From positions 19,158,001-19,222,000 of the forward strand of contig NC_043012.1 of the NCBI RefSeq assembly GCF_006345805.1: 64,000 bases of DNA, read 5' to 3'. The notes under the pieces are model-generated. The model was not told the DNA's origin, did not search any database, and worked only from the letters and a program-made list of their open reading frames with translations. Positions 1-64,000 of this stretch are shown here, piece by piece. Source of the DNA: Octopus sinensis. Its lineage: Eukaryota. Position 1 is the first letter of the stretch; every line of letters starts with the position of its first letter. The position numbers were made by a program, and so were the translations under genes.

Positions 1-60
1 AACACGTCAGCACCGGTTGGCCGGCAGGTTTCTGCGGATAAATACAGACTCAAACACACA

Positions 61-194
61 CGACGGGCTTCTTTCAGTTTCCGTCTCCGAAATTTACTCA
101 GAAGGATTTGATCGGCCACAAGCTATAGTAGAAGAAAATTGCCCACGGTGCTATGCAGTGGTACTGAAACCCAGACCGTGTGGTTGGGAAGCAA
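61..194 (-). mobile_element. tRNA-derived SINE family A (CORE-like), interrupted in its head; the rest of the head is at 3157-3190
   Basis: Reverse complement matches the copies at 13284, 34783 and 51814 (gacggaaactgaaagaagcccgtcg). Sequence breaks at ...ggttgggaagcaa and resumes as gaagcaagcttcttaccacac at 3157. Confidence 0.8.
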
Positions 195-479
195 TCTTCT
201 TTATTTCATTAAATTTGCTATAAAGGCCTTACCTATTGAAAGAAGGAAGCGGCGGGCTGGACACAGACATAATGTTATATGAGATTAAAAGTGAAAATGA
301 TGATTAATGGGGGAAACAGACAACGGCAACCGATTAGTGTTTCCCGAAACCATTGTTCGCTTATTTATCATACATGAGGCAATAAACCTCTTACAATTGT
401 TCATAATTGTTCGTTAAAACACAAAAAAATACATTGGTAAAAAACAGAATGAGGTTTCAAACCTCTTATCAGATTACGA

Positions 480-1601
480 TATCGAGGCTTTCCAACCTCT
501 TACCTATAGATCGCTTCAATATCGCTTGTGACCACATAGCGAGCCATTTCCCACGCTTTACTCAAGTACAATGCAGGGTAACGTGTTGGGGCCACCCGGC
601 CACAATCGATATTCCTCATTGAACTTCTTCATCTTTGCAACATGAGCAACTTTATGGCCTCCACGGATATCTGCGGAGGCTATTCGTGATCCCGTGTGCA
701 GGTCATAATTGTTCCCTCATGGTGCTTCTCCAACACCTTCTCCACTTCTCCGCCTCGGTAAAAGAAGACAAGTAATTTTTCTTCAGGGGACGAGGTAGGG
801 ACTTTCACCGTCGGGGAACAATTACCACCGGCGATGGCTCAATACTCGTCGGTGGCACATTTCCTACCAACAAAGTTCCGGGACATTCTGGTATTGTGTC
901 TCCGACTGTATTGTGTCCCGTTTCTCTTTTTCTTCATTTTTCCCCTCTTAACTGAGGAAGGGTGGGTTTCCTCCGTGACCGGGAGATCCGCCTCCCCTCC
1001 CTTATCCCTAGGATCCTTCGGTTAGCACCTGTTGTTGCTCACCTTCTTCCTCTTGCGGACCTCCGCCTCCTCGACCGCCTCTGTTCCCTCTCTACAGTGG
1101 TCTCAACCAACTGCTCTAGGACCTTGCTTTGGTCCTGGAGGCAGTTCTGTTTTGTATTGCCAGGTTCCACACACGGATAATAATTGGGGTGCGGCTGACC
1201 CTCAAGAATCACCGGGTACCTGCTCCCACCCAAAACCCCGGCGGATAGTGTTCTCTACCCAGTCTGGTTTTAAATTCAGTGGCAACCCACAAACCCAAGC
1301 CTGCATCAGTTTTCTCACACAATAGGTTATTGCCCCCCAGGGCTGGCTCTAAAAATGTGATGCTCCTCAGGGGTGTCAAATAGCAATCAAATAATTGCAT
1401 ATCCGACACCCCGGGCAAGAAACGTATCAGTAGGTAGATAGTCATCCAGTTGGTAGATTGTCCTATTACTTCTTTGGAGAAAATGTCAATGGCGTCGAGA
1501 ACCTTCGAATACGTTCCTAACACCACAGTCTTCTCCTCTTACTGTTTAATCAACTCTTTCGGTTGGATAATCTCCAACCGAAAGACATTCTTTTATGCCA
1601 T
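480..1601 (-). pseudogene. Degenerate ORF1/gag-like protein with CCHC knuckle relic
   Basis: ATG at 1601 is in frame with ORF 1209-1526 (EEKTVVLGTYSK...). A frameshifted segment VILEGQPHPNYYPCVEPGNTKQNC resembles CxxCxxxGHxxxxC and is followed by an E/R/K-rich region. The 3' boundary is approximate. Confidence 0.55.
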
Positions 1602-1639
1602 GCTTTTTTTTTAATGCTCACTTAATTGTTCAACACAAT

Positions 1640-2905
1640 TTATGAAAAATAAAGAATTAAAAACAAAATCCAAAAAAGCAATTAGAAAGAGGACAAGAGA
1701 AAAAACATAAAGACAGAAGAAATAAGAAGATATGTAAAAAAAAAAGTTCTGCACGACGACAGTTCTTTGCACAGGGATAGTTCGAATCACTGCAGCAACT
1801 TGAAAAAATTAAATTCCGGACAACCGGTATTCCTGGCGCTTGTAGTTTCCAAAAAAGGTACTTCAGTTGAATCGGGGACTCAGTAGCAGGAACAAATATA
1901 ATTTGTCATTAAATTGTAAATACACAGTGAAGAAAATTTTGTTTTTCCACAGCAGCAAAAAGAATTCCACAGTTTATGGCGCAGAGGATCTGCCCACCAA
2001 AATAATTCACTTAGAAGTGAAAAATGACATTCTTTTTCACCATCCTGATTTTGATTCTCTTAATAGATCAACAAAAAATTCAATGAAAAGTAAAGAATCA
2101 AAAAACATCAAAAGTAAATAATTAAAAACAAAATCAAAAAAGTTAGTAAAAAGACAAAGAAAAACATAAAAACATGAAAGATAAGAAGAAATGATACAAA
2201 TAATTCAGCACGACGACAGTTCTTTGCACTGTGATAGTTCAAATCACTGCAACAGCTTCTTGAAAAAATTAAATTCCCGGTACTCCTGGCCCTTAGGTTA
2301 CCCACCAAAATTAATCCCGTTGAGTCGGTAGCAGGAACAAAAAATTAAAAATGATTTACCATTAAAGGATCTTTTCGGTTTGAATGGCAGTTTTTTAAAA
2401 TAATTTCCACGTAACTAAACATGTTTAAACTTCGTATACTGGTAGAATGTGTTTATAAAACATTTTTTCTTTGGCTTTATTGAGAAAATTCTATAGTTTG
2501 TAAGATATTTGTTGTTGTTTTTTCTTCAATTTTCGCAATTTCAACCAATCAATGACGTCTATTGAGGTGAAAACATTCTGTGCCGTATGAATATGTCGTT
2601 TAAAAAACAGATTGGGCTTATTCACATTTCTGAAGAAAAAAAGATACCCTTCCCCCCAACCCTAACCATAACCCTAACTAACCCTTACCCTAAAACAGAT
2701 TGAAAGGCAATAGATCAATACTAAGGTCATAATTATGGGTGACAATTTCATATGACACCGCTAGAAAAAATTGCCGCTCAAACCGAAAAGATCCCCATTA
2801 AATAGTAAATACACAACAAAGAAATTTTTTCACAGCATCAAAAGAATTCCATAATTTATGGCGGATGAGGATCCGCCCACCAAAATAATCCACTTAGAAG
2901 TGAAC
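1640..2905. repeat. Two diverged tandem copies of a ~450-bp unit; the second is interrupted by a MITE
   Basis: gcacgacgacagttctttgcac at ~1751 and ~2208; cccaccaaaataat.cacttagaagtgaa at ~1993 and ~2876. Confidence 0.85.
2367..2794. mobile_element. MITE with ~29-bp TIRs (GGATCTTTTCGGTTTGA...), 8-bp TSD and internal telomere-like (CCCTAA) tract; Merlin-like ends
   Basis: ggatcttttcggtttgaatggcagttttt ... aaaaattgccgctcaaaccgaaaagatcc; TSD ccattaaa at 2359-2366 and 2795-2802. Confidence 0.85.
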
Positions 2906-3743
2906 AATTTTTGCCTAACTCTAGGCAGACCAGAGTCGTGATTGAAGTAAGGATTTCTTTTTTGTACAAAAAATAATACAGCAAACATCAAAAAACCATA
3001 AAGACAGAAAAGATGGACTCAAAACACAAATGTCTTACCTTATAGCTGAGCTTCAATCAATATTTCAATCAGTATTTTTCAATCATTATTTCGGCAGCTG
3101 TACACCAGCGTGGCGACTTCTGCAGTGTAAGAACAACACTGACACAACCGGAAGAAGAAGCAAGCTTCTTACCACACATCCATGTATGCCTCTTTCTTTT
3201 TTCCTTTTTTTTTTGTACTAAAACAGAATTGTGTTCTGTTTATATCTTAAAAACAGAGGTGGAGATGATAGTTTTCTTGTAACTCGAATTTAGTGTTAAA
3301 ATATTTTCAAAGACTTAGAATTAGGATGAGTGGCAAACATTTAACATAGAGTTGTAAGTTTGCAACAAATCAAAGAGTCTTTCTGCTGTTATCACGTCTT
3401 TCATATTTAACATATCTATCAAAAGAATTCAAAACATTTCTTGAAATATTTCCAAATAACTGCCGGCTAAGCATTGTGCAGTCTCTTAAGATGTTGTTTG
3501 ATGTTTCCTGGAAATTCTTTGTTTTATGTTATGAATATGCGTTTCATTCATATTTAAACGTTTACTTTGGTTTATAAATATGGAATAAAAAAGTGGATTC
3601 ATATCTTGAATTAAAGCAATAACACTAACAGTTAAATCTTATAATTTCAACCGAGAACTTTTTGCGTAAGTGAAGCTCTTACTTCATCAGTATCCTCGTT
3701 GATGTTGCGACTGTTATTTTTTTGGCTAATATAAGCACTTACA

Positions 3744-4073
3744 CAGGAGTGGCAGTGTGATAAGTAGCTTGCGTGTCACATTGGGCAAGTGTCATCTAAC
3801 ATATTCTCGGGCCGAATAAAGCCTGGTGAGTGAATCTGATAGATGGAAACTGAAAGAAGCCTGCCGAATACACACACACACACACACACACATACATACA
3901 TATTTTCATGTGTGTGAGTATGTCTGTGTGCAAGTGTTTGTCGTTCCACCGTCGCTTCGCACCTGATGCTAGTATGTTTATGTCCCCGTAACTTAGCAAT
4001 TCGGCAAAAGACACCTATAAAATAAGTACTACGCTTACAAAGAATACGTTCTGGTGTCGATTTGTTCGACTAA
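3744..4073 (+). mobile_element. SINE family A, with internal deletion and central microsatellite
   Basis: ggagtggcagtgtgataagtagcttgc...ttgggcaagtgtc...gatggaaactgaaagaagcc...ttcggcaaaagacacc. Confidence 0.8.
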
Positions 4074-4094
4074 ATGCATACACACATACATATA

Positions 4095-4432
4095 TCTATT
4101 ATATATAATAGATATATGTATGTCTGTCTGCGTGTGTTTCTTCTACAATCTAGGGCATCCTCCATCCGATTGTGCTCAAATTTCATATCTTCATACCGAC
4201 CGTATCAGGGCGTGTATGAGTTTTGAAAAGAATTACAAAAATAGTTTCCAGGTGAGAATGCGATCGATAAAGCCGTGGGAACGTGCATTTGCATGCGCCA
4301 GTACATCAGCTGTCGCGATCGATACTACGCGTACGCGAGTAAAATGCACGTGCAGTTTGCGCAAAAATAGCTGGCTGGCTTAAAATTATGCCACAAAATG
4401 GGACGGTTGGACAAGTTGTTTTCAGAAATATA

Positions 4433-4480
<48 letters not shown>

Positions 4481-4807
4481 ATATATATAATAGATATATG
4501 TATGTCTGTCTGCATGTGTTTCTTCTACAATCTAGGGCATCCTCCATCCGATTGTGCTCAAATTTCATATCTTCATACCGACCGTATCAGGGCGTGTATG
4601 AGTTTTGAAAAGAATTACAAAAATAGTTTCCAGGTGAGAATGCGATCGATAAAGCCGTGGGAACGTGCATTTGCATGCGCCAGTACATCAGCTGTCGCGA
4701 TCGATACCACGCGTACGCGAGTAAAATGCACGTGCAGTTTGCGCAAAAATAGCTGGCTGGCTTAAAATTATGCCACAAAATGGGACGGTTGGACAAGTTG
4801 TTTTCAG

Positions 4808-4810
<3 letters not shown>
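4095..4810 (+). mobile_element. Two near-identical head-to-tail copies (~330 bp each, period ~382) of a Helitron-like non-autonomous element separated by (TA)n
   Basis: Units 4095-4428 and 4478-4810. Each starts TCTAT(T)ATATATAA and contains gtctgtctg and ccgattgtgctcaaattt. I saw only two substitutions in the body. Confidence 0.6.
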
Positions 4811-4863
<53 letters not shown>

Positions 4864-5719
4864 ATGTTGTTCGGGTCATAAGAATTTATAAACCTAAGAA
4901 TTATAAACCTAAAAAATAAGTGAAAAAATACCCACGGTATATCTAGAAGCCTGTTTTAGGCATTCGAATATACATCTGTACACATAACGAATGCAACATG
5001 CAGTACTGAGATATCTCTATCCAAAGGATTTCATTAACCTAATATTTCTGCTCATCGCTTATAGCTGTATCTTCTTCGAGACTTCCAAACATCAATTGTC
5101 ACACATCCTCTCCATATTTGCATCTCATGCGCACACACAGATACATGCGCACATACATGCACACACACACACGCACCACCCACACACCCATATATATATA
5201 TATATATATTGGTACATATTTCCAAGTAAGAATTTGTGTTTGTACTTCATGTATATAGGTATGCATGCATGAATATATGTATATGTATGTATCTTTGTTT
5301 GCATGCATGTATACATGTATACCTGTACGTATGAACGTGTATATATTCGTTTGTATGGTGATACTAATAACACAGTTATACATTCATACAGTTAGGTGCA
5401 CTTAATATACCAGTATGTATGAACGTGTACTTTTGTTATCATTATCTGACGAAATATCTTTACAGCAACTGAGAGTCAACACAAAAGAAAGGTCCATTCA
5501 AATTTAAGATACGAATTTTACGACTCAATAATCATTGACGGATCCTGATATATGTGATTGACATTTAAAATAATATTGAGGCCACTTATAAATCAATAAA
5601 AACCTGCAGTTCTCTCAGTAGAAATGTTTCTTATATCTCTTACGTCATTCCTCAAATTCAAGTAACATCCACAATGAATTATTCCATTCTGTAGGAGCTA
5701 AATACCATTTAAGCTACAC

Positions 5720-5975
5720 ATTATAAAGATACGTGCAAGTAATACCGTCTTGCTCTGAAACACCACTGGATAGTACGAAAACTAAAAGAAGCAGTGTATA
5801 TGGAAGGAGCCAACAACCTCCTAAGCAGACCGAGTGCAGATATGAACAGCATATGGGAACTGGTATTAAGGAAGGCTAGGAAAACATTAGAACTATAAGC
5901 ACTAAAATTCACCCAATAATTGCCTACGAGCATATTAGGTAGTGGTTAAGAACGTGGAAGAGACCTGAATAACCA
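5720..5975 (+). mobile_element. 3' end of PLE family 2 (GIY-YIG C-terminus and start of terminal repeat); continues at 7078-7225
   Basis: Translates as LKHHWIVRKLKEAVYMEGANNLLSRPSADMNSIWELVLRK. DNA is homologous to the reverse complement of 16810-16980 (gagtgcagatatga..agcatatgggaac.ggtattaaggaagg). Confidence 0.75.
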
Positions 5976-5986
5976 TAATAATAATG

Positions 5987-6019
<33 letters not shown>

Positions 6020-6057
6020 TAATAATAATAATAATATAATAATAATAATAATAAAAA

Positions 6058-6258
6058 GTGATAAAAAATATTCAGACAAATATATAACAAAAACACCAGG
6101 ACTTACAAAAATTGCACTACTAGGCACTGCACACATCCTACGCAGAACACTTTCCATACAATAACCTTCAGAGCATCACAACAAATCACAGCACATACCC
6201 AAGGCACACAGAGCTGCGCTCGGTAGTGAAGTGAAAGCACGATATAAAAATAAAACTA

Positions 6259-6262
<4 letters not shown>
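6058..6262 (+). mobile_element. R4/Dong-like non-LTR 3' end fragment flanked by (AAT)n
   Basis: Translates as KYITKTPGLTKIALLGTAHILRRTLSIQ*, then a short UTR and an (AAT)n tail. Confidence 0.7.
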
Positions 6263-6338
<76 letters not shown>

Positions 6339-6935
6339 CCACTGGCTAATAAGTCGGCATTACAATATCAAAACTGCCGACAAGTGGTATAATCACCACC
6401 CTGAGGCTGTAACTGAAGGAGAAAATGTAACCATTCTGTGGGACTTTCCAGTACATACACACCGAACCATCAAGGCCAATAAACCACATATTGTTGTGAA
6501 AGACCAAAACAATAAAGTTTGCTTATTGATCGACATGAGCATCCCCTGTGATAATAATATCTCAGCGAAAGAGTTTGACAAGCTCAGAAAATATAAAGAC
6601 CTACTCATTGAAATTGAGAAAATGTGGCATCTCAAGGCTGTTACAATACCAGTGATCGTAGGAGCACTAGGAATGATCAAGAAGGGAACCGAAAATTATA
6701 TGAGAATGATCCCTGGCTTACCATCCCTGCAAGAAGTGCAAAAGATTGTCTTAACTGGTACATCACACGTATTGAGAAGAGCTCATGTATTTTAATTTAA
6801 CTTAAAAAAAAAAATTATCGAACTATTGAGTTTGGTTTAATGGCCTACCAATGTATACTATGAGTTTCTTTGCGCTAGGAGTCGGGAAGACACTCGGCAA
6901 GAAATGGAAGCAAATTTGAAAGAAGAAGAAAAAAA
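6339..6935 (+). mobile_element. R4/Dong-like non-LTR 3' fragment encoding a restriction-like endonuclease (RLE) domain
   Basis: ENVTILWDFPVHTHRTIKANKPHIVVKDQNNKVCLLIDMSIP...KLRKYKDL...VTIPVIVGALG, the PD..D..K..KY RLE signature with D-to-H at PD. Bounded by (AAT)n on both sides. Confidence 0.85.
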
Positions 6936-6999
6936 ATAATAATAATAATTAATAATAATAATAACAAAAATAATAATAATAACAACAACAACAACAACA

Positions 7000-7057
<58 letters not shown>

Positions 7058-7077
7058 CAACAACAACAACAACAACA

Positions 7078-7225
7078 TCCAAAAATACTTTAGGAATGAG
7101 ACCCACGTTCGAAATTTCCCCAAGACACCTGGTGAAGTTCTGGAGGGTATATCAGCCGAAACATTGTGTTAACAATAAAAACGATGAGGAAAAATATCCG
7201 TCAAATGTAAATAATGTAAATAACA
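7078..7225 (+). repeat. PLE family 2 terminal repeat with a degenerate hammerhead at 7124-7170
   Basis: Matches 17632-17765 and the reverse complement of 16658-16785. Confidence 0.8.
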
Positions 7226-7479
7226 TGCCCTGTGTTTCCAAGCAATCGCTAAGCTCTGAGCACATTGTCTATTTATCTGAAAAGTTCAGTAATAAGCACA
7301 CTTGTAGGCCGTTAAACATACCGAGGACAGAAATCGGTTTAGTTGCCAAAAAATATTAACGAATATTCATATCACAATTAGAAGCACTACTATACTTTAG
7401 CAATGGATTAATAACAGCACTATAATAGATTGTTTTAAGAATGAGAACTGGAATAGATTTATACTGTTTGATATTATGG

Positions 7480-8220
7480 CTTTTTAACACTCGATATCGT
7501 GATCACTGTTTGATAAGGCGACTGAGTTCCGAAAAACATGTTAACATTGACCACTTTGATGTCTCCTAAGATCTACACTAATACAATATTTGATAGGTAT
7601 TCCCCACCACAATAATAATGACCCATACAGTAACGGCTTCAATGTAAATATGTATTAGAACCCTTCAAGTAAAAGTGTAAATCATAAAATTAGAGCTAAA
7701 AAAACAGGAAAATAATATTGTTGCCCGCCACAACTTCTCCCTAAATATTAAAACTAACACAAGCAAGACATTCCTGTTTTATAAAGGACGCTTGATTAAA
7801 ATGTCACGCGGCTGCTGCCCCAATATAGAGGAGTTGATTACTTGTAAACTTCATGTGCCTTCTCCCAGTTGAAACCATGGAGATCCGAATGCTTGCCAAC
7901 GTGACCAAGCATGCATAAAATACTTCGTCCTACGAGGCAGAAGTCACATCATCGTTTCAAGACAGTCAAACTGAAAAGAAGAATTACATCGGCTTTTGCA
8001 AAGAGGATTTCGAAACACGTTATGTAAGCTGCTAATCTGTCTTCCGGCACACCGACAACAATAACACCACCAAAGTTGGCTAGCCATGCATAGCGTTTGA
8101 AGACCAACTACACGCCACATACAATCACTTGAACCATCGTAAAGTAATCCATGCCATATGTAAATGGTATAAGAAATGCAGCTTATGTGTAACTGAAAAC
8201 CCATATATTCTTTTCAGGTC
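7480..8220 (+). pseudogene. Highly degenerate PLE (YRDD-type RT to GIY-YIG) relic
   Basis: Frameshifted pieces in the expected order: RYRDHCL (~YRDDGL), DHFDVS*DL (~FLDVTLDL), NFSLNIKTNTSKTFL, NYIGFCKEDFETRY, KKCSLCVTENPYILF. Confidence 0.55.
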
Positions 8221-8653
8221 TAAGTACTCTACCGTGCTATTTCATTCCAGTTTTCAGCTCATGCGAGCTATGGACAATTTTATTTTGGCAAACTTGAGGA
8301 CACACACGTCTTTAGATAGAGTAGCTGTCTCGGAGATTTTGGCTCTTTCTCCGTTCAATTATTATATAACAACTGCTTTAAGTATGACGTCTACAGTCAA
8401 AGGAAGAGCAACTGTAACTTTCTTTCTTTTGGTTTCTTTTTGTTTTTTATTCACCCTATGACATTTTAAATCAAGCTTCGTATTTTTTCTTCTGACATGT
8501 AACGTGCTAATATCCCAACTCTCAAACAGAACAGGCCAGGTGTTCAGAGCTTCAAGATTGCTTAGAGAGACAAGGTGTGTTATAAAATCATGGCTAGACA
8601 TGTGTTCTCAGATCAAGAAAATATTTGTAGCTTGTATCTTCAACCTGTGTACA

Positions 8654-9033
8654 TCTTTATATATAAAAGAGAGGTTGTGTGCTGTCTGTCTCCTACGATT
8701 TAGATTCCTAACTACTCCTACATTTTGCGGTGCAGTTTAGCCAAAACCGGGTATCCTATAGTTGTGATTCATATCGAGCCCTTCTGGGTATTAGCGCGCG
8801 TCTACGATTTAAAAAAAAATTACCATCAATTTTTCCCATTTTTAATGCATTTTTGGCATATATAAGGGAAGTGACACTCTAAAAATTTATTATTAAATCT
8901 CAGAACGTAAAAAGCGACAGTAACGCCTCCCCTTTCTGGTTAGCCATATTGAGATGGCTATTATACTTTACATCTCTAAACATGCTTATATAGTTATTTC
9001 CCTTACAAACCCGAGCAACGCCAGGCGATACGC
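8654..9033 (+). mobile_element. Helitron-like non-autonomous element
   Basis: A|TCTTTATATATAAAA 5' end, ctgtctgtc, and a GC-rich 3' subterminal segment cccgagcaacgccaggcg. The terminal CTAG is not evident. Confidence 0.55.
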
Positions 9034-12000
9034 AAAAAGAGAGAGAGAGTGAGTGAGAGAGCGGGTATTGATAGGTCAAAGCAGTGTTTCATTTGAGAAA
9101 ATCACATCCAGTGCATACTTAAATGCTTTTGATGATAGCAGATCCAAGATTTTTATCTCCTTACAAATGCTTGAGATGATCTTGTATAGTGTTTACGAAT
9201 GGTGAGAATATTTTTAAGAATAAAGTTTCTGCAAATTTCGCTAAGTAGGATTTTAAAAAATATACGTTTACGAACTATAAAATAAACAAGTGAAAATGTG
9301 TTTTTTCGAAAAGTCCTTATGAGATGAAAGATCTTGATTTCCGAGTTTCTTTTTCTTTTTTTTTTTTCCGCTTTCTATTTTTCATTAAGAAAAATTGCTA
9401 TTGCATTCTCATTTTCTTTAATTTCTCTTTACTCATATTGTTTCTGCCTTTGTTTTCTTTATCCTGTTCTTTACTAAGAACATTTTTATATAAATACACA
9501 TGTATGTATGCGTGTACGTGGATGCATGTATCATTTACTAATCAATGTTAACTGAAACATGTATACATGAGCTCACACACACAGACAATGACACACACAG
9601 ACTTAAACAAAGACAACTCTACACACACGCACACATACACACAAACATACACTTATAGACATACGCTGCGTTTAACATGTATATTATATCTTAACCAAAT
9701 TTCTTACTTGAGTCTTTGACGCAGAATTTCCACGTGTCACTTGGCGTCCGTATCCTATCATGAACAACCTACATCTTAATAAGTATTGATAAAGGTGAAT
9801 TTATTTCCCTTAGTTCAGAAACAGAGTTTAACTTTTGTGCTACGTATAAAACACAGAGTTGGACAAATTCGAAGGCATTCTTACCTAGAAATAGTGAATT
9901 GTACAACTTTCCGTGAGTACCTTTGCTTTTTAAAGGATAAGGACTTTAAATATGATAGTTATTGGGCATTTATTGGTAGTGATGCACCATATAATATTGG
10001 AAAAATGAAGTGTAATTTATGTTTTGAAGAAATATTCCATATCTTCACATACAATTACAGGTTATTTGATCACAAAATGAATTATCTGTAAATTGCGCAC
10101 ATTATAATTATTATTTTTTTTTTTGTAAATAATAACTTCGCAAATAAGGAATGTTAATATGATATAAAGAAAACTCTATCGCTACAGACTCGACTGAATA
10201 CCAAAATTATAACGGTATTTATGTTCCCCTGATCTGTTTCCACTTTATTTCCTCTTTCTTTCTACTTCTCTTAGATATATTAATTTATTTTCTATTGAAT
10301 CATTTTATCATAATTATGATAGGTCAGTGAAAAGAATACATCCTGACCTAAATCAGGTTTTTTTTATTCTACTACTAAATTTCTAAAACAATTTTTTCTT
10401 GTCAATTCTATAAAAGTTTATTATATGCCTAAATGATACCAGAACTATAATAATACCATATTTCAAAGCAAACTCTGCAGCCCTAAAAGCTTAAGCTTTT
10501 ATCTTCCCTCACCTACAGTACACGTTAAGAAGGACTATCTAGCACTTGAAACTTCAATTCGCTGCACACACTCGCATTGGTAAAATCTTGAAAACATTGC
10601 ACAGCACTGTCTACATTGATATGCATATGCAATGTAACTGAACTACCCAAATGCCCATATATGCTACATCAAAGCACAAAGGGACACATATCCAGCAGAA
10701 ACATGTATCAGATTGGAATTTAATGGGTATATAATGAGAACGATATTTTCATAGATATATTTTCAAGATGTATAATTCCCCATTCTTATTTATGATATGT
10801 ACATACAAACACACAAAGGTATATACATATATATATTTATATACACATACATGCATACACACACGAATATACTCATACATATATTGACAACCCCATCAAT
10901 ATTGTGTGAATTATTGTTGTGTTACTGTGAACACTCCTACGCACAACTTCCTCTTGTCAAACAAAAACGTAGGCAAGTGTTGATTCAGTAAATATCGAAG
11001 AGACGAAGAGATGGCAGATAGAAATGCACATTTAGTGAGAGTGTTATATTTTCAGAAAGAAAGAAAAAAAATCTATTTACACATAGATGCGTATAGCATA
11101 AAACGCAAAATTGAATATTTATCTTTTTCTTTACATATGCATTACATCTACACACTCCGACGTATTTCCAGAAATAAACACACACACACACACAAACACA
11201 TATGCAAAACACATTCAAATATTTTCTTATTATATTTATCGATTTAATTTTTTTCTATCGTATTGATGTTTGATTTGATTTGCGATTTCGAGACAATGTT
11301 CTCAATTAGAACGTGTTATAATTGCATGTTGTTTTTGATGATATATTTATTACTTTTGTTTTTCTAGAGATTACTTGCATCGCAGTTCACTGTTTTTCTT
11401 GTTGTTGCTCATGTTGTTATTGCGTTTCTTTCAATCGATTTTTATTCCCAGCTTGATTACTTTCCCGGTTTTTGTATATTTATCAGTAAATTTATATATT
11501 TATTATTTCAGTAATATTGAATAATTGGTTTTGTTGTTGTTGTTGTTGTTGTTTCTATATTTGCAATTGTTTGTCTTCTTAACATTGGTGTTATTGCCAA
11601 TAGGGATGTTTGTCGCTTTGCGCATTGTATGGCAGTGCAAACTGGCTTCAGTTAAGTCCCTTTCAGAAAATTCTAACGACGAGATGGAAGGGTTCCATAT
11701 AGTTACGGCCTGTTTGCTCACTTAAGCAGACAGAAACACATACGTAGAGACACACACACACAGAGGAACAAACATAGAGATACAGACACACACAGTTATA
11801 TTATTTACGCCAAAGGAATGTAGAAACATTGCAAAAAATTAAAATAATAACTTTTCTTTTAATCGTAGAATCTTGTGAGTGAAAATGCGTTGACGTAAAA
11901 TATGCAGATACGCATCGGGTGAATTCTACTTGTAATTCAAAATAGCATAACCACGTCATACACCCTACCATACTGATTCTGCCGAGGTTTAAGTTTCGGT

Positions 12001-12179
12001 ATAAATGCCCTTCGAATATTTAGCCAGGTACACATGATTTCAGAAGCAAGTAATTCAATTGCCAATTCAAGAATGGGAATGGTGGGGACTGATTCACACC
12101 GTTTGAATTTTGTTCCTTGGAGAAATACACACATTATCAATTTGTTACTGACGTGCACGTTCCTCTACACTAAAGTTTA

Positions 12180-12700
12180 GTGAATTAAGTGATCTTAGTG
12201 ATATAAAGGCGAAGTGGAAGATCCAACTTTATATCTGTGCATGGACAAACCGCAAGGAACGATGATTTGATCAATATGGAACATCTTTTGCAAGGACCAA
12301 GGGATTCTTTCTTCTTCGCTCCCTCCACCACTCGTTTGACTCAAATGTCAGAAGTTTCATGTTAATCTGAACTCAATGATACTCGGGCCGCACCTGGCAT
12401 ACATTTTACCTAAATGGGATGTACCGTCTGAGGTCTGACTATGCCTTTCTCAAGTAATCTTCCAGAGTAGTCTGCTATTAAAAGTGCTTCCTATCGTGCA
12501 AGTTTTTTGCTTGTTCCGTAAGATATCCATATGTCTTTAGCGCCTATTCTCTTTTGCTGGTGGCTTCGGTGCTTTGTCTTTAATGCCGCAGTGTTCTTGG
12601 CAAATCTTTTACATAAAATTTTCACAAGAATTTAACGGCTTATCGCACCGCATGTTACCGAGTTCTTTATTATATCTACTAACACTTTTCCCATTTGTCG
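12180..12700 (-). pseudogene. R2-Hero/NeSL-like non-LTR relic (region N-terminal to RT)
   Basis: Minus-strand pieces KICQEHCGIKDKAPKPPAKENRR, TTLEDYLRKA*SD and VKRVVEGAKKKRIPWS (~VVKKARxKSAPGP). Family assignment is from motif resemblance only. Confidence 0.45.
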
Positions 12701-13244
12701 TAAAACATCTTTCCCATCAACTTAAAGACAAATGCGTACTTCAGAATCATTTTCGAATGAAATGTTAAAAGGAGGCAACCGACCGAACCATAAGAGAGAC
12801 AGAAACAAAAATAAATGTTAAACGTTAAAAACATTAATGAAAATAAATAATAAAACATCACAAACTTTTCAAAAATAGAAAAATTTCATATCAACACTCT
12901 CCGATGTAATACAAATTTTAAAGAGATTTGTGAGGTGTATGAACTGTTGTAATATGTAAAGGTGAACAGTACTTTCAACACTATATCAATGAGATTTTAA
13001 TAAAACAGAGTGTTATTACTTCTGTTATATATACCGATATAATTTTTTTTTGTCAGACAAAGCAGAAAAACAAAAGGAAACAAAAGCAAAAAACTAAAGA
13101 TAGACGTACATAAATAACCGCTGGCTGTCGGACACAAACGAAAGGATATAACTACGATTTATTAAACCCACATTCTTACCACGTTCAAAGTCTGGTTACC
13201 TATACATGCATACATACACACAAACATATATTTTTATATATATA

Positions 13245-13283
<39 letters not shown>

Positions 13284-13286
<3 letters not shown>

Positions 13287-13441
13287 AGTGGGTGTGCGAT
13301 AAGTAGCTTGCTTACCAACCACATGGTTCCGGGTTCAGCTCCACTGTGGGGCACCTTGTGCAAGTGTCTTTAACTATAGCTTCGGGCCGACCAAAGCCTT
13401 GTGAGTGGATTTGGTAGACGGAAACTGAAAGCAGCCCGTCG
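13284..13441 (+). mobile_element. SINE family A, 5' half
   Basis: ggagtgggtgtgcgataagtagcttgcttaccaaccacatggttccgggttcagctcc...gacggaaactgaaagcagcccgtcg. Confidence 0.85.
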
Positions 13442-14459
13442 TATATATGTATATATATGTGTGTGTGTGTGTGCATGTATGTGTGTGTGTGTATGTGTGT
13501 CTGTGTGGGTGTATACGCGCGTTTGCGCTGGTGTGTCTGTAGATATATGTGTAGTCACGCTAAGAGACAAAATCTATCCGTATTGAGTAACTATATGCAC
13601 AATCTAGTTTTGAAAATTTCACTTTATGATGAGCCTTGATGCTTTCTATTTTCTTTCGATTTTTATTTATATGACACTTTAGCTCAAGGCCCTACGGGAG
13701 TAGGTAGTGACCCTATTTTATTCTATAAGTTTAAATTCATTCTGAATATATAAATAGTCTGTCAAATATCAAATATTGTCGTTCTATGTATTGATTCAAT
13801 ATGTGTTTTAAAAGATAAAATTTCACCAGATCCACAAACATCTTTTGTTCCAACAAATTTGGTGAGAAATAAGCTGGCCATTTTTCTTCCTACTGTATTT
13901 GTTATTAGGTGTGATGACCCCAGTTTAGTTATTTTTCATTTGACGCCATTCCTTTGATGCCATTGCTACCATTTTCGTTTCTCGTGCACATTCAGCGCCG
14001 AATGTTATACCTCAAATGCACTGGGCTGTGATATTGGAAACATTTAAGGAACAATGAAGCAGCAATTGTAACTTAGAAGTTTAAAACTGTGGAAGGCCGC
14101 GTTTGCGAATTATTTCTATATGTTGCACACTTACGCACAGGCACACACACATATGATCGCACGTATATACTTACTTACAAACACATACGTATGTATATAA
14201 AATTCAAATGTTCCATCGGAAGCTATGACAGTTTATCAAACTTTCTACATTCAAGATTTACACAGAAATTGTTTTGATAACAAATACCTAACTGCATGTT
14301 GGTTAATGTGAGTGAATCACGAACCCCGAAAAGGAAAGAAAAAAATGGAACATAGTACAACATGATGCGCATTTGTGCTTTGTATGTTTTAGACGTCTTT
14401 CTGGAAGCCGGTCATTTTTAAATACTTGAATGTAAATGACCCGTTACGCGGGTATAAGA

Positions 14460-14576
14460 TTTTATGTATAAGATTTGCCAAGAACACTGCGGCATTAAAG
14501 ACAAAGCACCGAAGCCACCAGCAAAAGAGAATAGGCGCTACAGAAATATGGATATCTTACGGAACAAGCAAAAAAT
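14460..14576 (+). repeat. ~115-bp inverted copy of 12503-12620
   Basis: gatttgccaagaacactgcggcattaaagacaaagcaccgaagccaccagcaaaagagaataggcgcta is the exact reverse complement of ~12538-12606. Confidence 0.9.
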
Positions 14577-15272
14577 ATAACACAAAGAAAAATGCAGGTT
14601 CATATATATACTCTAATATGCAAACATTACAGCTAGCATGTCATAAGAGAATAGAGTAAGGAAGTAAGAAGTGAGAGGATAAGAGAACGTGGGAGAAGTG
14701 TGTGATGGAGTGATGAACGGCAGACCATATAAATTAAAACTCACCCTATAATAATCCTTTCTACTATAGACACAAAGCCTGAAAATTTGAATGAGAGATC
14801 TGGTGTTCAACTGGTATTTGATTGATAGAATCCGAAAGGAAGAGAGACAATATCGACCTCGCTGGAACGTGAAATCACATATTAAAGACAGAAGAAATAG
14901 CTTGAAGCAATTTCTCCGGTATGCTAATGGTTCTGGTAGACTGCAACTTTAATAATAATTCGGACGACGCATTTTCTTATATGAACCGTGCTAACTAATA
15001 ATCCACATCGACCTAACAACCTTTGTTCGTCAACATTTGCACATTTAATTTGAATAGGAAACTTGGGATATATAAATACGTACGCCAGTCCATGCTCTGC
15101 GATCGCTTAGATATTTCATACGTGGCGCGCTGTGCACCTGTTCAAACAACGTCGATTTGATGGAGCGAGTGAGATAATGTGCGTCACAAATAATTGATCA
15201 CTATAAACAAATTATTTGTCGTTCGGCAAAAGCTGAACGCTCATACGTCATCTTCGACGGGAGAGTCCATCA

Positions 15273-15360
<88 letters not shown>

Positions 15361-16299
15361 TTATATTAATTGTTAAGTGGAGTGCATTTGTGCATATTGA
15401 TTTTCTCCTTCCTTACAGTGAATATTTTCTTCAGGAATTGTATAAGATGTATCATTTTTCTATATTCTTATTCTATGTTAGCTGATTGAGTTGCAGCTTT
15501 CATAGCTTTGTCCATATTTGCTTTTCATCCTTTCAGTGTCTACAAGTTTAAGTAACATTCAAGTGTAGGGATTGATTTCATTGAACTCTCTCCAATCTCC
15601 AATATAGTAAGTCTTTTGTAGCATTCAGAAATTAAGGGCAATGATATGACGATCATTTGATCTTTAGAGTAAAAGCATTACACCATATCTTGTATGTTAT
15701 TTTGACCTAACATCTAACAGCATTGAGGTCATTTTTCTTTCTTTTCATAATTTATAGTCAACATAAGGAAGGTATAGTCAAGTACATCAATGCTTGAGTC
15801 GATGTAATTGACTAACACATCCACCGAAATGTTCCTCGCCTTTCGCCTCATTCACAAATGATTTTTAACGCGGTGGTATGGTAGAAAATTTTGACCATCG
15901 GCAAATTTGTTTTCCGAATTTATTCCGTATTTTTCATGTTCTAAATTAAATCTTGTCGGTGGCCATGAAATAAGGCATCAGTTAAATGTAAGTATTGATA
16001 GTAATGGCGAACACCCGTCACCCGAAAAATGATGGTCATGTGAAGAAACAGAACACTATATTTTTAGAAGTAGTAGTAATGATGTACTGGTCGCGTATTT
16101 TAAATTAAGAACTACTTATGATACTTTAGATAGAAAACCCCACGTTATTTCAATATTCATGTATAATTTGTTATTTTATATCATCTGTGGCATTAAAAAA
16201 ATTTCGTTTCTAGGAAATATGCCTTGCGACAGAACTAATCCCACATGGAGAAAAGTGAAAACTCAGTTTCACTTGTAATAAAGCCAATATATGTTAGCT

Positions 16300-16620
16300 G
16301 TGGAGGCGCAATGGCCCAGACCGGGCGTTGTGAATGTTTATTGAGCGAAAACACCTAAAAGCAGGGGATGGTGGTGATCCCTGCTGTACTCTTTCACCAC
16401 AATTTTCTCTCACTCTTACTTCCTGTTTCTGTTGTACCTGTATTTCAAGGGGCCGGCCTTGTCACTCTCTGTGTCACGCTGAATATCCCCGAGAACTACG
16501 TTAAGGGTGCACGTGTCTGTGGAGTGCTCAGCCACTTACACCTTAATTTCACGAGCAGGCTGTTCCGTTGATTCGGATCAACCGGAACCCTCATCGTCGT
16601 AACCGACGGAGTGCTTCCAC
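16300..16620 (+). mobile_element. tRNA-derived SINE family B with 11-bp TSD; B-box region deleted
   Basis: TSD atatgttagct (16289-16299, 16621-16631); near-identical to the copies at 23338 and 28550. Confidence 0.9.
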
Positions 16621-16657
16621 ATATGTTAGCTATAATAAATCAAACACGTTATCACAT

Positions 16658-17797
16658 TATTTACATTTGTCGGATATTTGTCCTCTTCTTCTTTGTTGTT
16701 AACACAACGTTTCGGCTGATATACCCTCCAGCTTTCATCAGTTATCTTGGGGAATTTTCGAACCTGCGTTCTCATTCCTAAGGTATTTTTTAATGTCATT
16801 GTTATTATTATTCAGGTCACTGCCAGGAATCGAACGCTTTTAAGCACTACATCAAATGCCCGTGGGCAATTGTGGAGTGAATATTAGTGCTTATATTATG
16901 TAATATTTTACTATCCTTCCTTAATACCGGTTCCCATATGCTACTCATATCTGCACTCGTATTTTCCAGTGGTGTTCTCCGTCTATTATTTTAACTTCAT
17001 CCTACAGGGGGAGGTGGACTCCATTTTTCCATACACGAGAAGCTCGTATTACAGCTTTGCAATGTTCCTCTACCTTTATTTTGAGGGGTCGTCATGTTTC
17101 GCCTTTGTATAACCTACCACAGCTGCACAGGATTGGGTACACGCAGTTTTTGGTCAAATATCTCTTCTTGTGGTGGTTTTACTCGATGGAGATATATACG
17201 ACGTGTTGTATTCCACTTGGATACAGGCCCGATGTCATATGGGCTGCATATCTTTTGTAGCTTTTTGGAGAGGCCTTTTGACATAGAGTAGACATAGTGT
17301 GGACAGTTTATTGGTTTTAACCTTTCTCTTCTTCATAATTGGAGTGGATAGTATGTTTTTGGAGTAGTTATTGCTTAATAGATTGTCACTAAGTTTGATC
17401 ATTTCGTCCTGGTAGGTATCACGATCGCTACCTATATTCTTTGCTCGATGTTTTAGGCACTGAGCAGTCCCTTTCTTTACGTTGTATGGATTTGGGAAAT
17501 TGAAATTGGGGTATCGTCCAGTGAAGGTCGGCTTGTGGTATATGGATTTCCTGAATTCATACTTGGTGCACGTTATTAATACGTCCGGGAATGCTAACTG
17601 ATTGTCGTTTTATTATTCCATTGTAAACTGTACCTTAGGAATGAGAATCCGGTTCGAAATTTCCCCCAAGACACCCGATGAAGGTTAGAGAGTTTATCAG
17701 CCGAATAACAACAAACAAGATGAGGACAAATATCCGTCAAATGTAAATAATGTAAATAATGTACATAATTCCTTATCTCTTAAATACAGAACTGTAT
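16658..17797 (-). mobile_element. PLE family 2: 5'-truncated RT C-terminus plus GIY-YIG, with an inverted terminal repeat at the truncated 5' end
   Basis: Minus strand VQFTME*NDNQLAFPDVLIT...SIYHKPTFTGRY.NFN and NCVYPILCSCGRLYKGET*RPLKIKVEEH. Inverted repeats at 16658-16785 and 17632-17765. Candidate TSD gttatcacat (16648-16657, 17798-17807). Confidence 0.85.
16701..16746 (-). ncRNA. Minimal type I hammerhead ribozyme-like motif (stem I weakened)
   Basis: CUGAUGA-A-aGCUG(gaggguauau)CAGCc-GAAA-CG-UU-GUGUU. Sister copies supply GACAC as the stem I partner. Confidence 0.6.
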
Positions 17798-18703
17798 GTT
17801 ATCACATATATCCCCATGGTCACCATGATTTTTTGCTTTCTTGATACATTGTAATTAACACTTCAGTAATCTATGCATGCTTCTGTATTAATTGTCAACA
17901 ATTAATTTAAGGGAGATAAGGCAGCAATCTCTGGAAGGTCTGGAACCGATGTTAACTGTCTTCCTTTGACAAGAACAATATTATTTATCGACTAATAGTA
18001 TTTTTCCCCAGTTTCCGTACATAGATATGTGAACCATTTTCAAGCAGCATGGTGTCTAATAATTACTGAAATTTCCTACAGCTCTTCTCTCATTAGCTAC
18101 AAACATCTTATTTAGCAACACGTACAGTTCAACATCATACATGTACGACGTACTTATATGTTTACTAATATATATATATATATCATACATATATATAATA
18201 TATAATATATATATATATTATAATATATTATATAATATATATATGTATGTATAAAACCACATATATACAAACACACAAACGCATAATCAGTACTAACATG
18301 CACGGAACGTACACGCACACACATACTTATGCCCTTCACGCATATAAAGTTGCTCACACACACATATACAAACGTGCACACAAATACACACACAATCCTA
18401 CCAAATATAAAACACAAGCACATGTATATATACACACACTTAGAGACATGCAGAGAGAGATACATACACTCACACCATTCTGACCTCTAAGACCAGGTCC
18501 CTAAAACCACTGAACCATGACAGACTAGCCCAGAAACCAAAAAAATCGTCTAGATTCCACATTGAACTTCCTTGCCCACAAGCAACCTCCCACAATGTCC
18601 CTTAAAATAGCTAAAACTCCTTAGCTACACACAAATCGAAATGCCAGAAAGACATCAATTATTCCTCTACAATTTTTTGTAATTCTTAATATATCTCTTT
18701 CTG

Positions 18704-18752
<49 letters not shown>

Positions 18753-18813
18753 AAAAACATTATGGTGAATTGAAGAAATGGAGCTGAACGCAGATTGAAC
18801 AGAAATCGTTTTA

Positions 18814-18901
18814 TTTCATTCTACACGTATTTCGAAAGGCACAATTACCAAAATCCGATTGAATAATGGGACCATATTGTGTCTTTCTCTTCAGGAAGAA
18901 A
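18814..18901 (-). ncRNA. Type I hammerhead ribozyme (inverted-arm copy)
   Basis: Reverse complement reads uuucuuc-CUGAAGA-gaaag...cuuuc-GAAA-uacgug-UA-gaaugaaa; one C-to-U change in stem III relative to the other copy. Confidence 0.75.
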
Positions 18902-19671
18902 AAAGGAAATCCGTTGGAAAAACAAAAACAGAACAGAGGCAGAGCAAAAACAATCGAACTGTGCTCCTAAGAGCCCATGGCGAAACTGTTTATCAGTGTA
19001 TGTTGAGAACCGGTGGCTGAAGAATTCAACAGGTCAGGCATCGGTCAAACATGTGGGTGAGGGTGTATAGATTTCTTTGTGACCGAGAATAAGTTCTGAC
19101 TATTTAAAGAATATTGTGTTTTATAAGGGGCGAGAAAAAATCTACTTAGAGACGTGTGTGTGTGTATACTGTTTCTATTATTTGTGTGTTGGCGTAGGGG
19201 TAGAAAACATTTTTTGTGTACGTGTGTGCGTTTGATCGTTCGGCTGTCAGTGGCTACTGCCGTGATAACCGTTGGGTGGCAGAAAGAAAAAAAATAAAGA
19301 AATTATATATATATATTTTATGTTTTATGTGTGTGTGTGTGTGTTCATCTAAGCCTACCTTGACAAGGAAACCCCCCGCTGTGAAAAAACAAGCCCCGTT
19401 TGTCTTACAGGAGTAATTTCCCTTGCAGTGTTAATTGTAGATATCTTAAAATCTATTTCAGAATTTGTTACCAAGGGCTATGGGTGCCGGTCTTATATAA
19501 ACGCTATTTAAAGCCAGATAAGTGTAACGCCGCCAATGGGGGCATCGAAAAGCCGACTGTAAGAGCCCGTTTACCATCCGGCCTCTGGCAAACAAAATAT
19601 GGAAGAGTTCGGAGACACAAAGGTTGCACTGTCTTCTGCCCCTATCAAATGGGAGGGCCACCGACAAAATT

Positions 19672-21330
19672 TTACCTGCAAAACACCACGAACAGAATAG
19701 TGCAGAAAACTAAGAGCAGGTTAGCTAGGTTTTTTAATAGAATGGGCATGAGTATAGTTTTTGATAACGAACTCACCAAGGCTAATTTCCTAGACGTTAC
19801 ACTTAACCTTAATAGCGACTCATACTGCCCTTACCATAAGCCTTCCACTAATTTGAAGTATGTCAGTGTCTTCTCAAATCATGCCAAAACCGTAACAGAC
19901 AATTTGGTTAAAAACATCTCTCTAAGATTGTCTGGCCTGTCCGCCAGTGCCGATATTTTTATGCAGAAAGCGGATTTTTATAACGCCGCACTATCCAAGG
20001 CCGGTTATAGGCAGAAGGTAATTTATATTGATCCGGCCCTTCCGATGCCATCATTCGGTCATCAGGATAGGGCCGTATATAATAACATTAACATTTTAAG
20101 TAAGGACGGGAGCGCGGTGGATACCGGGGTAGTCGCTCCCGCATTTAATTTAGCGAACAAGGATAATTATCGGTCCGGGAGGTCTTACACTAACCCAAGA
20201 CCCGTTATTCATCCGAGATCACCCACCCACCCAAATGCGAGAGCTGGCGTCCGACCCATCACACTGATAGGAATAAGCATATATGGTTTGTAATCCCCTT
20301 TGGTAAGCAGATTAGAACTAACCTCCCCCTCATGTTTAGACAAGCCATCGCCAATAACTTCCCCAGAAATTCCAAATATTACTCCACGGTTAACTCACAT
20401 AAAGTTAGGATAGCTTTCTCCAACACTAAAAACCTCGCCCAGATAATCGCCTCCCATAATAATAGGCTACTTACTAAGACCCTATCACCTTTTTCCGGAG
20501 GCACAGCCTCTTCTTCCGCTCCCGGTTTAATGCTCAGTAGGAATAATTATAGTAGTAATAATGATATGAGAGCCAGTACAGTGACACATAATCTCAGCTC
20601 CAGCCAGGGAGTACCCACTAGGGGTATAGTTATAAATAGGGGTGTTGTGGTTGATGGTAACAATGGGAGTAGGGTAGAGAGCCCCTTAGCATCCCCAGCA
20701 TCATTTCCCGCAATAGCATACCACGGGCAGTAGCAATGACAGCACTCTGATAGATAGTGGAGAATCAGGGGTTATTCCTATAGTTAATAGTGACGTAGTG
20801 GAAAATAGAGTAGTAAGCGGCTGCAGGTCTCGGAACGAATATAGTGACAGGAACGCAGTTCTAATTTCAGAAACCAATCCTAGCAGAGTAAGATTTACGT
20901 CGGCGAACTCCAAGATCAAAAACGCCGTCTACCAATGCAAGGTTTACACGGACTCAGATGCCTTCACTTATATAGGGGCATCATCCTCAAGATTGTCTTT
21001 GCGTGTCTCCAACCATTACGCACTTTTCGGGACGTGAACAAGCGCCAGACCACGGGACTCAGTAAGCTAATATGGCGACTGAAGGATGCGAACTTAAGCT
21101 ATAGGCTGGAATGGTCAATTTTGTCGGTGGCCCTCCCATTTGATAGGGGCAGAAGACAGTGCAACCTTTGTGTCTCCGAACTCTTCCATATTTTGTTTGC
21201 CAGAGGCCGGATGGTAAACGGGCTCTTACAGTCGGCTTTTCGATGCCCCATTGGCGCGTTACACTTATCTGGCCTTTAAATAGCGTTTATAAATAAGACC
21301 GGCACCCATAGCCCTTGGTAACAAATTCTG
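19672..21330 (+). pseudogene. PLE ORF fragment: RT C-terminus/thumb, linker and GIY-YIG endonuclease, broken by several 1-bp frameshifts
   Basis: ANFLDVTLNLNSDSYCPYHKP...YVSVFSNH; HIWFVIPFGKQIRTN; KVRIAFSNTKNLAQIIASHN; NAVYQCKV...TYIGASS...RVSNH; TGLSKLIWRLK...EWSIL...CNLCVSE...RCPH. Confidence 0.9.
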
Positions 21331-21861
21331 AAATAGATTTTAAGATATCTACAATTAACCACTGCAAGGGAAATTACTCCTGTAAGACAAACGGGGCTTG
21401 TTTTTTCACAGCGGGGGGTTTCCTTGTCAAGGTAGGCTTAGATGAACACACACACACACATAAAACATAAAATATATATATATATTTCTTTATTTTTTTT
21501 CTTTCTGCCACCCAACGGTTATCACGGCAGTAGCCACTGACAGCCGAACGATCAAACGCACACACGTACACAAAAAATGTTTTCTACCCCTACGCCAACA
21601 ACACACATATATAGAACAGTATACACACACACGTCTCTAAGTAGATTTTTTCTCGCCCTTATAAAACATCCAATATTCTTTAAATAGTCAGAACTTTATT
21701 CTCGGTCACACAAGAACATCTATACACCCTCACCCACATTTGACCGATGCCTGACCTGTTGAATTCTTCAGCCACCGGTTCTCAACATACACTGATAAAC
21801 AGTTCGATTTGTTTTTTGCTCTGCCTCTGTTCTGTTTTTGTTTTTCCAACGGATTTCCTTT

Positions 21862-21950
21862 TTTCTTCCTGAAGAGAAAGACACAATATGGTCCCATTAT
21901 TCAATCGGATTTTGGTAATTTGTGCCTTTCGAAACACGTGTAGAATGAAA
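21862..21950 (+). ncRNA. Type I hammerhead ribozyme in the PLE 3' terminal repeat
   Basis: Stem I uuuc-uuc / gaa-u-gaaa; core CUGAAGA (21869-21875); stem II GAAAG.CACAA / UUGUG.CUUUC; GAAA (21931-21934); palindromic stem III ACACGUGU; cleavage triplet GUA ending at 21942. Confidence 0.8.
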
Positions 21951-22158
21951 TAAAACGATTTCTGTTCAATCTGCGTTCAGCTCCATTTCTTCAATTCACC
22001 AATAATGTTTTAATTTCAATTATCCGCACCAACGCACGGTTGCAACGCCAGATGGTTGTACCTCCAACCGTGCTGTTCACTGCTGTGATTTTTGCTACTA
22101 AGGTATCGGTTAAACTTTTGATTAATCTACTACAAGATTATTCATCTTTCTATTTCAC

Positions 22159-22198
<40 letters not shown>

Positions 22199-22547
22199 CA
22201 CAACCAAACATGATTATTTTTAACACAAAATGTTTTTGTAGTCACGTTCTGATTACTTTCTTAAATACTTTCTTGTAAAGTGTTTTTATTTTTTTTAAAT
22301 ATTATCAAAGAATGTATTTCTGTTTTTTAATACTTTTGTGATAACCAGTACTTAACACAACAAAGCGCATACAAAGCTTTACGTTTTACATTTGACAATC
22401 ATTTTACTAATAAAATTGAAAGTAATGAGTAAATATCTTTCAAATTGCATTTTCAATCCTTTCACATATATTTCCACTCGTGCGGTATCTTACAACTTTA
22501 CTTTGTTTTATATATACATATATATATACATATATATATATATATAA

Positions 22548-22591
<44 letters not shown>

Positions 22592-23056
22592 ATATATATA
22601 TTATATATATATATACAAGTCCAGGATGTAACACGAAAACCGATTGCAGATATAAGCTGATATTTAATGTCTTTCTAGATAGCAATTTCAACTATAATTA
22701 CTTCAGTGTGTTGGATATAATGAGAATTTAGACAGAGATCAAATTAATTACAATATCAAGTAATCTTTTTCTATTTAAGAATCGCATATTTTGTCTCATA
22801 CATATTGTACGTAATCCTTGCCTCTTGACATAAACCTTCTCATATCTTCATTTCTGGAACAATTAAGGTAATGAGAAGGACATTAAAGTAGATTTCAATC
22901 GAATTATTGTTCAAATAAACCATTCAGTACTTCCATCAGCATGTTTACTGTTACTCTCTATGGTGAAGATTATGTTGAATACGTATTTTCCTCCAAATTA
23001 TTATGCTGTGAGGAAAATAGAGTACAACGTATTGAATAATATTATTTTAATTATTA

Positions 23057-23268
23057 AGGTGGTGACTTAGCAGATTCAGCGGCGTAACAGGTAAGATGTA
23101 TTAGTAGCATTTCGTCAGTTTTTACGTTCTGAGTTCAAAGGCCGACAGTTTCGATTATGCATTTCATCAATTCGTGGCATACAAAATAGTCACTAATTGA
23201 GCACTGCGGTCGATATAATCGACTTACACCCACATTGAAGTTGCAGGCCTTGTGCCAAAATTTGAAAT
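23057..23268 (+). mobile_element. SINE family C, diverged
   Basis: tacgttctgagttcaaa...tttcatc...gtcgatataatcgact, homologous to 32089-32314. Confidence 0.65.
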
Positions 23269-23337
23269 ATATATTCTTGTCATTACTTTTGGAATTCCAA
23301 GTGACAAACCCAACTATGCAGTAATTCTATAATATTA

Positions 23338-23724
23338 GCGGAAGCACTCCGTCGGTTACGACGATGAGGGTTCCGGTTGATCCGAATCAACGGAACAGCC
23401 TGCTCGTGAAATTAACGTGTAAGTGGCTGGGCACTCCACAGACACGTGTACCCTTAACGTAGTTCTCGGGGATATTCAGCGTGACACAGAGAGTGACAAG
23501 GCCGGCCCCTTGAAATACAGGTACAACAGAAACAGGAAGTAAGAGTGAGAGAAAGTTGTGGTGAAAGAGTACAGCAGGGGTCACCACCATCCCCTGCTGG
23601 AGCCTCGTGGAACTTTTAGATGTTTTCGCTCAATAAACACTCACAACGCCCGGTCTGGGAATCGAAACCGCGATCCTATGACCGCGAGTCCGCTGCCCTA
23701 ATCACTGGGCTATTGCGCCTCCAC
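23338..23724 (-). mobile_element. Full-length tRNA-derived SINE family B with 13-bp TSD
   Basis: Head gtggaggcgcaatagcccagtgattagggcagcggactcgcggtcataggatcgcggtttcgattccc (A and B boxes); TSD ttctataatatta (23325-23337, 23725-23737). Confidence 0.9.
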
Positions 23725-24712
23725 TTCTATAATATTATGTCACCGAATATTGACACCCGTGTGATATTTAAAGTTTATAATGGCATTTCTGCGGCTGAAT
23801 AACAATGATAGGTAAGATTCTAAGGTTAATTTGTCTATGAACTGGGGTGATATTGATGAATGACCATAACTCTTTTCATTCAATGATTTTGGCACAATAG
23901 TACACCTAAAAGAAAGAATGTGCAATAGAATAGATTACTACATGTGCCCAAGAGAATGTTCTTGAAACATTACACGTCTAAATATGTGTGTTTGTGTGTA
24001 TATTACTCTATCAAATACTGAATATTATTATACAAGTGTCACAATGCACTACCAATCTGGGAATCGAAACCGTGATTGCAGGATCGTGAGAGCAATACTC
24101 TAACACTGGAAGCACTAGGACATGCATTTTCATAAGACAGGCAGGCTGACAGACAGATACGCAGGCATGTGCACATACATACACACATATACACACACTT
24201 ACACACATAGACACATACATACACGCACATGTATTTATGAAAAGGCACCATAATATGGAAGACGTAAGCAAAGATCAGACCCTGCAATATAGTACCAGCT
24301 ACACGGGTCACGAAGCAGGGGTTAGATAAGTGTGTGAAATATAAGCCAAGTGATACACATATAACAATAATCAGAAACAGAGCTCAGAAACGTGCTTCAG
24401 CAAAATGTAGAAATAATTACAGCGCATTTGAAGGAACATTGCATAATCATGGATTCACCTCACAAGTTTTCTACCCTAAGCAGTGAGAAACGCTGATGAA
24501 CTAAAACGCCGGATTGAAATAAGCGTTGCACTTCAAGGCGGGTGCCCCAGAATGGCCTCACTGAAACAAATAAAAGTATAAAAGTATCTACTTGAAGGTC
24601 ATTATTTAGGCATCAGGATGAAACGCATGCATCTCTTATAAAGTGTCGGGCACCTTACCTATTTTCTATTTATTACCATTAACTCTTTCTGCCTCTCTCT
24701 CTCTCTCTCTAT

Positions 24713-24754
<42 letters not shown>

Positions 24755-24860
24755 ATATATGTTTATATATATATATATAATATTATATAATATATATATA
24801 TATATATATAATATATATATATGTGTATATATACATATATATATTTATATAAATATAGGG

Positions 24861-24904
<44 letters not shown>

Positions 24905-25286
24905 CAGTGCTTTATTTTACTGTAATACATTTGTATTGCAATATTTTATTTTTCACTGTTCTCGCTCTGTTAACGGCTAAGCGTTCAGGCGAGTATTCTG
25001 CTATTGATGTAGCAACATTTGAAATATTGTCCAGGTAAATCCAACTGGTGAAGACTAATCAACTTTACGCTGTCAAACGTATTTGAAGAGTCCAATGCCA
25101 AGGTACTGGATTATCCGATTCTGAGTTGTAATGCTCTTCCTAGAGGTTAGACAAAATTTTTCATATTTGCTCCCCTCACACGTCTTTGACAGTATATACA
25201 CATCTAAGCGTTACTATATCGTCGTAAATGTATCGACTGCTATTTCCAGTAAACATTGGTGCTTCGTCATAGAACTACACTATTAT

Positions 25287-25338
<52 letters not shown>

Positions 25339-26819
25339 CACACAAACACACACAAACGCACACAGAGACCTACTTAGAGAATATATATCATATATACACT
25401 GGAAGTGAAACTATTTTATATCCATACATACGTACATTTTATCTATTAAATGTTTAATATTTAATATTCAATGTAAATCGACTTGCCTAATTTGCTTTTC
25501 ATTATACACACAGACACACACACATACACTCACGTGTTTGTGTGCGTGTGTCTCTGATGATTTATGTGCGTAGTAAATTTTGTAGCATAAGCCAATTTCA
25601 AGAAAGTTTGAAGACTCTGCGTGTGCGATGATATGATTGTACGATAATCCACTGTAGGAGAACAACATACTATTTAAATGTAGTGAAGGACTCACTGCAA
25701 TATTTGGAACGATTCCCAAATATTCATTTATCAAACAGATATTGGTTTATACTTCAGAAACAAAGCTGAATGCAATAAAAGTGTATCTGGTATGTTCACA
25801 GTTTCTTACTTAATAATGGCATCTTCTCTGTTTGACGAAACTGCCAGCAGTTTTTCTTAAGTCTTTCGGCAGCTGTTACTATATTTCATTTGATGGTAAG
25901 TAGTGAAGCAGTAGAAATACTCTCTCTTGTAATAACAAAATACCATTTAAATTTATATCATTTGAGAACTAACTTTTCCTTTCACTTCCAAGTGACTAAT
26001 GCTAATATTTATATCATACTTACAGAATTAAAAATACAAATATTATTTAAGCATAATTAAAAATGTATAATTATTTTCCCATGAAAGTTGTTATTTCTTT
26101 CTTTTCCCATGAAAGTTGTGTAAGCATAATTACTAGGATAATAACAGTGGTCGCACTTATTGAAAATATCTATTGTATGCAATTGCCCAATCTTTAATTA
26201 AAAATATCCCTAACATAAATCCTAACGACTATAAAGAAGGACGCTTACATTTTGTTATGTATACCTCGACGAGACAGAACATTAGATGATCAACACCAGA
26301 TTGATTTTATTAGACGTCTGGTTGGTGACAGCTGCGTTGGAGCGAATCAGCAAACATGTTTTTTTTTTCTATGGCTTGTAACAGAGATACGTCATACGAT
26401 GCTTAGATTCCTACTGCCCTGAAAACGTACTAAGCAAACTTGATTCTTCGTTGAAAAAAAAAGAAACACTGTTCTCTATCAAGTGTAAGAATGATCAGAA
26501 ACAATCTATAAAGTGTAATGGTGGTTTGGTAGATGGACTATTCTATGATATATCTGGCGTATATTAAATAAGATGAGCAGAGAATTAATGTTGTGCTGTC
26601 CTGTGACCTCATATATTTTGGAGACTAAAATATCAGGTCGTTAAGATTTTAAAAACTCCGACTCTCTTTTGCACCAATTTCGACATTCGTTAACTAATGT
26701 TTTATCCTGACATGTTTTTGCTTTACAACATTGAAGAGTTAAATCATCTTTTTTCAGAGTGCAATTCATGGTGTCGTATTATATTGTGAGACGTCTCTTG
26801 AAAGTCGATTTTGTGAACC

Positions 26820-27928
26820 TATGGAGAGATAAAAAAATTCTTGTTGTCTATGAATACGAGCTCCTTCGTACAAACAATGCATCCTAGATAGCTCGAAACA
26901 TCAATGAGGCGTTTGATGAAGATGTGGCGAATGACCGTACTGCACGTCGATGGTTTGGGAAGTTACGGTCTTGTGATTTTACTCTTGAAATTCAGCGTCG
27001 TGGTACACCTGAGACCAAATTGGATAATGCTGAGCAGAAAACTGTAGTAGAAGCAGATACAACTTAAACTACACGTGAGTTAGCAGCAAAGTTTGATGTT
27101 TCGATTCCAACTGTATTGGACCTTCTGAAACACATCGAAAAATTAAAGAAGCTGGACAAATGGGTACCATACGAACTGCAGAAGCATCAAATGATATGCC
27201 GTTGTGAAACTTGTTGTTCAACTTGTTGTTCTTTGCTGGTACTGCATAAAAGTGAACCATCTTTCCATCGTACTGATACATGTGATGAAAAAACGAATTA
27301 TTTTCAACAATAGCAAGCGTTCTGCACAGTAATTGGATTGAGACGAAATGCCAAAACACAATCCTAAATAGGATATTCACCAAAAAATGCTAATAGTCTA
27401 TGTTCGGTGGTTCAGTGCTGGTCTCATCCAATAGAGCTTCATAAGACTTGGTAAATCAACTACTCACCAACAAATGCTAATGGTCTCTGTTCGGTGGTTC
27501 AGTGCTGGTATCATCCAATAGAGCTTCAGAAGACTTGGTAAATGAACTATAGTGGATGAAATGATGATAGAGTTTGCAATTAAACAACCAAGTTTGTTCA
27601 ATAGAGACAGGCCAATTCTCTTACAAGATAGTACTCGACTACATGTTGCACAAGGAACGATGCCAAGTAACAGGAACTGAAGTTGGAAGTACTGTATCAT
27701 CTACCATGTTCACTAGATATCGCACTAACTGATTATCACGTTTTCCAGGCATTTCCAGGCATTAGACAACATTTTGCAATGAAAAAACTTCAAACCCGAG
27801 GACAATTTTAAAATAGCTTTTCCAATTTCATCGCTTCTTGCTCTCCAGAATTCGTCGCTACCGGCAGAAAAAAGGTTACCCATAAAATGGCAAAATTGTG
27901 TTGATAATTTTGGTGCATTCTTTGATTA
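26820..27928 (+). pseudogene. Mariner (DD34D-type) transposase pseudogene with an internal ~90-bp tandem duplication
   Basis: ARNINEAF...RTARRWF; KKLDKWVPYEL (WVPHEL motif); TCDEK; LLQDSTRLHVA; SLDIALTDYHVF (YSPDLAP motif). 27377-27460 is repeated at 27465-27548. Confidence 0.85.
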
Positions 27929-28120
27929 ACTCCATTGAATTCAGGCGAAGATCTCGTGGCATACAACAATATCAGAGTCTAGGGAGTAATTGTGGGCAGC
28001 GTCATAAGCTGGGCCGCTCATATGAAAAACAAAGATTTACATAGCTCGCAGTGACCGTGTGTGTATCGTTGGATATTTTCCTTTTCCCTCTTCCCTTCCT
28101 TGAACCATTCCTTTTTCTAT

Positions 28121-28155
28121 ATTTCTGACGAAGAGCTCCGCTCGAAACGCTAAAT
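28121..28155 (+). ncRNA. Degenerate minimal hammerhead motif in a PLE-type terminal repeat relic
   Basis: auuu-CUGACGA-A-GAGC(ucc)GCUC-GAAA-CG-CU-aaau; the conserved U16.1 position is C. Confidence 0.55.
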
Positions 28156-28283
28156 CCTCCTGCTTTCTTTCGTTTCTTGAGCGTCCAATAACACTATACT
28201 TCTTACAAGTCTTGCGTTGTTGTGTTTTCTCTTTGTGTTTTCATGTTTGGATATATATAGATATACATGAATGTGTGTGTTAT

Positions 28284-28316
<33 letters not shown>

Positions 28317-28324
28317 GAGCTTTA

Positions 28325-29116
28325 TTATTTTATTTCTTTCAGTAATTTGACTGCGGGCCATGCTGGAGCACCTTCTTAAGTCGAACAAGTTGACCCCAGA
28401 ACTTATTCTTTATAAGCCTAGTACTTATTTTATCGGTCTATTTCTCCGAACCGCTAATTTACAGGGACGCAAACACACCAGCATCGGAAGTTTTGGAGGA
28501 TAAATATACTTATATATATATATATATATATATTATATTATATACATATGGGGAAGCACTCCGTCGGTTACGACGATGAGGGTTCCGGTTGATCCGAATC
28601 AACGGAACAGCCTGCTCGTGAAATTAACGTGTAAGTGGCTGAGCACTCCACAGACACGTGCACCCTTAACGTAGTTCTCGAGGATATTCAGCGTGACACA
28701 GAGAGTGACAAGGCCGGCCCTTTGAAATACAGGTAGAACAGAAACAGGAAGTAAGAGTGAGAGAAAGTTGTGGTGAAAGAGTACAGCAGGGATCACCACC
28801 ACCCCCTGCCGGACCCTCGTGGAGCTATTAGGTGTTTTCGCTCAATAAACACTCACAACGCTCGGTCTGGGAATAGAAACCACGATCCTATGACCGCGAG
28901 TCCGCTGCCCTAACCACTGGGCCATTGCGCCTCCACATATACATATATGTCTTGTATATATAAGATGGGTTTCTTTCAGTTTCCTACTATTAGATCCACT
29001 CACAAAGCTTTGATTGACTTTGTTTGGCTCGAGGTTATAGTAGTTGACAGTGGGACTGGACCCGGCACCATGTGGTTGCTAAGCAAGGTACTTACCACAC
29101 AGCCACTCCTGCGCCT
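28325..29116 (-). mobile_element. SINE family A, split by a SINE B insertion in its central (TA)n
   Basis: Tail at 28325-28488 (gactgcgggccatgctggagcacc); head at 28966-29116 (accacacagccactcctgcgcc). Confidence 0.8.
28550..28936 (-). mobile_element. Full-length SINE family B with 10-bp TSD
   Basis: TSD atatacatat (28540-28549, 28937-28946); A box tggcccagtgg. Confidence 0.9.
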
Positions 29117-30789
29117 ACGTATATATATGAACACCCACGCACACTTATAGACAATTATATTTTTGCTGAGTTTATAGTGCGCACAGGGATGTTTATTCAA
29201 TACATTTTTCTAATACGTGGTTTGCAATCGAAGTTATTACGCTCACTCACACACACTTACACAGATACCTGTGGGCGAGTATATAATTTATTTTCATAAT
29301 TTACCGAAAATCGTTAACCGTGTCAAAATTCACAAAAAGAGAACATTTTGTTCTCAGTCGTATTTTGTTTTTGATTTATTTTTTATTTTTTGTTTTTGTA
29401 TTTGAAATCCAAATTAATTTGAACTACTTATTTCCCTTCTATTGTATTACTCAGCAGCTTATAATTATCTTTGCTCGATGCCAGCGTTAACATATTTCAT
29501 ATGTACTTTTATTTAAATAAGTTTCTTGCAAGCAACACTTAGTGAAAAATTATTTTTAATTTAGAAATTAATTCAATTTTGCTTTATTTTGTTCTATATA
29601 TTTTGTTAATCATTAGAGGCATTTTTTTTTAGATGTTAACAATTATGGAAGATGTTAAAGTTGATTTTTTTTCTCTTCTATTCACTGTTTCCTTCCTCTC
29701 TTTGTTTCTCAAACGCGCTTTTATTCTATATGCCATATATTATGTTATAACCCTTTTAATTATTTCCATCTGTGTGGTAGTCTTTCTCTCACTTTTCACT
29801 CCTTTCATTTGCATGTCGTGCCCTACTTTTTCCTTGAATGTTTATTCAATTAACCTCACATTCTGCAAGGCATATATCATACAATCATATCCTTTGTACT
29901 TCCTTTTATATAACTGATCAGCTATTAACTCGTTCATTCATAATCCTATTTCACACAATTCTCTTATTTTTATATTTTCTCATAATAACTATTTTGCTTA
30001 ATATTTCACTTTCCCAATATATATTTTCAACACTATTTTTTCTCACAAATTGTCGCTAGTTTGCATTGTATCTTTCTTATAGTAAGCGTAATCTCTTTCA
30101 TGTAAATATTTCTATTATGAAACACTTTCATTATCATTACTTTCTGTTACCTATTTAATTTCTAAATTAACTCGCAGGATTTTGCTCCCATATATATATA
30201 TATACACATATATAGGGTAGCGAATATTCGTTATAAATATCACCACCTGTTGCCTAGCATATATAAATTGTCAATAGACAACATATTCATATTTTAAAAT
30301 AGTGTACATTTAAACACTAAAGAAAATTACCTTTTAACAGATAATTTTTATATGCTAGAAATAGCAGCCAACACGCGTAAAAACCACGACTTTATAGCAA
30401 TTTTCGAAGTAAATGAAAAATAAAAACTTCTACCTTGTTATTTTTAGTAGCTGTTATACCATCGTTTCGAATTTCTTTAGCAAATAAGATTATTTGCCAT
30501 CCTTTAATAGGTAATTTAGCAAAACAATATTATCCGCCAGGTGAATTCTCATCAGTAACCGGCCTCAATAACTAACTTATAATTCAGAGACAAGATAACA
30601 CGTGTCCCGTCATTATATGTTATAATTTTTCAAAATTCTGCACACAGGCGCATTTACAGCCGGCAATAAATACAATGCTGAGCTGAATCTTCGAGAATGT
30701 TAAGAACATATTCATAAGATATTTCATTCTCGAAATATGTTCTCAGCATTCTCGAAATATGTTTCATCATTTCTATATTTTATTACGTT

Positions 30790-30820
30790 AACTAGTGTTG
30801 TATTAAATACAACACTAGTT
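30790..30820. repeat. Perfect palindrome with 15-bp arms and a 1-nt spacer
   Basis: aactagtgttgtatt-a-aatacaacactagtt. Confidence 0.95.
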
Positions 30821-32088
30821 GAGTTAAAAAATTAAGAATATTTCTCTTTTGGTCTATTAATCTCTCTTGAATACTGCATAATAATTATTTTGTATTTCCC
30901 CGAGTAAACGGGAATAGTTGTAACATATCTTTTTCGTATGTCTGAAGAAATATGCATAGCTGATATAATGTTATTTAAGTGATACTTATATCACTTTGTG
31001 GCTATATTACTGTCCATTTTATTTGACTTAATTTCAGTTTTATTTTTGAACCATTTACTGTTATCGGTAGTTGAATCTGATCTATTTTCACATTTCAGCG
31101 TGTGTAGTTAATAACAGTTCATGTGTTATTTCGATATTAGCAACGCAATTCAAACTGACCTAAACTTGTTTATCGTTCTTGTTTTCTGTTTGGTGGCATT
31201 TGTTGACTGAGAACTATTCGCTTCTAGAGATAGTGTATTTCAAGATAATAGACATAATGTTTATGGTAAATACAAGTATGATCAATATTGAATCTAATTT
31301 TTCTTATCAGCAAGCTTTTTCGATACAATATGTATGTTAAGTTCGCTTCACAAATGCTTTAAGAGAGATTAGAGATTACTTCAATAATATTATAATGGAA
31401 AGACTTGAAAATAGACGTGTGAAAAAATTACTGATTTACGAAGAGATCTCATCACTGAGTAGAATGTACCTTGCATTCCTAAAAATATACCATGATCATA
31501 TCTAATTTCATCAGTATTGTCTGACGAATTCTTGGACGGATAAATTGGTTTAGAGTAAATGGAATAAAACACTGAATTATCGAATTGTAATCAATAACAG
31601 CCATGTTTATATTATATTTCAGTAATCCTAATGATGCCCCTTTCTGATGTTATTCTATTGGGAGCCGAATCCCGATCCTCATATTACTGTTAACTTTGCA
31701 TATTTTATTATTTCGCCTAATCAATTCGTGCGCAATTAACATATGAAGGTATTGTTGAGATTTTAGAATAAATAGTCAAGGAAATTCTACAAAGCAAAGT
31801 AAACTTGCCCAGACTTTGGATACAATGTATACAGTATAAAACTATGTTCGTATAAGGTTGAAGAAAGGCTGTAATTCGGTCTTAAACTTACGACTTAACG
31901 GATGTTAACCATTTTTTTTCACTATCACTTCATACTTATTTTTGTGATTTTCCCTCTCACCTTATATTTGTTCTGTGCTGCATTTCGTACCGCATGCATT
32001 TCGGAAGTTGCATGGCTATGTTGTGTGTGTGAATTATTTATTTTAGTCAGAGTGTCAGACTGTGGCTGTGGATCACAGATATTACTTA

Positions 32089-32314
32089 GGCGAGCTGGCA
32101 GAAACGTTAGCAGACCGGGCGAAATGCTTAGCGGTATTGCGTCTGTCGTTGCGTTCTGAGTTCAAATTCCGCCGAGGTCGACTTTGCTTTTCATCCTTTC
32201 GTGGTCGATAAATTAAGTACCAGTTACGCACTGGGGTCGATGTAATCGACTTAATCCGTTTGTCTGTCCTTGTTTGTCCCCTCAATGTTTAGCCTCTTGT
32301 GGGCAATAAAGAAA
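32089..32314 (+). mobile_element. SINE family C (tRNA-like head; Nin/Deu-like central domain)
   Basis: ggcgagctggcagaaacgttagc...gagttcaaattcc...tttcatcctttcgtggtcgataaattaagtacc. Further copies lie near 14805, 35213, 39240, 43800, 54838, 56335 and 63205. Confidence 0.8.
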
Positions 32315-33342
32315 CAGATATTACTTAGATATAATATCGATTCAGCATTCAGGACTATTCAGATAATCATAACTCGCAATCGCCAATAATTAGTAAGGTG
32401 AGTAAAATACTATTTGTTTCCACTTCTTTATTCCAAGAAAAAAATTCGGTGTTGTAGAGAGAGACAGAGAGACAGAGAGAGAGACGGAGAGTGAGAGTAG
32501 ATGTTCTGGTCTACACTGCATTTATATATAAGAGAACACAGTGAAATGAAACCGTGTGTTCGGTAGGCGAAGCAGAATAATTGGCATTGTTGATATTGCT
32601 TAATAGGAAATTAAAGTACACTTTAAATCTATATTATTAATGCTATAAAATTAACTCAGGCTCCTACGTAACGCCGTCAATCAATTTATTTGGATATTAT
32701 TCTTAAAACGCATTTGACATTTTGACAGATCGGCAGATCCTTTGAATTTTAAGACGCTTTGATCTTGAAGAACGATGAACATATTTAAGATATAACTTCA
32801 AAACTACACTTTTGTTCTTGTTTTACGTTACGACTTTTAAAAAGTCCTATTATGGGAGATATATTTCAGACGATTTAATTCAGTAGGCCAATTTCAATCG
32901 ATATATGCTCAGTTCTATATTCGAAGCAGACGAACATTCAGAAGTGAACAATTGTCTTTTTGTTGCTGTTTTCCTATGTGCTTAACTTTTCTTTTCTTTA
33001 AGATGGAAACGTGTAATTTGAAAGAGATTTTACTTCTGTTCCTGTTAGTTTGAGCGACCTTGTCGTTGTTCCGAGCCAACATATTAATGATAAAAGCAAT
33101 AAAATGTAGTTTGTTATAATAAATCATGTAGGATACTGAATTCATACTGTCACTCTGATGCGATTCCATTTTGAACACAATACTAATTAGCAAGCAATAC
33201 CAAAACTGATTTCTTCCTGCGAAGACAGATACACGATATTCAGTCTGATGACCGATAAAGCAGATGATCACCATTCGGAATTATTGAGCAAAAATATGCT
33301 GCATGTTAACTAAAGAATCTACAACTTTTGCAATAAACGATA

Positions 33343-34248
33343 TATATGGTGTCCATAAAGTCTCTTTACAAGTTTACAATTTTATTACAAAGGCAGTTGA
33401 CAAGATATCTTAACCAGATTTATTTTATTGTAATAATTGTTTATTAAAGCATTTTTAACTGTTATTTAATAGACCTCAATATGGGCACTATTAGTTGCGC
33501 GAAGCACTTCAAGACAGTACTCGATTTCTTGCCATGTTCGCTGTAGGATAGCCTCATCAACGGTGGCAATGGCATTACGAATCTTTTGCTTCAAGTCAGC
33601 AATGTCCCATATCTTTGTTTGATACACAATATCTTTTACATAAACCCATAAAAAAGAAGTCCAAGGGAGTGATATCTGGAATTGACCCATCCCTTCCAAT
33701 CCATCAGTCTGGAAATGTTTGATTGAGGAACTGACAAACAGGCCGTTCCCAATGTAGTGGTGCGCCATCTTGCTGGAAAATGATGGCTGGTTGTAAATCA
33801 ATCAGTTGTGATACCACATATTCAGCCAGAAGGTCGAGGTAAACGTCTGCAGTAAATGTTGCCACGTTGAAGAAAAATCGACCAATTATTCGATTGCACA
33901 TGATTCCACACGCACATTCACTTTTGGACTATCCCGTTGAATCTCCCTAGTCACATGGGGGTGTTCCGATTCCCAGATTCTCACATTGTGTTTGTTTAAT
34001 TTCCCTGAAACATGACAGTCGCCTCGTCACTAAAACAAACTCGCTTGAGGAATGCTTCATCTTAATTTTATAGAGGTTCAGTGAATCAGTTCCCTTCCAA
34101 CAACAGTGTATGTGAAACACAAATTCTATATTAATAGAATCTTTAATAAACAATTATTAAAAATAAAACTAATCTGGTTTAAATATTTCATCAACTGCCT
34201 TTGTAATAACTTTTTTAAATTGTAAAGACACTTTATTGACATCCTCTA
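33343..34248 (-). mobile_element. Internally deleted Tc1/mariner element (maT/rosa-like) with ~105-bp TIRs
   Basis: TIRs 33343-33450 and 34141-34248. Minus-strand pieces IIGRFFF, IIFQQDGAPLH, FLWVYVKDIVY, LKQKIRNAIATV. Confidence 0.85.
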
Positions 34249-34782
34249 CATACGATATGTTCCTTAACTTTTCTTTTTTCAAAGATTGTTTTTTGTAATT
34301 GTTGCCAATAGATTAAATAAATATTGGCCAAGAGAGTTTGCATTTAAATGTTCCATTTCTCTTGCTCCAATTGTAGACCTCCAATCTGGATAAGACAATC
34401 ATTCAATTCTCTCCTTGGTAAAGCATGTCTATGGAGTAACTTCAACGAATATAATGAAATAGAAGTAACCAAATACAGCCAGAATAAGCAATTACAAATT
34501 GCAAATATTGGGGTAATGTGAACGCAATGTGTCATATTGCATTATAATTAGATCTGAGACGTTTATATTATAATTTGTGTACATATGTATGTGTGTATTA
34601 CCACTGTTAGCAATCGGAATAACAGCAATAGAAATTGTAGTTGTAAGAGCTGCAAGAACAGTACCAGCAACGGATAAAAGAACTAGTAGCAAAGTAAATA
34701 TAACCTAAGCTACAATAATAAAAGAAAAGCGTGGTGTTATTTATACGCTAAGAATAAGAAATAGCAAAAAAAAAAAAACCAG

Positions 34783-35170
34783 AAGTAGCTTGCTAACCAA
34801 CCACATGGTTCCGGGTTCAGTCCCACTGCGTGGCATCTTGGGCAAGTGTCTTCTGCTATAGCCCCGGGCCGACCAATGCCTTGTGAGTGGATTTGGTAGA
34901 CGGAAACTGAAAGAAGCCTGTCGTATATATGTATATATATATATGTATATGTGTGTGTGTGTGTTTGTGTGTCTGTGTTTGTCCCCCTAGCATTGCTTGA
35001 CAACCGATGCCTGTGTGTTTACGTCCCCGTCACTTAGCGGTTCGGCAAAAGAGACCGATAGAATAAGCACTGGGCTTACAAAGAATAAGTCCCGGGGTCG
35101 ATTTGCTCGACTAAAGGCGGTGCTCCAGCATGGCCGCAGTCAAAATGACTGAAACAAGTAAAAGAGTAAA
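34783..35170 (+). mobile_element. SINE family A, near full length
   Basis: ggttccgggttcagtcccactgcgtggcatcttgggcaagtg ... ggcggtgctccagcatggccgcagtc ... (aaagagt)n tail. Confidence 0.9.
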
Positions 35171-35382
35171 GAGTAAAGAGTATAAATAATTAAATAAATA
35201 ATAAAAATAAATGCTTGAAATTTTGGCACGAGGCCTGCAATGTTGGTGGGAGGAACGTAGAGGAAAATATAAACTTGAATGGTACGTTGTGTTTTCTTCG
35301 ATGGCTGAAAAGTGAAGTCAATCTCGACGGAATTTGAACTCATAACGTAATGAAGAATAAAACCTCCTAGCTAACGGCCTGA

Positions 35383-36245
35383 CTACTACTACTACTACTA
35401 CTACTAGTGCTGCTACAACTACTGCTGCTGCTGAAAAGCCCTGCCAGCTCAAGGCTTGACTACCACCACCACCACCACCAACAACACCACTGCTGCTGTT
35501 GCTGCTGGTATAATAATAGAAGAAGCAGAAGAAAAAGAACAGAAAAAAAGAAAAGAAGAGGAACAAGAACAGCAACAACATCTTCCATTACGATAAAAAA
35601 AAAAACATGAGTAATTATAATAACGATGATGGCGATGACGAAGAAGAAGAAAAAGAAGAAGAAGAAGAAGAAGATGAAGAAGAAGAAGAAGATGATGATG
35701 ATGGTGATGATGATGATGATGATGATGACGACGATGATGATGATGTTCTTGATGATGATGATGATGATGATGATGCATATATGAATAGCAAAAATGGTGT
35801 ATTCAATAAGAAGTATATAGACGTGGTAACAATAACAGCTGCATCTTTGTAATAACTAATGCAAAAAAAAATAAAAACAAGAAAAAAAATACATGGAGAA
35901 TTGTGTCATAATAATCTTTACATGTATATATAATCCTAAGTGAAATCACGGTAATCGCTGCAGCATTTAAGTGGCAAAACAATAAGAGTGGCAGCAGTCG
36001 TGGGAGGTAAGACAACAACAACAACAGCAACAACGAAAAGGATATTATTTTCAACACATGAAGTGGGAAACATTGTGAAGTAAAAAAAAAAAAGAAAAGC
36101 AGCAGAAACGACAGTTTCAGAAGAAACAGCAGCAACAACAACAAGTAGCAGCACGAACAGCAGCAGTAAGAACACCAGCAGCAGCAGTAGCAGCAGCAGC
36201 GGCAGCAACAGCAGATGGAGCTGTTTCTTTCGCGACAACTACTAC
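35383..36245. repeat. Compound trinucleotide low-complexity block (CTA, CAC, GAA, GAT, CAA, CAG)
   Basis: Directly visible. The poly-D/E, poly-H and poly-S ORFs are read-throughs of it. Confidence 0.9.
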
Positions 36246-36577
36246 AATAAACAAGCATGGGGAAATGGTGTATAATCTTTTGTTCACTGTAGCAGGAGAA
36301 CATTATCTAAATTACCTACTACAATATCAGTAGCAGGAGTACAATCAGAGCGTCGATGTTAGCAATAGTAGCTACAGTACTAGTAATCATTAGTGCCTGG
36401 TATAGTTGCAGCAGCAGCAAATTATATAGAACAGTACAAGGAATAATGTCACCAAAATCCAAAACAGCGTGAAGCAGCTGACATAATCGATAAAATACTG
36501 ATCTAACTATCGAAGGGTCGATGTGATATATACGGTTAATCGGCTTTGTTCTGTAACCCAAACATATAAACAAATGT

Positions 36578-36610
<33 letters not shown>

Positions 36611-38099
36611 ATGGCAAATTTCCCTTTGCTGTAAATAGGTTCATAAAATAATTAATCTGTAACCATCAAGGACATTATCAATGACGGCTATTAAGATGGT
36701 CCGTGGTGCAACGATCAGTCTTATTGTAGGGAGAATGAGAGAGAAGATGAAAGAGGAGTATAGATTCCGTTTAATGATGCCATATGTTAGTGATTTCTAA
36801 AGTATAGTCATTCAAAGAAGTATTATATACAGGGTAGAAAATATTTTAAAGAAAATTTCAACGCTTAATGATTCCAAACTGTTAAGATTAAATGGCCAAT
36901 GCGGGTATTATCAAGGGATTAACTTTTTTTTTCAAACTGTATGTGTTTTCGTGTTAGAAGCACCAGAATCCGTTCTACAAGGAATATAAGAACAAAAATG
37001 TGTAGTATTTGAAATAGTAGAAACCCTTCATAACAGGTGACTATTCTGTTAGCGTTTCAAGCGTACTCTTTACTACGTTTCAGATGACTTGCACAGATTC
37101 ATCGTATAATTATTATTGATCTGTTAATATCAAACGTTATAGCAGTGCAATAATATATCGGTACCGTGGGCGTTAAAGGCAGCATGTATAAAGTTTAATT
37201 GTCTTTTTTAAAGGAATACTGTTAGTATTCTATGTATTGCATTATTATTTATTCCAAGTGAGGACTCGTCATAATTCAATGGTTAACAAATAATAATAAT
37301 TTTGGAAAGGCTCCCTTATGTCATTATACCATACTGTACACGGTTACAGGATTGGCAATATAATACAATTACTTACTCTTAAAAACATCGAACATAATAA
37401 CCACAGTTCTTCATATCATAGTCATAGGTGAAAGCGATTCCAGTTTTATGAATATGGGAATGGGTATTGCTCATCATTAATTTTCTATAACCACAGATAC
37501 TTTTTTATATCAGGGAGTATATGAAACAGTTTGATATTCGAGTTTGCTGCGAGAACATTAGTGTTATAAAGAAAATGAATGCTGGTCAAGTGAATATGGA
37601 TAACACGCCGCGGTCTCTATTGGATCGCGTGTATCTGATAATCTAACGTTTGATGACACACATAATGCATTCCGTGTTATTATGCGCATCGTAATCCTTT
37701 AAAACCAACATCTCTGATAATAGCGTTTTATCTAGTGTTGAGCAAATTATTGTTTATTGCTGTAACCATATGCCGTACTAGAAGGTCTTTTGTATACAGG
37801 GTAATATGGTTGAACTTTTGTGTTAACATACAAAGTTAAGCAATTCGACTGAGACAATGTGTGAATACAGAACACATGGAACAGCAGTATAGTTCATACA
37901 AAAGCAAGAACAATGTAATTCCGCCATATAATCAGGAATCCACTTATTCTCACAAAACAAGTTTATAACAATTAAAACGTTTCGTTAAACCTCTTAGACA
38001 TTGATAAGCTTTGCGAAATTTTTTCCTCAATACATTTTTGATTCTCGGGGCAGAAGTTAGGGAAAATGCCCCCGGCATGCCATGCAATGCCAGTGTTAT

Positions 38100-38520
38100 T
38101 AGTACTCTTAGTATGCTTCTCCTAATTTGTGACTCAACATCTCCAGGAAATATAACGAGGGGCAGGGAATTCCAGAGTATCAACGTTCAAGAAGCAATCA
38201 ATGCTGGTCCGGATGACGTTGGACATAAAGAGGACAAAGGAAGGGGGATAGATGATTGGAAATGAATTGTTTAAGATCAGGTAACATTAATCCAACAACC
38301 TGATGTGTAGAGCCAATTATAATATCAATAGGAAACTCATAGATACAACAGAGCATGTCTGTGGACCAGAGGTTTCAATGTGCGATAAAGACATAATGTC
38401 ACCTTTTGGGTCCATCGCTTTCTATATATATTCTCGAGTATTAGTGTTCAATGCAGCGACACTAGAATTCTGTTGTGCGCTGCATTTAAATGTTCAATTT
38501 CTCTCGCTTTAATTGTAATT
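38100..38520 (-). pseudogene. CR1/Jockey-like RT C-terminal relic
   Basis: TLKPLVHRH...YYN and LWNSLPLVIFP on the minus strand. Confidence 0.5.
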
Positions 38521-39076
38521 GTAGAATATCAATAATCATTTGGGGGATGAAATATGTTCTAGTTTTGAAATAAAGAGTATGGATTTGCTTCATGAAGGAA
38601 CTCTTCAACGATATAGAGAACTGTTAGACTTTAGCGGAAGCAGGTAGACAAGGGATTTCAGCGAAAATGTAAGTATAGCGAATTCAAACAAGGGAAACCG
38701 TTGTTGTTTGAGAAAATTGCTGCATGCATCGAATACAGTGAATTTGTGAGATATAGCGCGTTTATGAGTGAGTATTCATACGACAATCGAACATTTTGTC
38801 AATGTGCATTTGTTATTCGAAGCGTTCTTGCATAATGTTATTAGATAAGAATAAGGGTGGCCATTTGTAAAATAAAACGTTTAGAACTAAGACTCTGAAG
38901 GAAAAAAATGTTTCCTGTTAAGTTACAGACAAGTCGTCATGGAGCGTCTCTTATCCTATATGATATGAATATACGTATAACGTATGGAGTGACTGTGTGG
39001 ATAGTTGTGTTCCTACGTCTATGCATGTGTACGTAGGATTATGGGGTGAAGAGTATATATATATATATATATATAC

Positions 39077-39122
<46 letters not shown>

Positions 39123-39438
39123 CGGGCGGAGAATTCACAAAGAAACAAGACACGAAAACAGGTGGTGTAGACAACAGATGTATTAGTGAAATATATAAAT
39201 ATTTTTTGTTACGACTGGCGGAAGTCCTACATTTCATTTAGAGGACTAGGCGCTTTCATCGACTCTGAGTGTTCAACAGGACTTCTTATTATCACCACCG
39301 AAAGCATCAAATGCAAAGTTGACGTCGGTGGTATTTGAACATTAGGGGGGAAGAAATGACACTGATCATCTTTTTCCACGGGCTAAATATTCTGCCAGCT
39401 CGCAGCTGCCTCTTTACGTGTTTACGTATTATATATAA

Positions 39439-39548
<110 letters not shown>

Positions 39549-40909
39549 TTACATATATATATATACATATATATATACACAGATGTATATATGTTTATGT
39601 ATGTATGTATATATATATAGAGAGAGAGAGGGAGAGAGCGAGTCAGACAGACAGAGAGAGGGAGAAGGAGATAGATCGATTGATATATATAAATAAACAT
39701 TAACATATATTCATATATTAATAATATATATATATATATATACACATATACTATTCTATACTATACTTGCATACACATGTTACACACATGTGTGTATAGC
39801 TGGAGAGGCATACACATACATACATGAACTCATACAAATCACATCACCCACGCGCGCTTACACTTGGATGTGTAATTCATTCTGGTCGAGTCATTTTGCA
39901 TTTATGCCTCCATCTCTTTGTGCGTGTGTGAGTATATGTATGTGTTTCGTTCGTTATTTTAAAGTCGCCAACAGGTTCTATAAATGTACTTGAAGTTAAC
40001 TCTTCTGAATCTACTGAAGCTTTTTTTCTTCTTAATATTTGATGTTTGATAATACTGAGTAAGCTAACCTCAATTGAACTTCTTAAAAACCATCATCGTT
40101 ACGATCAAACATACACCTTCAAAGACTGCTCTTTTAACTTTTTTTCTGGAGATTGATCTCTCACGTTCAAACAGTATTTTAATTTTTTTCATTGGTTGCA
40201 CTGAATTGACAATTTATATGTTATTTGAATAAGAGATGCATGTGATGTTGGTTCTAGAGCGTTAGTTACCATAAGAGAAAAATGCACGAATTCTGAATCT
40301 AGTGTATGTCTAATGCTATTCAAGGTTCAAAGGTTGATTTGATATTCCATGGCAAATATTCGTACTATACTTCATTGATTTCAAAGGTATCTAGAGAATT
40401 TATATTTTTCCCGGACGAGTTATTTGTGAGTAATCAAAGACTCTCTGAGTTATATGTAATTCTACTGATCATTAACTCGTAGCTTTTGAACTTGTTGGCC
40501 CACTTAGTACATCTTGGACCCTTATAGCAAATATTAGAGAATACCCTCAAATAACATTAACTGAAGTAAATACAGAAATTAAGTAAACGCCAAAGTGATA
40601 TTCCCAGCTTAAACATAAATCTATAGATGGGAATTTGTGTTGGGTTTTAAAGTTATTAGTCAAAATGATACATAATTTTCCTGCGAAATATTTCGATGGG
40701 TGAATGAACAGAAGTATAAGTTATATACAACCATGATTGTACTTAATGATAAATTTTAACTTCCATATTGAGTATCTTGTTATATTGATCCTCTTATTCT
40801 ACTGAGATTCTTCATATTGGTTCCTAATATAAAATAGGATCACATTTTTATCCTACCGTGCACTGTTATGATTCTCGTCCTATGGATGGTAATAAAAGAT
40901 AGAAGTAGG

Positions 40910-41199
40910 GGATCTTTTCGGTTTGAACGGCAGTTTTTAACATAATTTCTAGGTAACTAAAAAACTTTAAACTTCATATACTGGTAGAATGTGTTTATAA
41001 AACATCTTTTTCTCTTGGCTTTATTGAGAAAATTCTATGGTTTGTAAGATATTTGTTGTTTTTTTTATTCAATTTCTGCAATTTCAACCAATCACTGACG
41101 TCTCTTGAGTTTAAAAAAATTCTGTGCCGTATGAATATGTCCCTCGTTTAAGAAACAGATTAGGTTTATTTACATTTCTGAAGAAAGAAAGATACCCTT
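40910..41199 (+). mobile_element. Truncated second copy of the GGATCTTTTCGG MITE
   Basis: Colinear with 2367-2651 and ends at gataccctt, immediately before the C-run/telomere-like tract. Confidence 0.9.
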
Positions 41200-41369
41200 G
41201 ATGCAGATGCAACGCGAGAGTTACCTCAACATCGACATATTAAATACATGCTGAAATAACATCTGAATAGCAAATCAATATATCATTCAATGAATATTTG
41301 AGGACATTTAATTGTCAGCATATAAAACTACTCATACAAATTAAAAAGGATTATCTTCGTTTCGGGTAA

Positions 41370-41820
41370 CGGTGGGGCAGGAATTGCTGGCAGAAGAAAT
41401 GAAAACCCATGCAAACATTTTTGCCATATTTGGGGAGTATAACGATTGCGAAATAGCTAGCTTTCTAAATGCTGCAATGGATTTTGTACACGAAGTTCAG
41501 ATAGAATTGAAAGACCCAGGAGGAATATTTAATGTCATCAGAGAGAAGAAATAATCACTCTAAATGTTCGGACGCAATTCATCGAACGGATTAAACACAT
41601 TATCGATGAGTGAGGATTCCGGGAAATCAATGGGGGTCACCATCACCAAAGAATTACAAGTGTCGGAATGGATTATCAGAACTGCGGTGCACAACAACAA
41701 TCAAAAGAAATATCTACTGAGGTGAAGATAATTCATATCTGTAAAGCAACAGAGAAACCGTTGGATCCACGCCAAGCAGTCATTTCAAGCTAAAACTGTC
41801 ACGAACATGACATGCTTCGT
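41370..41820 (+). pseudogene. Probable Tc1/mariner transposase relic; its first ~120 bp recur at 43095-43190
   Basis: EIASFLN and KSMGVTITKELQVSEWIIRTAVH resemble HTH segments; DNA repeat caggaattgc..gcagaagaaatg...aaatagctagc.ttctaaatg.tgcaatgga. Confidence 0.4.
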
Positions 41821-42288
41821 TTGTTCTTTTCTCTGATTAGAAAACTTCATCCGTAACACTCTGCCATTTCTCCTGTTAGATCTAACGGCCAACAAGAGAA
41901 ATGACAGATTGTTATGTCCCCATAGAGATGTACACAACATTTCCGGCAACTATGATGGTTTCAATAGTTGCAAGGAAGATCTTGTCAATTCATGACACAT
42001 CATTCCGCAGGGTTTTAGAATAACGGCTGTTGGATAAGTTATGTGCTGGAGATGTGGATGTATATGGGTTTCAAAAAAACGCAGTACCTTCTCACAAGGC
42101 CCAAGTAGCAGACAACCTTTAGAATAATCTAAGAAGGAACTTGTGTCCTTGAAACTCACAGAATTAAAATTCCATAGTGTACTAACTTTTTCTCGTTATT
42201 GAAAGAGACAAATTGACACTTTCACATTATCATGTTTTCACTGAAGATCATCGGTCTATGTTTGATATGAATGAGTTACATTCAGTGC

Positions 42289-42343
<55 letters not shown>

Positions 42344-42451
42344 ACATACACACACACACACATATATATATAAATATATTTATATGAGACGTTTTTGCGT
42401 AATACGATAAAAAAACCAAGACTGTGTAGATATTAGAACATTAATAGATAG

Positions 42452-42503
42452 GTCTTACAGCTGTTTATAGGATATTTCTTAATTATATCCCTTCATTTGA
42501 GAC
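42452..42503 (-). ncRNA. Inactivated hammerhead relic
   Basis: gucu-CaaAUGA-A-GGGAUAU...AUAUCCU-a-uAAA-CAGCUG-UA-agac. Stems I-III are intact and the core is mutated. Confidence 0.5.
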
Positions 42504-42643
42504 GGCGTGAGAGGGTGGTTAAGTCATAGTTAGTTTAGATGTGATACAAAATAGAGAGTGAGGTGGAGGAAAGAAAATAGATGTAAGATATGAATATCTT
42601 ACAGATTTATATCCTACATATCTTACATCTATATATTACCTCT

Positions 42644-42761
<118 letters not shown>

Positions 42762-43727
42762 AGAATAGAGATTTGGTTTCTTCGTTTATTTACATATTTA
42801 GGATTGCTCAATTTCTGATTTAACTATGAATGCAATAGGTTGCAAACACTAAACTAGAGAATAAAGCAAGTGTTTTGGAGGAATATAATAATTATGTATG
42901 TAGGCCTTACATCCTCTTGGACTGAAACGATTCAGGAGAAGTAAGAATGCAGAAAACCAGTTCATGTTCTTCTCTAACCGTGGAATCAACATAACTATGC
43001 TGTTATGCGAATGGACATTGTAGAAACATGAAAATGAACAGAAGAAAGAAACAAATATGCCCAAACGATAGGAAATGAGAAGAAACATTTCAAGTCAGGA
43101 ATTGCGGGCAGAAGAAATGCAAGCACATTTTGCCATATGTGGGGAACATAGCGATTGAAAAATAGCTAGCCTTCTAAATGTTGCAATGGAATAGTGTTCA
43201 CGTACCTAACTTGATTTAGCTGATAATAATAAATGCTACATTTATATCATGTCTCTTTTTCCTAAGAATAGTATTTCTCCGGCGTATTACGTTTCTCTGT
43301 AGAACATTCATTCGAGATACATTTTCACCCATCGTCCTATTTAGAACCACCATATGACCCCTCTTATACATTTTGTGGCGTTTGTTATTTTGTGTGCATC
43401 GGAGACAGGTTTCTATATCTAAGTGCCGAGGTTCAGTAAGCAAGCATAGGCACTGCTTTCAATCCAATATAAAGAACCTCCGCGTTCAACTGGTACTTGT
43501 TTTATGGATGCCAACAGAATGAAAGGCAAAGTCAACTCCGGTTGCTTATGTACTCAGAACGGAAACACAAATGAAATGCATTCATACAAGTATAAAAACC
43601 TATATACTTACATATGACCAATACACAAGCAAACACATGCAAATATATATATATATGTATATATGTGTGTTGTGTGTGTGCGCGCACGCTCTCACGTCTA
43701 AGTGTGCCTGTATGTGTGTATGTGTGC

Positions 43728-43777
<50 letters not shown>

Positions 43778-46308
43778 CATATGTACACACAGGTATTGCT
43801 TCAAAAACTTTGGCACAAGACCAGCAATCTCCGAAGAGGTATAGGGCGATTAGATTGATTCCAGTTTGCAACCCGTCATTAGTTTATCGACCACAAAAGA
43901 GACTAAATGTAATGTTAGCCTTGGGCAGAATTTGAACAAAATCACAGGCAAAATGCTGATAATTGTTTTGCATGCCGTGCGAACGACTCTGCTAGCTCGT
44001 CGCCTTCCGATTCATTATAATATTAAATGAATATAACTCAACTTTGTCATATTGTCATTTCAAATTCATAATTGCATTGATAATTTTTATAATTATTAAT
44101 TAAGTATAACAATTGCTGGATCTTATCAGAGACTTAAATAACACGAATGTATATCTGTATGATAACTGAAGTTAATCATGAAATATCATAGATTTTTTAA
44201 TAAAAATACAATAAATAAAATACTTAGGTCAATGGGTTTCATAAATTGTAATACCTGCCAGAGGTCTCCCACGTATAGATAATAACGTCATGTAAATTAA
44301 CTGATGGTATGTGAATAATTTTTCCGGTCGGAAATTTCTTACAATTTCAAGTATGATGTAGGTGATATCAAAAAAAATAAAAATCATTTTCTTATATTTT
44401 TTGTTATGTAAACCAAAAGTATACTTAAATTTAGCAGAAAATTACACTCTAATTCATTGATATAATTCATGCTAACTGATACAACACGCTCGTAGGCTAC
44501 ACGAACTTTATTGTCACAATTCATATAGCAGTATTTGCCATATGAATGCTGGACACGTTGTGATTTCTCATTTCTACAAAATATAATAGCAAAAAATATT
44601 TATTTCCTGAGATAAACTTTAAATAATTTGCTTTAAAATCGTTGATATTATGCTGCAAATGCACTATTAATTTAATTCAGTGAAGTATTTATTAAATTAC
44701 TGGGATTAAATATGCTTTTTATGCAGTTTAGCTGCTCAAAGAATATTTCGGGACAATCGTTAACTTATTCATTATAGAAACTTCCAACATTCGACGTAGT
44801 TTCCTCTGTCAACACTTCTAAAATATCTTTTCAAATGTCATGGAAGTAGAGAATATTATGGAGACATGTCACTAACTATGCTAGTAAAAAGAAACCTGGC
44901 AAAAGGATGATAATGAAGCAAGCGATGAATTAGGGGTCAGAAATACAAGGTTTTTTTCAATGATCAACACGGAAGTTTGGTTTTTCGAACTATGAAACAC
45001 TTTCTTAATCACTAGCAAAGGGAAATTATTGGAGACATCCTTGCGTCACTGATGTCATATGAAAATGAAAATACTATCTGAACATGTCTTCCTAGGATGA
45101 GAGAAAAATCCCCGAATTCTTGTAGTAATGTGCAGCTTTCGCATGATGCTGTATTCAGTTGATAGGTGTAAGCTGTATTTCCCCCATACCTCATGGGAAT
45201 TCTTATTTTCCATTGCAGTCAGAGGATAAAGTTATATTAAATATGACATTACGTTGAATTTGCCGAGGTGGCGGATGTTAGTTGAAGGCATGAAATGTAC
45301 AGTACCAGTAATACGAAGGTTATTTTTTAACTCGTAACCTTTGATTGCTAAATGCAACAAAAACCTTTTTATCTGAAAATTTAATGAGATAGGCTTAATA
45401 ATATGTGTGCTGAATCTAACAGCACGTGCAGCGATATTGTGCAACACAGGGAGACAGGGATCGGCGCTTCAATGGACAGCAACATTGGTGGTGAGAACAA
45501 CTACATGTCAAGCAGTAACTGCAACAGAAAACAAACAACAAAGCTAAAAATAAATATAAACAAACAATAACAGTGCACGTTTCTCTTTTTGCTTTTTTAC
45601 CTAAAATATATTTTGGATCTCTTGTTACCAGGGGAAGTGACATTGGAAGCATCAATATAAAACATTTATACAACAGCGTTGACGATAAGAATGCCACAAA
45701 ACAAGACAAAACGAAAGGAAAGACAGCAACAATATGGCTTCCCGCTACGTATACGACAGGGAAAACAATGTTGTAAATTCAGTGTCAGCTTGCTCGCGTT
45801 TAGATACATTAAGCCGGTGTACCATGCCTTAGCTTCAACAACGGCATTCGGTAGCTGTATCTTTACCTGAAATGATAATATTCAAAATGCCTACTGCAAA
45901 CACATTACATTACACGTCAGTTATCATGTAGATATACAGTCCGACATAATATTATTCCGTCAATCGTAACCACAAGATTAACCACGTATTTGCACATGTT
46001 AAAGATAACCAAAAGCAGATTAACATACACAGCTTAGTTGACATTATATTCACTTCTATGTGTTCCGTAAATGTCTCACTCGAAATAAAACCCGTGATTA
46101 TATTGATCTCCCTCGACCTTTTACATCCAAGTCTTTGGACGCCGTGCTGTCCGTCAAAAAATAAATCACGCATCATATAAAAAAAAATCAATACGGTACA
46201 AGTATTTCACCTCAATTGATCCCGCATTTGAGATGTAACAATATATTATTACACCTCAAATGTATTCATCTAAAAAACATCATTGTCTACATAATGTAAT
46301 ATATATAT

Positions 46309-46402
<94 letters not shown>

Positions 46403-46425
46403 GTATATATATATATATAGATAGT

Positions 46426-46461
<36 letters not shown>

Positions 46462-47004
46462 CAGATAGATTGATAGTAAATAATATATATATATATATAT
46501 ATGCATATGTAGGTACAAGTCGTGCAAACAATATGAAAGAACGGTGCAAACAACATGAAAAAAGTAAACAAATGAGTTATATACGTAAACAACGAAAAAA
46601 AAAAGAAAAACAAGACAAGTAAACACAGAGAAAGGACCCTTCATCAGTTGTCGGCTGTCTATTTACTCCTCCTTTCGTGCATTCAATGACAGTAGGAATC
46701 TTCAAAGACAGTTGCTCCCATAAATTCTAAAATAAAATTTTGGATTTATGAAGGGTGAAATTTGGGAACAAAATCATGAACGTGGAGACATACAAGGAAA
46801 CCGAACGGAAACAAACATGGAGGAAAATAGTGAACGGTGGAAGACTTATATTCTTGGAAAAGAGAAAATGGTTACGTGAGAAAAATTAAGATGGACGATG
46901 GGCATGTGCGAGCAATGAAAGAGAGGGAGAGAGAGGAAAGAGAAAGAGACGTATAGAAAACGGTGAAGGAGGGAAGAGGAGAAAAAATTAGAGAAGGCTG
47001 GAAG

Positions 47005-47041
<37 letters not shown>

Positions 47042-47128
47042 CATACATGCACAAACACACACATATGCATATATACATACACACATGTATACACGTATCT
47101 GTATATATGTATATATCTATGTTTATGC

Positions 47129-47175
<47 letters not shown>

Positions 47176-47196
47176 GATAGGTAGATATATAGCTAG

Positions 47197-47197
47197 G

Positions 47198-47249
<52 letters not shown>

Positions 47250-47250
47250 G

Positions 47251-47321
<71 letters not shown>

Positions 47322-47341
47322 GAGATTGATAGATAGATAGA
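47197..47341. repeat. (GATA)n microsatellite
   Basis: Directly visible. Confidence 0.95.
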
Positions 47342-47459
47342 TATGCATATATACTTTGCTTTGGTACTTTAATAGGTTTCGGCCAGTATTAACCCAGACC
47401 ATGTCTAAGCCTTTAGCACCTCCTGGCAAAATCATACAAACAGGATTCGGACACCAAGG

Positions 47460-47820
47460 CCAACTCGAGGAGTTATTGCTTAGGAGGACACATTTGGGTG
47501 TAAGAGTTGTATTTGGCATTTCTTGAAGGAATTTTTTCAAAGAAGTTTTGAACTTTAAGGCGTCTGCTTGTGTTTCAATGTATTTTGGTGTAATGTTAAA
47601 GAGAGCGGGGCCAATTGAAGTGAAATACTTGTACCTTTTTTTTTTCTGTGATGCGAGTGTGACTTATATTGTGGACGGATAGCACGGCCCAAGCTTTGGA
47701 TGTACCCAAATACTGATGCCAACATCAGTTGACCAATGCTAATGGTATATATTCTACATCATGAGAATGATATAGTGGTCACGGCGGACTGAACGAAAGA
47801 ATGCTTCAGCTTTTTCTAGT
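47460..47820 (-). pseudogene. CR1/Jockey-like LINE RT C-terminal relic
   Basis: FTSIGPALFNITPKYIETQADALKFKTSLKKFLQEMP resembles GPxLFNxLP...FKxxLDKFLxxIPD. Confidence 0.55.
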
Positions 47821-47996
47821 TGACTCTAATAATTGACTTTTAAGGTGCTTCACCTTTCATTATTCGATCCTTCGGTCGTCATCTTTTTCATTGAATTCTT
47901 TCTTTCACAGCCTTAGGAAAGGAAAACAACACATTTCATTTGCATTGATTAATCGCTATAAAAAATGTAAGCCAGGGGAAGAAATATTTCAAATAT

Positions 47997-48245
47997 ATTG
48001 GGTCATCCCATAAATAATGCAACTGTTTATACATCACTTTTTTTTCCAATTTAGATAAACAAATTCGTTTTAATTTAAAATATACTTTCCCTCATTTTCT
48101 ACAATGCTCTCCCATCTATTTGTTAGACTTGCAAGGCCCCTTTTCCAAAATTCACTTGTCAGTGACGAAAAATGTTCCTCCAGTACTGATCTGACCTCGT
48201 CAACTGACTTTATATCTTTCCGTCCAAATGATGTTGAATACTTCA
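47997..48245 (-). mobile_element. Mariner 3' end fragment with one TIR
   Basis: VDEVRSVLEEHFSSLTSEFWKRGLASLTNRWESIVENEGKYILN*; end reads ta-ttgggtcatcccataaataatgc. Confidence 0.7.
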
Positions 48246-48892
48246 GAATGAATAATAATCAGATGGGACAATGTGTGATAAATATGGTGGGTGGGGTTCT
48301 GATTCACTTACTATATGAATAACGCTTTTCTCTTTTGATTATACATATATGGCATTTAAATTCGTTTCATTCAAATGACAAATAGTAAAATACTACAAAA
48401 CTGGTAAAGATAGTGTCTGATAGCTCATTCTGGGATATCACGTCAATTGGATTATCGTATCGATTGAAGACTTTATTAACCAGGTATTCCGTCATCGGAG
48501 AAATGTATAAAAAAATGTATGAAAACAGTGGAAGCTCCTCTTTAATTATATTCATATAATTAATATAATTAAAGCTCTTCTTTAATTATATTCATTGTAG
48601 CTCATTATGGTTCATTATGTTCAGTAGGTTAAGAGGGTTTAATCAAATCACTTTCAGTCGGTTTCTCGTCAGGTATACTCCCTATAAAAATCCAAAGAGG
48701 AATTCATTATCGAGTGAGTGTTGAAGTAGTATACCAACGTGAGGGTGGGGAAGACAGTGCGAGAAGTTGAAAAGTCCTGTGAATATTGAGAGAATGAATA
48801 ACTAGAATGTTCTAGCATGAGAAAAAAATAGATATAAGCATTATATTAGATATATAGTATTCAGTATATAAAAATGCCTCATTCGTCTTCTT

Positions 48893-49014
48893 TTTCTTCT
48901 TCTTCTTCTTCTTCTTCTTCTTCTTCTTCTTCTTCTTCTTCTTCTTCTTCTTCTTCTTCTTCTTCTTCTTCTTCTTCTTCTTCTTCTTCTTCTTCTTCTT
49001 CTACTTCTTCTTCT
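48893..49014. repeat. Long, nearly pure (TTC)n/(GAA)n tract, about 40 units
   Basis: Directly visible. Confidence 0.95.
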
Positions 49015-49283
49015 GTATGTATGTCTGTCTACATGTAAGTATTTATGTATGCCTGTATGTCATTATTCAGTTTATTTCAAAATTTCTTGCCAATAGGGAA
49101 AGAACCGCTTTCTTACCTAGAGCCAAATTTCCTTCATTGGAATTTCAAGATCAACAGCTGGGTATTTTTGTTTGTATGTATGCATAAATGTATGTACATA
49201 TGTGCATATTTGCATGTTTTATATATATATATATGTATGTATGTATGTATGAATGTATGTGTGTATGTATGTATGTATGTATG

Positions 49284-49315
<32 letters not shown>

Positions 49316-50717
49316 GATGAATGAATATACCTCTTTCGGTTAAACGTACTTGTAAAAGTGGGTTACAAACGACCCTAAGATAGTTTTCGATACGTAATGT
49401 ATTAGATTTTGATTCGTGCACATATATTGAGCCTATAAGTATATTTCATAATAAACATTTTATCGTTGAATATATTACCACTTCATTCTGTTATTCTTCA
49501 GGTACTTCATACTAAGACAAGCATTTAGTGAATACTTCGTGAATCATTAATTGTTTGAGTTATAAGAAATGCAGATTATATTATACTTAATCTACCTCTC
49601 TCACAACCTTCTACCACCATCGCCTTACAATATAGTTAAAGCATGATATTATGTCGGTTGTCCATCTATGTTGTATATTTCACCTTATATGTGATGCAAG
49701 TTTATCTGGCTATGTTCGCTGTGTCACCTACGAAGTGAGTCACTTTTGCGTATTTCGCCAGAATGTATTTTCAAGTGTTAATGTTAACTCTAGTTTGCCA
49801 AGAAATAAAAATCTGATGACATTCAGTTATGAACTACTGAACCTTTTCACCTTCACACATTACTAGACCAGAGCGCCCGTATGCGAGTGAATATATAAAA
49901 TGCGATTATAGATCGTAAACGTATGCAAGTTTCCTTGAAGGCTTAGAAATTTCGACCGTTTAATTTTGTTGTAGCACGTAACATATCGTCTTCCCAAGAC
50001 AGTGATGGCAGTTGCTTCATAGACAGTCACGTATGCAACTTTTGACTTCTTAGAGAAAAGACAAGAATTCGAATACGTGGTTCGCTGTCATTGAGCAATT
50101 ACTTTTCGATCGGAAATTTAATAGTTCATAGTGTTCTGAAAACATGTAAGGATTCTGAATACACCTCACGCAATACATTACACTTTTCTAGCAAATTTTA
50201 TTCTTCACAAGACGGATACTATTTATTTTACTATTGAAAATGTACAGATCTGTGTAGCACGACAATAAATACTGTATAGAAGTTTGCAGGAAAATATCAG
50301 CATATAAACCTTTGTTTATTACTAAGTACATGCGACTTTTATTTCCTACAAATTTATATTGTATTTCTGACGAATCAACAGTATTTTCTTTATTCGCCAG
50401 CATAAATGCACCACACTAAAACAAATTCTCTTTTTACACGACTGATCCATTGTAAGATTTATCAAATGTATGTCTCGAAGTATATTTTTGCATTTCGTCA
50501 TCAATAAACGTACCTAGGAAATTGTAATATATTTCATGCAGTTTTCTGTCATATATGTTTGTCCTCTCTAATCCGTAGTGACACATAATTGCAACCAGAT
50601 CATTGGCAAAACAACACAAACATCTCCATTTAAATATTTCCCACATACTAATAACGACTATAATTTATTAAAATATAGTTTACAATATACGTATATATTC
50701 AAACATTGTATTATATA

Positions 50718-50875
50718 CATCATCATCATCATTGTTCGACCGTGGTCGAGACAATGGAATTTACTATGTTACGCCAGACTTCACAATCCATCATAGCATT
50801 ACGGAGGTCCTGTTGCTGGATGCCTGTATCCCTGGAGATTACATCAGGGTAGGAGAGTGTGCGCCCTCTGGTATA
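50718..50875 (-). mobile_element. RTE LINE 3' end with (TGA)n tail
   Basis: RGRTLSYPDVISRDTGIQQQDLRNAMMDCEVWRNIV...* followed by tgatgatgatg. Confidence 0.7.
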
Positions 50876-51286
50876 TACATACAACCCCCACACATATATA
50901 ATATAATATACAAGGTATATATATACACATATATATATATACACACACATATATATATATATATATAATGATGTTTTTTTTTTAATTTCTGGATGCAGCT
51001 CTCTTATCAAGATTTCCTAAGTTATCGCTACAAGCTCTAAATAGGGAGTAATAAACAGTTGACAACTGAGGATGCCTAAGACCTTTGTTATTTTGTCCAG
51101 TACTTACCCCTCGTGTATTTACTTGTTTTTCGCTTCATGGTGATTTCCTGTATGTATTATATATATATATATACTACGTATATAGTATTTATATACTATA
51201 TATACTATATATAATATATATATATTTATATGTATATATATATATATATATAGTATTTCTTAGTATGTATTATATATAGACTCACA

Positions 51287-51356
<70 letters not shown>

Positions 51357-51379
51357 TGCATGTATATATATATTATTTT

Positions 51380-51608
51380 CTTTTACTTGTTTCAGTCAGG
51401 TGACTGCGGTCTTACTGGAGCACCGCCTTTAGTCAAGCAAATCGACCCCAGGACTTATTCTTGTATACCTAGTACTTGCTCTATCGGGCTCTTTTGCAGA
51501 GCCGCTATGTTACGGGGACGTAAACACACACGCATCAGTTGTCAAGCGATCCTGAGGGTACAAAAACAGACACAAACATAAACGCACACCCCCCACACAC
51601 ACATGCAA

Positions 51609-51654
<46 letters not shown>

Positions 51655-51972
51655 TATATATACAGGGTGTCCCCCAAAAATGTATACACATAGTGGTTCG
51701 GCAAAAGAGAACGATAGATTAAGTACTACGCTTACAAAGAATAACAAATTCACAATTATTTAAGGTCTGTATACATTTTTTGGGGACACCGGGTATATAT
51801 ATATATATATATACGACGGGCTTCTTTCAGTTTCCGCCTACCAAATCCACTCACAAGTTTTTGGCTGGCCCGTGTGTATAGTAGAAGACAGTTGCCCAAG
51901 GTACCGCGCAGTGGGACTGAATCTGGAACCATGTGATTAGTAAGCAAGCTAATTACCATACAGCCACTCCTG
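51380..51972 (-). mobile_element. SINE family A with a MITE in its central (TA)n
   Basis: Tail at 51380-51560 and head at 51814-51972. Confidence 0.8.
51663..51793. mobile_element. 131-bp Tc1/mariner-type MITE flanked by TA
   Basis: ta-cagggtgtcccccaaaaatgtataca ... tgtatacattttttggggacaccggg-ta. Confidence 0.75.
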
Positions 51973-52004
51973 TTGATATATAGATAGATAGATATATAAA
52001 TAGA

Positions 52005-52049
<45 letters not shown>

Positions 52050-52059
52050 GATGTATGTA

Positions 52060-52124
<65 letters not shown>

Positions 52125-52694
52125 ATATATAATTGTGTCTTAAATAATTGCCCCTATCAATTTAACAGATGCTGTATCGAATACCTTTAGAGGCAGCAGT
52201 ATATTTGTATGTCAGATGCAGCTGCTGCATAGCTTTAGGTTGGATAGGGCAATGTCAGAGAAGACATCGAGTTTCTTAATCGAATACTTGCAACATATGG
52301 TAGTGTCTAACGTAGCGGTGTGTTACAGCCATCCACAATCCACCCAACACCAACATGCTCACCAGTAAAACGTTAATATATTTAATTAGAAGTGCAACAT
52401 GAATTTAAATATTGCTACATTCATAACAAATTTAAAACGCAGCGTTCTTAATATTCAAAGAGAAATTCTAGCAAAAATGTTTTATCAAATTTTAGAGTTG
52501 GAAATTAATTAAATGTCTATGCATATTATTTTTTGTTTAATTTTAGACTTATTCTTAGAAAGGCAAAAAAAAATATATTAATTTAACTCGGAAAAATTAT
52601 TTGCTCACTAGACCTTATTTACATGTCGAATTAATTTTGCTAATGTATCAAAAATCTTATACACACACGCGCGCGCAGACATACACACATATAC

Positions 52695-52778
<84 letters not shown>

Positions 52779-52829
52779 ATATATACATATATACATATAT
52801 AGATAGATACATATATATAGAATTATATT

Positions 52830-52860
<31 letters not shown>

Positions 52861-52900
52861 TATATATTATATATATATATATATATGTATATATTTATGC

Positions 52901-52962
<62 letters not shown>

Positions 52963-54603
52963 TATATAATTTTGGAGATAATGACTTCCGAATTTCATCA
53001 AATAAATGAAATTGCATGATTAAATTTTATATACCCAAGCAATTAGCTTCTCATATGTATATACGTTCAGTGTCCACACATTCATACACATACTCGTTCA
53101 CTTGTACGCATATGCATTCATCGATGTTTAATTACATATATAAATGTGTATATAATAAAATGTGTGGAAGTAAATAAAACCTGCAGCATCATCAATGTAT
53201 AATAAATTCAGGAAATCTGTTGCATACCTGACTAAGATAGCTAACAAGATTTTGCTCTATCTTCATACAACCGCTCAGTAATAATATTTGCTCCATTATC
53301 TGAACAGGGGCAGTTACCACGAGTGCTTTTAATAAATTCTCATCCACTCATCCAGGGTTTCTTCACTCACTGTCTATTATAATCTATGAAATCACACTGA
53401 TTTCAGTTCATCCCTGACACACACTATCATCAGTTTTGCAACACCGTAACTGTCCTCTCTACCAACATCCTCAATGCTTATACAGGAGCTATAAAGAAAT
53501 ACTCCCTCTATCATCTAAAAGCCTTTGCAATCTCAATAAACACGAATCGGAACAAATTTTTTTACACCTTTAATGATTTTAGTGTACCGAGGTCAATTAG
53601 CTTCGGCGAACGGGAACAATATCACGGGAAACGATTTCATCATGTTTTGCTTTGGTGTGTATAAGCAACAATTTCCGCAATTACACTGCATGAAACGCTG
53701 ATCCCCTTAACTGGATATTACATGCCAAAATCCTATATTATCTCTTTTGTTTAACCCATTTTATATTATGCTTTGTCCATCTCTCATTTGGTATATCAAT
53801 ATTATTTTGCCTGTACTGTTTTACTCCAATTGAATTATCATTTATTACATGACATTTGTCATGATTATTTCTATCTATATACGCTTCGTCACCTTATATT
53901 AAACCTACATTAATTCTATAAACAGAAATTAACGAAATACTAAAGATTTATCGAAATATTTCAGATATTGGCAACATAGCATTGGCGTAAGTAATCCTTC
54001 TCCCGTATTTGCATGCAGAACACATAATCAAATCGTAAAGGCGATTAAACTGTTGAACATCAGCATTTGTAAGGAACCGTTAATGTTAATATGACATGTA
54101 TAACATGTCATACATGTTGTTAAATGTAGACACCCGAGCAGCAAACAGAAATAGTCTTTCATGATTTCTAACAGTATATAATCATAATGTAGATTTTTAC
54201 GAACAATGATTGTAAAGGCGTATAATTTTACGATATTTCACTTGTCTATAAACTTTCGGTCACATTATTTTATAGACATCATATTACCTTCTATCTACTG
54301 AAAACATCATGCCACGATACCAATTTTATTCAAAACCATGCGATTTCCTAATATACTCCCCTACATATTTCATAACGCCGCAGCACAATCTAGTTGTAAA
54401 CGGTTTGTTCTTTAGTATTCTCCCTAGCTACACAAACGTCAAATAACGCCTCTCTTTATCTCATCAAAAGTCATTATTCTACCAATGTAGAATCCGAACA
54501 AGTGCCAAGATTTCGAACTAACAATTCTTTGATGGTGAGCTACTTTCAGGGCACTTACATTTTCCACTGACTATATATATAGATATATGCATTTATATAT
54601 ATA

Positions 54604-54642
<39 letters not shown>

Positions 54643-56729
54643 GTGTGTGTGTGTGTGTGTATGTGTGTGTGTGTGTGTGTGTGTATGTGTGTGTCTGTGT
54701 GTGTGTGTGTGAATTACATCGAATCTGACCCAAATCTGCAAGCACGTGTCTGCTGAATAGAACCTTACTGATGTTCAATGTATCAGCATCGCGATAGCAT
54801 AACCGACTGATATTTTAAAGTAACGTAACTATATTGATTTCAAATTTTGGCAAAGTGCCAGAAATTTTCTACGTTGCAAATAAATCAACTAGATCAATCC
54901 CAGTATTCAACTGTCACCTACTTTATCGACCCCCAATGATGAAATGTAAAGCAGACTTCGCAGAAATTTGAAATCACACCACGAAGACACAAGTAAGCAT
55001 TTTGCTCGGTGTCTTAACCACTCTTCCAGCTCGTGGCCTTACGTAAAGGTGACTATATTTTACAGCAAATATCGAACAATATACAAATATAGTTTTCACT
55101 CACCTAAATGCAAATGTTACCGGCTTTTATTGTCACTGTACTTTATTTATCCAATCCAAATACCACCTCCGTATATTCAATTCAGCCAAAATATGTGATT
55201 ACGCAACTTATTTGGAAAGCTCTCAGTCGATGATAAATCTTAGATTAAGCTCAAAAACTAATCATAAAAAAAGTGGTTGAAATGCAATTTAAAATACTAA
55301 ATACAGTTTTTATACGTTGTGATAGCGGCTACCAAGTAGAGAGATCGATCCATATTATCTTAAATGCAATTGTCACGATGAAAACTTGAAGAAAATCACT
55401 TACAATATGTCTTAGAGTTACATGCAAATAAACACGCAGGCACAGAAGCAGACCAACACACGCACGCACAAACACAGAGTATGTCAATTAATTACTATAC
55501 GTCAGTTTTTTCCTACCTTGATAAGAGCACTCATCAGATCACATAACAATACCGAAAACACGCACAAGCAGCCCGCATATAGTCATATTGTTTGGAAAAA
55601 AAACCCTTTCAGAAGACATTCCGATATAGTGATACATGCTGCATTCCTGAACAATATGATCAGTAAATGAATGAGTTTCACTGTAAAAGCAACGTTGGTA
55701 AAATACACACTGATAAAAAAATATTTTCTCAAAAGAATCCATATTCATCAGGATATTTAATAATGAAGTGTAGGAAAATCATCGATATAGAAAAGCAGCA
55801 AAATACCTTACAACACCTTACAAGATCACAAAACTACAAAATGACAGTCGTTGACGACTTGAAAACCGCGATGTTAAAAACAATTTAAAACGTGATATCA
55901 CTTTATCAGAGATAATTTTAAATATGTATAAAGGAAGAAATTCTCTTTGTTCATGAAAATCCAGTCCTTTCCATTGAAATCCACAACCAAAATATATAGC
56001 AAGTAATGCAGCATTTTGGTAGTAGGTAGCTGACTGAAATTGCCCAGTGAATGGTATCACTATATACGTAAAAACCCAATTAACAATATTCTTTGGCTTA
56101 CACCTAGCGACATGAAACGTAAGAGAGTGATTATATCTACAATTATCTCATAGATATACCTTGACTGATTGAACGTCTATCTGATTCGCCTCAATATTAA
56201 TTACCAATGTAGTAATTGAGTAAATGATAATGGGATTCCTAAAAGATGCGTGTGTGTGTGTGTGTGTGTGTGTGTTTGTTTGTGTGTGTGTGCGCGCGTG
56301 TGTAAGATTTTAATATAAATAGTTAAATGGAGTACGGTGAGCTGGCGGATTTATTAGCACGGTGGGCAATATGCTTAGCGGCATTTCGTCCGAATTTACG
56401 TTCTGAGATCAAATCACGCCGATGTCGACTTTACCTTTTATCGATAAAACAAATATCACTGCAGTCGATGTAATCGACGTACAACCCCAAATTGCTAGTC
56501 TAGAAAAAGAGTTACTGAAATGTGCAAAATGCAGTCAATTTGTAGTGTTTTTAACATTGTTTTGCGATGTAAACAATGTTGATTTAAATGGGAAATAAAA
56601 CCGACTCACTAATTCAATTTTCGTGCCTGATAATATAGTAATACAGGTTATTACGTAGCCCAATGGGGAGGAGCATTTGTCCGACAGGTACCATTCGGTA
56701 GGTGTGGTCTTAGCATTTTTTGTCAGGTA

Positions 56730-57934
56730 AAGCCATGACGCTGAGAACGATAGAGCATCGCGTGTTTGCCTACGACAGTTACGTGAAGAATAATGAGTGT
56801 CACAGCAGTTCAACGTGAGTTTTGACGCCACAAAAACATTCACCGAAATCAAGTTGTTCCCAACCGCAACACATTTTACGTTGGGTGAATGGGCTTCGTA
56901 CACATGGCATACTAATGAATAAAATACCAGTGGGGTCGCCACGGACGGCACGGTCCCCAGAAAATGTAGAACACGCGAGACAAGATTTGATACGGATTAA
57001 GAATCGCGCTGTTCGATGGCATTCTACTGAACTTGTCATCAGTAATCGATTCCTAAGGGGTATTTTGCTTGAAGTCCTGCATTTCGACACCTACAAATTG
57101 GTCATTGGGCAACACTTAAAACCATGTGACTATGCACGGCATCTTAACTTCACACTTCAGATGGAAGCAAATGTTTAGGCAAATGGCAACCTCATTTGGT
57201 TAATGAGTGATGAAGCTCACTTCGAACTCAATGGCATGGTGAATCAACAAAATTGTCATTATTGGGCTCTTGAAAATCCGACAGAACTGTACGGAAAACC
57301 ACTGAACCACCCAAAAGTAATGGTCTGGTGTACTGTTGGAAAAGCTGGCATCATTGGTCCTTACCTTTTTAAAGACATTAATGGAAACACTGTAAACTCC
57401 GAGCGTTAAATCGATCGAGATAATGAACAACATATTTGTGCCTGAATTACGACGGAAACATTCTTATTCGACGTGTGTGGTTTCAGCAGGACGGGGCAAC
57501 GGCCCACAAAGCCAAAACACCAATGTACCTTCTTCGCCCTCTCTTAGGTGACCGCCTCATTTTCAGATTTGCTAACAATTCTCCGTCGCCTTGGTCCCCT
57601 GATTTTCTATGTGTGATTATTTCTTGTGGGAAAATCTCAAGGCACGTATGTGTGCGCATACGCCACGTGCATTGGACCATTTAAAGGAAACTATTCGCGT
57701 GGAATTCGCCCAAATCAGCATAGCAATGCTGGAGAGAGTGGAGTCCAGGTTTCAAGAAGGCCTTTAGAAATGTATCAATGAAAACGGACACCACATGATA
57801 GATGTTGTTCACTTAATTTTGACAAATGTTAATTGAATACAAACTCATTGCTGTCAATACAATTTGTTTGAAGCTAAAATTAATGATTTTGTGAAATTTT
57901 TCAAAAACATCCGTACTCTCTGCCCCACACTGTA
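56730..57934 (+). pseudogene. Tc1/mariner (maT/rosa-like) transposase pseudogene
   Basis: GSPRTARSPENVE; MSDEAHFELNGMVNQQNCHYW; VMVWC...IIGPYLF; WFQQDGATAH; PWSPDF; end ...ccccacactg-ta. Confidence 0.85.
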
Positions 57935-58581
57935 TAAGGCTTATCTTTGTTTTGATCATTGTTTGTGAATATTTTCTGACTCACGGGGAGCTGAAAGTGA
58001 CTGTTAATGTCAACTCAAGCAAAAATACTTCTAATGAATACAAATTTAAATTTCGACATGTCAAAAGTAAAAATTTATTGCATTCGTTTTTTCTCCGTAA
58101 CTTGGATATTTTCAGCTGAAAGAAATTGCTGAATATATAAGACCGAAAACTTGTAGGGAAACAACGAAGAAAAATGAATAAATAAATGAATAAATAAAAA
58201 TAAAAATTGTGAAGCGATTAACTTCTCTACAAAAAGGCTACCTTGAAATAAATGTCACCGTTTACCATGAATATACTGGTGCACATGATAAAAAAAGTCT
58301 TAGCATTTTGAACTTCGATGTCGGAAAAGATGCGCTCCAAACGATTTTTAAAAATATAACGATGCATATTTTCTAGAGACAAATTTTATGAAATAGATGA
58401 CTGACTTACAGAGCGATCTGAACACTGAAATCGAAACGACATAGGTTTAGGTAATAATTTCCTAAAATCAGTGGCCTCGGGTTTGGGAATGTCTGCTGAG
58501 CGATAATACATCTAAAACCATTCAAATATATTGCAAGATGATTTTATATGTAAAACAGGCTTGCAAAAAATTCAAATAATC

Positions 58582-59160
58582 TTTTCTACACTAGGCACAA
58601 GGCCCTACTTTTTATGGGGGAGGGCAGTGGTTCAAATCGATCCCATGACACAAGTATTACTCAATTTATCGACACCGACAGTAATGAAAGTCAAAGTCAA
58701 ACTCGGCGGAATTTGAACTCAGAACGTAAAGACAGACGAAACCCTATTTCTTTACTACCCACAAGGGGCCAAATACAGAGGAGATGAAGAAGGACAGACA
58801 AACGGATCAAGTTTATTATATCGACCCAGTGCGTAACTGGTACTTATCTAATCGACCCCGAAAGCATGAAAGGCAACGTCGAACTCGGCGGAATTTGAAC
58901 TCAGAACGTAGCGGCAGATGAAATACCTATTTCTTTACTACCCACACGGGGCTAAACACAGAGAAGACAAACAAGGACAGACAAACGGATTAAATCGATT
59001 ATATTGACCCCAGTGCGTCACTGCTACTTAATTTATCGACTCCGAAAGGACGAAAGGCAAAGTCGACCTCGGCGCAATTTGAACTCAGAACGTAACGGCA
59101 GACGAAATACGGCTACGCGTTTCGCCCGGCGAGCTAACGATTCTGCCCGCTCGCTGCCTT
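58582..59160 (-). mobile_element. SINE family C with three tandem internal units (~180-bp period)
   Basis: ctcggcg.aatttgaactcagaacgta at ~58702, ~58884 and ~59068; a single head at 59100-59160. Confidence 0.85.
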
Positions 59161-60184
59161 AAACAATTTAAATTATACAAATGCCTCAATACACATGTAC
59201 ACAAATAACATTTTATAAACCTTTGTTAGGATGCCAATGCTTTTCCGGAAAGATAGGTCAGTGAGACTTATTGATGACCGTAGAATATACATGGTAATTT
59301 CTCCAGGTACAATCCCAAATATTAGTAAAGAAGAATATAATCAGTACTTACTTCTGCAACATAATAAATGAACATTAAAGATTTTATATCTGCAACGCAA
59401 ATAGTTTAATGGCTACCTAGTAGTGTTAGTAGTAACACCACTCGTTACAAGATTTATGCCCATCACATCTACTGAGAAGAAAATACATATATACTTTAAG
59501 TTTAGATAAAATCGAAGATTTCGTATATATTGCAATATTTGTCACGAGTTTGTGGTGAGAAATGAACGACGTTACATGGAATTTACCCAACTTTTGATAT
59601 CGATCTATTTATCACAATACTACTACCTGTCCTGACTTCTCGGTCAAGATTATTTAGCGTGACCCATTTCCATCTACTGGTATATGCATAGCAAAGTAGT
59701 GCCAATTCAACGATTTATTTACTCTCAAATATATATCACAATACGTATTTGACACATCAGTATAAAGATTAGAGTATTATGTCGCATCTAGCATTGCAAC
59801 ACGTATAATCCGATCGTGTAGAATGTGACAAGCCATATACGACTTGACATTGCATTATGATGGCTAAATAACCAAATACACATTGCTGAGAGCAGCAATA
59901 TGTACAACGGAAATGATTATATTATTACGGCATAGAATTGGGTGTGTGTGAATTATGCTGATATAAGGATGCTGAAGCAAAATTGAAACAACTGAGATTT
60001 GCTACAAATGATTTAGATAAGCCATCAAATCAGAAAATTCTTTTTAGCAAATACACTGAACGAAGAAAGCACGTGCTAATGTCTAATTAATGTCAACGTT
60101 TGTGTGTGTGTGAAAAGTTACGGTAGATTACAGAAATTTTTATTATTATTAATTATTAATTTTAGAGAAATACGAAATTTAATA

Positions 60185-60560
60185 CTATGAAGGTCCTCGG
60201 AGTTCAGTGTATTTGTGGTTGTACCCTAACTACTTGCTGGAGCTCGCACTAATGTGAATGAGTCCAAGTTCATTGCCGCATCTAACTCTATCTTCTTCAG
60301 TTTGGTGAACAACCAAAAGTTACATCAAGCAAGGTTTGAACTGTAGGGAGATTAAGGCAAAGTTTTGATGTCAATCTCTGTAAAATATCCAGCTACCATG
60401 ATGGATTTATGGACTGGTGAAGTATCTTGTAGCAGGTGTTGAAACATCAGTAGACATAGATTATATTCTTGCTGTCGCAAAAGGAGATCATCGTGGTCTT
60501 TCCGGTGGACTTGTTTTACCTGGTTTCTTGGGCCAACGAGAAACAAATGTTCGTCTGATT
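60185..60560 (-). pseudogene. Mariner transposase relic
   Basis: TMISFCDSK, LLQDTSPVHKS (~LHHDNAPAH), LP*SPYSSNLA*CNFWLFTKLKK (~PPYSPDLAPCDFWLFPKLK). Confidence 0.7.
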
Positions 60561-60913
60561 CAGGTTAATTCATAAGCAGAATGGAGCATTTCGTATGTTT
60601 CTGATGTTTTATAGCCTCGTTCAACGCACCGCAGCATAGATAGCTCCGAGAATGTCTTCTTGTCTCAAATGCATTTTCCAAAGTAGTAAGCCGGGAAAAG
60701 CAATGTTTTGTAGGATTATTTTAAAGTATTGTTACAGTCCTCTCCTTCAATCTGGAAATATAAAACAATGGGAGATCTACGTCATTGATGTATAATGGTG
60801 ATATACTTATTTTACAATAATCAAAAAAAGACACGACTAAATTCAATGCATCGGAGTCCAACAATAGCTTAATTGGTCGACATTTCGAAATCACTGTGAA
60901 TAATATTCTGATG

Positions 60914-60947
60914 TAATAATAATAACATAATGATAATAATAATAATA

Positions 60948-61023
<76 letters not shown>

Positions 61024-61085
61024 TGTTATTATTATTATTATTGTTGTTGTTGTTATTATTATTATCATCATCATCATTATTATTA

Positions 61086-61159
<74 letters not shown>
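60914..61159. repeat. (AAT)n immediately followed by (ATT)n, an inverted microsatellite
   Basis: The strand switch is visible at ~61022. Confidence 0.9.
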
Positions 61160-61161
<2 letters not shown>

Positions 61162-61581
61162 ACAATTCAGAGATGACATCAGATTACGACCTGGCCTCGA
61201 TAAATGTACAAAAGCTACCTATATCAAATGAAAAATGACAGAAACATTCAACGTTAATCTTAACCAGTAGAATGTCATAAAGGATCTAGAACACGCGAGA
61301 GTTACAAATACCTATGGGTATTTGAAGGGGATGGAATCAAACATTCACCGATGATTGAAAGGATCAAAAGAGAATGCCATCGCAGCGTAAGGGCAATATT
61401 CAAGACAGAGCTGAATGCAAGAAACAGGATCGAAGCAATCAATACTTTAGCCACACCGGTCGTGATTTACAGTTTCAATATTATTAACTGGTCAATTACT
61501 AAAATGTGTAATCTTGACGGAAAACTAGGAAAATGTTTGGCAAGGCACAGGATTCACCGTCCTAAGGCAGATATAGAATGA
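61160..61581 (+). pseudogene. R4/Dong-like RT fragment
   Basis: KQFRDDIRLRPGLDKCTKAT (~FSxDIxMxFGLDKC), SYKYL, IFKTELNARNRIEAINTLATPVVIYSFNIINW. Confidence 0.8.
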
Positions 61582-62009
61582 CTTTTGTCTCAGTGCAAGT
61601 CACTGATCTCGTCGGAATATGTATTTCATTCCTGGTTTCTTAATCTGGGAGGCAGTCTATATAGGGATAACGATCGCTACACAATTTATATTTGTAGCCA
61701 AGTAGAAGCGAATACGTTTAAGAAATGACTACTTCATTCTTCCAAATATTCGAAGTATCTGTTAGTAGAGAAAATAATTAATATAAGGTCATTTTTTTGA
61801 TGTAACGCTTAGTCTGGATATCGGAATAATTGAACCATATCATAAATCGAACGACAATGTAAGATATGTAAATATAAATCCAGTTTCCCACTACTCTGTC
61901 ATAAAACTAATTATAAAGAATATATCCAGTGCCATATCCAAACTTGTGGCAAAGAAAATACTTGCTGGCGCATTATTACAATGCAGCATTCGATACTGCC
62001 GTATATATG

Positions 62010-62620
62010 AGAAAATCAAATCCACGAAACACAAGGAGAGATCTGTTTGTATCTCCACTGCCTGTTCTGTTATTCGCAATTAAGAAAAATAGAATTCTTA
62101 GCACCAGAACACATTATATAGCTAAACAGTTTTAAACAGTTTAATTCCAATCTCAGATGTTATTCTGTTTCTTTCCCGCAGAAGTAAAATTCGCAGACTG
62201 ATCTTTGTGACGTGACTCATGAGAGTAAATCTTCGATGTTGTTCATGGGTCGTTGCTCCTTATTTACTGTGGCAGTGTAATGAAGATGGATTTCCTTAGA
62301 CTTTCTGGAAAATTCCCATCATCATACATCTTGTTTATTACATCTGTCAGTTTTCTAATTCCATATTACTCTAATGTTTTCATTAGCTCAATAACTATTC
62401 CGTCTGCCCCAGCAGATTTGTTTTTCCTCGTTATTTTGATGACTGCGTTTATTTCAGATGGCAAGGTAGTTGGAACATCATTAGAGTCAGGATAATCAGG
62501 CAAAACTGCTCTCGCATGATGAAATAAACATCTATCTCTATCCATCAATTCAAAATATCAATCTTCTCAACCAACATGGTACCATCATTTGCTCTGATAC
62601 CCACAGAATTTGAAATTTTC
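62010..62620 (-). pseudogene. RTE-clade RT relic
   Basis: LPSEINAVIK...NKSAGADGIVIELMK; INKMYDDGNFPESLRKSIFITLP; DLSLCFVD. Confidence 0.8.
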
Positions 62621-63204
62621 TATTGATAGATAGATAGATAGATAGACAGACTGACAAAGCGCATATGATGAGAACAGAGGCTGACCTCAATACAGTTTCA
62701 TATGAATGACTATATTTGTTGAATGATGCAACTATAGAATGTCACACGGCTTCGAGTGTTTAGAACAAAACTAGTAAATAAATGAATATTTAGGGGCATG
62801 AAAAATATTATTTATTTTTACTCCTATTTTTATGCAATATTATTTTTATTCCTATTCTAAACACTTAAGTATTTGTTTCTAATTTTTTTCTCTCTTCAAT
62901 TTCAATTTCTATTTGGATTTTATCTAACTTTTCGCTTCGTAATTTCGAAATATTTGAATCTCTTATTGCATTCAATTTAACTTTAAAATATTTCATTCTT
63001 AGCCTTAAACTTTAGAGTTTCTCAGAGTCATTTATATATTTTATTATTCAAATTTTATGGCCCAAATTTTACTATACAATTATGACCTGAATATCGCGTC
63101 CTTTAATGTTTTATTTGAAAGAAATTTTACAATATATACTTTATTCGTTCTCATTTTGGCTCTCTCTATGTTTAGCTCCTTGTGTGCAATAAATAAACAA
63201 GAAT

Positions 63205-63395
63205 AGTTAGCACGCCGGGCGAAACCCGTAGCAGTAGTTTGTCTGTCTTTACTTTCTGAGTTCAAATTCCGCCGAGGTCTACTTTGCCTTACATCCTTTC
63301 GCGATCGATAAATTAAGTACTAGTTGCTTAATGGGGTCGATCTAATCGACTGGCCCCCTCCCCCAAAATTATGGGATTTTTGCTTAGAGTAGAGA
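63205..63395 (+). mobile_element. SINE family C
   Basis: gttagcacgccgggcgaaa...ttctgagttcaaattccgccgaggtc...gataaattaagtac. Confidence 0.8.
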
Positions 63396-63396
63396 A

Positions 63397-63433
<37 letters not shown>

Positions 63434-64000
63434 CGCCACTGTAGCATGTGTGTGATAGCTACTTAAAAAAAAACCTTAATGGTATTGCTTAATTGTAAAT
63501 CTATGATGTATAATAAGCACTATGCAATACGATATAGCAGAATGTAGAATCTTGTATATATTTGTAAGTATATTTCTTCGAAAAAAATGGATACGATTCT
63601 TTTTTCTGCGTAAGCAGACCCCAATTATTTTCTTGCAATTCTAGATCTTTGATAATAAAAATAGGATGGTATCTTTCAATATATGAATATTTTATCTTAT
63701 TTTCGTTAGTTTCTCACCTGAGTAAAACATATGAGGTAAATGTATTTTGTTTACGTTAGTGCAGAAACAGGATTCGTGTTTGCTATCTTTATCTTGTCTA
63801 AGTGACGTAAGATATGATCTTGAAAGCTAGGGGGAAAATATTCTCATGATTAAGTGTGAGGACGTCGACGTAGTTACAAACCTGAAAGCCTCTTATGCTT
63901 TCGAATTTAATAACATTCAATTGATGTCTATGAATTTCGTAACATGTGTTGTCTTCATATAGATGTAAAATGTGGGGGTGTTCACGGAGATTGACAACTC

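Follow-up and report, generated by a model that had tools for sequence, protein, structure and literature searches.

The module studied here is, as judged from sequence comparison, the pLTR of an EN+ Penelope/Poseidon-type element, and its copy in the window (the whole stretch of 64,000 nt that was analyzed) is a dead one. In the explanation that we favor, with slightly better than even confidence, the dead pLTR of this Penelope/Poseidon retrotransposon starts with a 73-nt tRNA-derived head, at which most copies begin and which is likely the element's own Pol III promoter. A further-reaching version is held tentatively, at somewhat less than even confidence: an autonomous coding retrotransposon would have switched to Pol III, with a captured SINE head driving an uncapped RNA of ~2.9 kb that includes an ORF purged of TTTT, and the same start would have given rise to thousands of SINE-like solo repeats. 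A Pol III promoter normally serves short non-coding RNAs. To our knowledge, the usual assumption is that an autonomous retrotransposon depends on Pol II (or Pol I read-through), and we know of very few elements in which PLE promoters have been studied.

The tRNA-like boxes, the (AAT)n tract, and the hammerhead were all found on the minus strand of the window, downstream of a GIY-YIG/RT-linker relic (Table 1). The original prediction had named these same parts, and their positions were confirmed; its A box does exist, but had been placed at 16841-16851, which is off by 3 nt from the actual 16854-16844. The last 4-7 nt of the spacer correspond to a leader that is retained in many stand-alone copies, and transcription likely starts at this leader. 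When aligned to intact copies, the window head was found to lack 26 nt (positions 27-52). As this deletion makes the spacing between the A and B boxes too short, and as the A box is changed at three positions besides, the window copy was judged to be dead. Its hammerhead retains the core CTGATGA at 16741 and GAAAC-GTT at 16713-16706, with a weakening of both stem I and stem II. An abundant SINE-like repeat has copies at 16340-16620 and 28545-28700, the first of them a few dozen bases past the 3' end of the PLE copy.

Table 1. Features of the two pLTR copies in the window, with positions counted from its first nucleotide.
Feature	Position	Strand	Remark
3' part of PLE ORF: RT thumb, linker, GIY-YIG endonuclease, to stop codon	16891..17630	-	5'-truncated, frameshifted relic
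Spacer from ORF stop to head	16862..16890	-	29 nt
tRNA/SINE-derived head, +1 at 16861	16815..16861	-	73 nt in intact copies, here without 27-52
A box, head positions 8-18	16844..16854	-	3 substitutions in the window copy
B box GTTCGATTC, head positions 53-61	16827..16835	-	intact
(AAT)n tract	16795..16812	-	length highly variable across copies
First ATG of the PLE family's long ORF, within pLTR	16773..16775	-	
Type I minimal hammerhead, predicted to be cut after 16706	16701..16748	-	sequence read directly
3' part of pLTR	16654..16700	-	ends at first of two family end sites, no tail here
Inverted 5'-truncated pLTR copy with tail	17631..17793	+	marks the opposite end of this insertion
Second copy: ORF end, spacer, deleted head	5759..5965	+	head 5928-5965
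Hammerhead/body half, probably of the second copy	7049..7227	+	split from head by LINE fragments within (AAT)n

A second copy with different internal deletions had been predicted near 5925-5975, and it was found there. Two LINE 3' fragments lie inside its (AAT)n tract at 5966-7048 (+), and an ORF at 6235-6795 resembles a restriction-like endonuclease end, of Dong/R4 type. As sequence related to these fragments was also found downstream of the head in three other copies (L140, L146, and L147), it seems that other elements tend to land in the (AAT)n tract. Elsewhere in the window, a second, unrelated hammerhead-like motif (CTGACGA ... GAAAC) lies in another repeat at 28120-28160 (+); the start of its stem II recurs three times among the sequences sampled, and it is probably the pLTR of another PLE family. 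Consecutive open frames of 302, 179, 106, and 131 aa at 19385-21279 (+) are likely a broken LINE ORF.

In the genome, a 25-nt pattern for the head start gave 2,447 exact matches, compared with 0 for its reversed control; exact patterns for the ORF end and the hammerhead gave 706 and 5,087 matches, and the pLTR-ORF junction gave 85 at ≤1 mismatch, all of these counts being rough because the patterns were unequal in length and degeneracy. Among the first 30 of the 706 ORF-end matches, taken in genome order, the head followed the ORF end in 30/30 copies, although some heads were partly deleted. Thus, the head is not a stray SINE insertion, and the possibility raised with the original prediction, that such an insertion is absent from most PLE copies, did not hold. 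A majority consensus of 60 loci yielded an uninterrupted ORF of 838 codons (2,517 nt), the first ATG of which lies inside the pLTR, just upstream of the hammerhead, and the pLTR was fused directly to the ORF at two loci (L371 and L377). Since the head is found at ORF ends, the ATG lies within the pLTR, and pLTR-ORF junctions exist, the module was assigned to the element as its own pLTR.

The placement in the EN+ Penelope/Poseidon group was made from the ORF, pLTR, tail, hammerhead, and linker rather than from a phylogenetic tree, with the features as defined in excerpts of an earlier account (PMC8557442). The family has a single ORF with RT plus a GIY-YIG domain at its C terminus, the latter recognized through PF01541 in relatives, and it shows partial tandem and inverted pLTR copies with a one-sided tail of 30-40 bp. 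The core motifs and stems I and II of a type I minimal hammerhead are present, which makes it a predicted ribozyme without a Rfam score. The RT-EN linker, as read from the translation, is without an extra Zn-finger motif, which separates the family from Neptune/Nematis. An ORF of 551 aa from one member of the family (L351) had 1,697 relatives, and among the matches listed most carried PF00078 and some PF01541; direct Pfam scans of this ORF gave no match, and a PDB sequence search gave none that was significant.

In copies elsewhere in the genome, the intact head is 73 nt long with its A box starting at position 8 and its B box at position 53, which bears out the predicted ancestral repeat with a tRNA-derived head and correctly spaced boxes. 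Positions T8, A14, G15, G18, C32, T33, A37, and G53-C61 of the head agree with tRNA numbering. Both boxes are perfect in the intact head while the cloverleaf stems are broken, with 2/7 pairs left in the acceptor stem, 3/5 in the anticodon stem, and 3/5 in the T arm. ARAGORN at default settings and Rfam called no tRNA and no hammerhead in the module, and lowering the ARAGORN threshold produced nothing but a misfolded call on the head; the tRNA and hammerhead labels thus rest on motif positions and alignments. A functional tRNA gene was rejected because the stems are broken and no intact cloverleaf was recognized by either program.

As had been suggested, the head was also aligned to tRNAs. Among 44 distinct genomic tRNA sequences, an incomplete set, the best match was Arg(TCT), with 49 identities, a score of 58.5, and z of 6.7 against shuffles; Asn(GTT) scored 61. 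The consensus of 15 resident SINE heads was closer to the PLE head (score 68.5, 51 identities). Since this consensus scored above the best tRNAs, a SINE origin is likelier than a direct tRNA origin, within the limits of the tRNA set, and a resident SINE is the probable source of the captured head. Deletions of ≥5 nt were found in 17/30 heads (L161-L190) compared with 5/26 in the adjoining ORF end (P 0.006), a head count that may be inflated by the neighboring microsatellite. Apart from the PLE family, a tandem array of tRNA-Thr(AGT)-like units with ~152-bp spacing and at least ~25 units was seen at L319-L326 (G000:C1:210.43-210.44 Mb).

The 5' ends were determined for 90 of 100 listed head matches (of 2,447), one neighboring match and the last nine being omitted. 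Stand-alone copies, which begin ≤14 nt from the head +1, numbered 76, and 14 copies were joined to upstream PLE sequence, which gives, for this sample, the stand-alone versus ORF-linked count that the original prediction had proposed. A random 400 kb sample contained 2 copies of the module, not enough for counting, and a first DNA search, biased to head-deleted copies like the query, was excluded from the counts. The copies sampled include a few duplicates (L153/L154 and L204/L205), and some share one locus.

At their 5' ends, 24 of the 76 solo copies fold back, 27 have another adjacent inversion, and 25 are plain. Upstream of the head, truncation occurred at 22 events per 9,093 nt, from which 2.4% would be expected per 10 nt. 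A leader of ≥4 nt was kept in 14/25 plain, inversion-free copies compared with ~2% by chance, and it follows that the template began a few bases before +1. The leader and the head start form a short palindrome and an adjacent inversion is present in 51/76 solo copies, so fold-back adds to the 5' pile-up. The pile-up is not due to selection on the head, because it was also seen in 29 copies chosen on the body alone, not counting the query copy. Of these, 8 stop in the body or (AAT)n, 7 within the head, 13 at the head start, and 1 upstream, such that 13/14 of those that get as far as the head start end at it.

Similar behavior was seen in copies that continue beyond the tail into the ORF. In 70 of the 85, 56 ends lie in the body, 3 in the head, and 7 at -8 to +7, with 1 copy passing the head start to -14 and 3 reaching far upstream. 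Accordingly, 7/11 of those that reach the head start stop at -8 to +7 (P ~5e-4), so that RNA containing the ORF, too, had its start mostly at the head. In L410, L424, and L451, the tandem joints are jumps to the head leader. Many pLTR-ORF junction copies (L402, L410, L411, L424, L451, and others) break off past the tail, after ~65-100 nt of ORF, and then switch to a different piece of pLTR, frequently at the head leader; this stop is possibly a third priming or template-jump site.

A body was detectable in 64/76 solo copies, of which 30 end at body positions 125-143 and 28 at 159-180. The original prediction held that ribozyme cleavage sets the 3' end. This was refuted and a ribozyme-set end rejected, as only 2/64 solo copies and 0/40 ORF-linked copies (40 with a body in a set of 43) end ≤5 nt from the predicted cut at body position 77. 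By the same count, tandem units bounded by hammerhead cleavage, as in retrozymes, were not found. The two end sites match the PLE 'tail' of the Anolis element PAc, for which, according to excerpts of the report, RT starts internally in vitro at two adjacent sites bounding the tail, without hammerhead cleavage (PMC11167929).

The stand-alone copies bear the marks of a PLE, namely inverted 5' copies and two PLE-type 3' end sites, and the predicted copying of short units by the PLE RT was thereby supported. In the case of the predicted SINE partnered with a PLE, the PLE marks and the dominance of stand-alone copies (76/90) stood, but the separate SINE lineage did not. An A/B-box head at the 5' end is shared with tRNA-derived SINEs; a separate non-autonomous lineage that shares the 3' tail only was not found, and no solo-private variant was seen in the 190 body positions compared. 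As the module is the element's own pLTR and holds the ORF start codon, as solo-private body variants are missing, and as ORF-entering copies also start at the head, the best reading of the stand-alone copies is that the PLE reverse transcriptase made them as solo pLTRs.

No TTTT run is present in the 2,517-nt consensus ORF, compared with 2.9 expected from synonymous permutation (P 0.027), 3.2 from a codon shuffle (P 0.021), and 4.6 with Phe at the pooled two-fold rate (P 0.005); under a second-order Markov null, the expectation is no more than 1.7. The test concerns one ancestral sequence and one PLE control family. GGGG is also absent from the ORF (1.0 expected, P 0.29), and the bias of Phe toward TTC is borderline (P 0.058). 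In 20 non-independent frames of the headed family, 9 TTTT runs were counted compared with 27.5 expected, whereas 26 other long frames, some of these frames being microsatellite artefacts, held 77 compared with 74.8 expected. The control family, with the same T content (21.5% T), held 5 runs compared with 4.0 expected in 2,241 nt, and no A or B box was found in its recovered stretch, which is without the full pLTR. This control family (L085 6665-7930 (-) and L469-L498) is younger, with copies 94-97% alike, and has a Zn-finger-like linker; long (TG/TA)n tracts follow the element. The absence of TTTT is a modest signal that the entire element may have been transcribed by Pol III. Three raw unstranded RNA-seq runs under one related organism label gave coverage on both strands and no start or end piles, and 66-70% of the placed reads continued into unrelated flanks, a pattern compatible with all of the transcription models.

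The copies show the order of ORF stop, 29-nt spacer, head, (AAT)n, ATG, hammerhead, and the two 3' end sites. In the favored explanation, the head was probably taken from a resident SINE. Transcription of a tandem master, probably by Pol III, would begin ~4-7 nt ahead of the head and cross the 2.5-kb ORF, which is free of TTTT, to reach the next pLTR, and the PLE RT would prime inside this RNA, as described in vitro for the Anolis element in excerpts of that study (PMC11167929). Many SINE-like solo pLTRs would result when the RT primes at the first site, ~250 nt away from where the RNA begins, and priming at the second, downstream site would yield ORF-linked and mostly truncated copies such as the one in the window. 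Fold-back or template jumps would produce the inverted and tandem forms, and the prediction is that the copied unit is not set by the hammerhead. One gap in this model is that it gives no account of translation from an uncapped Pol III RNA. Moreover, Kojima argues, in the text excerpted, that the processivity of Pol III is too weak for autonomous elements and that autonomous partners must use Pol II (PMC10886601), and the Penelope promoter of D. virilis is described in excerpts as LINE-like with Inr/DPE motifs and an intron (PMC2377424); both points count against the favored explanation.

An unlikely alternative is that Pol III makes short head-to-tail SINE-like RNAs that are copied in trans by the PLE enzyme, the protein coming from a Pol II RNA started elsewhere, which is the original idea minus its ribozyme-defined end. 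The solo copies, 76/90, fit it, since they keep both boxes and often the tail and could be re-transcribed; a Pol II RNA would also be capped and translatable, and 3 ORF-entering copies do reach far upstream of the head. However, no terminator follows the tail inside the element, ORF-entering copies start at the head too, solo-private body variants are missing, and the TTTT-free ORF is left unaccounted for. It is less probable still that the head is a captured SINE remnant which coincides with a Pol II start site, with Pol II transcribing everything. A start lying 4-7 nt before the tRNA +1, together with A and B boxes that are perfect and stems that are broken, is the layout of a Pol III type 2 promoter, and the absence of TTTT is not predicted by Pol II transcription, even though known PLE start sites lie in the pLTR (excerpts of PMC2377424 and PMC8557442), the head resembles resident SINE heads, and heads are often deleted in ORF-linked copies (17/30), albeit dead ones.

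We consider it improbable that the 5' pile-up arose because the RT folded back or stalled at the head, or because the RNA was processed there like a tRNA, rather than from a transcription start. Fold-back at the leader/head palindrome accounts for 24/76 solo copies, with 27 more carrying an adjacent inversion, but 25 inversion-free copies still end at the head compared with 14 that pass it, and stalling would be expected on the 3' side of a structure. Processing is opposed by the broken acceptor stem and the retained leaders, which argue against an RNase P cut at +1; this cut was rejected on these grounds. That an independent short SINE, composed of the head and an (AAT)n tail, was inserted in some PLE copies is hardly credible: 12/76 solo heads had no body detected in the flank examined, but most of these are truncated or run into (AAT)n and then other repeats, and the idea was rejected as largely refuted by the head lying at the same site of 30/30 ORF ends.

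With a tRNA-headed PLE whose ORF is free of terminators, it can be tested in a simple way if a coding mobile element can be driven by Pol III, and how its RNA comes to be translated. Through internal priming, the PLE enzyme can generate SINE-like repeats in large numbers without a separate SINE gene, and a Pol III-driven PLE, if true, would be a direct route from PLE to SINE. The tRNA-headed pLTR may also be relevant to how hammerhead SINEs such as Sm-alpha arose. In genome annotation, there is a risk that thousands of tRNA-headed pLTR copies are mislabelled as SINEs.

No tRNA-headed PLE was found in a literature search, the repeat databases Repbase, Dfam, and SINEBase lying outside it. The words 'tRNA' and 'promoter' are absent from the portion of the retrozyme preprint text covered (bioRxiv 10.64898/2026.07.22.740005), and 'tRNA' is absent from PMC4209133; two octopus repeat papers, in the parts covered, name Penelope and SINE classes without linking them through a tRNA head (PMC13282606, PMC8967140), and the excerpts on D. 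virilis Penelope and Anolis PAc make no mention of one. The comparisons that follow are likewise with excerpts of the works cited. Similar to non-LTR retrozymes, which are short hammerhead-bearing PLE pLTR derivatives proposed to be PLE-mobilized, the octopus units are short; however, the retrozymes are tandem units with a hammerhead in each, whereas the octopus copies are mostly dispersed monomers or inverted pairs that start from a tRNA head (bioRxiv 10.64898/2026.07.22.740005). The schistosome Sm-alpha and Sj-alpha repeats share a Pol III-type promoter followed by a hammerhead and a high copy number, but they are non-coding and described as freed from multimers by the ribozyme, while the octopus unit is the pLTR of an ORF-bearing element with ends that ignore the cut site (PMC6765202, PMC2770079). 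TRIMp3 Cassandra, Helenus, and Ajax also carry a small-RNA-derived Pol III promoter in a terminal repeat, proposed to have come from SINE insertion; they are non-autonomous LTR elements of < ~1.3 kb, whereas the octopus element is a PLE with an 838-codon ORF (PMC10886601). The element is most similar in plan to D. virilis Penelope and Anolis PAc, with a single RT and GIY-YIG ORF and a minimal-hammerhead pLTR overlapping the ORF start (PMC11167929, PMC8557442). It shares with Penelope/Poseidon PLEs the two 3' end sites, the one-sided tail, the inverted and partial-tandem copies, and a start in the pLTR, and it differs from them in that its pLTR begins with a tRNA-derived A/B-box head.

Follow-up and report, generated by a model that had tools for sequence, protein, structure and literature searches.

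The locus considered here raises two questions: whether a long fold-back with a hammerhead ribozyme motif on each strand is a special structure or an ordinary copy of a mobile family, and how such a layout comes about. Within the window (the whole 64,000-nucleotide stretch of Octopus sinensis DNA that we analysed), the original prediction described a young Penelope-like element with near-identical inverted arms at 18754-19671 and 21117-22011. The arms are borne out by a global alignment, in which 880/931 columns are identical, with 2 substitutions and 49 gap columns in 24 events; they are inverted around a spacer of 1445 nt. The proposed element end at 22011 is not correct: the element spans 18754-22160, i.e. 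149 bp further, and the additional plus-strand sequence is a tail common to other copies and absent from the inverted arm. The 3' ends of the family fall at a fixed pair of sites 149 nt apart, a short one and a long one, which we refer to as S and L; in the window copy, S is where the inverted arm terminates, and L is where the direct body does. The features are as follows.

18704-18753, no strand: left half of the (TA)n target, from the sequence
18754-19671, minus strand: inverted arm of 918 nt, comprising the last part of the endonuclease frame, the 3' UTR and the pLTR; ends at S
18808-18906, minus strand: left-arm type I hammerhead, by motif, with stem III AUACGUGU; predicted cut after A18822
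18956-18989, minus strand: predicted internal promoter, with an initiator-like CA(+1)GTT at 18987 and a DPE-like AGTTC at +28 to +32
19670-19671, no strand: head-to-head junction, 2 nt of microhomology
19670-21280, plus strand: broken, 5'-truncated frame with RT thumb, Ser/Asn-rich linker and GIY-YIG-fold endonuclease (tblastn with P0001 and folds of the intact copy)
21117-22011, plus strand: right arm, portion common with the inverted arm
21857-21956, plus strand: right-arm type I hammerhead, by motif, with stem III ACACGUGU; predicted cut after A21942
21869-21875 and 21931-21934, plus strand: CUGAAGA and GAAA of the right hammerhead core
22012-22160, plus strand: tail of 149 bp between S (22011) and L (22160), with a stem-loop at 22034-22073
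22161-22195, no strand: right half of the (TA)n target, from the sequence

The spacer matches the ~1.45-kb RT/linker core that had been predicted in length, but the core lacks the RT active site. A tblastn search with P0001, the protein of an intact natural copy, aligned the window frame with residues 363-888 of that copy in 4 frame pieces, so that the frame begins 3 residues past YRDD and retains the RT thumb, the linker and most of the GIY-YIG nuclease. The arms are likewise near-identical without being fully equivalent: near 21803-21813, the right arm has lost ~28 nt that lay between a pair of short direct repeats, a deletion carried by 1/91 arms covering this position, and stem III reads AUACGUGU on the left and ACACGUGU on the right. 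Contigs of other runs contain the letters that are missing, which makes it probable that errors in the consensus account for some of the small indels. No target-site duplication is readable inside (TA)n. The window element is thus a recent, 5'-truncated, dead Penelope-like copy.

The family to which this copy belongs is a young, high-copy, Hydra-type Penelope-like family, with 577 exact S ends, at least 1497 exact L ends, and 1.6% substitutions relative to one natural copy. An intact natural copy (L021) has a unit of 3646 bp and a single open frame of about 895-899 residues. Structure models indicate that the intact protein is a telomerase-like RT followed by a C-terminal GIY-YIG domain in one ORF. 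The best Foldseek match to the P0001 model is telomerase (E 3.1e-09; VIA Z 16.1, rmsd 4.4 and 302 aligned, a result equaled by a DGR RT); of the RT, the window copy has the thumb only. The modeled endonuclease domain matches I-TevI (Z 9.6, rmsd 2.5, 89 aligned), T4 EndoII (Z 7.7) and UvrC (Z 5.9), and reaches only E 0.08 by Foldseek. Pfam gave no match for the window frame pieces and none (no RT) for the intact ORF, and a PDB sequence search gave no match either.

By motifs and target, the family resembles the Hydra clade of C-terminal EN+ elements, for which Craig et al. 2021 (PMC8557442) describe a single ORF, a CxCx5C linker and (TA)n insertion. It shares with that description the single ORF, an RW-type N-terminal motif, DKT, the lack of CCHH, CxxC-E, N-CxH, a canonical hammerhead and (TA)n. 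Specifically, P0001 has RWL and DKT (RW[KR] occurs in 109/120 homologues and DKT in 110/120), and the protein contains CNLCVSE ... VN ... CPH with no CCHH, as judged by eye. Flanks are (TA)-like at 153/154 S ends and 158/158 L ends, and the family includes pLTR partial tandems, the inverted 5'-truncated copy and the one-sided 149 bp tail. Two features depart from the published description (PMC8557442): the unit of 3646 bp, as opposed to generally <3 kb, and the linker. With all frames scanned, CxCx5C was found in 0/32 family copies, whereas 103/113 full homologues and other families of the same genome have it. A homologue in Argonauta is 34% identical. Because the linker CxCx5C is absent, we regard the family as a Hydra-type variant rather than a member by every listed feature; its motifs and (TA)n target suggest that it works like Hydra.

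To determine how usual the inverted layout is, we took all 118 sites on C1 (0-150.5 Mb) with an exact S or L end, a search that misses pairs whose two ends are both variant. One site below the match filter (L075) was scored as a single L end, a duplicated insertion (L148) was scored once, and L010 was classed S/L from its end coordinates. Head-to-head inversions account for 100/118 sites and single ends for 18/118. The original prediction was right in calling the element Penelope-like and young and in giving it a partial repeat in inverted orientation. The inversions comprise 96 S/L pairs, 3 with one odd end, 1 L/L and 0 S/S. In a replicate of 40 S sites on C2, we found 28 S/L pairs, 1 pair cut by the locus edge, 0 S/S and 11 singles, where single means no partner within the 5-7 kb taken around the site. 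Across C1 and C2, S/L pairing holds for 124/129 inverted insertions, S/S for 0/129 and L/L for 1/129. A second family, which has 44% amino-acid identity to the first, no blastn match to it, and a 119-nt tail, behaves the same way: among ends listed on C1 and part of C2, 43/43 close pairs are S/L and outward-facing, as judged from coordinates and strands alone. The census and the second-family pairs together show that the inverted layout is the family norm.

This leaves little of the idea that the locus is special. Complete hammerheads in both arms occur in 64/129 inverted insertions, and what sets the window locus apart is its shared arm length, which is >=900 nt in 8/129 inversions (median 142). 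It is an ordinary dead copy, unusual solely in its long shared arm. The census also bears on whether the fold-back is an assembly artefact from a long-read fold-back chimera, which we consider extremely unlikely. The differences between the arms are chiefly small indels resembling long-read consensus error, and contigs of other runs hold many letters missing from the left arm, as a chimera might lead one to expect. Against this, a spacer of 1445 nt separates the arms, the flanks are not duplicated, the ends are the two family-specific sites, one arm has its own deletion, and the same layout recurs at 100/118 sites.

How, then, does one S end come to be joined with one L end? We think it probable that, upon insertion, both ends of a (TA)n cut prime RT at two fixed RNA sites 149 nt apart, a mechanism that we read from the genomic footprint alone. 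The RT-endonuclease, probably as a dimer, would cut both strands in (TA)n, after which the two DNA ends would prime at different sites, one taking S and its partner L, with both orientations allowed. Synthesis of each cDNA would continue until a stall, the RNA 5' end, or capture, and the two cDNA 3' ends would be joined via microhomology and then filled in. If the L-primed cDNA stopped inside the tail, the arms would have no sequence in common, leaving an inversion like that of L1 twin priming; passage beyond S would yield an inverted repeat, as in the window copy. The hammerheads would simply be carried along inside the pLTR.

The lengths of the arms argue for this account over a simpler one. 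Of the 117 simple S/L insertions, 61 have an S arm that extends further 5' and 30 have an L arm that does so, while in 26 both stop at the same point; in 31/117 the two arms have no sequence in common. Two-ended priming can give both S/L ends and unshared arms because each break end starts its own cDNA. In the alternative of fold-back or self-priming, a cDNA or antisense template copies itself and an endonuclease cut at S leaves the one-sided tail. This route has already been invoked to explain inverted junctions in PLEs (PMC3846280) as well as the tail (PMC8557442). It accounts for the variants shared between arms (see below), for the 26 junctions at the same point and for the 30 insertions whose L arm is longer, including the window locus. 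Indeed, the window locus taken alone, with its longer L arm and its shared sequence, is equally compatible with a fold-back that was resolved at S. Yet fold-back leaves unexplained the 31/117 insertions whose arms share no sequence, as well as a further 30 with a longer S arm, where it is the shorter arm that carries the tail, and in its plain form it predicts L/L or S/S ends, which number 1 and 0 of 129. Given the unshared arms, the tail on the shorter arm and the S/L ends, fold-back is insufficient as the sole route, and we judge it unlikely to be the explanation.

Sequence variants within the arms speak to the number of templates. Arms of the same insertion have minor variants in common at 130 sites and are discordant at 5, while permutation gives a mean of 33.6 shared sites and a maximum of 47. 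The arm stops lie <=10 nt apart in 26/117 insertions versus 5.9 expected, or 16 versus 2.3 expected with the promoter peak (described below) excluded, an excess of same-point junctions such as a common RNA 5' end would give. The shared variants and this excess of shared 5' ends (26 vs 5.9) lead us to lean toward one RNA as the template of both arms. A doubtful alternative is dual priming on two RNAs, or on two pLTRs of a tandem transcript, from the same source locus; a protein dimer or the palindromic stem III would hold the pair, one member serving at S and its partner at L. Overlapping arms would then need no strand displacement, stem III is self-complementary in 15/16 hammerheads of other families, and dual priming has been described in theory for L1 (PMC2837659). 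On the other hand, RNAs drawn from a mixed pool should often differ, and the arms differ at 5 sites compared to 130 shared; nor does dual-RNA priming alone give a reason for separate sites or for the shared 5' end excess.

Two-ended priming has difficulties of its own. An L-primed cDNA that passes S requires strand displacement, sequential use of the template, or a second pLTR or RNA; the same-point junction excess fits fold-back equally well; and one L/L and three odd-ended cases were seen. Of the 95 junctions, 45 are clean and speak for the model, with a mean overlap of 1.9 nt versus 0.69 expected, while the other 50/95 show apparent inserts or mismatches relative to the reference, some of which are subfamily variants.

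Two-ended priming agrees with the reported behavior of PAc, the Poseidon element of Anolis and the single PLE characterized in vitro (Frangieh et al. 2024, PMC11167929), where both strands were cut and extended, there were two start sites bounding a tail, and a dimer was predicted. Under the proposed mechanism, the octopus family resembles PAc in the two starts bounding the tail, the cutting and extension of both strands, an AT-rich target and a template hammerhead that remains uncut; it differs in that the two PAc sites lie within the ORF at a spacing of 30-40 nt. That paper's main text does not tie the two sites to inverted insertions, and one-and-one pairing is absent from it. L1 twin or dual priming (Meyer et al. 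2010, PMC2837659) is similar in that a second DNA end primes a second cDNA and the joint has microhomology. As described there, L1 takes this path as a variant, at an internal site that varies and with an internal deletion; in the octopus family it would be the principal route, using a fixed pair of sites and often giving overlap.

The family also resembles typical EN+ Penelope elements as described by Arkhipova et al. 2013 (PMC3846280) and Schostak et al. 2008 (PMC2377424), which have a head-to-head inverted copy, a one-sided tail, microhomology at the 5' junction, and an internal promoter with a DPE. In those accounts, the tail is "optional" and inversion is ascribed to self-priming, while here pairing is near-obligatory, either arm may carry the tail, and the two arms have no sequence in common in a quarter of insertions. 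The tail is also longer, at 149 bp versus the 30-40 bp given for PLEs (PMC8557442). Much of the layout has thus been published in these and related papers, including the inverted copy and one-sided 30-40 bp tail (PMC3846280, PMC8557442), opposite-strand hammerheads (PMC4209133) and two start sites (PMC11167929), and the origin of PLE inverted ends and tails is called unresolved in two of them (PMC8557442, PMC11167929). In the literature we covered, with supplements and several older papers outside its scope, we found no two-primer account of PLE inversions, no end-pairing counts and no tails >100 bp. The strict S/L pairing and the 119-149 bp tails therefore appear to be new, in that we did not find them in print. 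The long tail and high copy number make the two ends easy to distinguish and turn a qualitative remark about tails into a counted rule. Altogether, the original prediction concerned a mostly known layout with a doubtful function, and it is the family behind it that gives a testable pairing rule.

A broader reading is that such programmed twin priming is the normal route of Hydra-type elements, and perhaps of all endonuclease-bearing PLEs: a dimer would deliver each end of the break to its own fixed start site on a single RNA, the inverted pLTR and one-sided tail would be one footprint, and one lineage would do so and target (TA)n without the linker zinc motif that has been associated with this kind of targeting. 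We see this as an evenly balanced proposition.

The arm 5' ends also point to where the RNA begins. They peak ~95 nt before the hammerhead core, with 25/151 on C1 and 11/53 on C2 falling within 9 nt of one point. The sequence at this point is CA(+1)GTT, followed by AGTTC at +28, which we take to be matches to the initiator and DPE consensus. Based on the pile-up of arm 5' ends and these initiator/DPE-like motifs, 18987 (minus strand) is a likely RNA start. An internal promoter with a DPE has been reported for Penelope of D. virilis (PMC2377424). The predicted promoter is intact in the left arm, while the right arm lacks ~28 nt between the two motifs.

We next consider the hammerheads themselves. 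Each arm has CUGAAGA, a 55-nt stem II region, GAAA, an 8-nt self-complementary stem III, GUA and stem I, and the predicted cuts fall after A21942 (plus strand) and after A18822 (minus strand). The prediction of a hammerhead on each strand thus stands as far as complete core motifs in both arms, while two other lines lend it no weight: Rfam, at gathering and E-value thresholds, gave no hammerhead match, and free folding of the motif was no better than that of shuffles (z 0.01 and -0.78). For the isolated motif, the hammerhead monomer fold has -13.5 kcal/mol compared to -16.9 for the lowest-energy structure. In 30 loci of other families, a scan that did not require a palindromic stem III found 16 hammerhead motifs; stem III is 8 nt long in every one and completely self-complementary in 15, and six different sequences are represented. 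As folding and Rfam give no support, we base the hammerhead call on the core motif and on its conservation in other families, and self-cleavage is predicted from the motif. Arm starts at the predicted cut site number 5/151 on C1 and 1/53 on C2; the small C1 cluster is unrepeated on C2, so these starts do not establish a genomic trace of cleavage.

These motifs are like the PLE hammerheads of Cervera and de la Pena 2014 (PMC4209133) in being type I, with a short palindromic stem III, and in that any activity would probably be as dimers. They differ from those described there in the stem II region, which is 55-60 nt here rather than a 6-8 bp helix II, and in the 8-nt stem III palindrome. Metazoan PLE hammerheads are described as poor cleavers that need dimers or protein (PMC4209133, PMC11167929), and single ones as not cleaving alone in vitro (PMC4209133). 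In Schistosoma, hammerhead pairs lie on opposite strands 100-700 bp apart (PMC4209133).

What would happen if the locus were read through? The expectation of a long duplex is supported by the predicted pairing of 878/895 nt in read-through RNA. The ribozymes themselves are drawn into it: from the hammerhead core to the cut site, 72/74 nt pair with the other arm, and the arm pairing has -162 kcal/mol, whereas the ribozyme folds have -13.5 and -11.7 kcal/mol. In both directions of transcription, the ribozyme antisense is made first and the sense ribozyme last. Because the complement is transcribed first and pairs so much more strongly, the hammerheads are probably masked in read-through RNA. From the sequence, a ribozyme would be free of its complement only in RNA from the pLTR promoter, in the left arm and leftward.

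The further claim, that a 900-bp duplex with an active cleavage site severs host pre-mRNA in either orientation, is therefore very unlikely, given the complement made first, the strong pairing, and the poor performance of single PLE hammerheads, which are idle in vitro or protein-dependent. Both hammerhead cores are intact and the duplex is predicted, and in some molecules, folding that is rapid and co-transcriptional, or that is helped by protein, could outpace zippering; even so, 72/74 core nt pair with the complement, and most RNA-copied arms pass through an uncut hammerhead. Nor did we find a host exon to be severed: a Pfam search covering 150/190 filtered window frames gave two matches below family cut-offs, and one covering 88/92 frames in the 30 kb neighbors gave one LINE-type zf-RVT, which is compatible with a large intron.

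At the family level, four contig sets, from runs that we guessed to be RNA without matched DNA, cover 18754-21110 throughout. No listed contig spans the junction 19671/19672, differences among the contigs are inseparable from subfamily variants, and no RNA specific to the locus emerged from these sets. With a large share of family insertions forming built-in hairpins, the family is a source of duplex RNA where these are read through, while ribozyme cuts from such read-through are improbable. The duplex is plausible as an ADAR or small-RNA substrate by analogy with lizard, where heavy ADAR editing of Penelope repeats has been reported (PMC5625713). Finally, a second pile-up of arm starts lies at the 3' foot of the tail stem-loop.

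The linker motif CxCx5C, listed for the Hydra clade, is absent from several Hydra-type families of this genome and kept in others, an observation that concerns the loci L021:6200-8899 (L021 holds an intact natural copy of the family studied), L218, L220, L221, L223, L224, L226, and L227. In place of the motif, the family studied has a disordered, Ser/Asn-rich linker of ~130 residues, and (TA)n is still its insertion target despite the absence of CxCx5C.

A second large Hydra-type family (L202, L204, L206) has 929 exact short (S) and 712 exact long (L) 3' ends, a tail of 119 nt, and a hammerhead whose stem II region spans 60 nt. In a third family, an inverted insertion at L051:4755-7081 pairs a short end with an opposite end that bears a tail of roughly 150 nt, with (TA)n at both.

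Among the insertions of the family studied, a complete short S/L insertion occurs at L148 in two copies ~1.1 kb apart. The inversions at L057, L071, L103, and L128 contain additional internal pieces, a pattern expected if the template had been switched repeatedly at the junction.

The element in the window carries AATAAA motifs on both strands:
21949-21954 (+) and 18815 (-), 7 nt beyond the predicted cut site, in hammerhead stem I (3' strand)
19293 (+), and 21700 and 21494 (-), within the arm transcribed first in each direction
The motifs in the first-transcribed arm might stop read-through early in both directions.

The window also contains other repeats and remnants:
9900-10070 (+) and 61787-61951 (+), two older relics, related to the endonuclease and to the RT thumb
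4100-4399 and 4482-4781, near-perfect 300-bp tandem duplication
16360-16628, 23330-23639, and 28544-28851, a 270-300 bp repeat present three times, the copies being 96-97% alike
An open frame at 17235-17609 (-) resembles by eye the thumb region of another retroelement; a Pfam search of this frame returned no match. One inverted pair of the 270-300 bp copies, at 6.7 kb, flanks the element.
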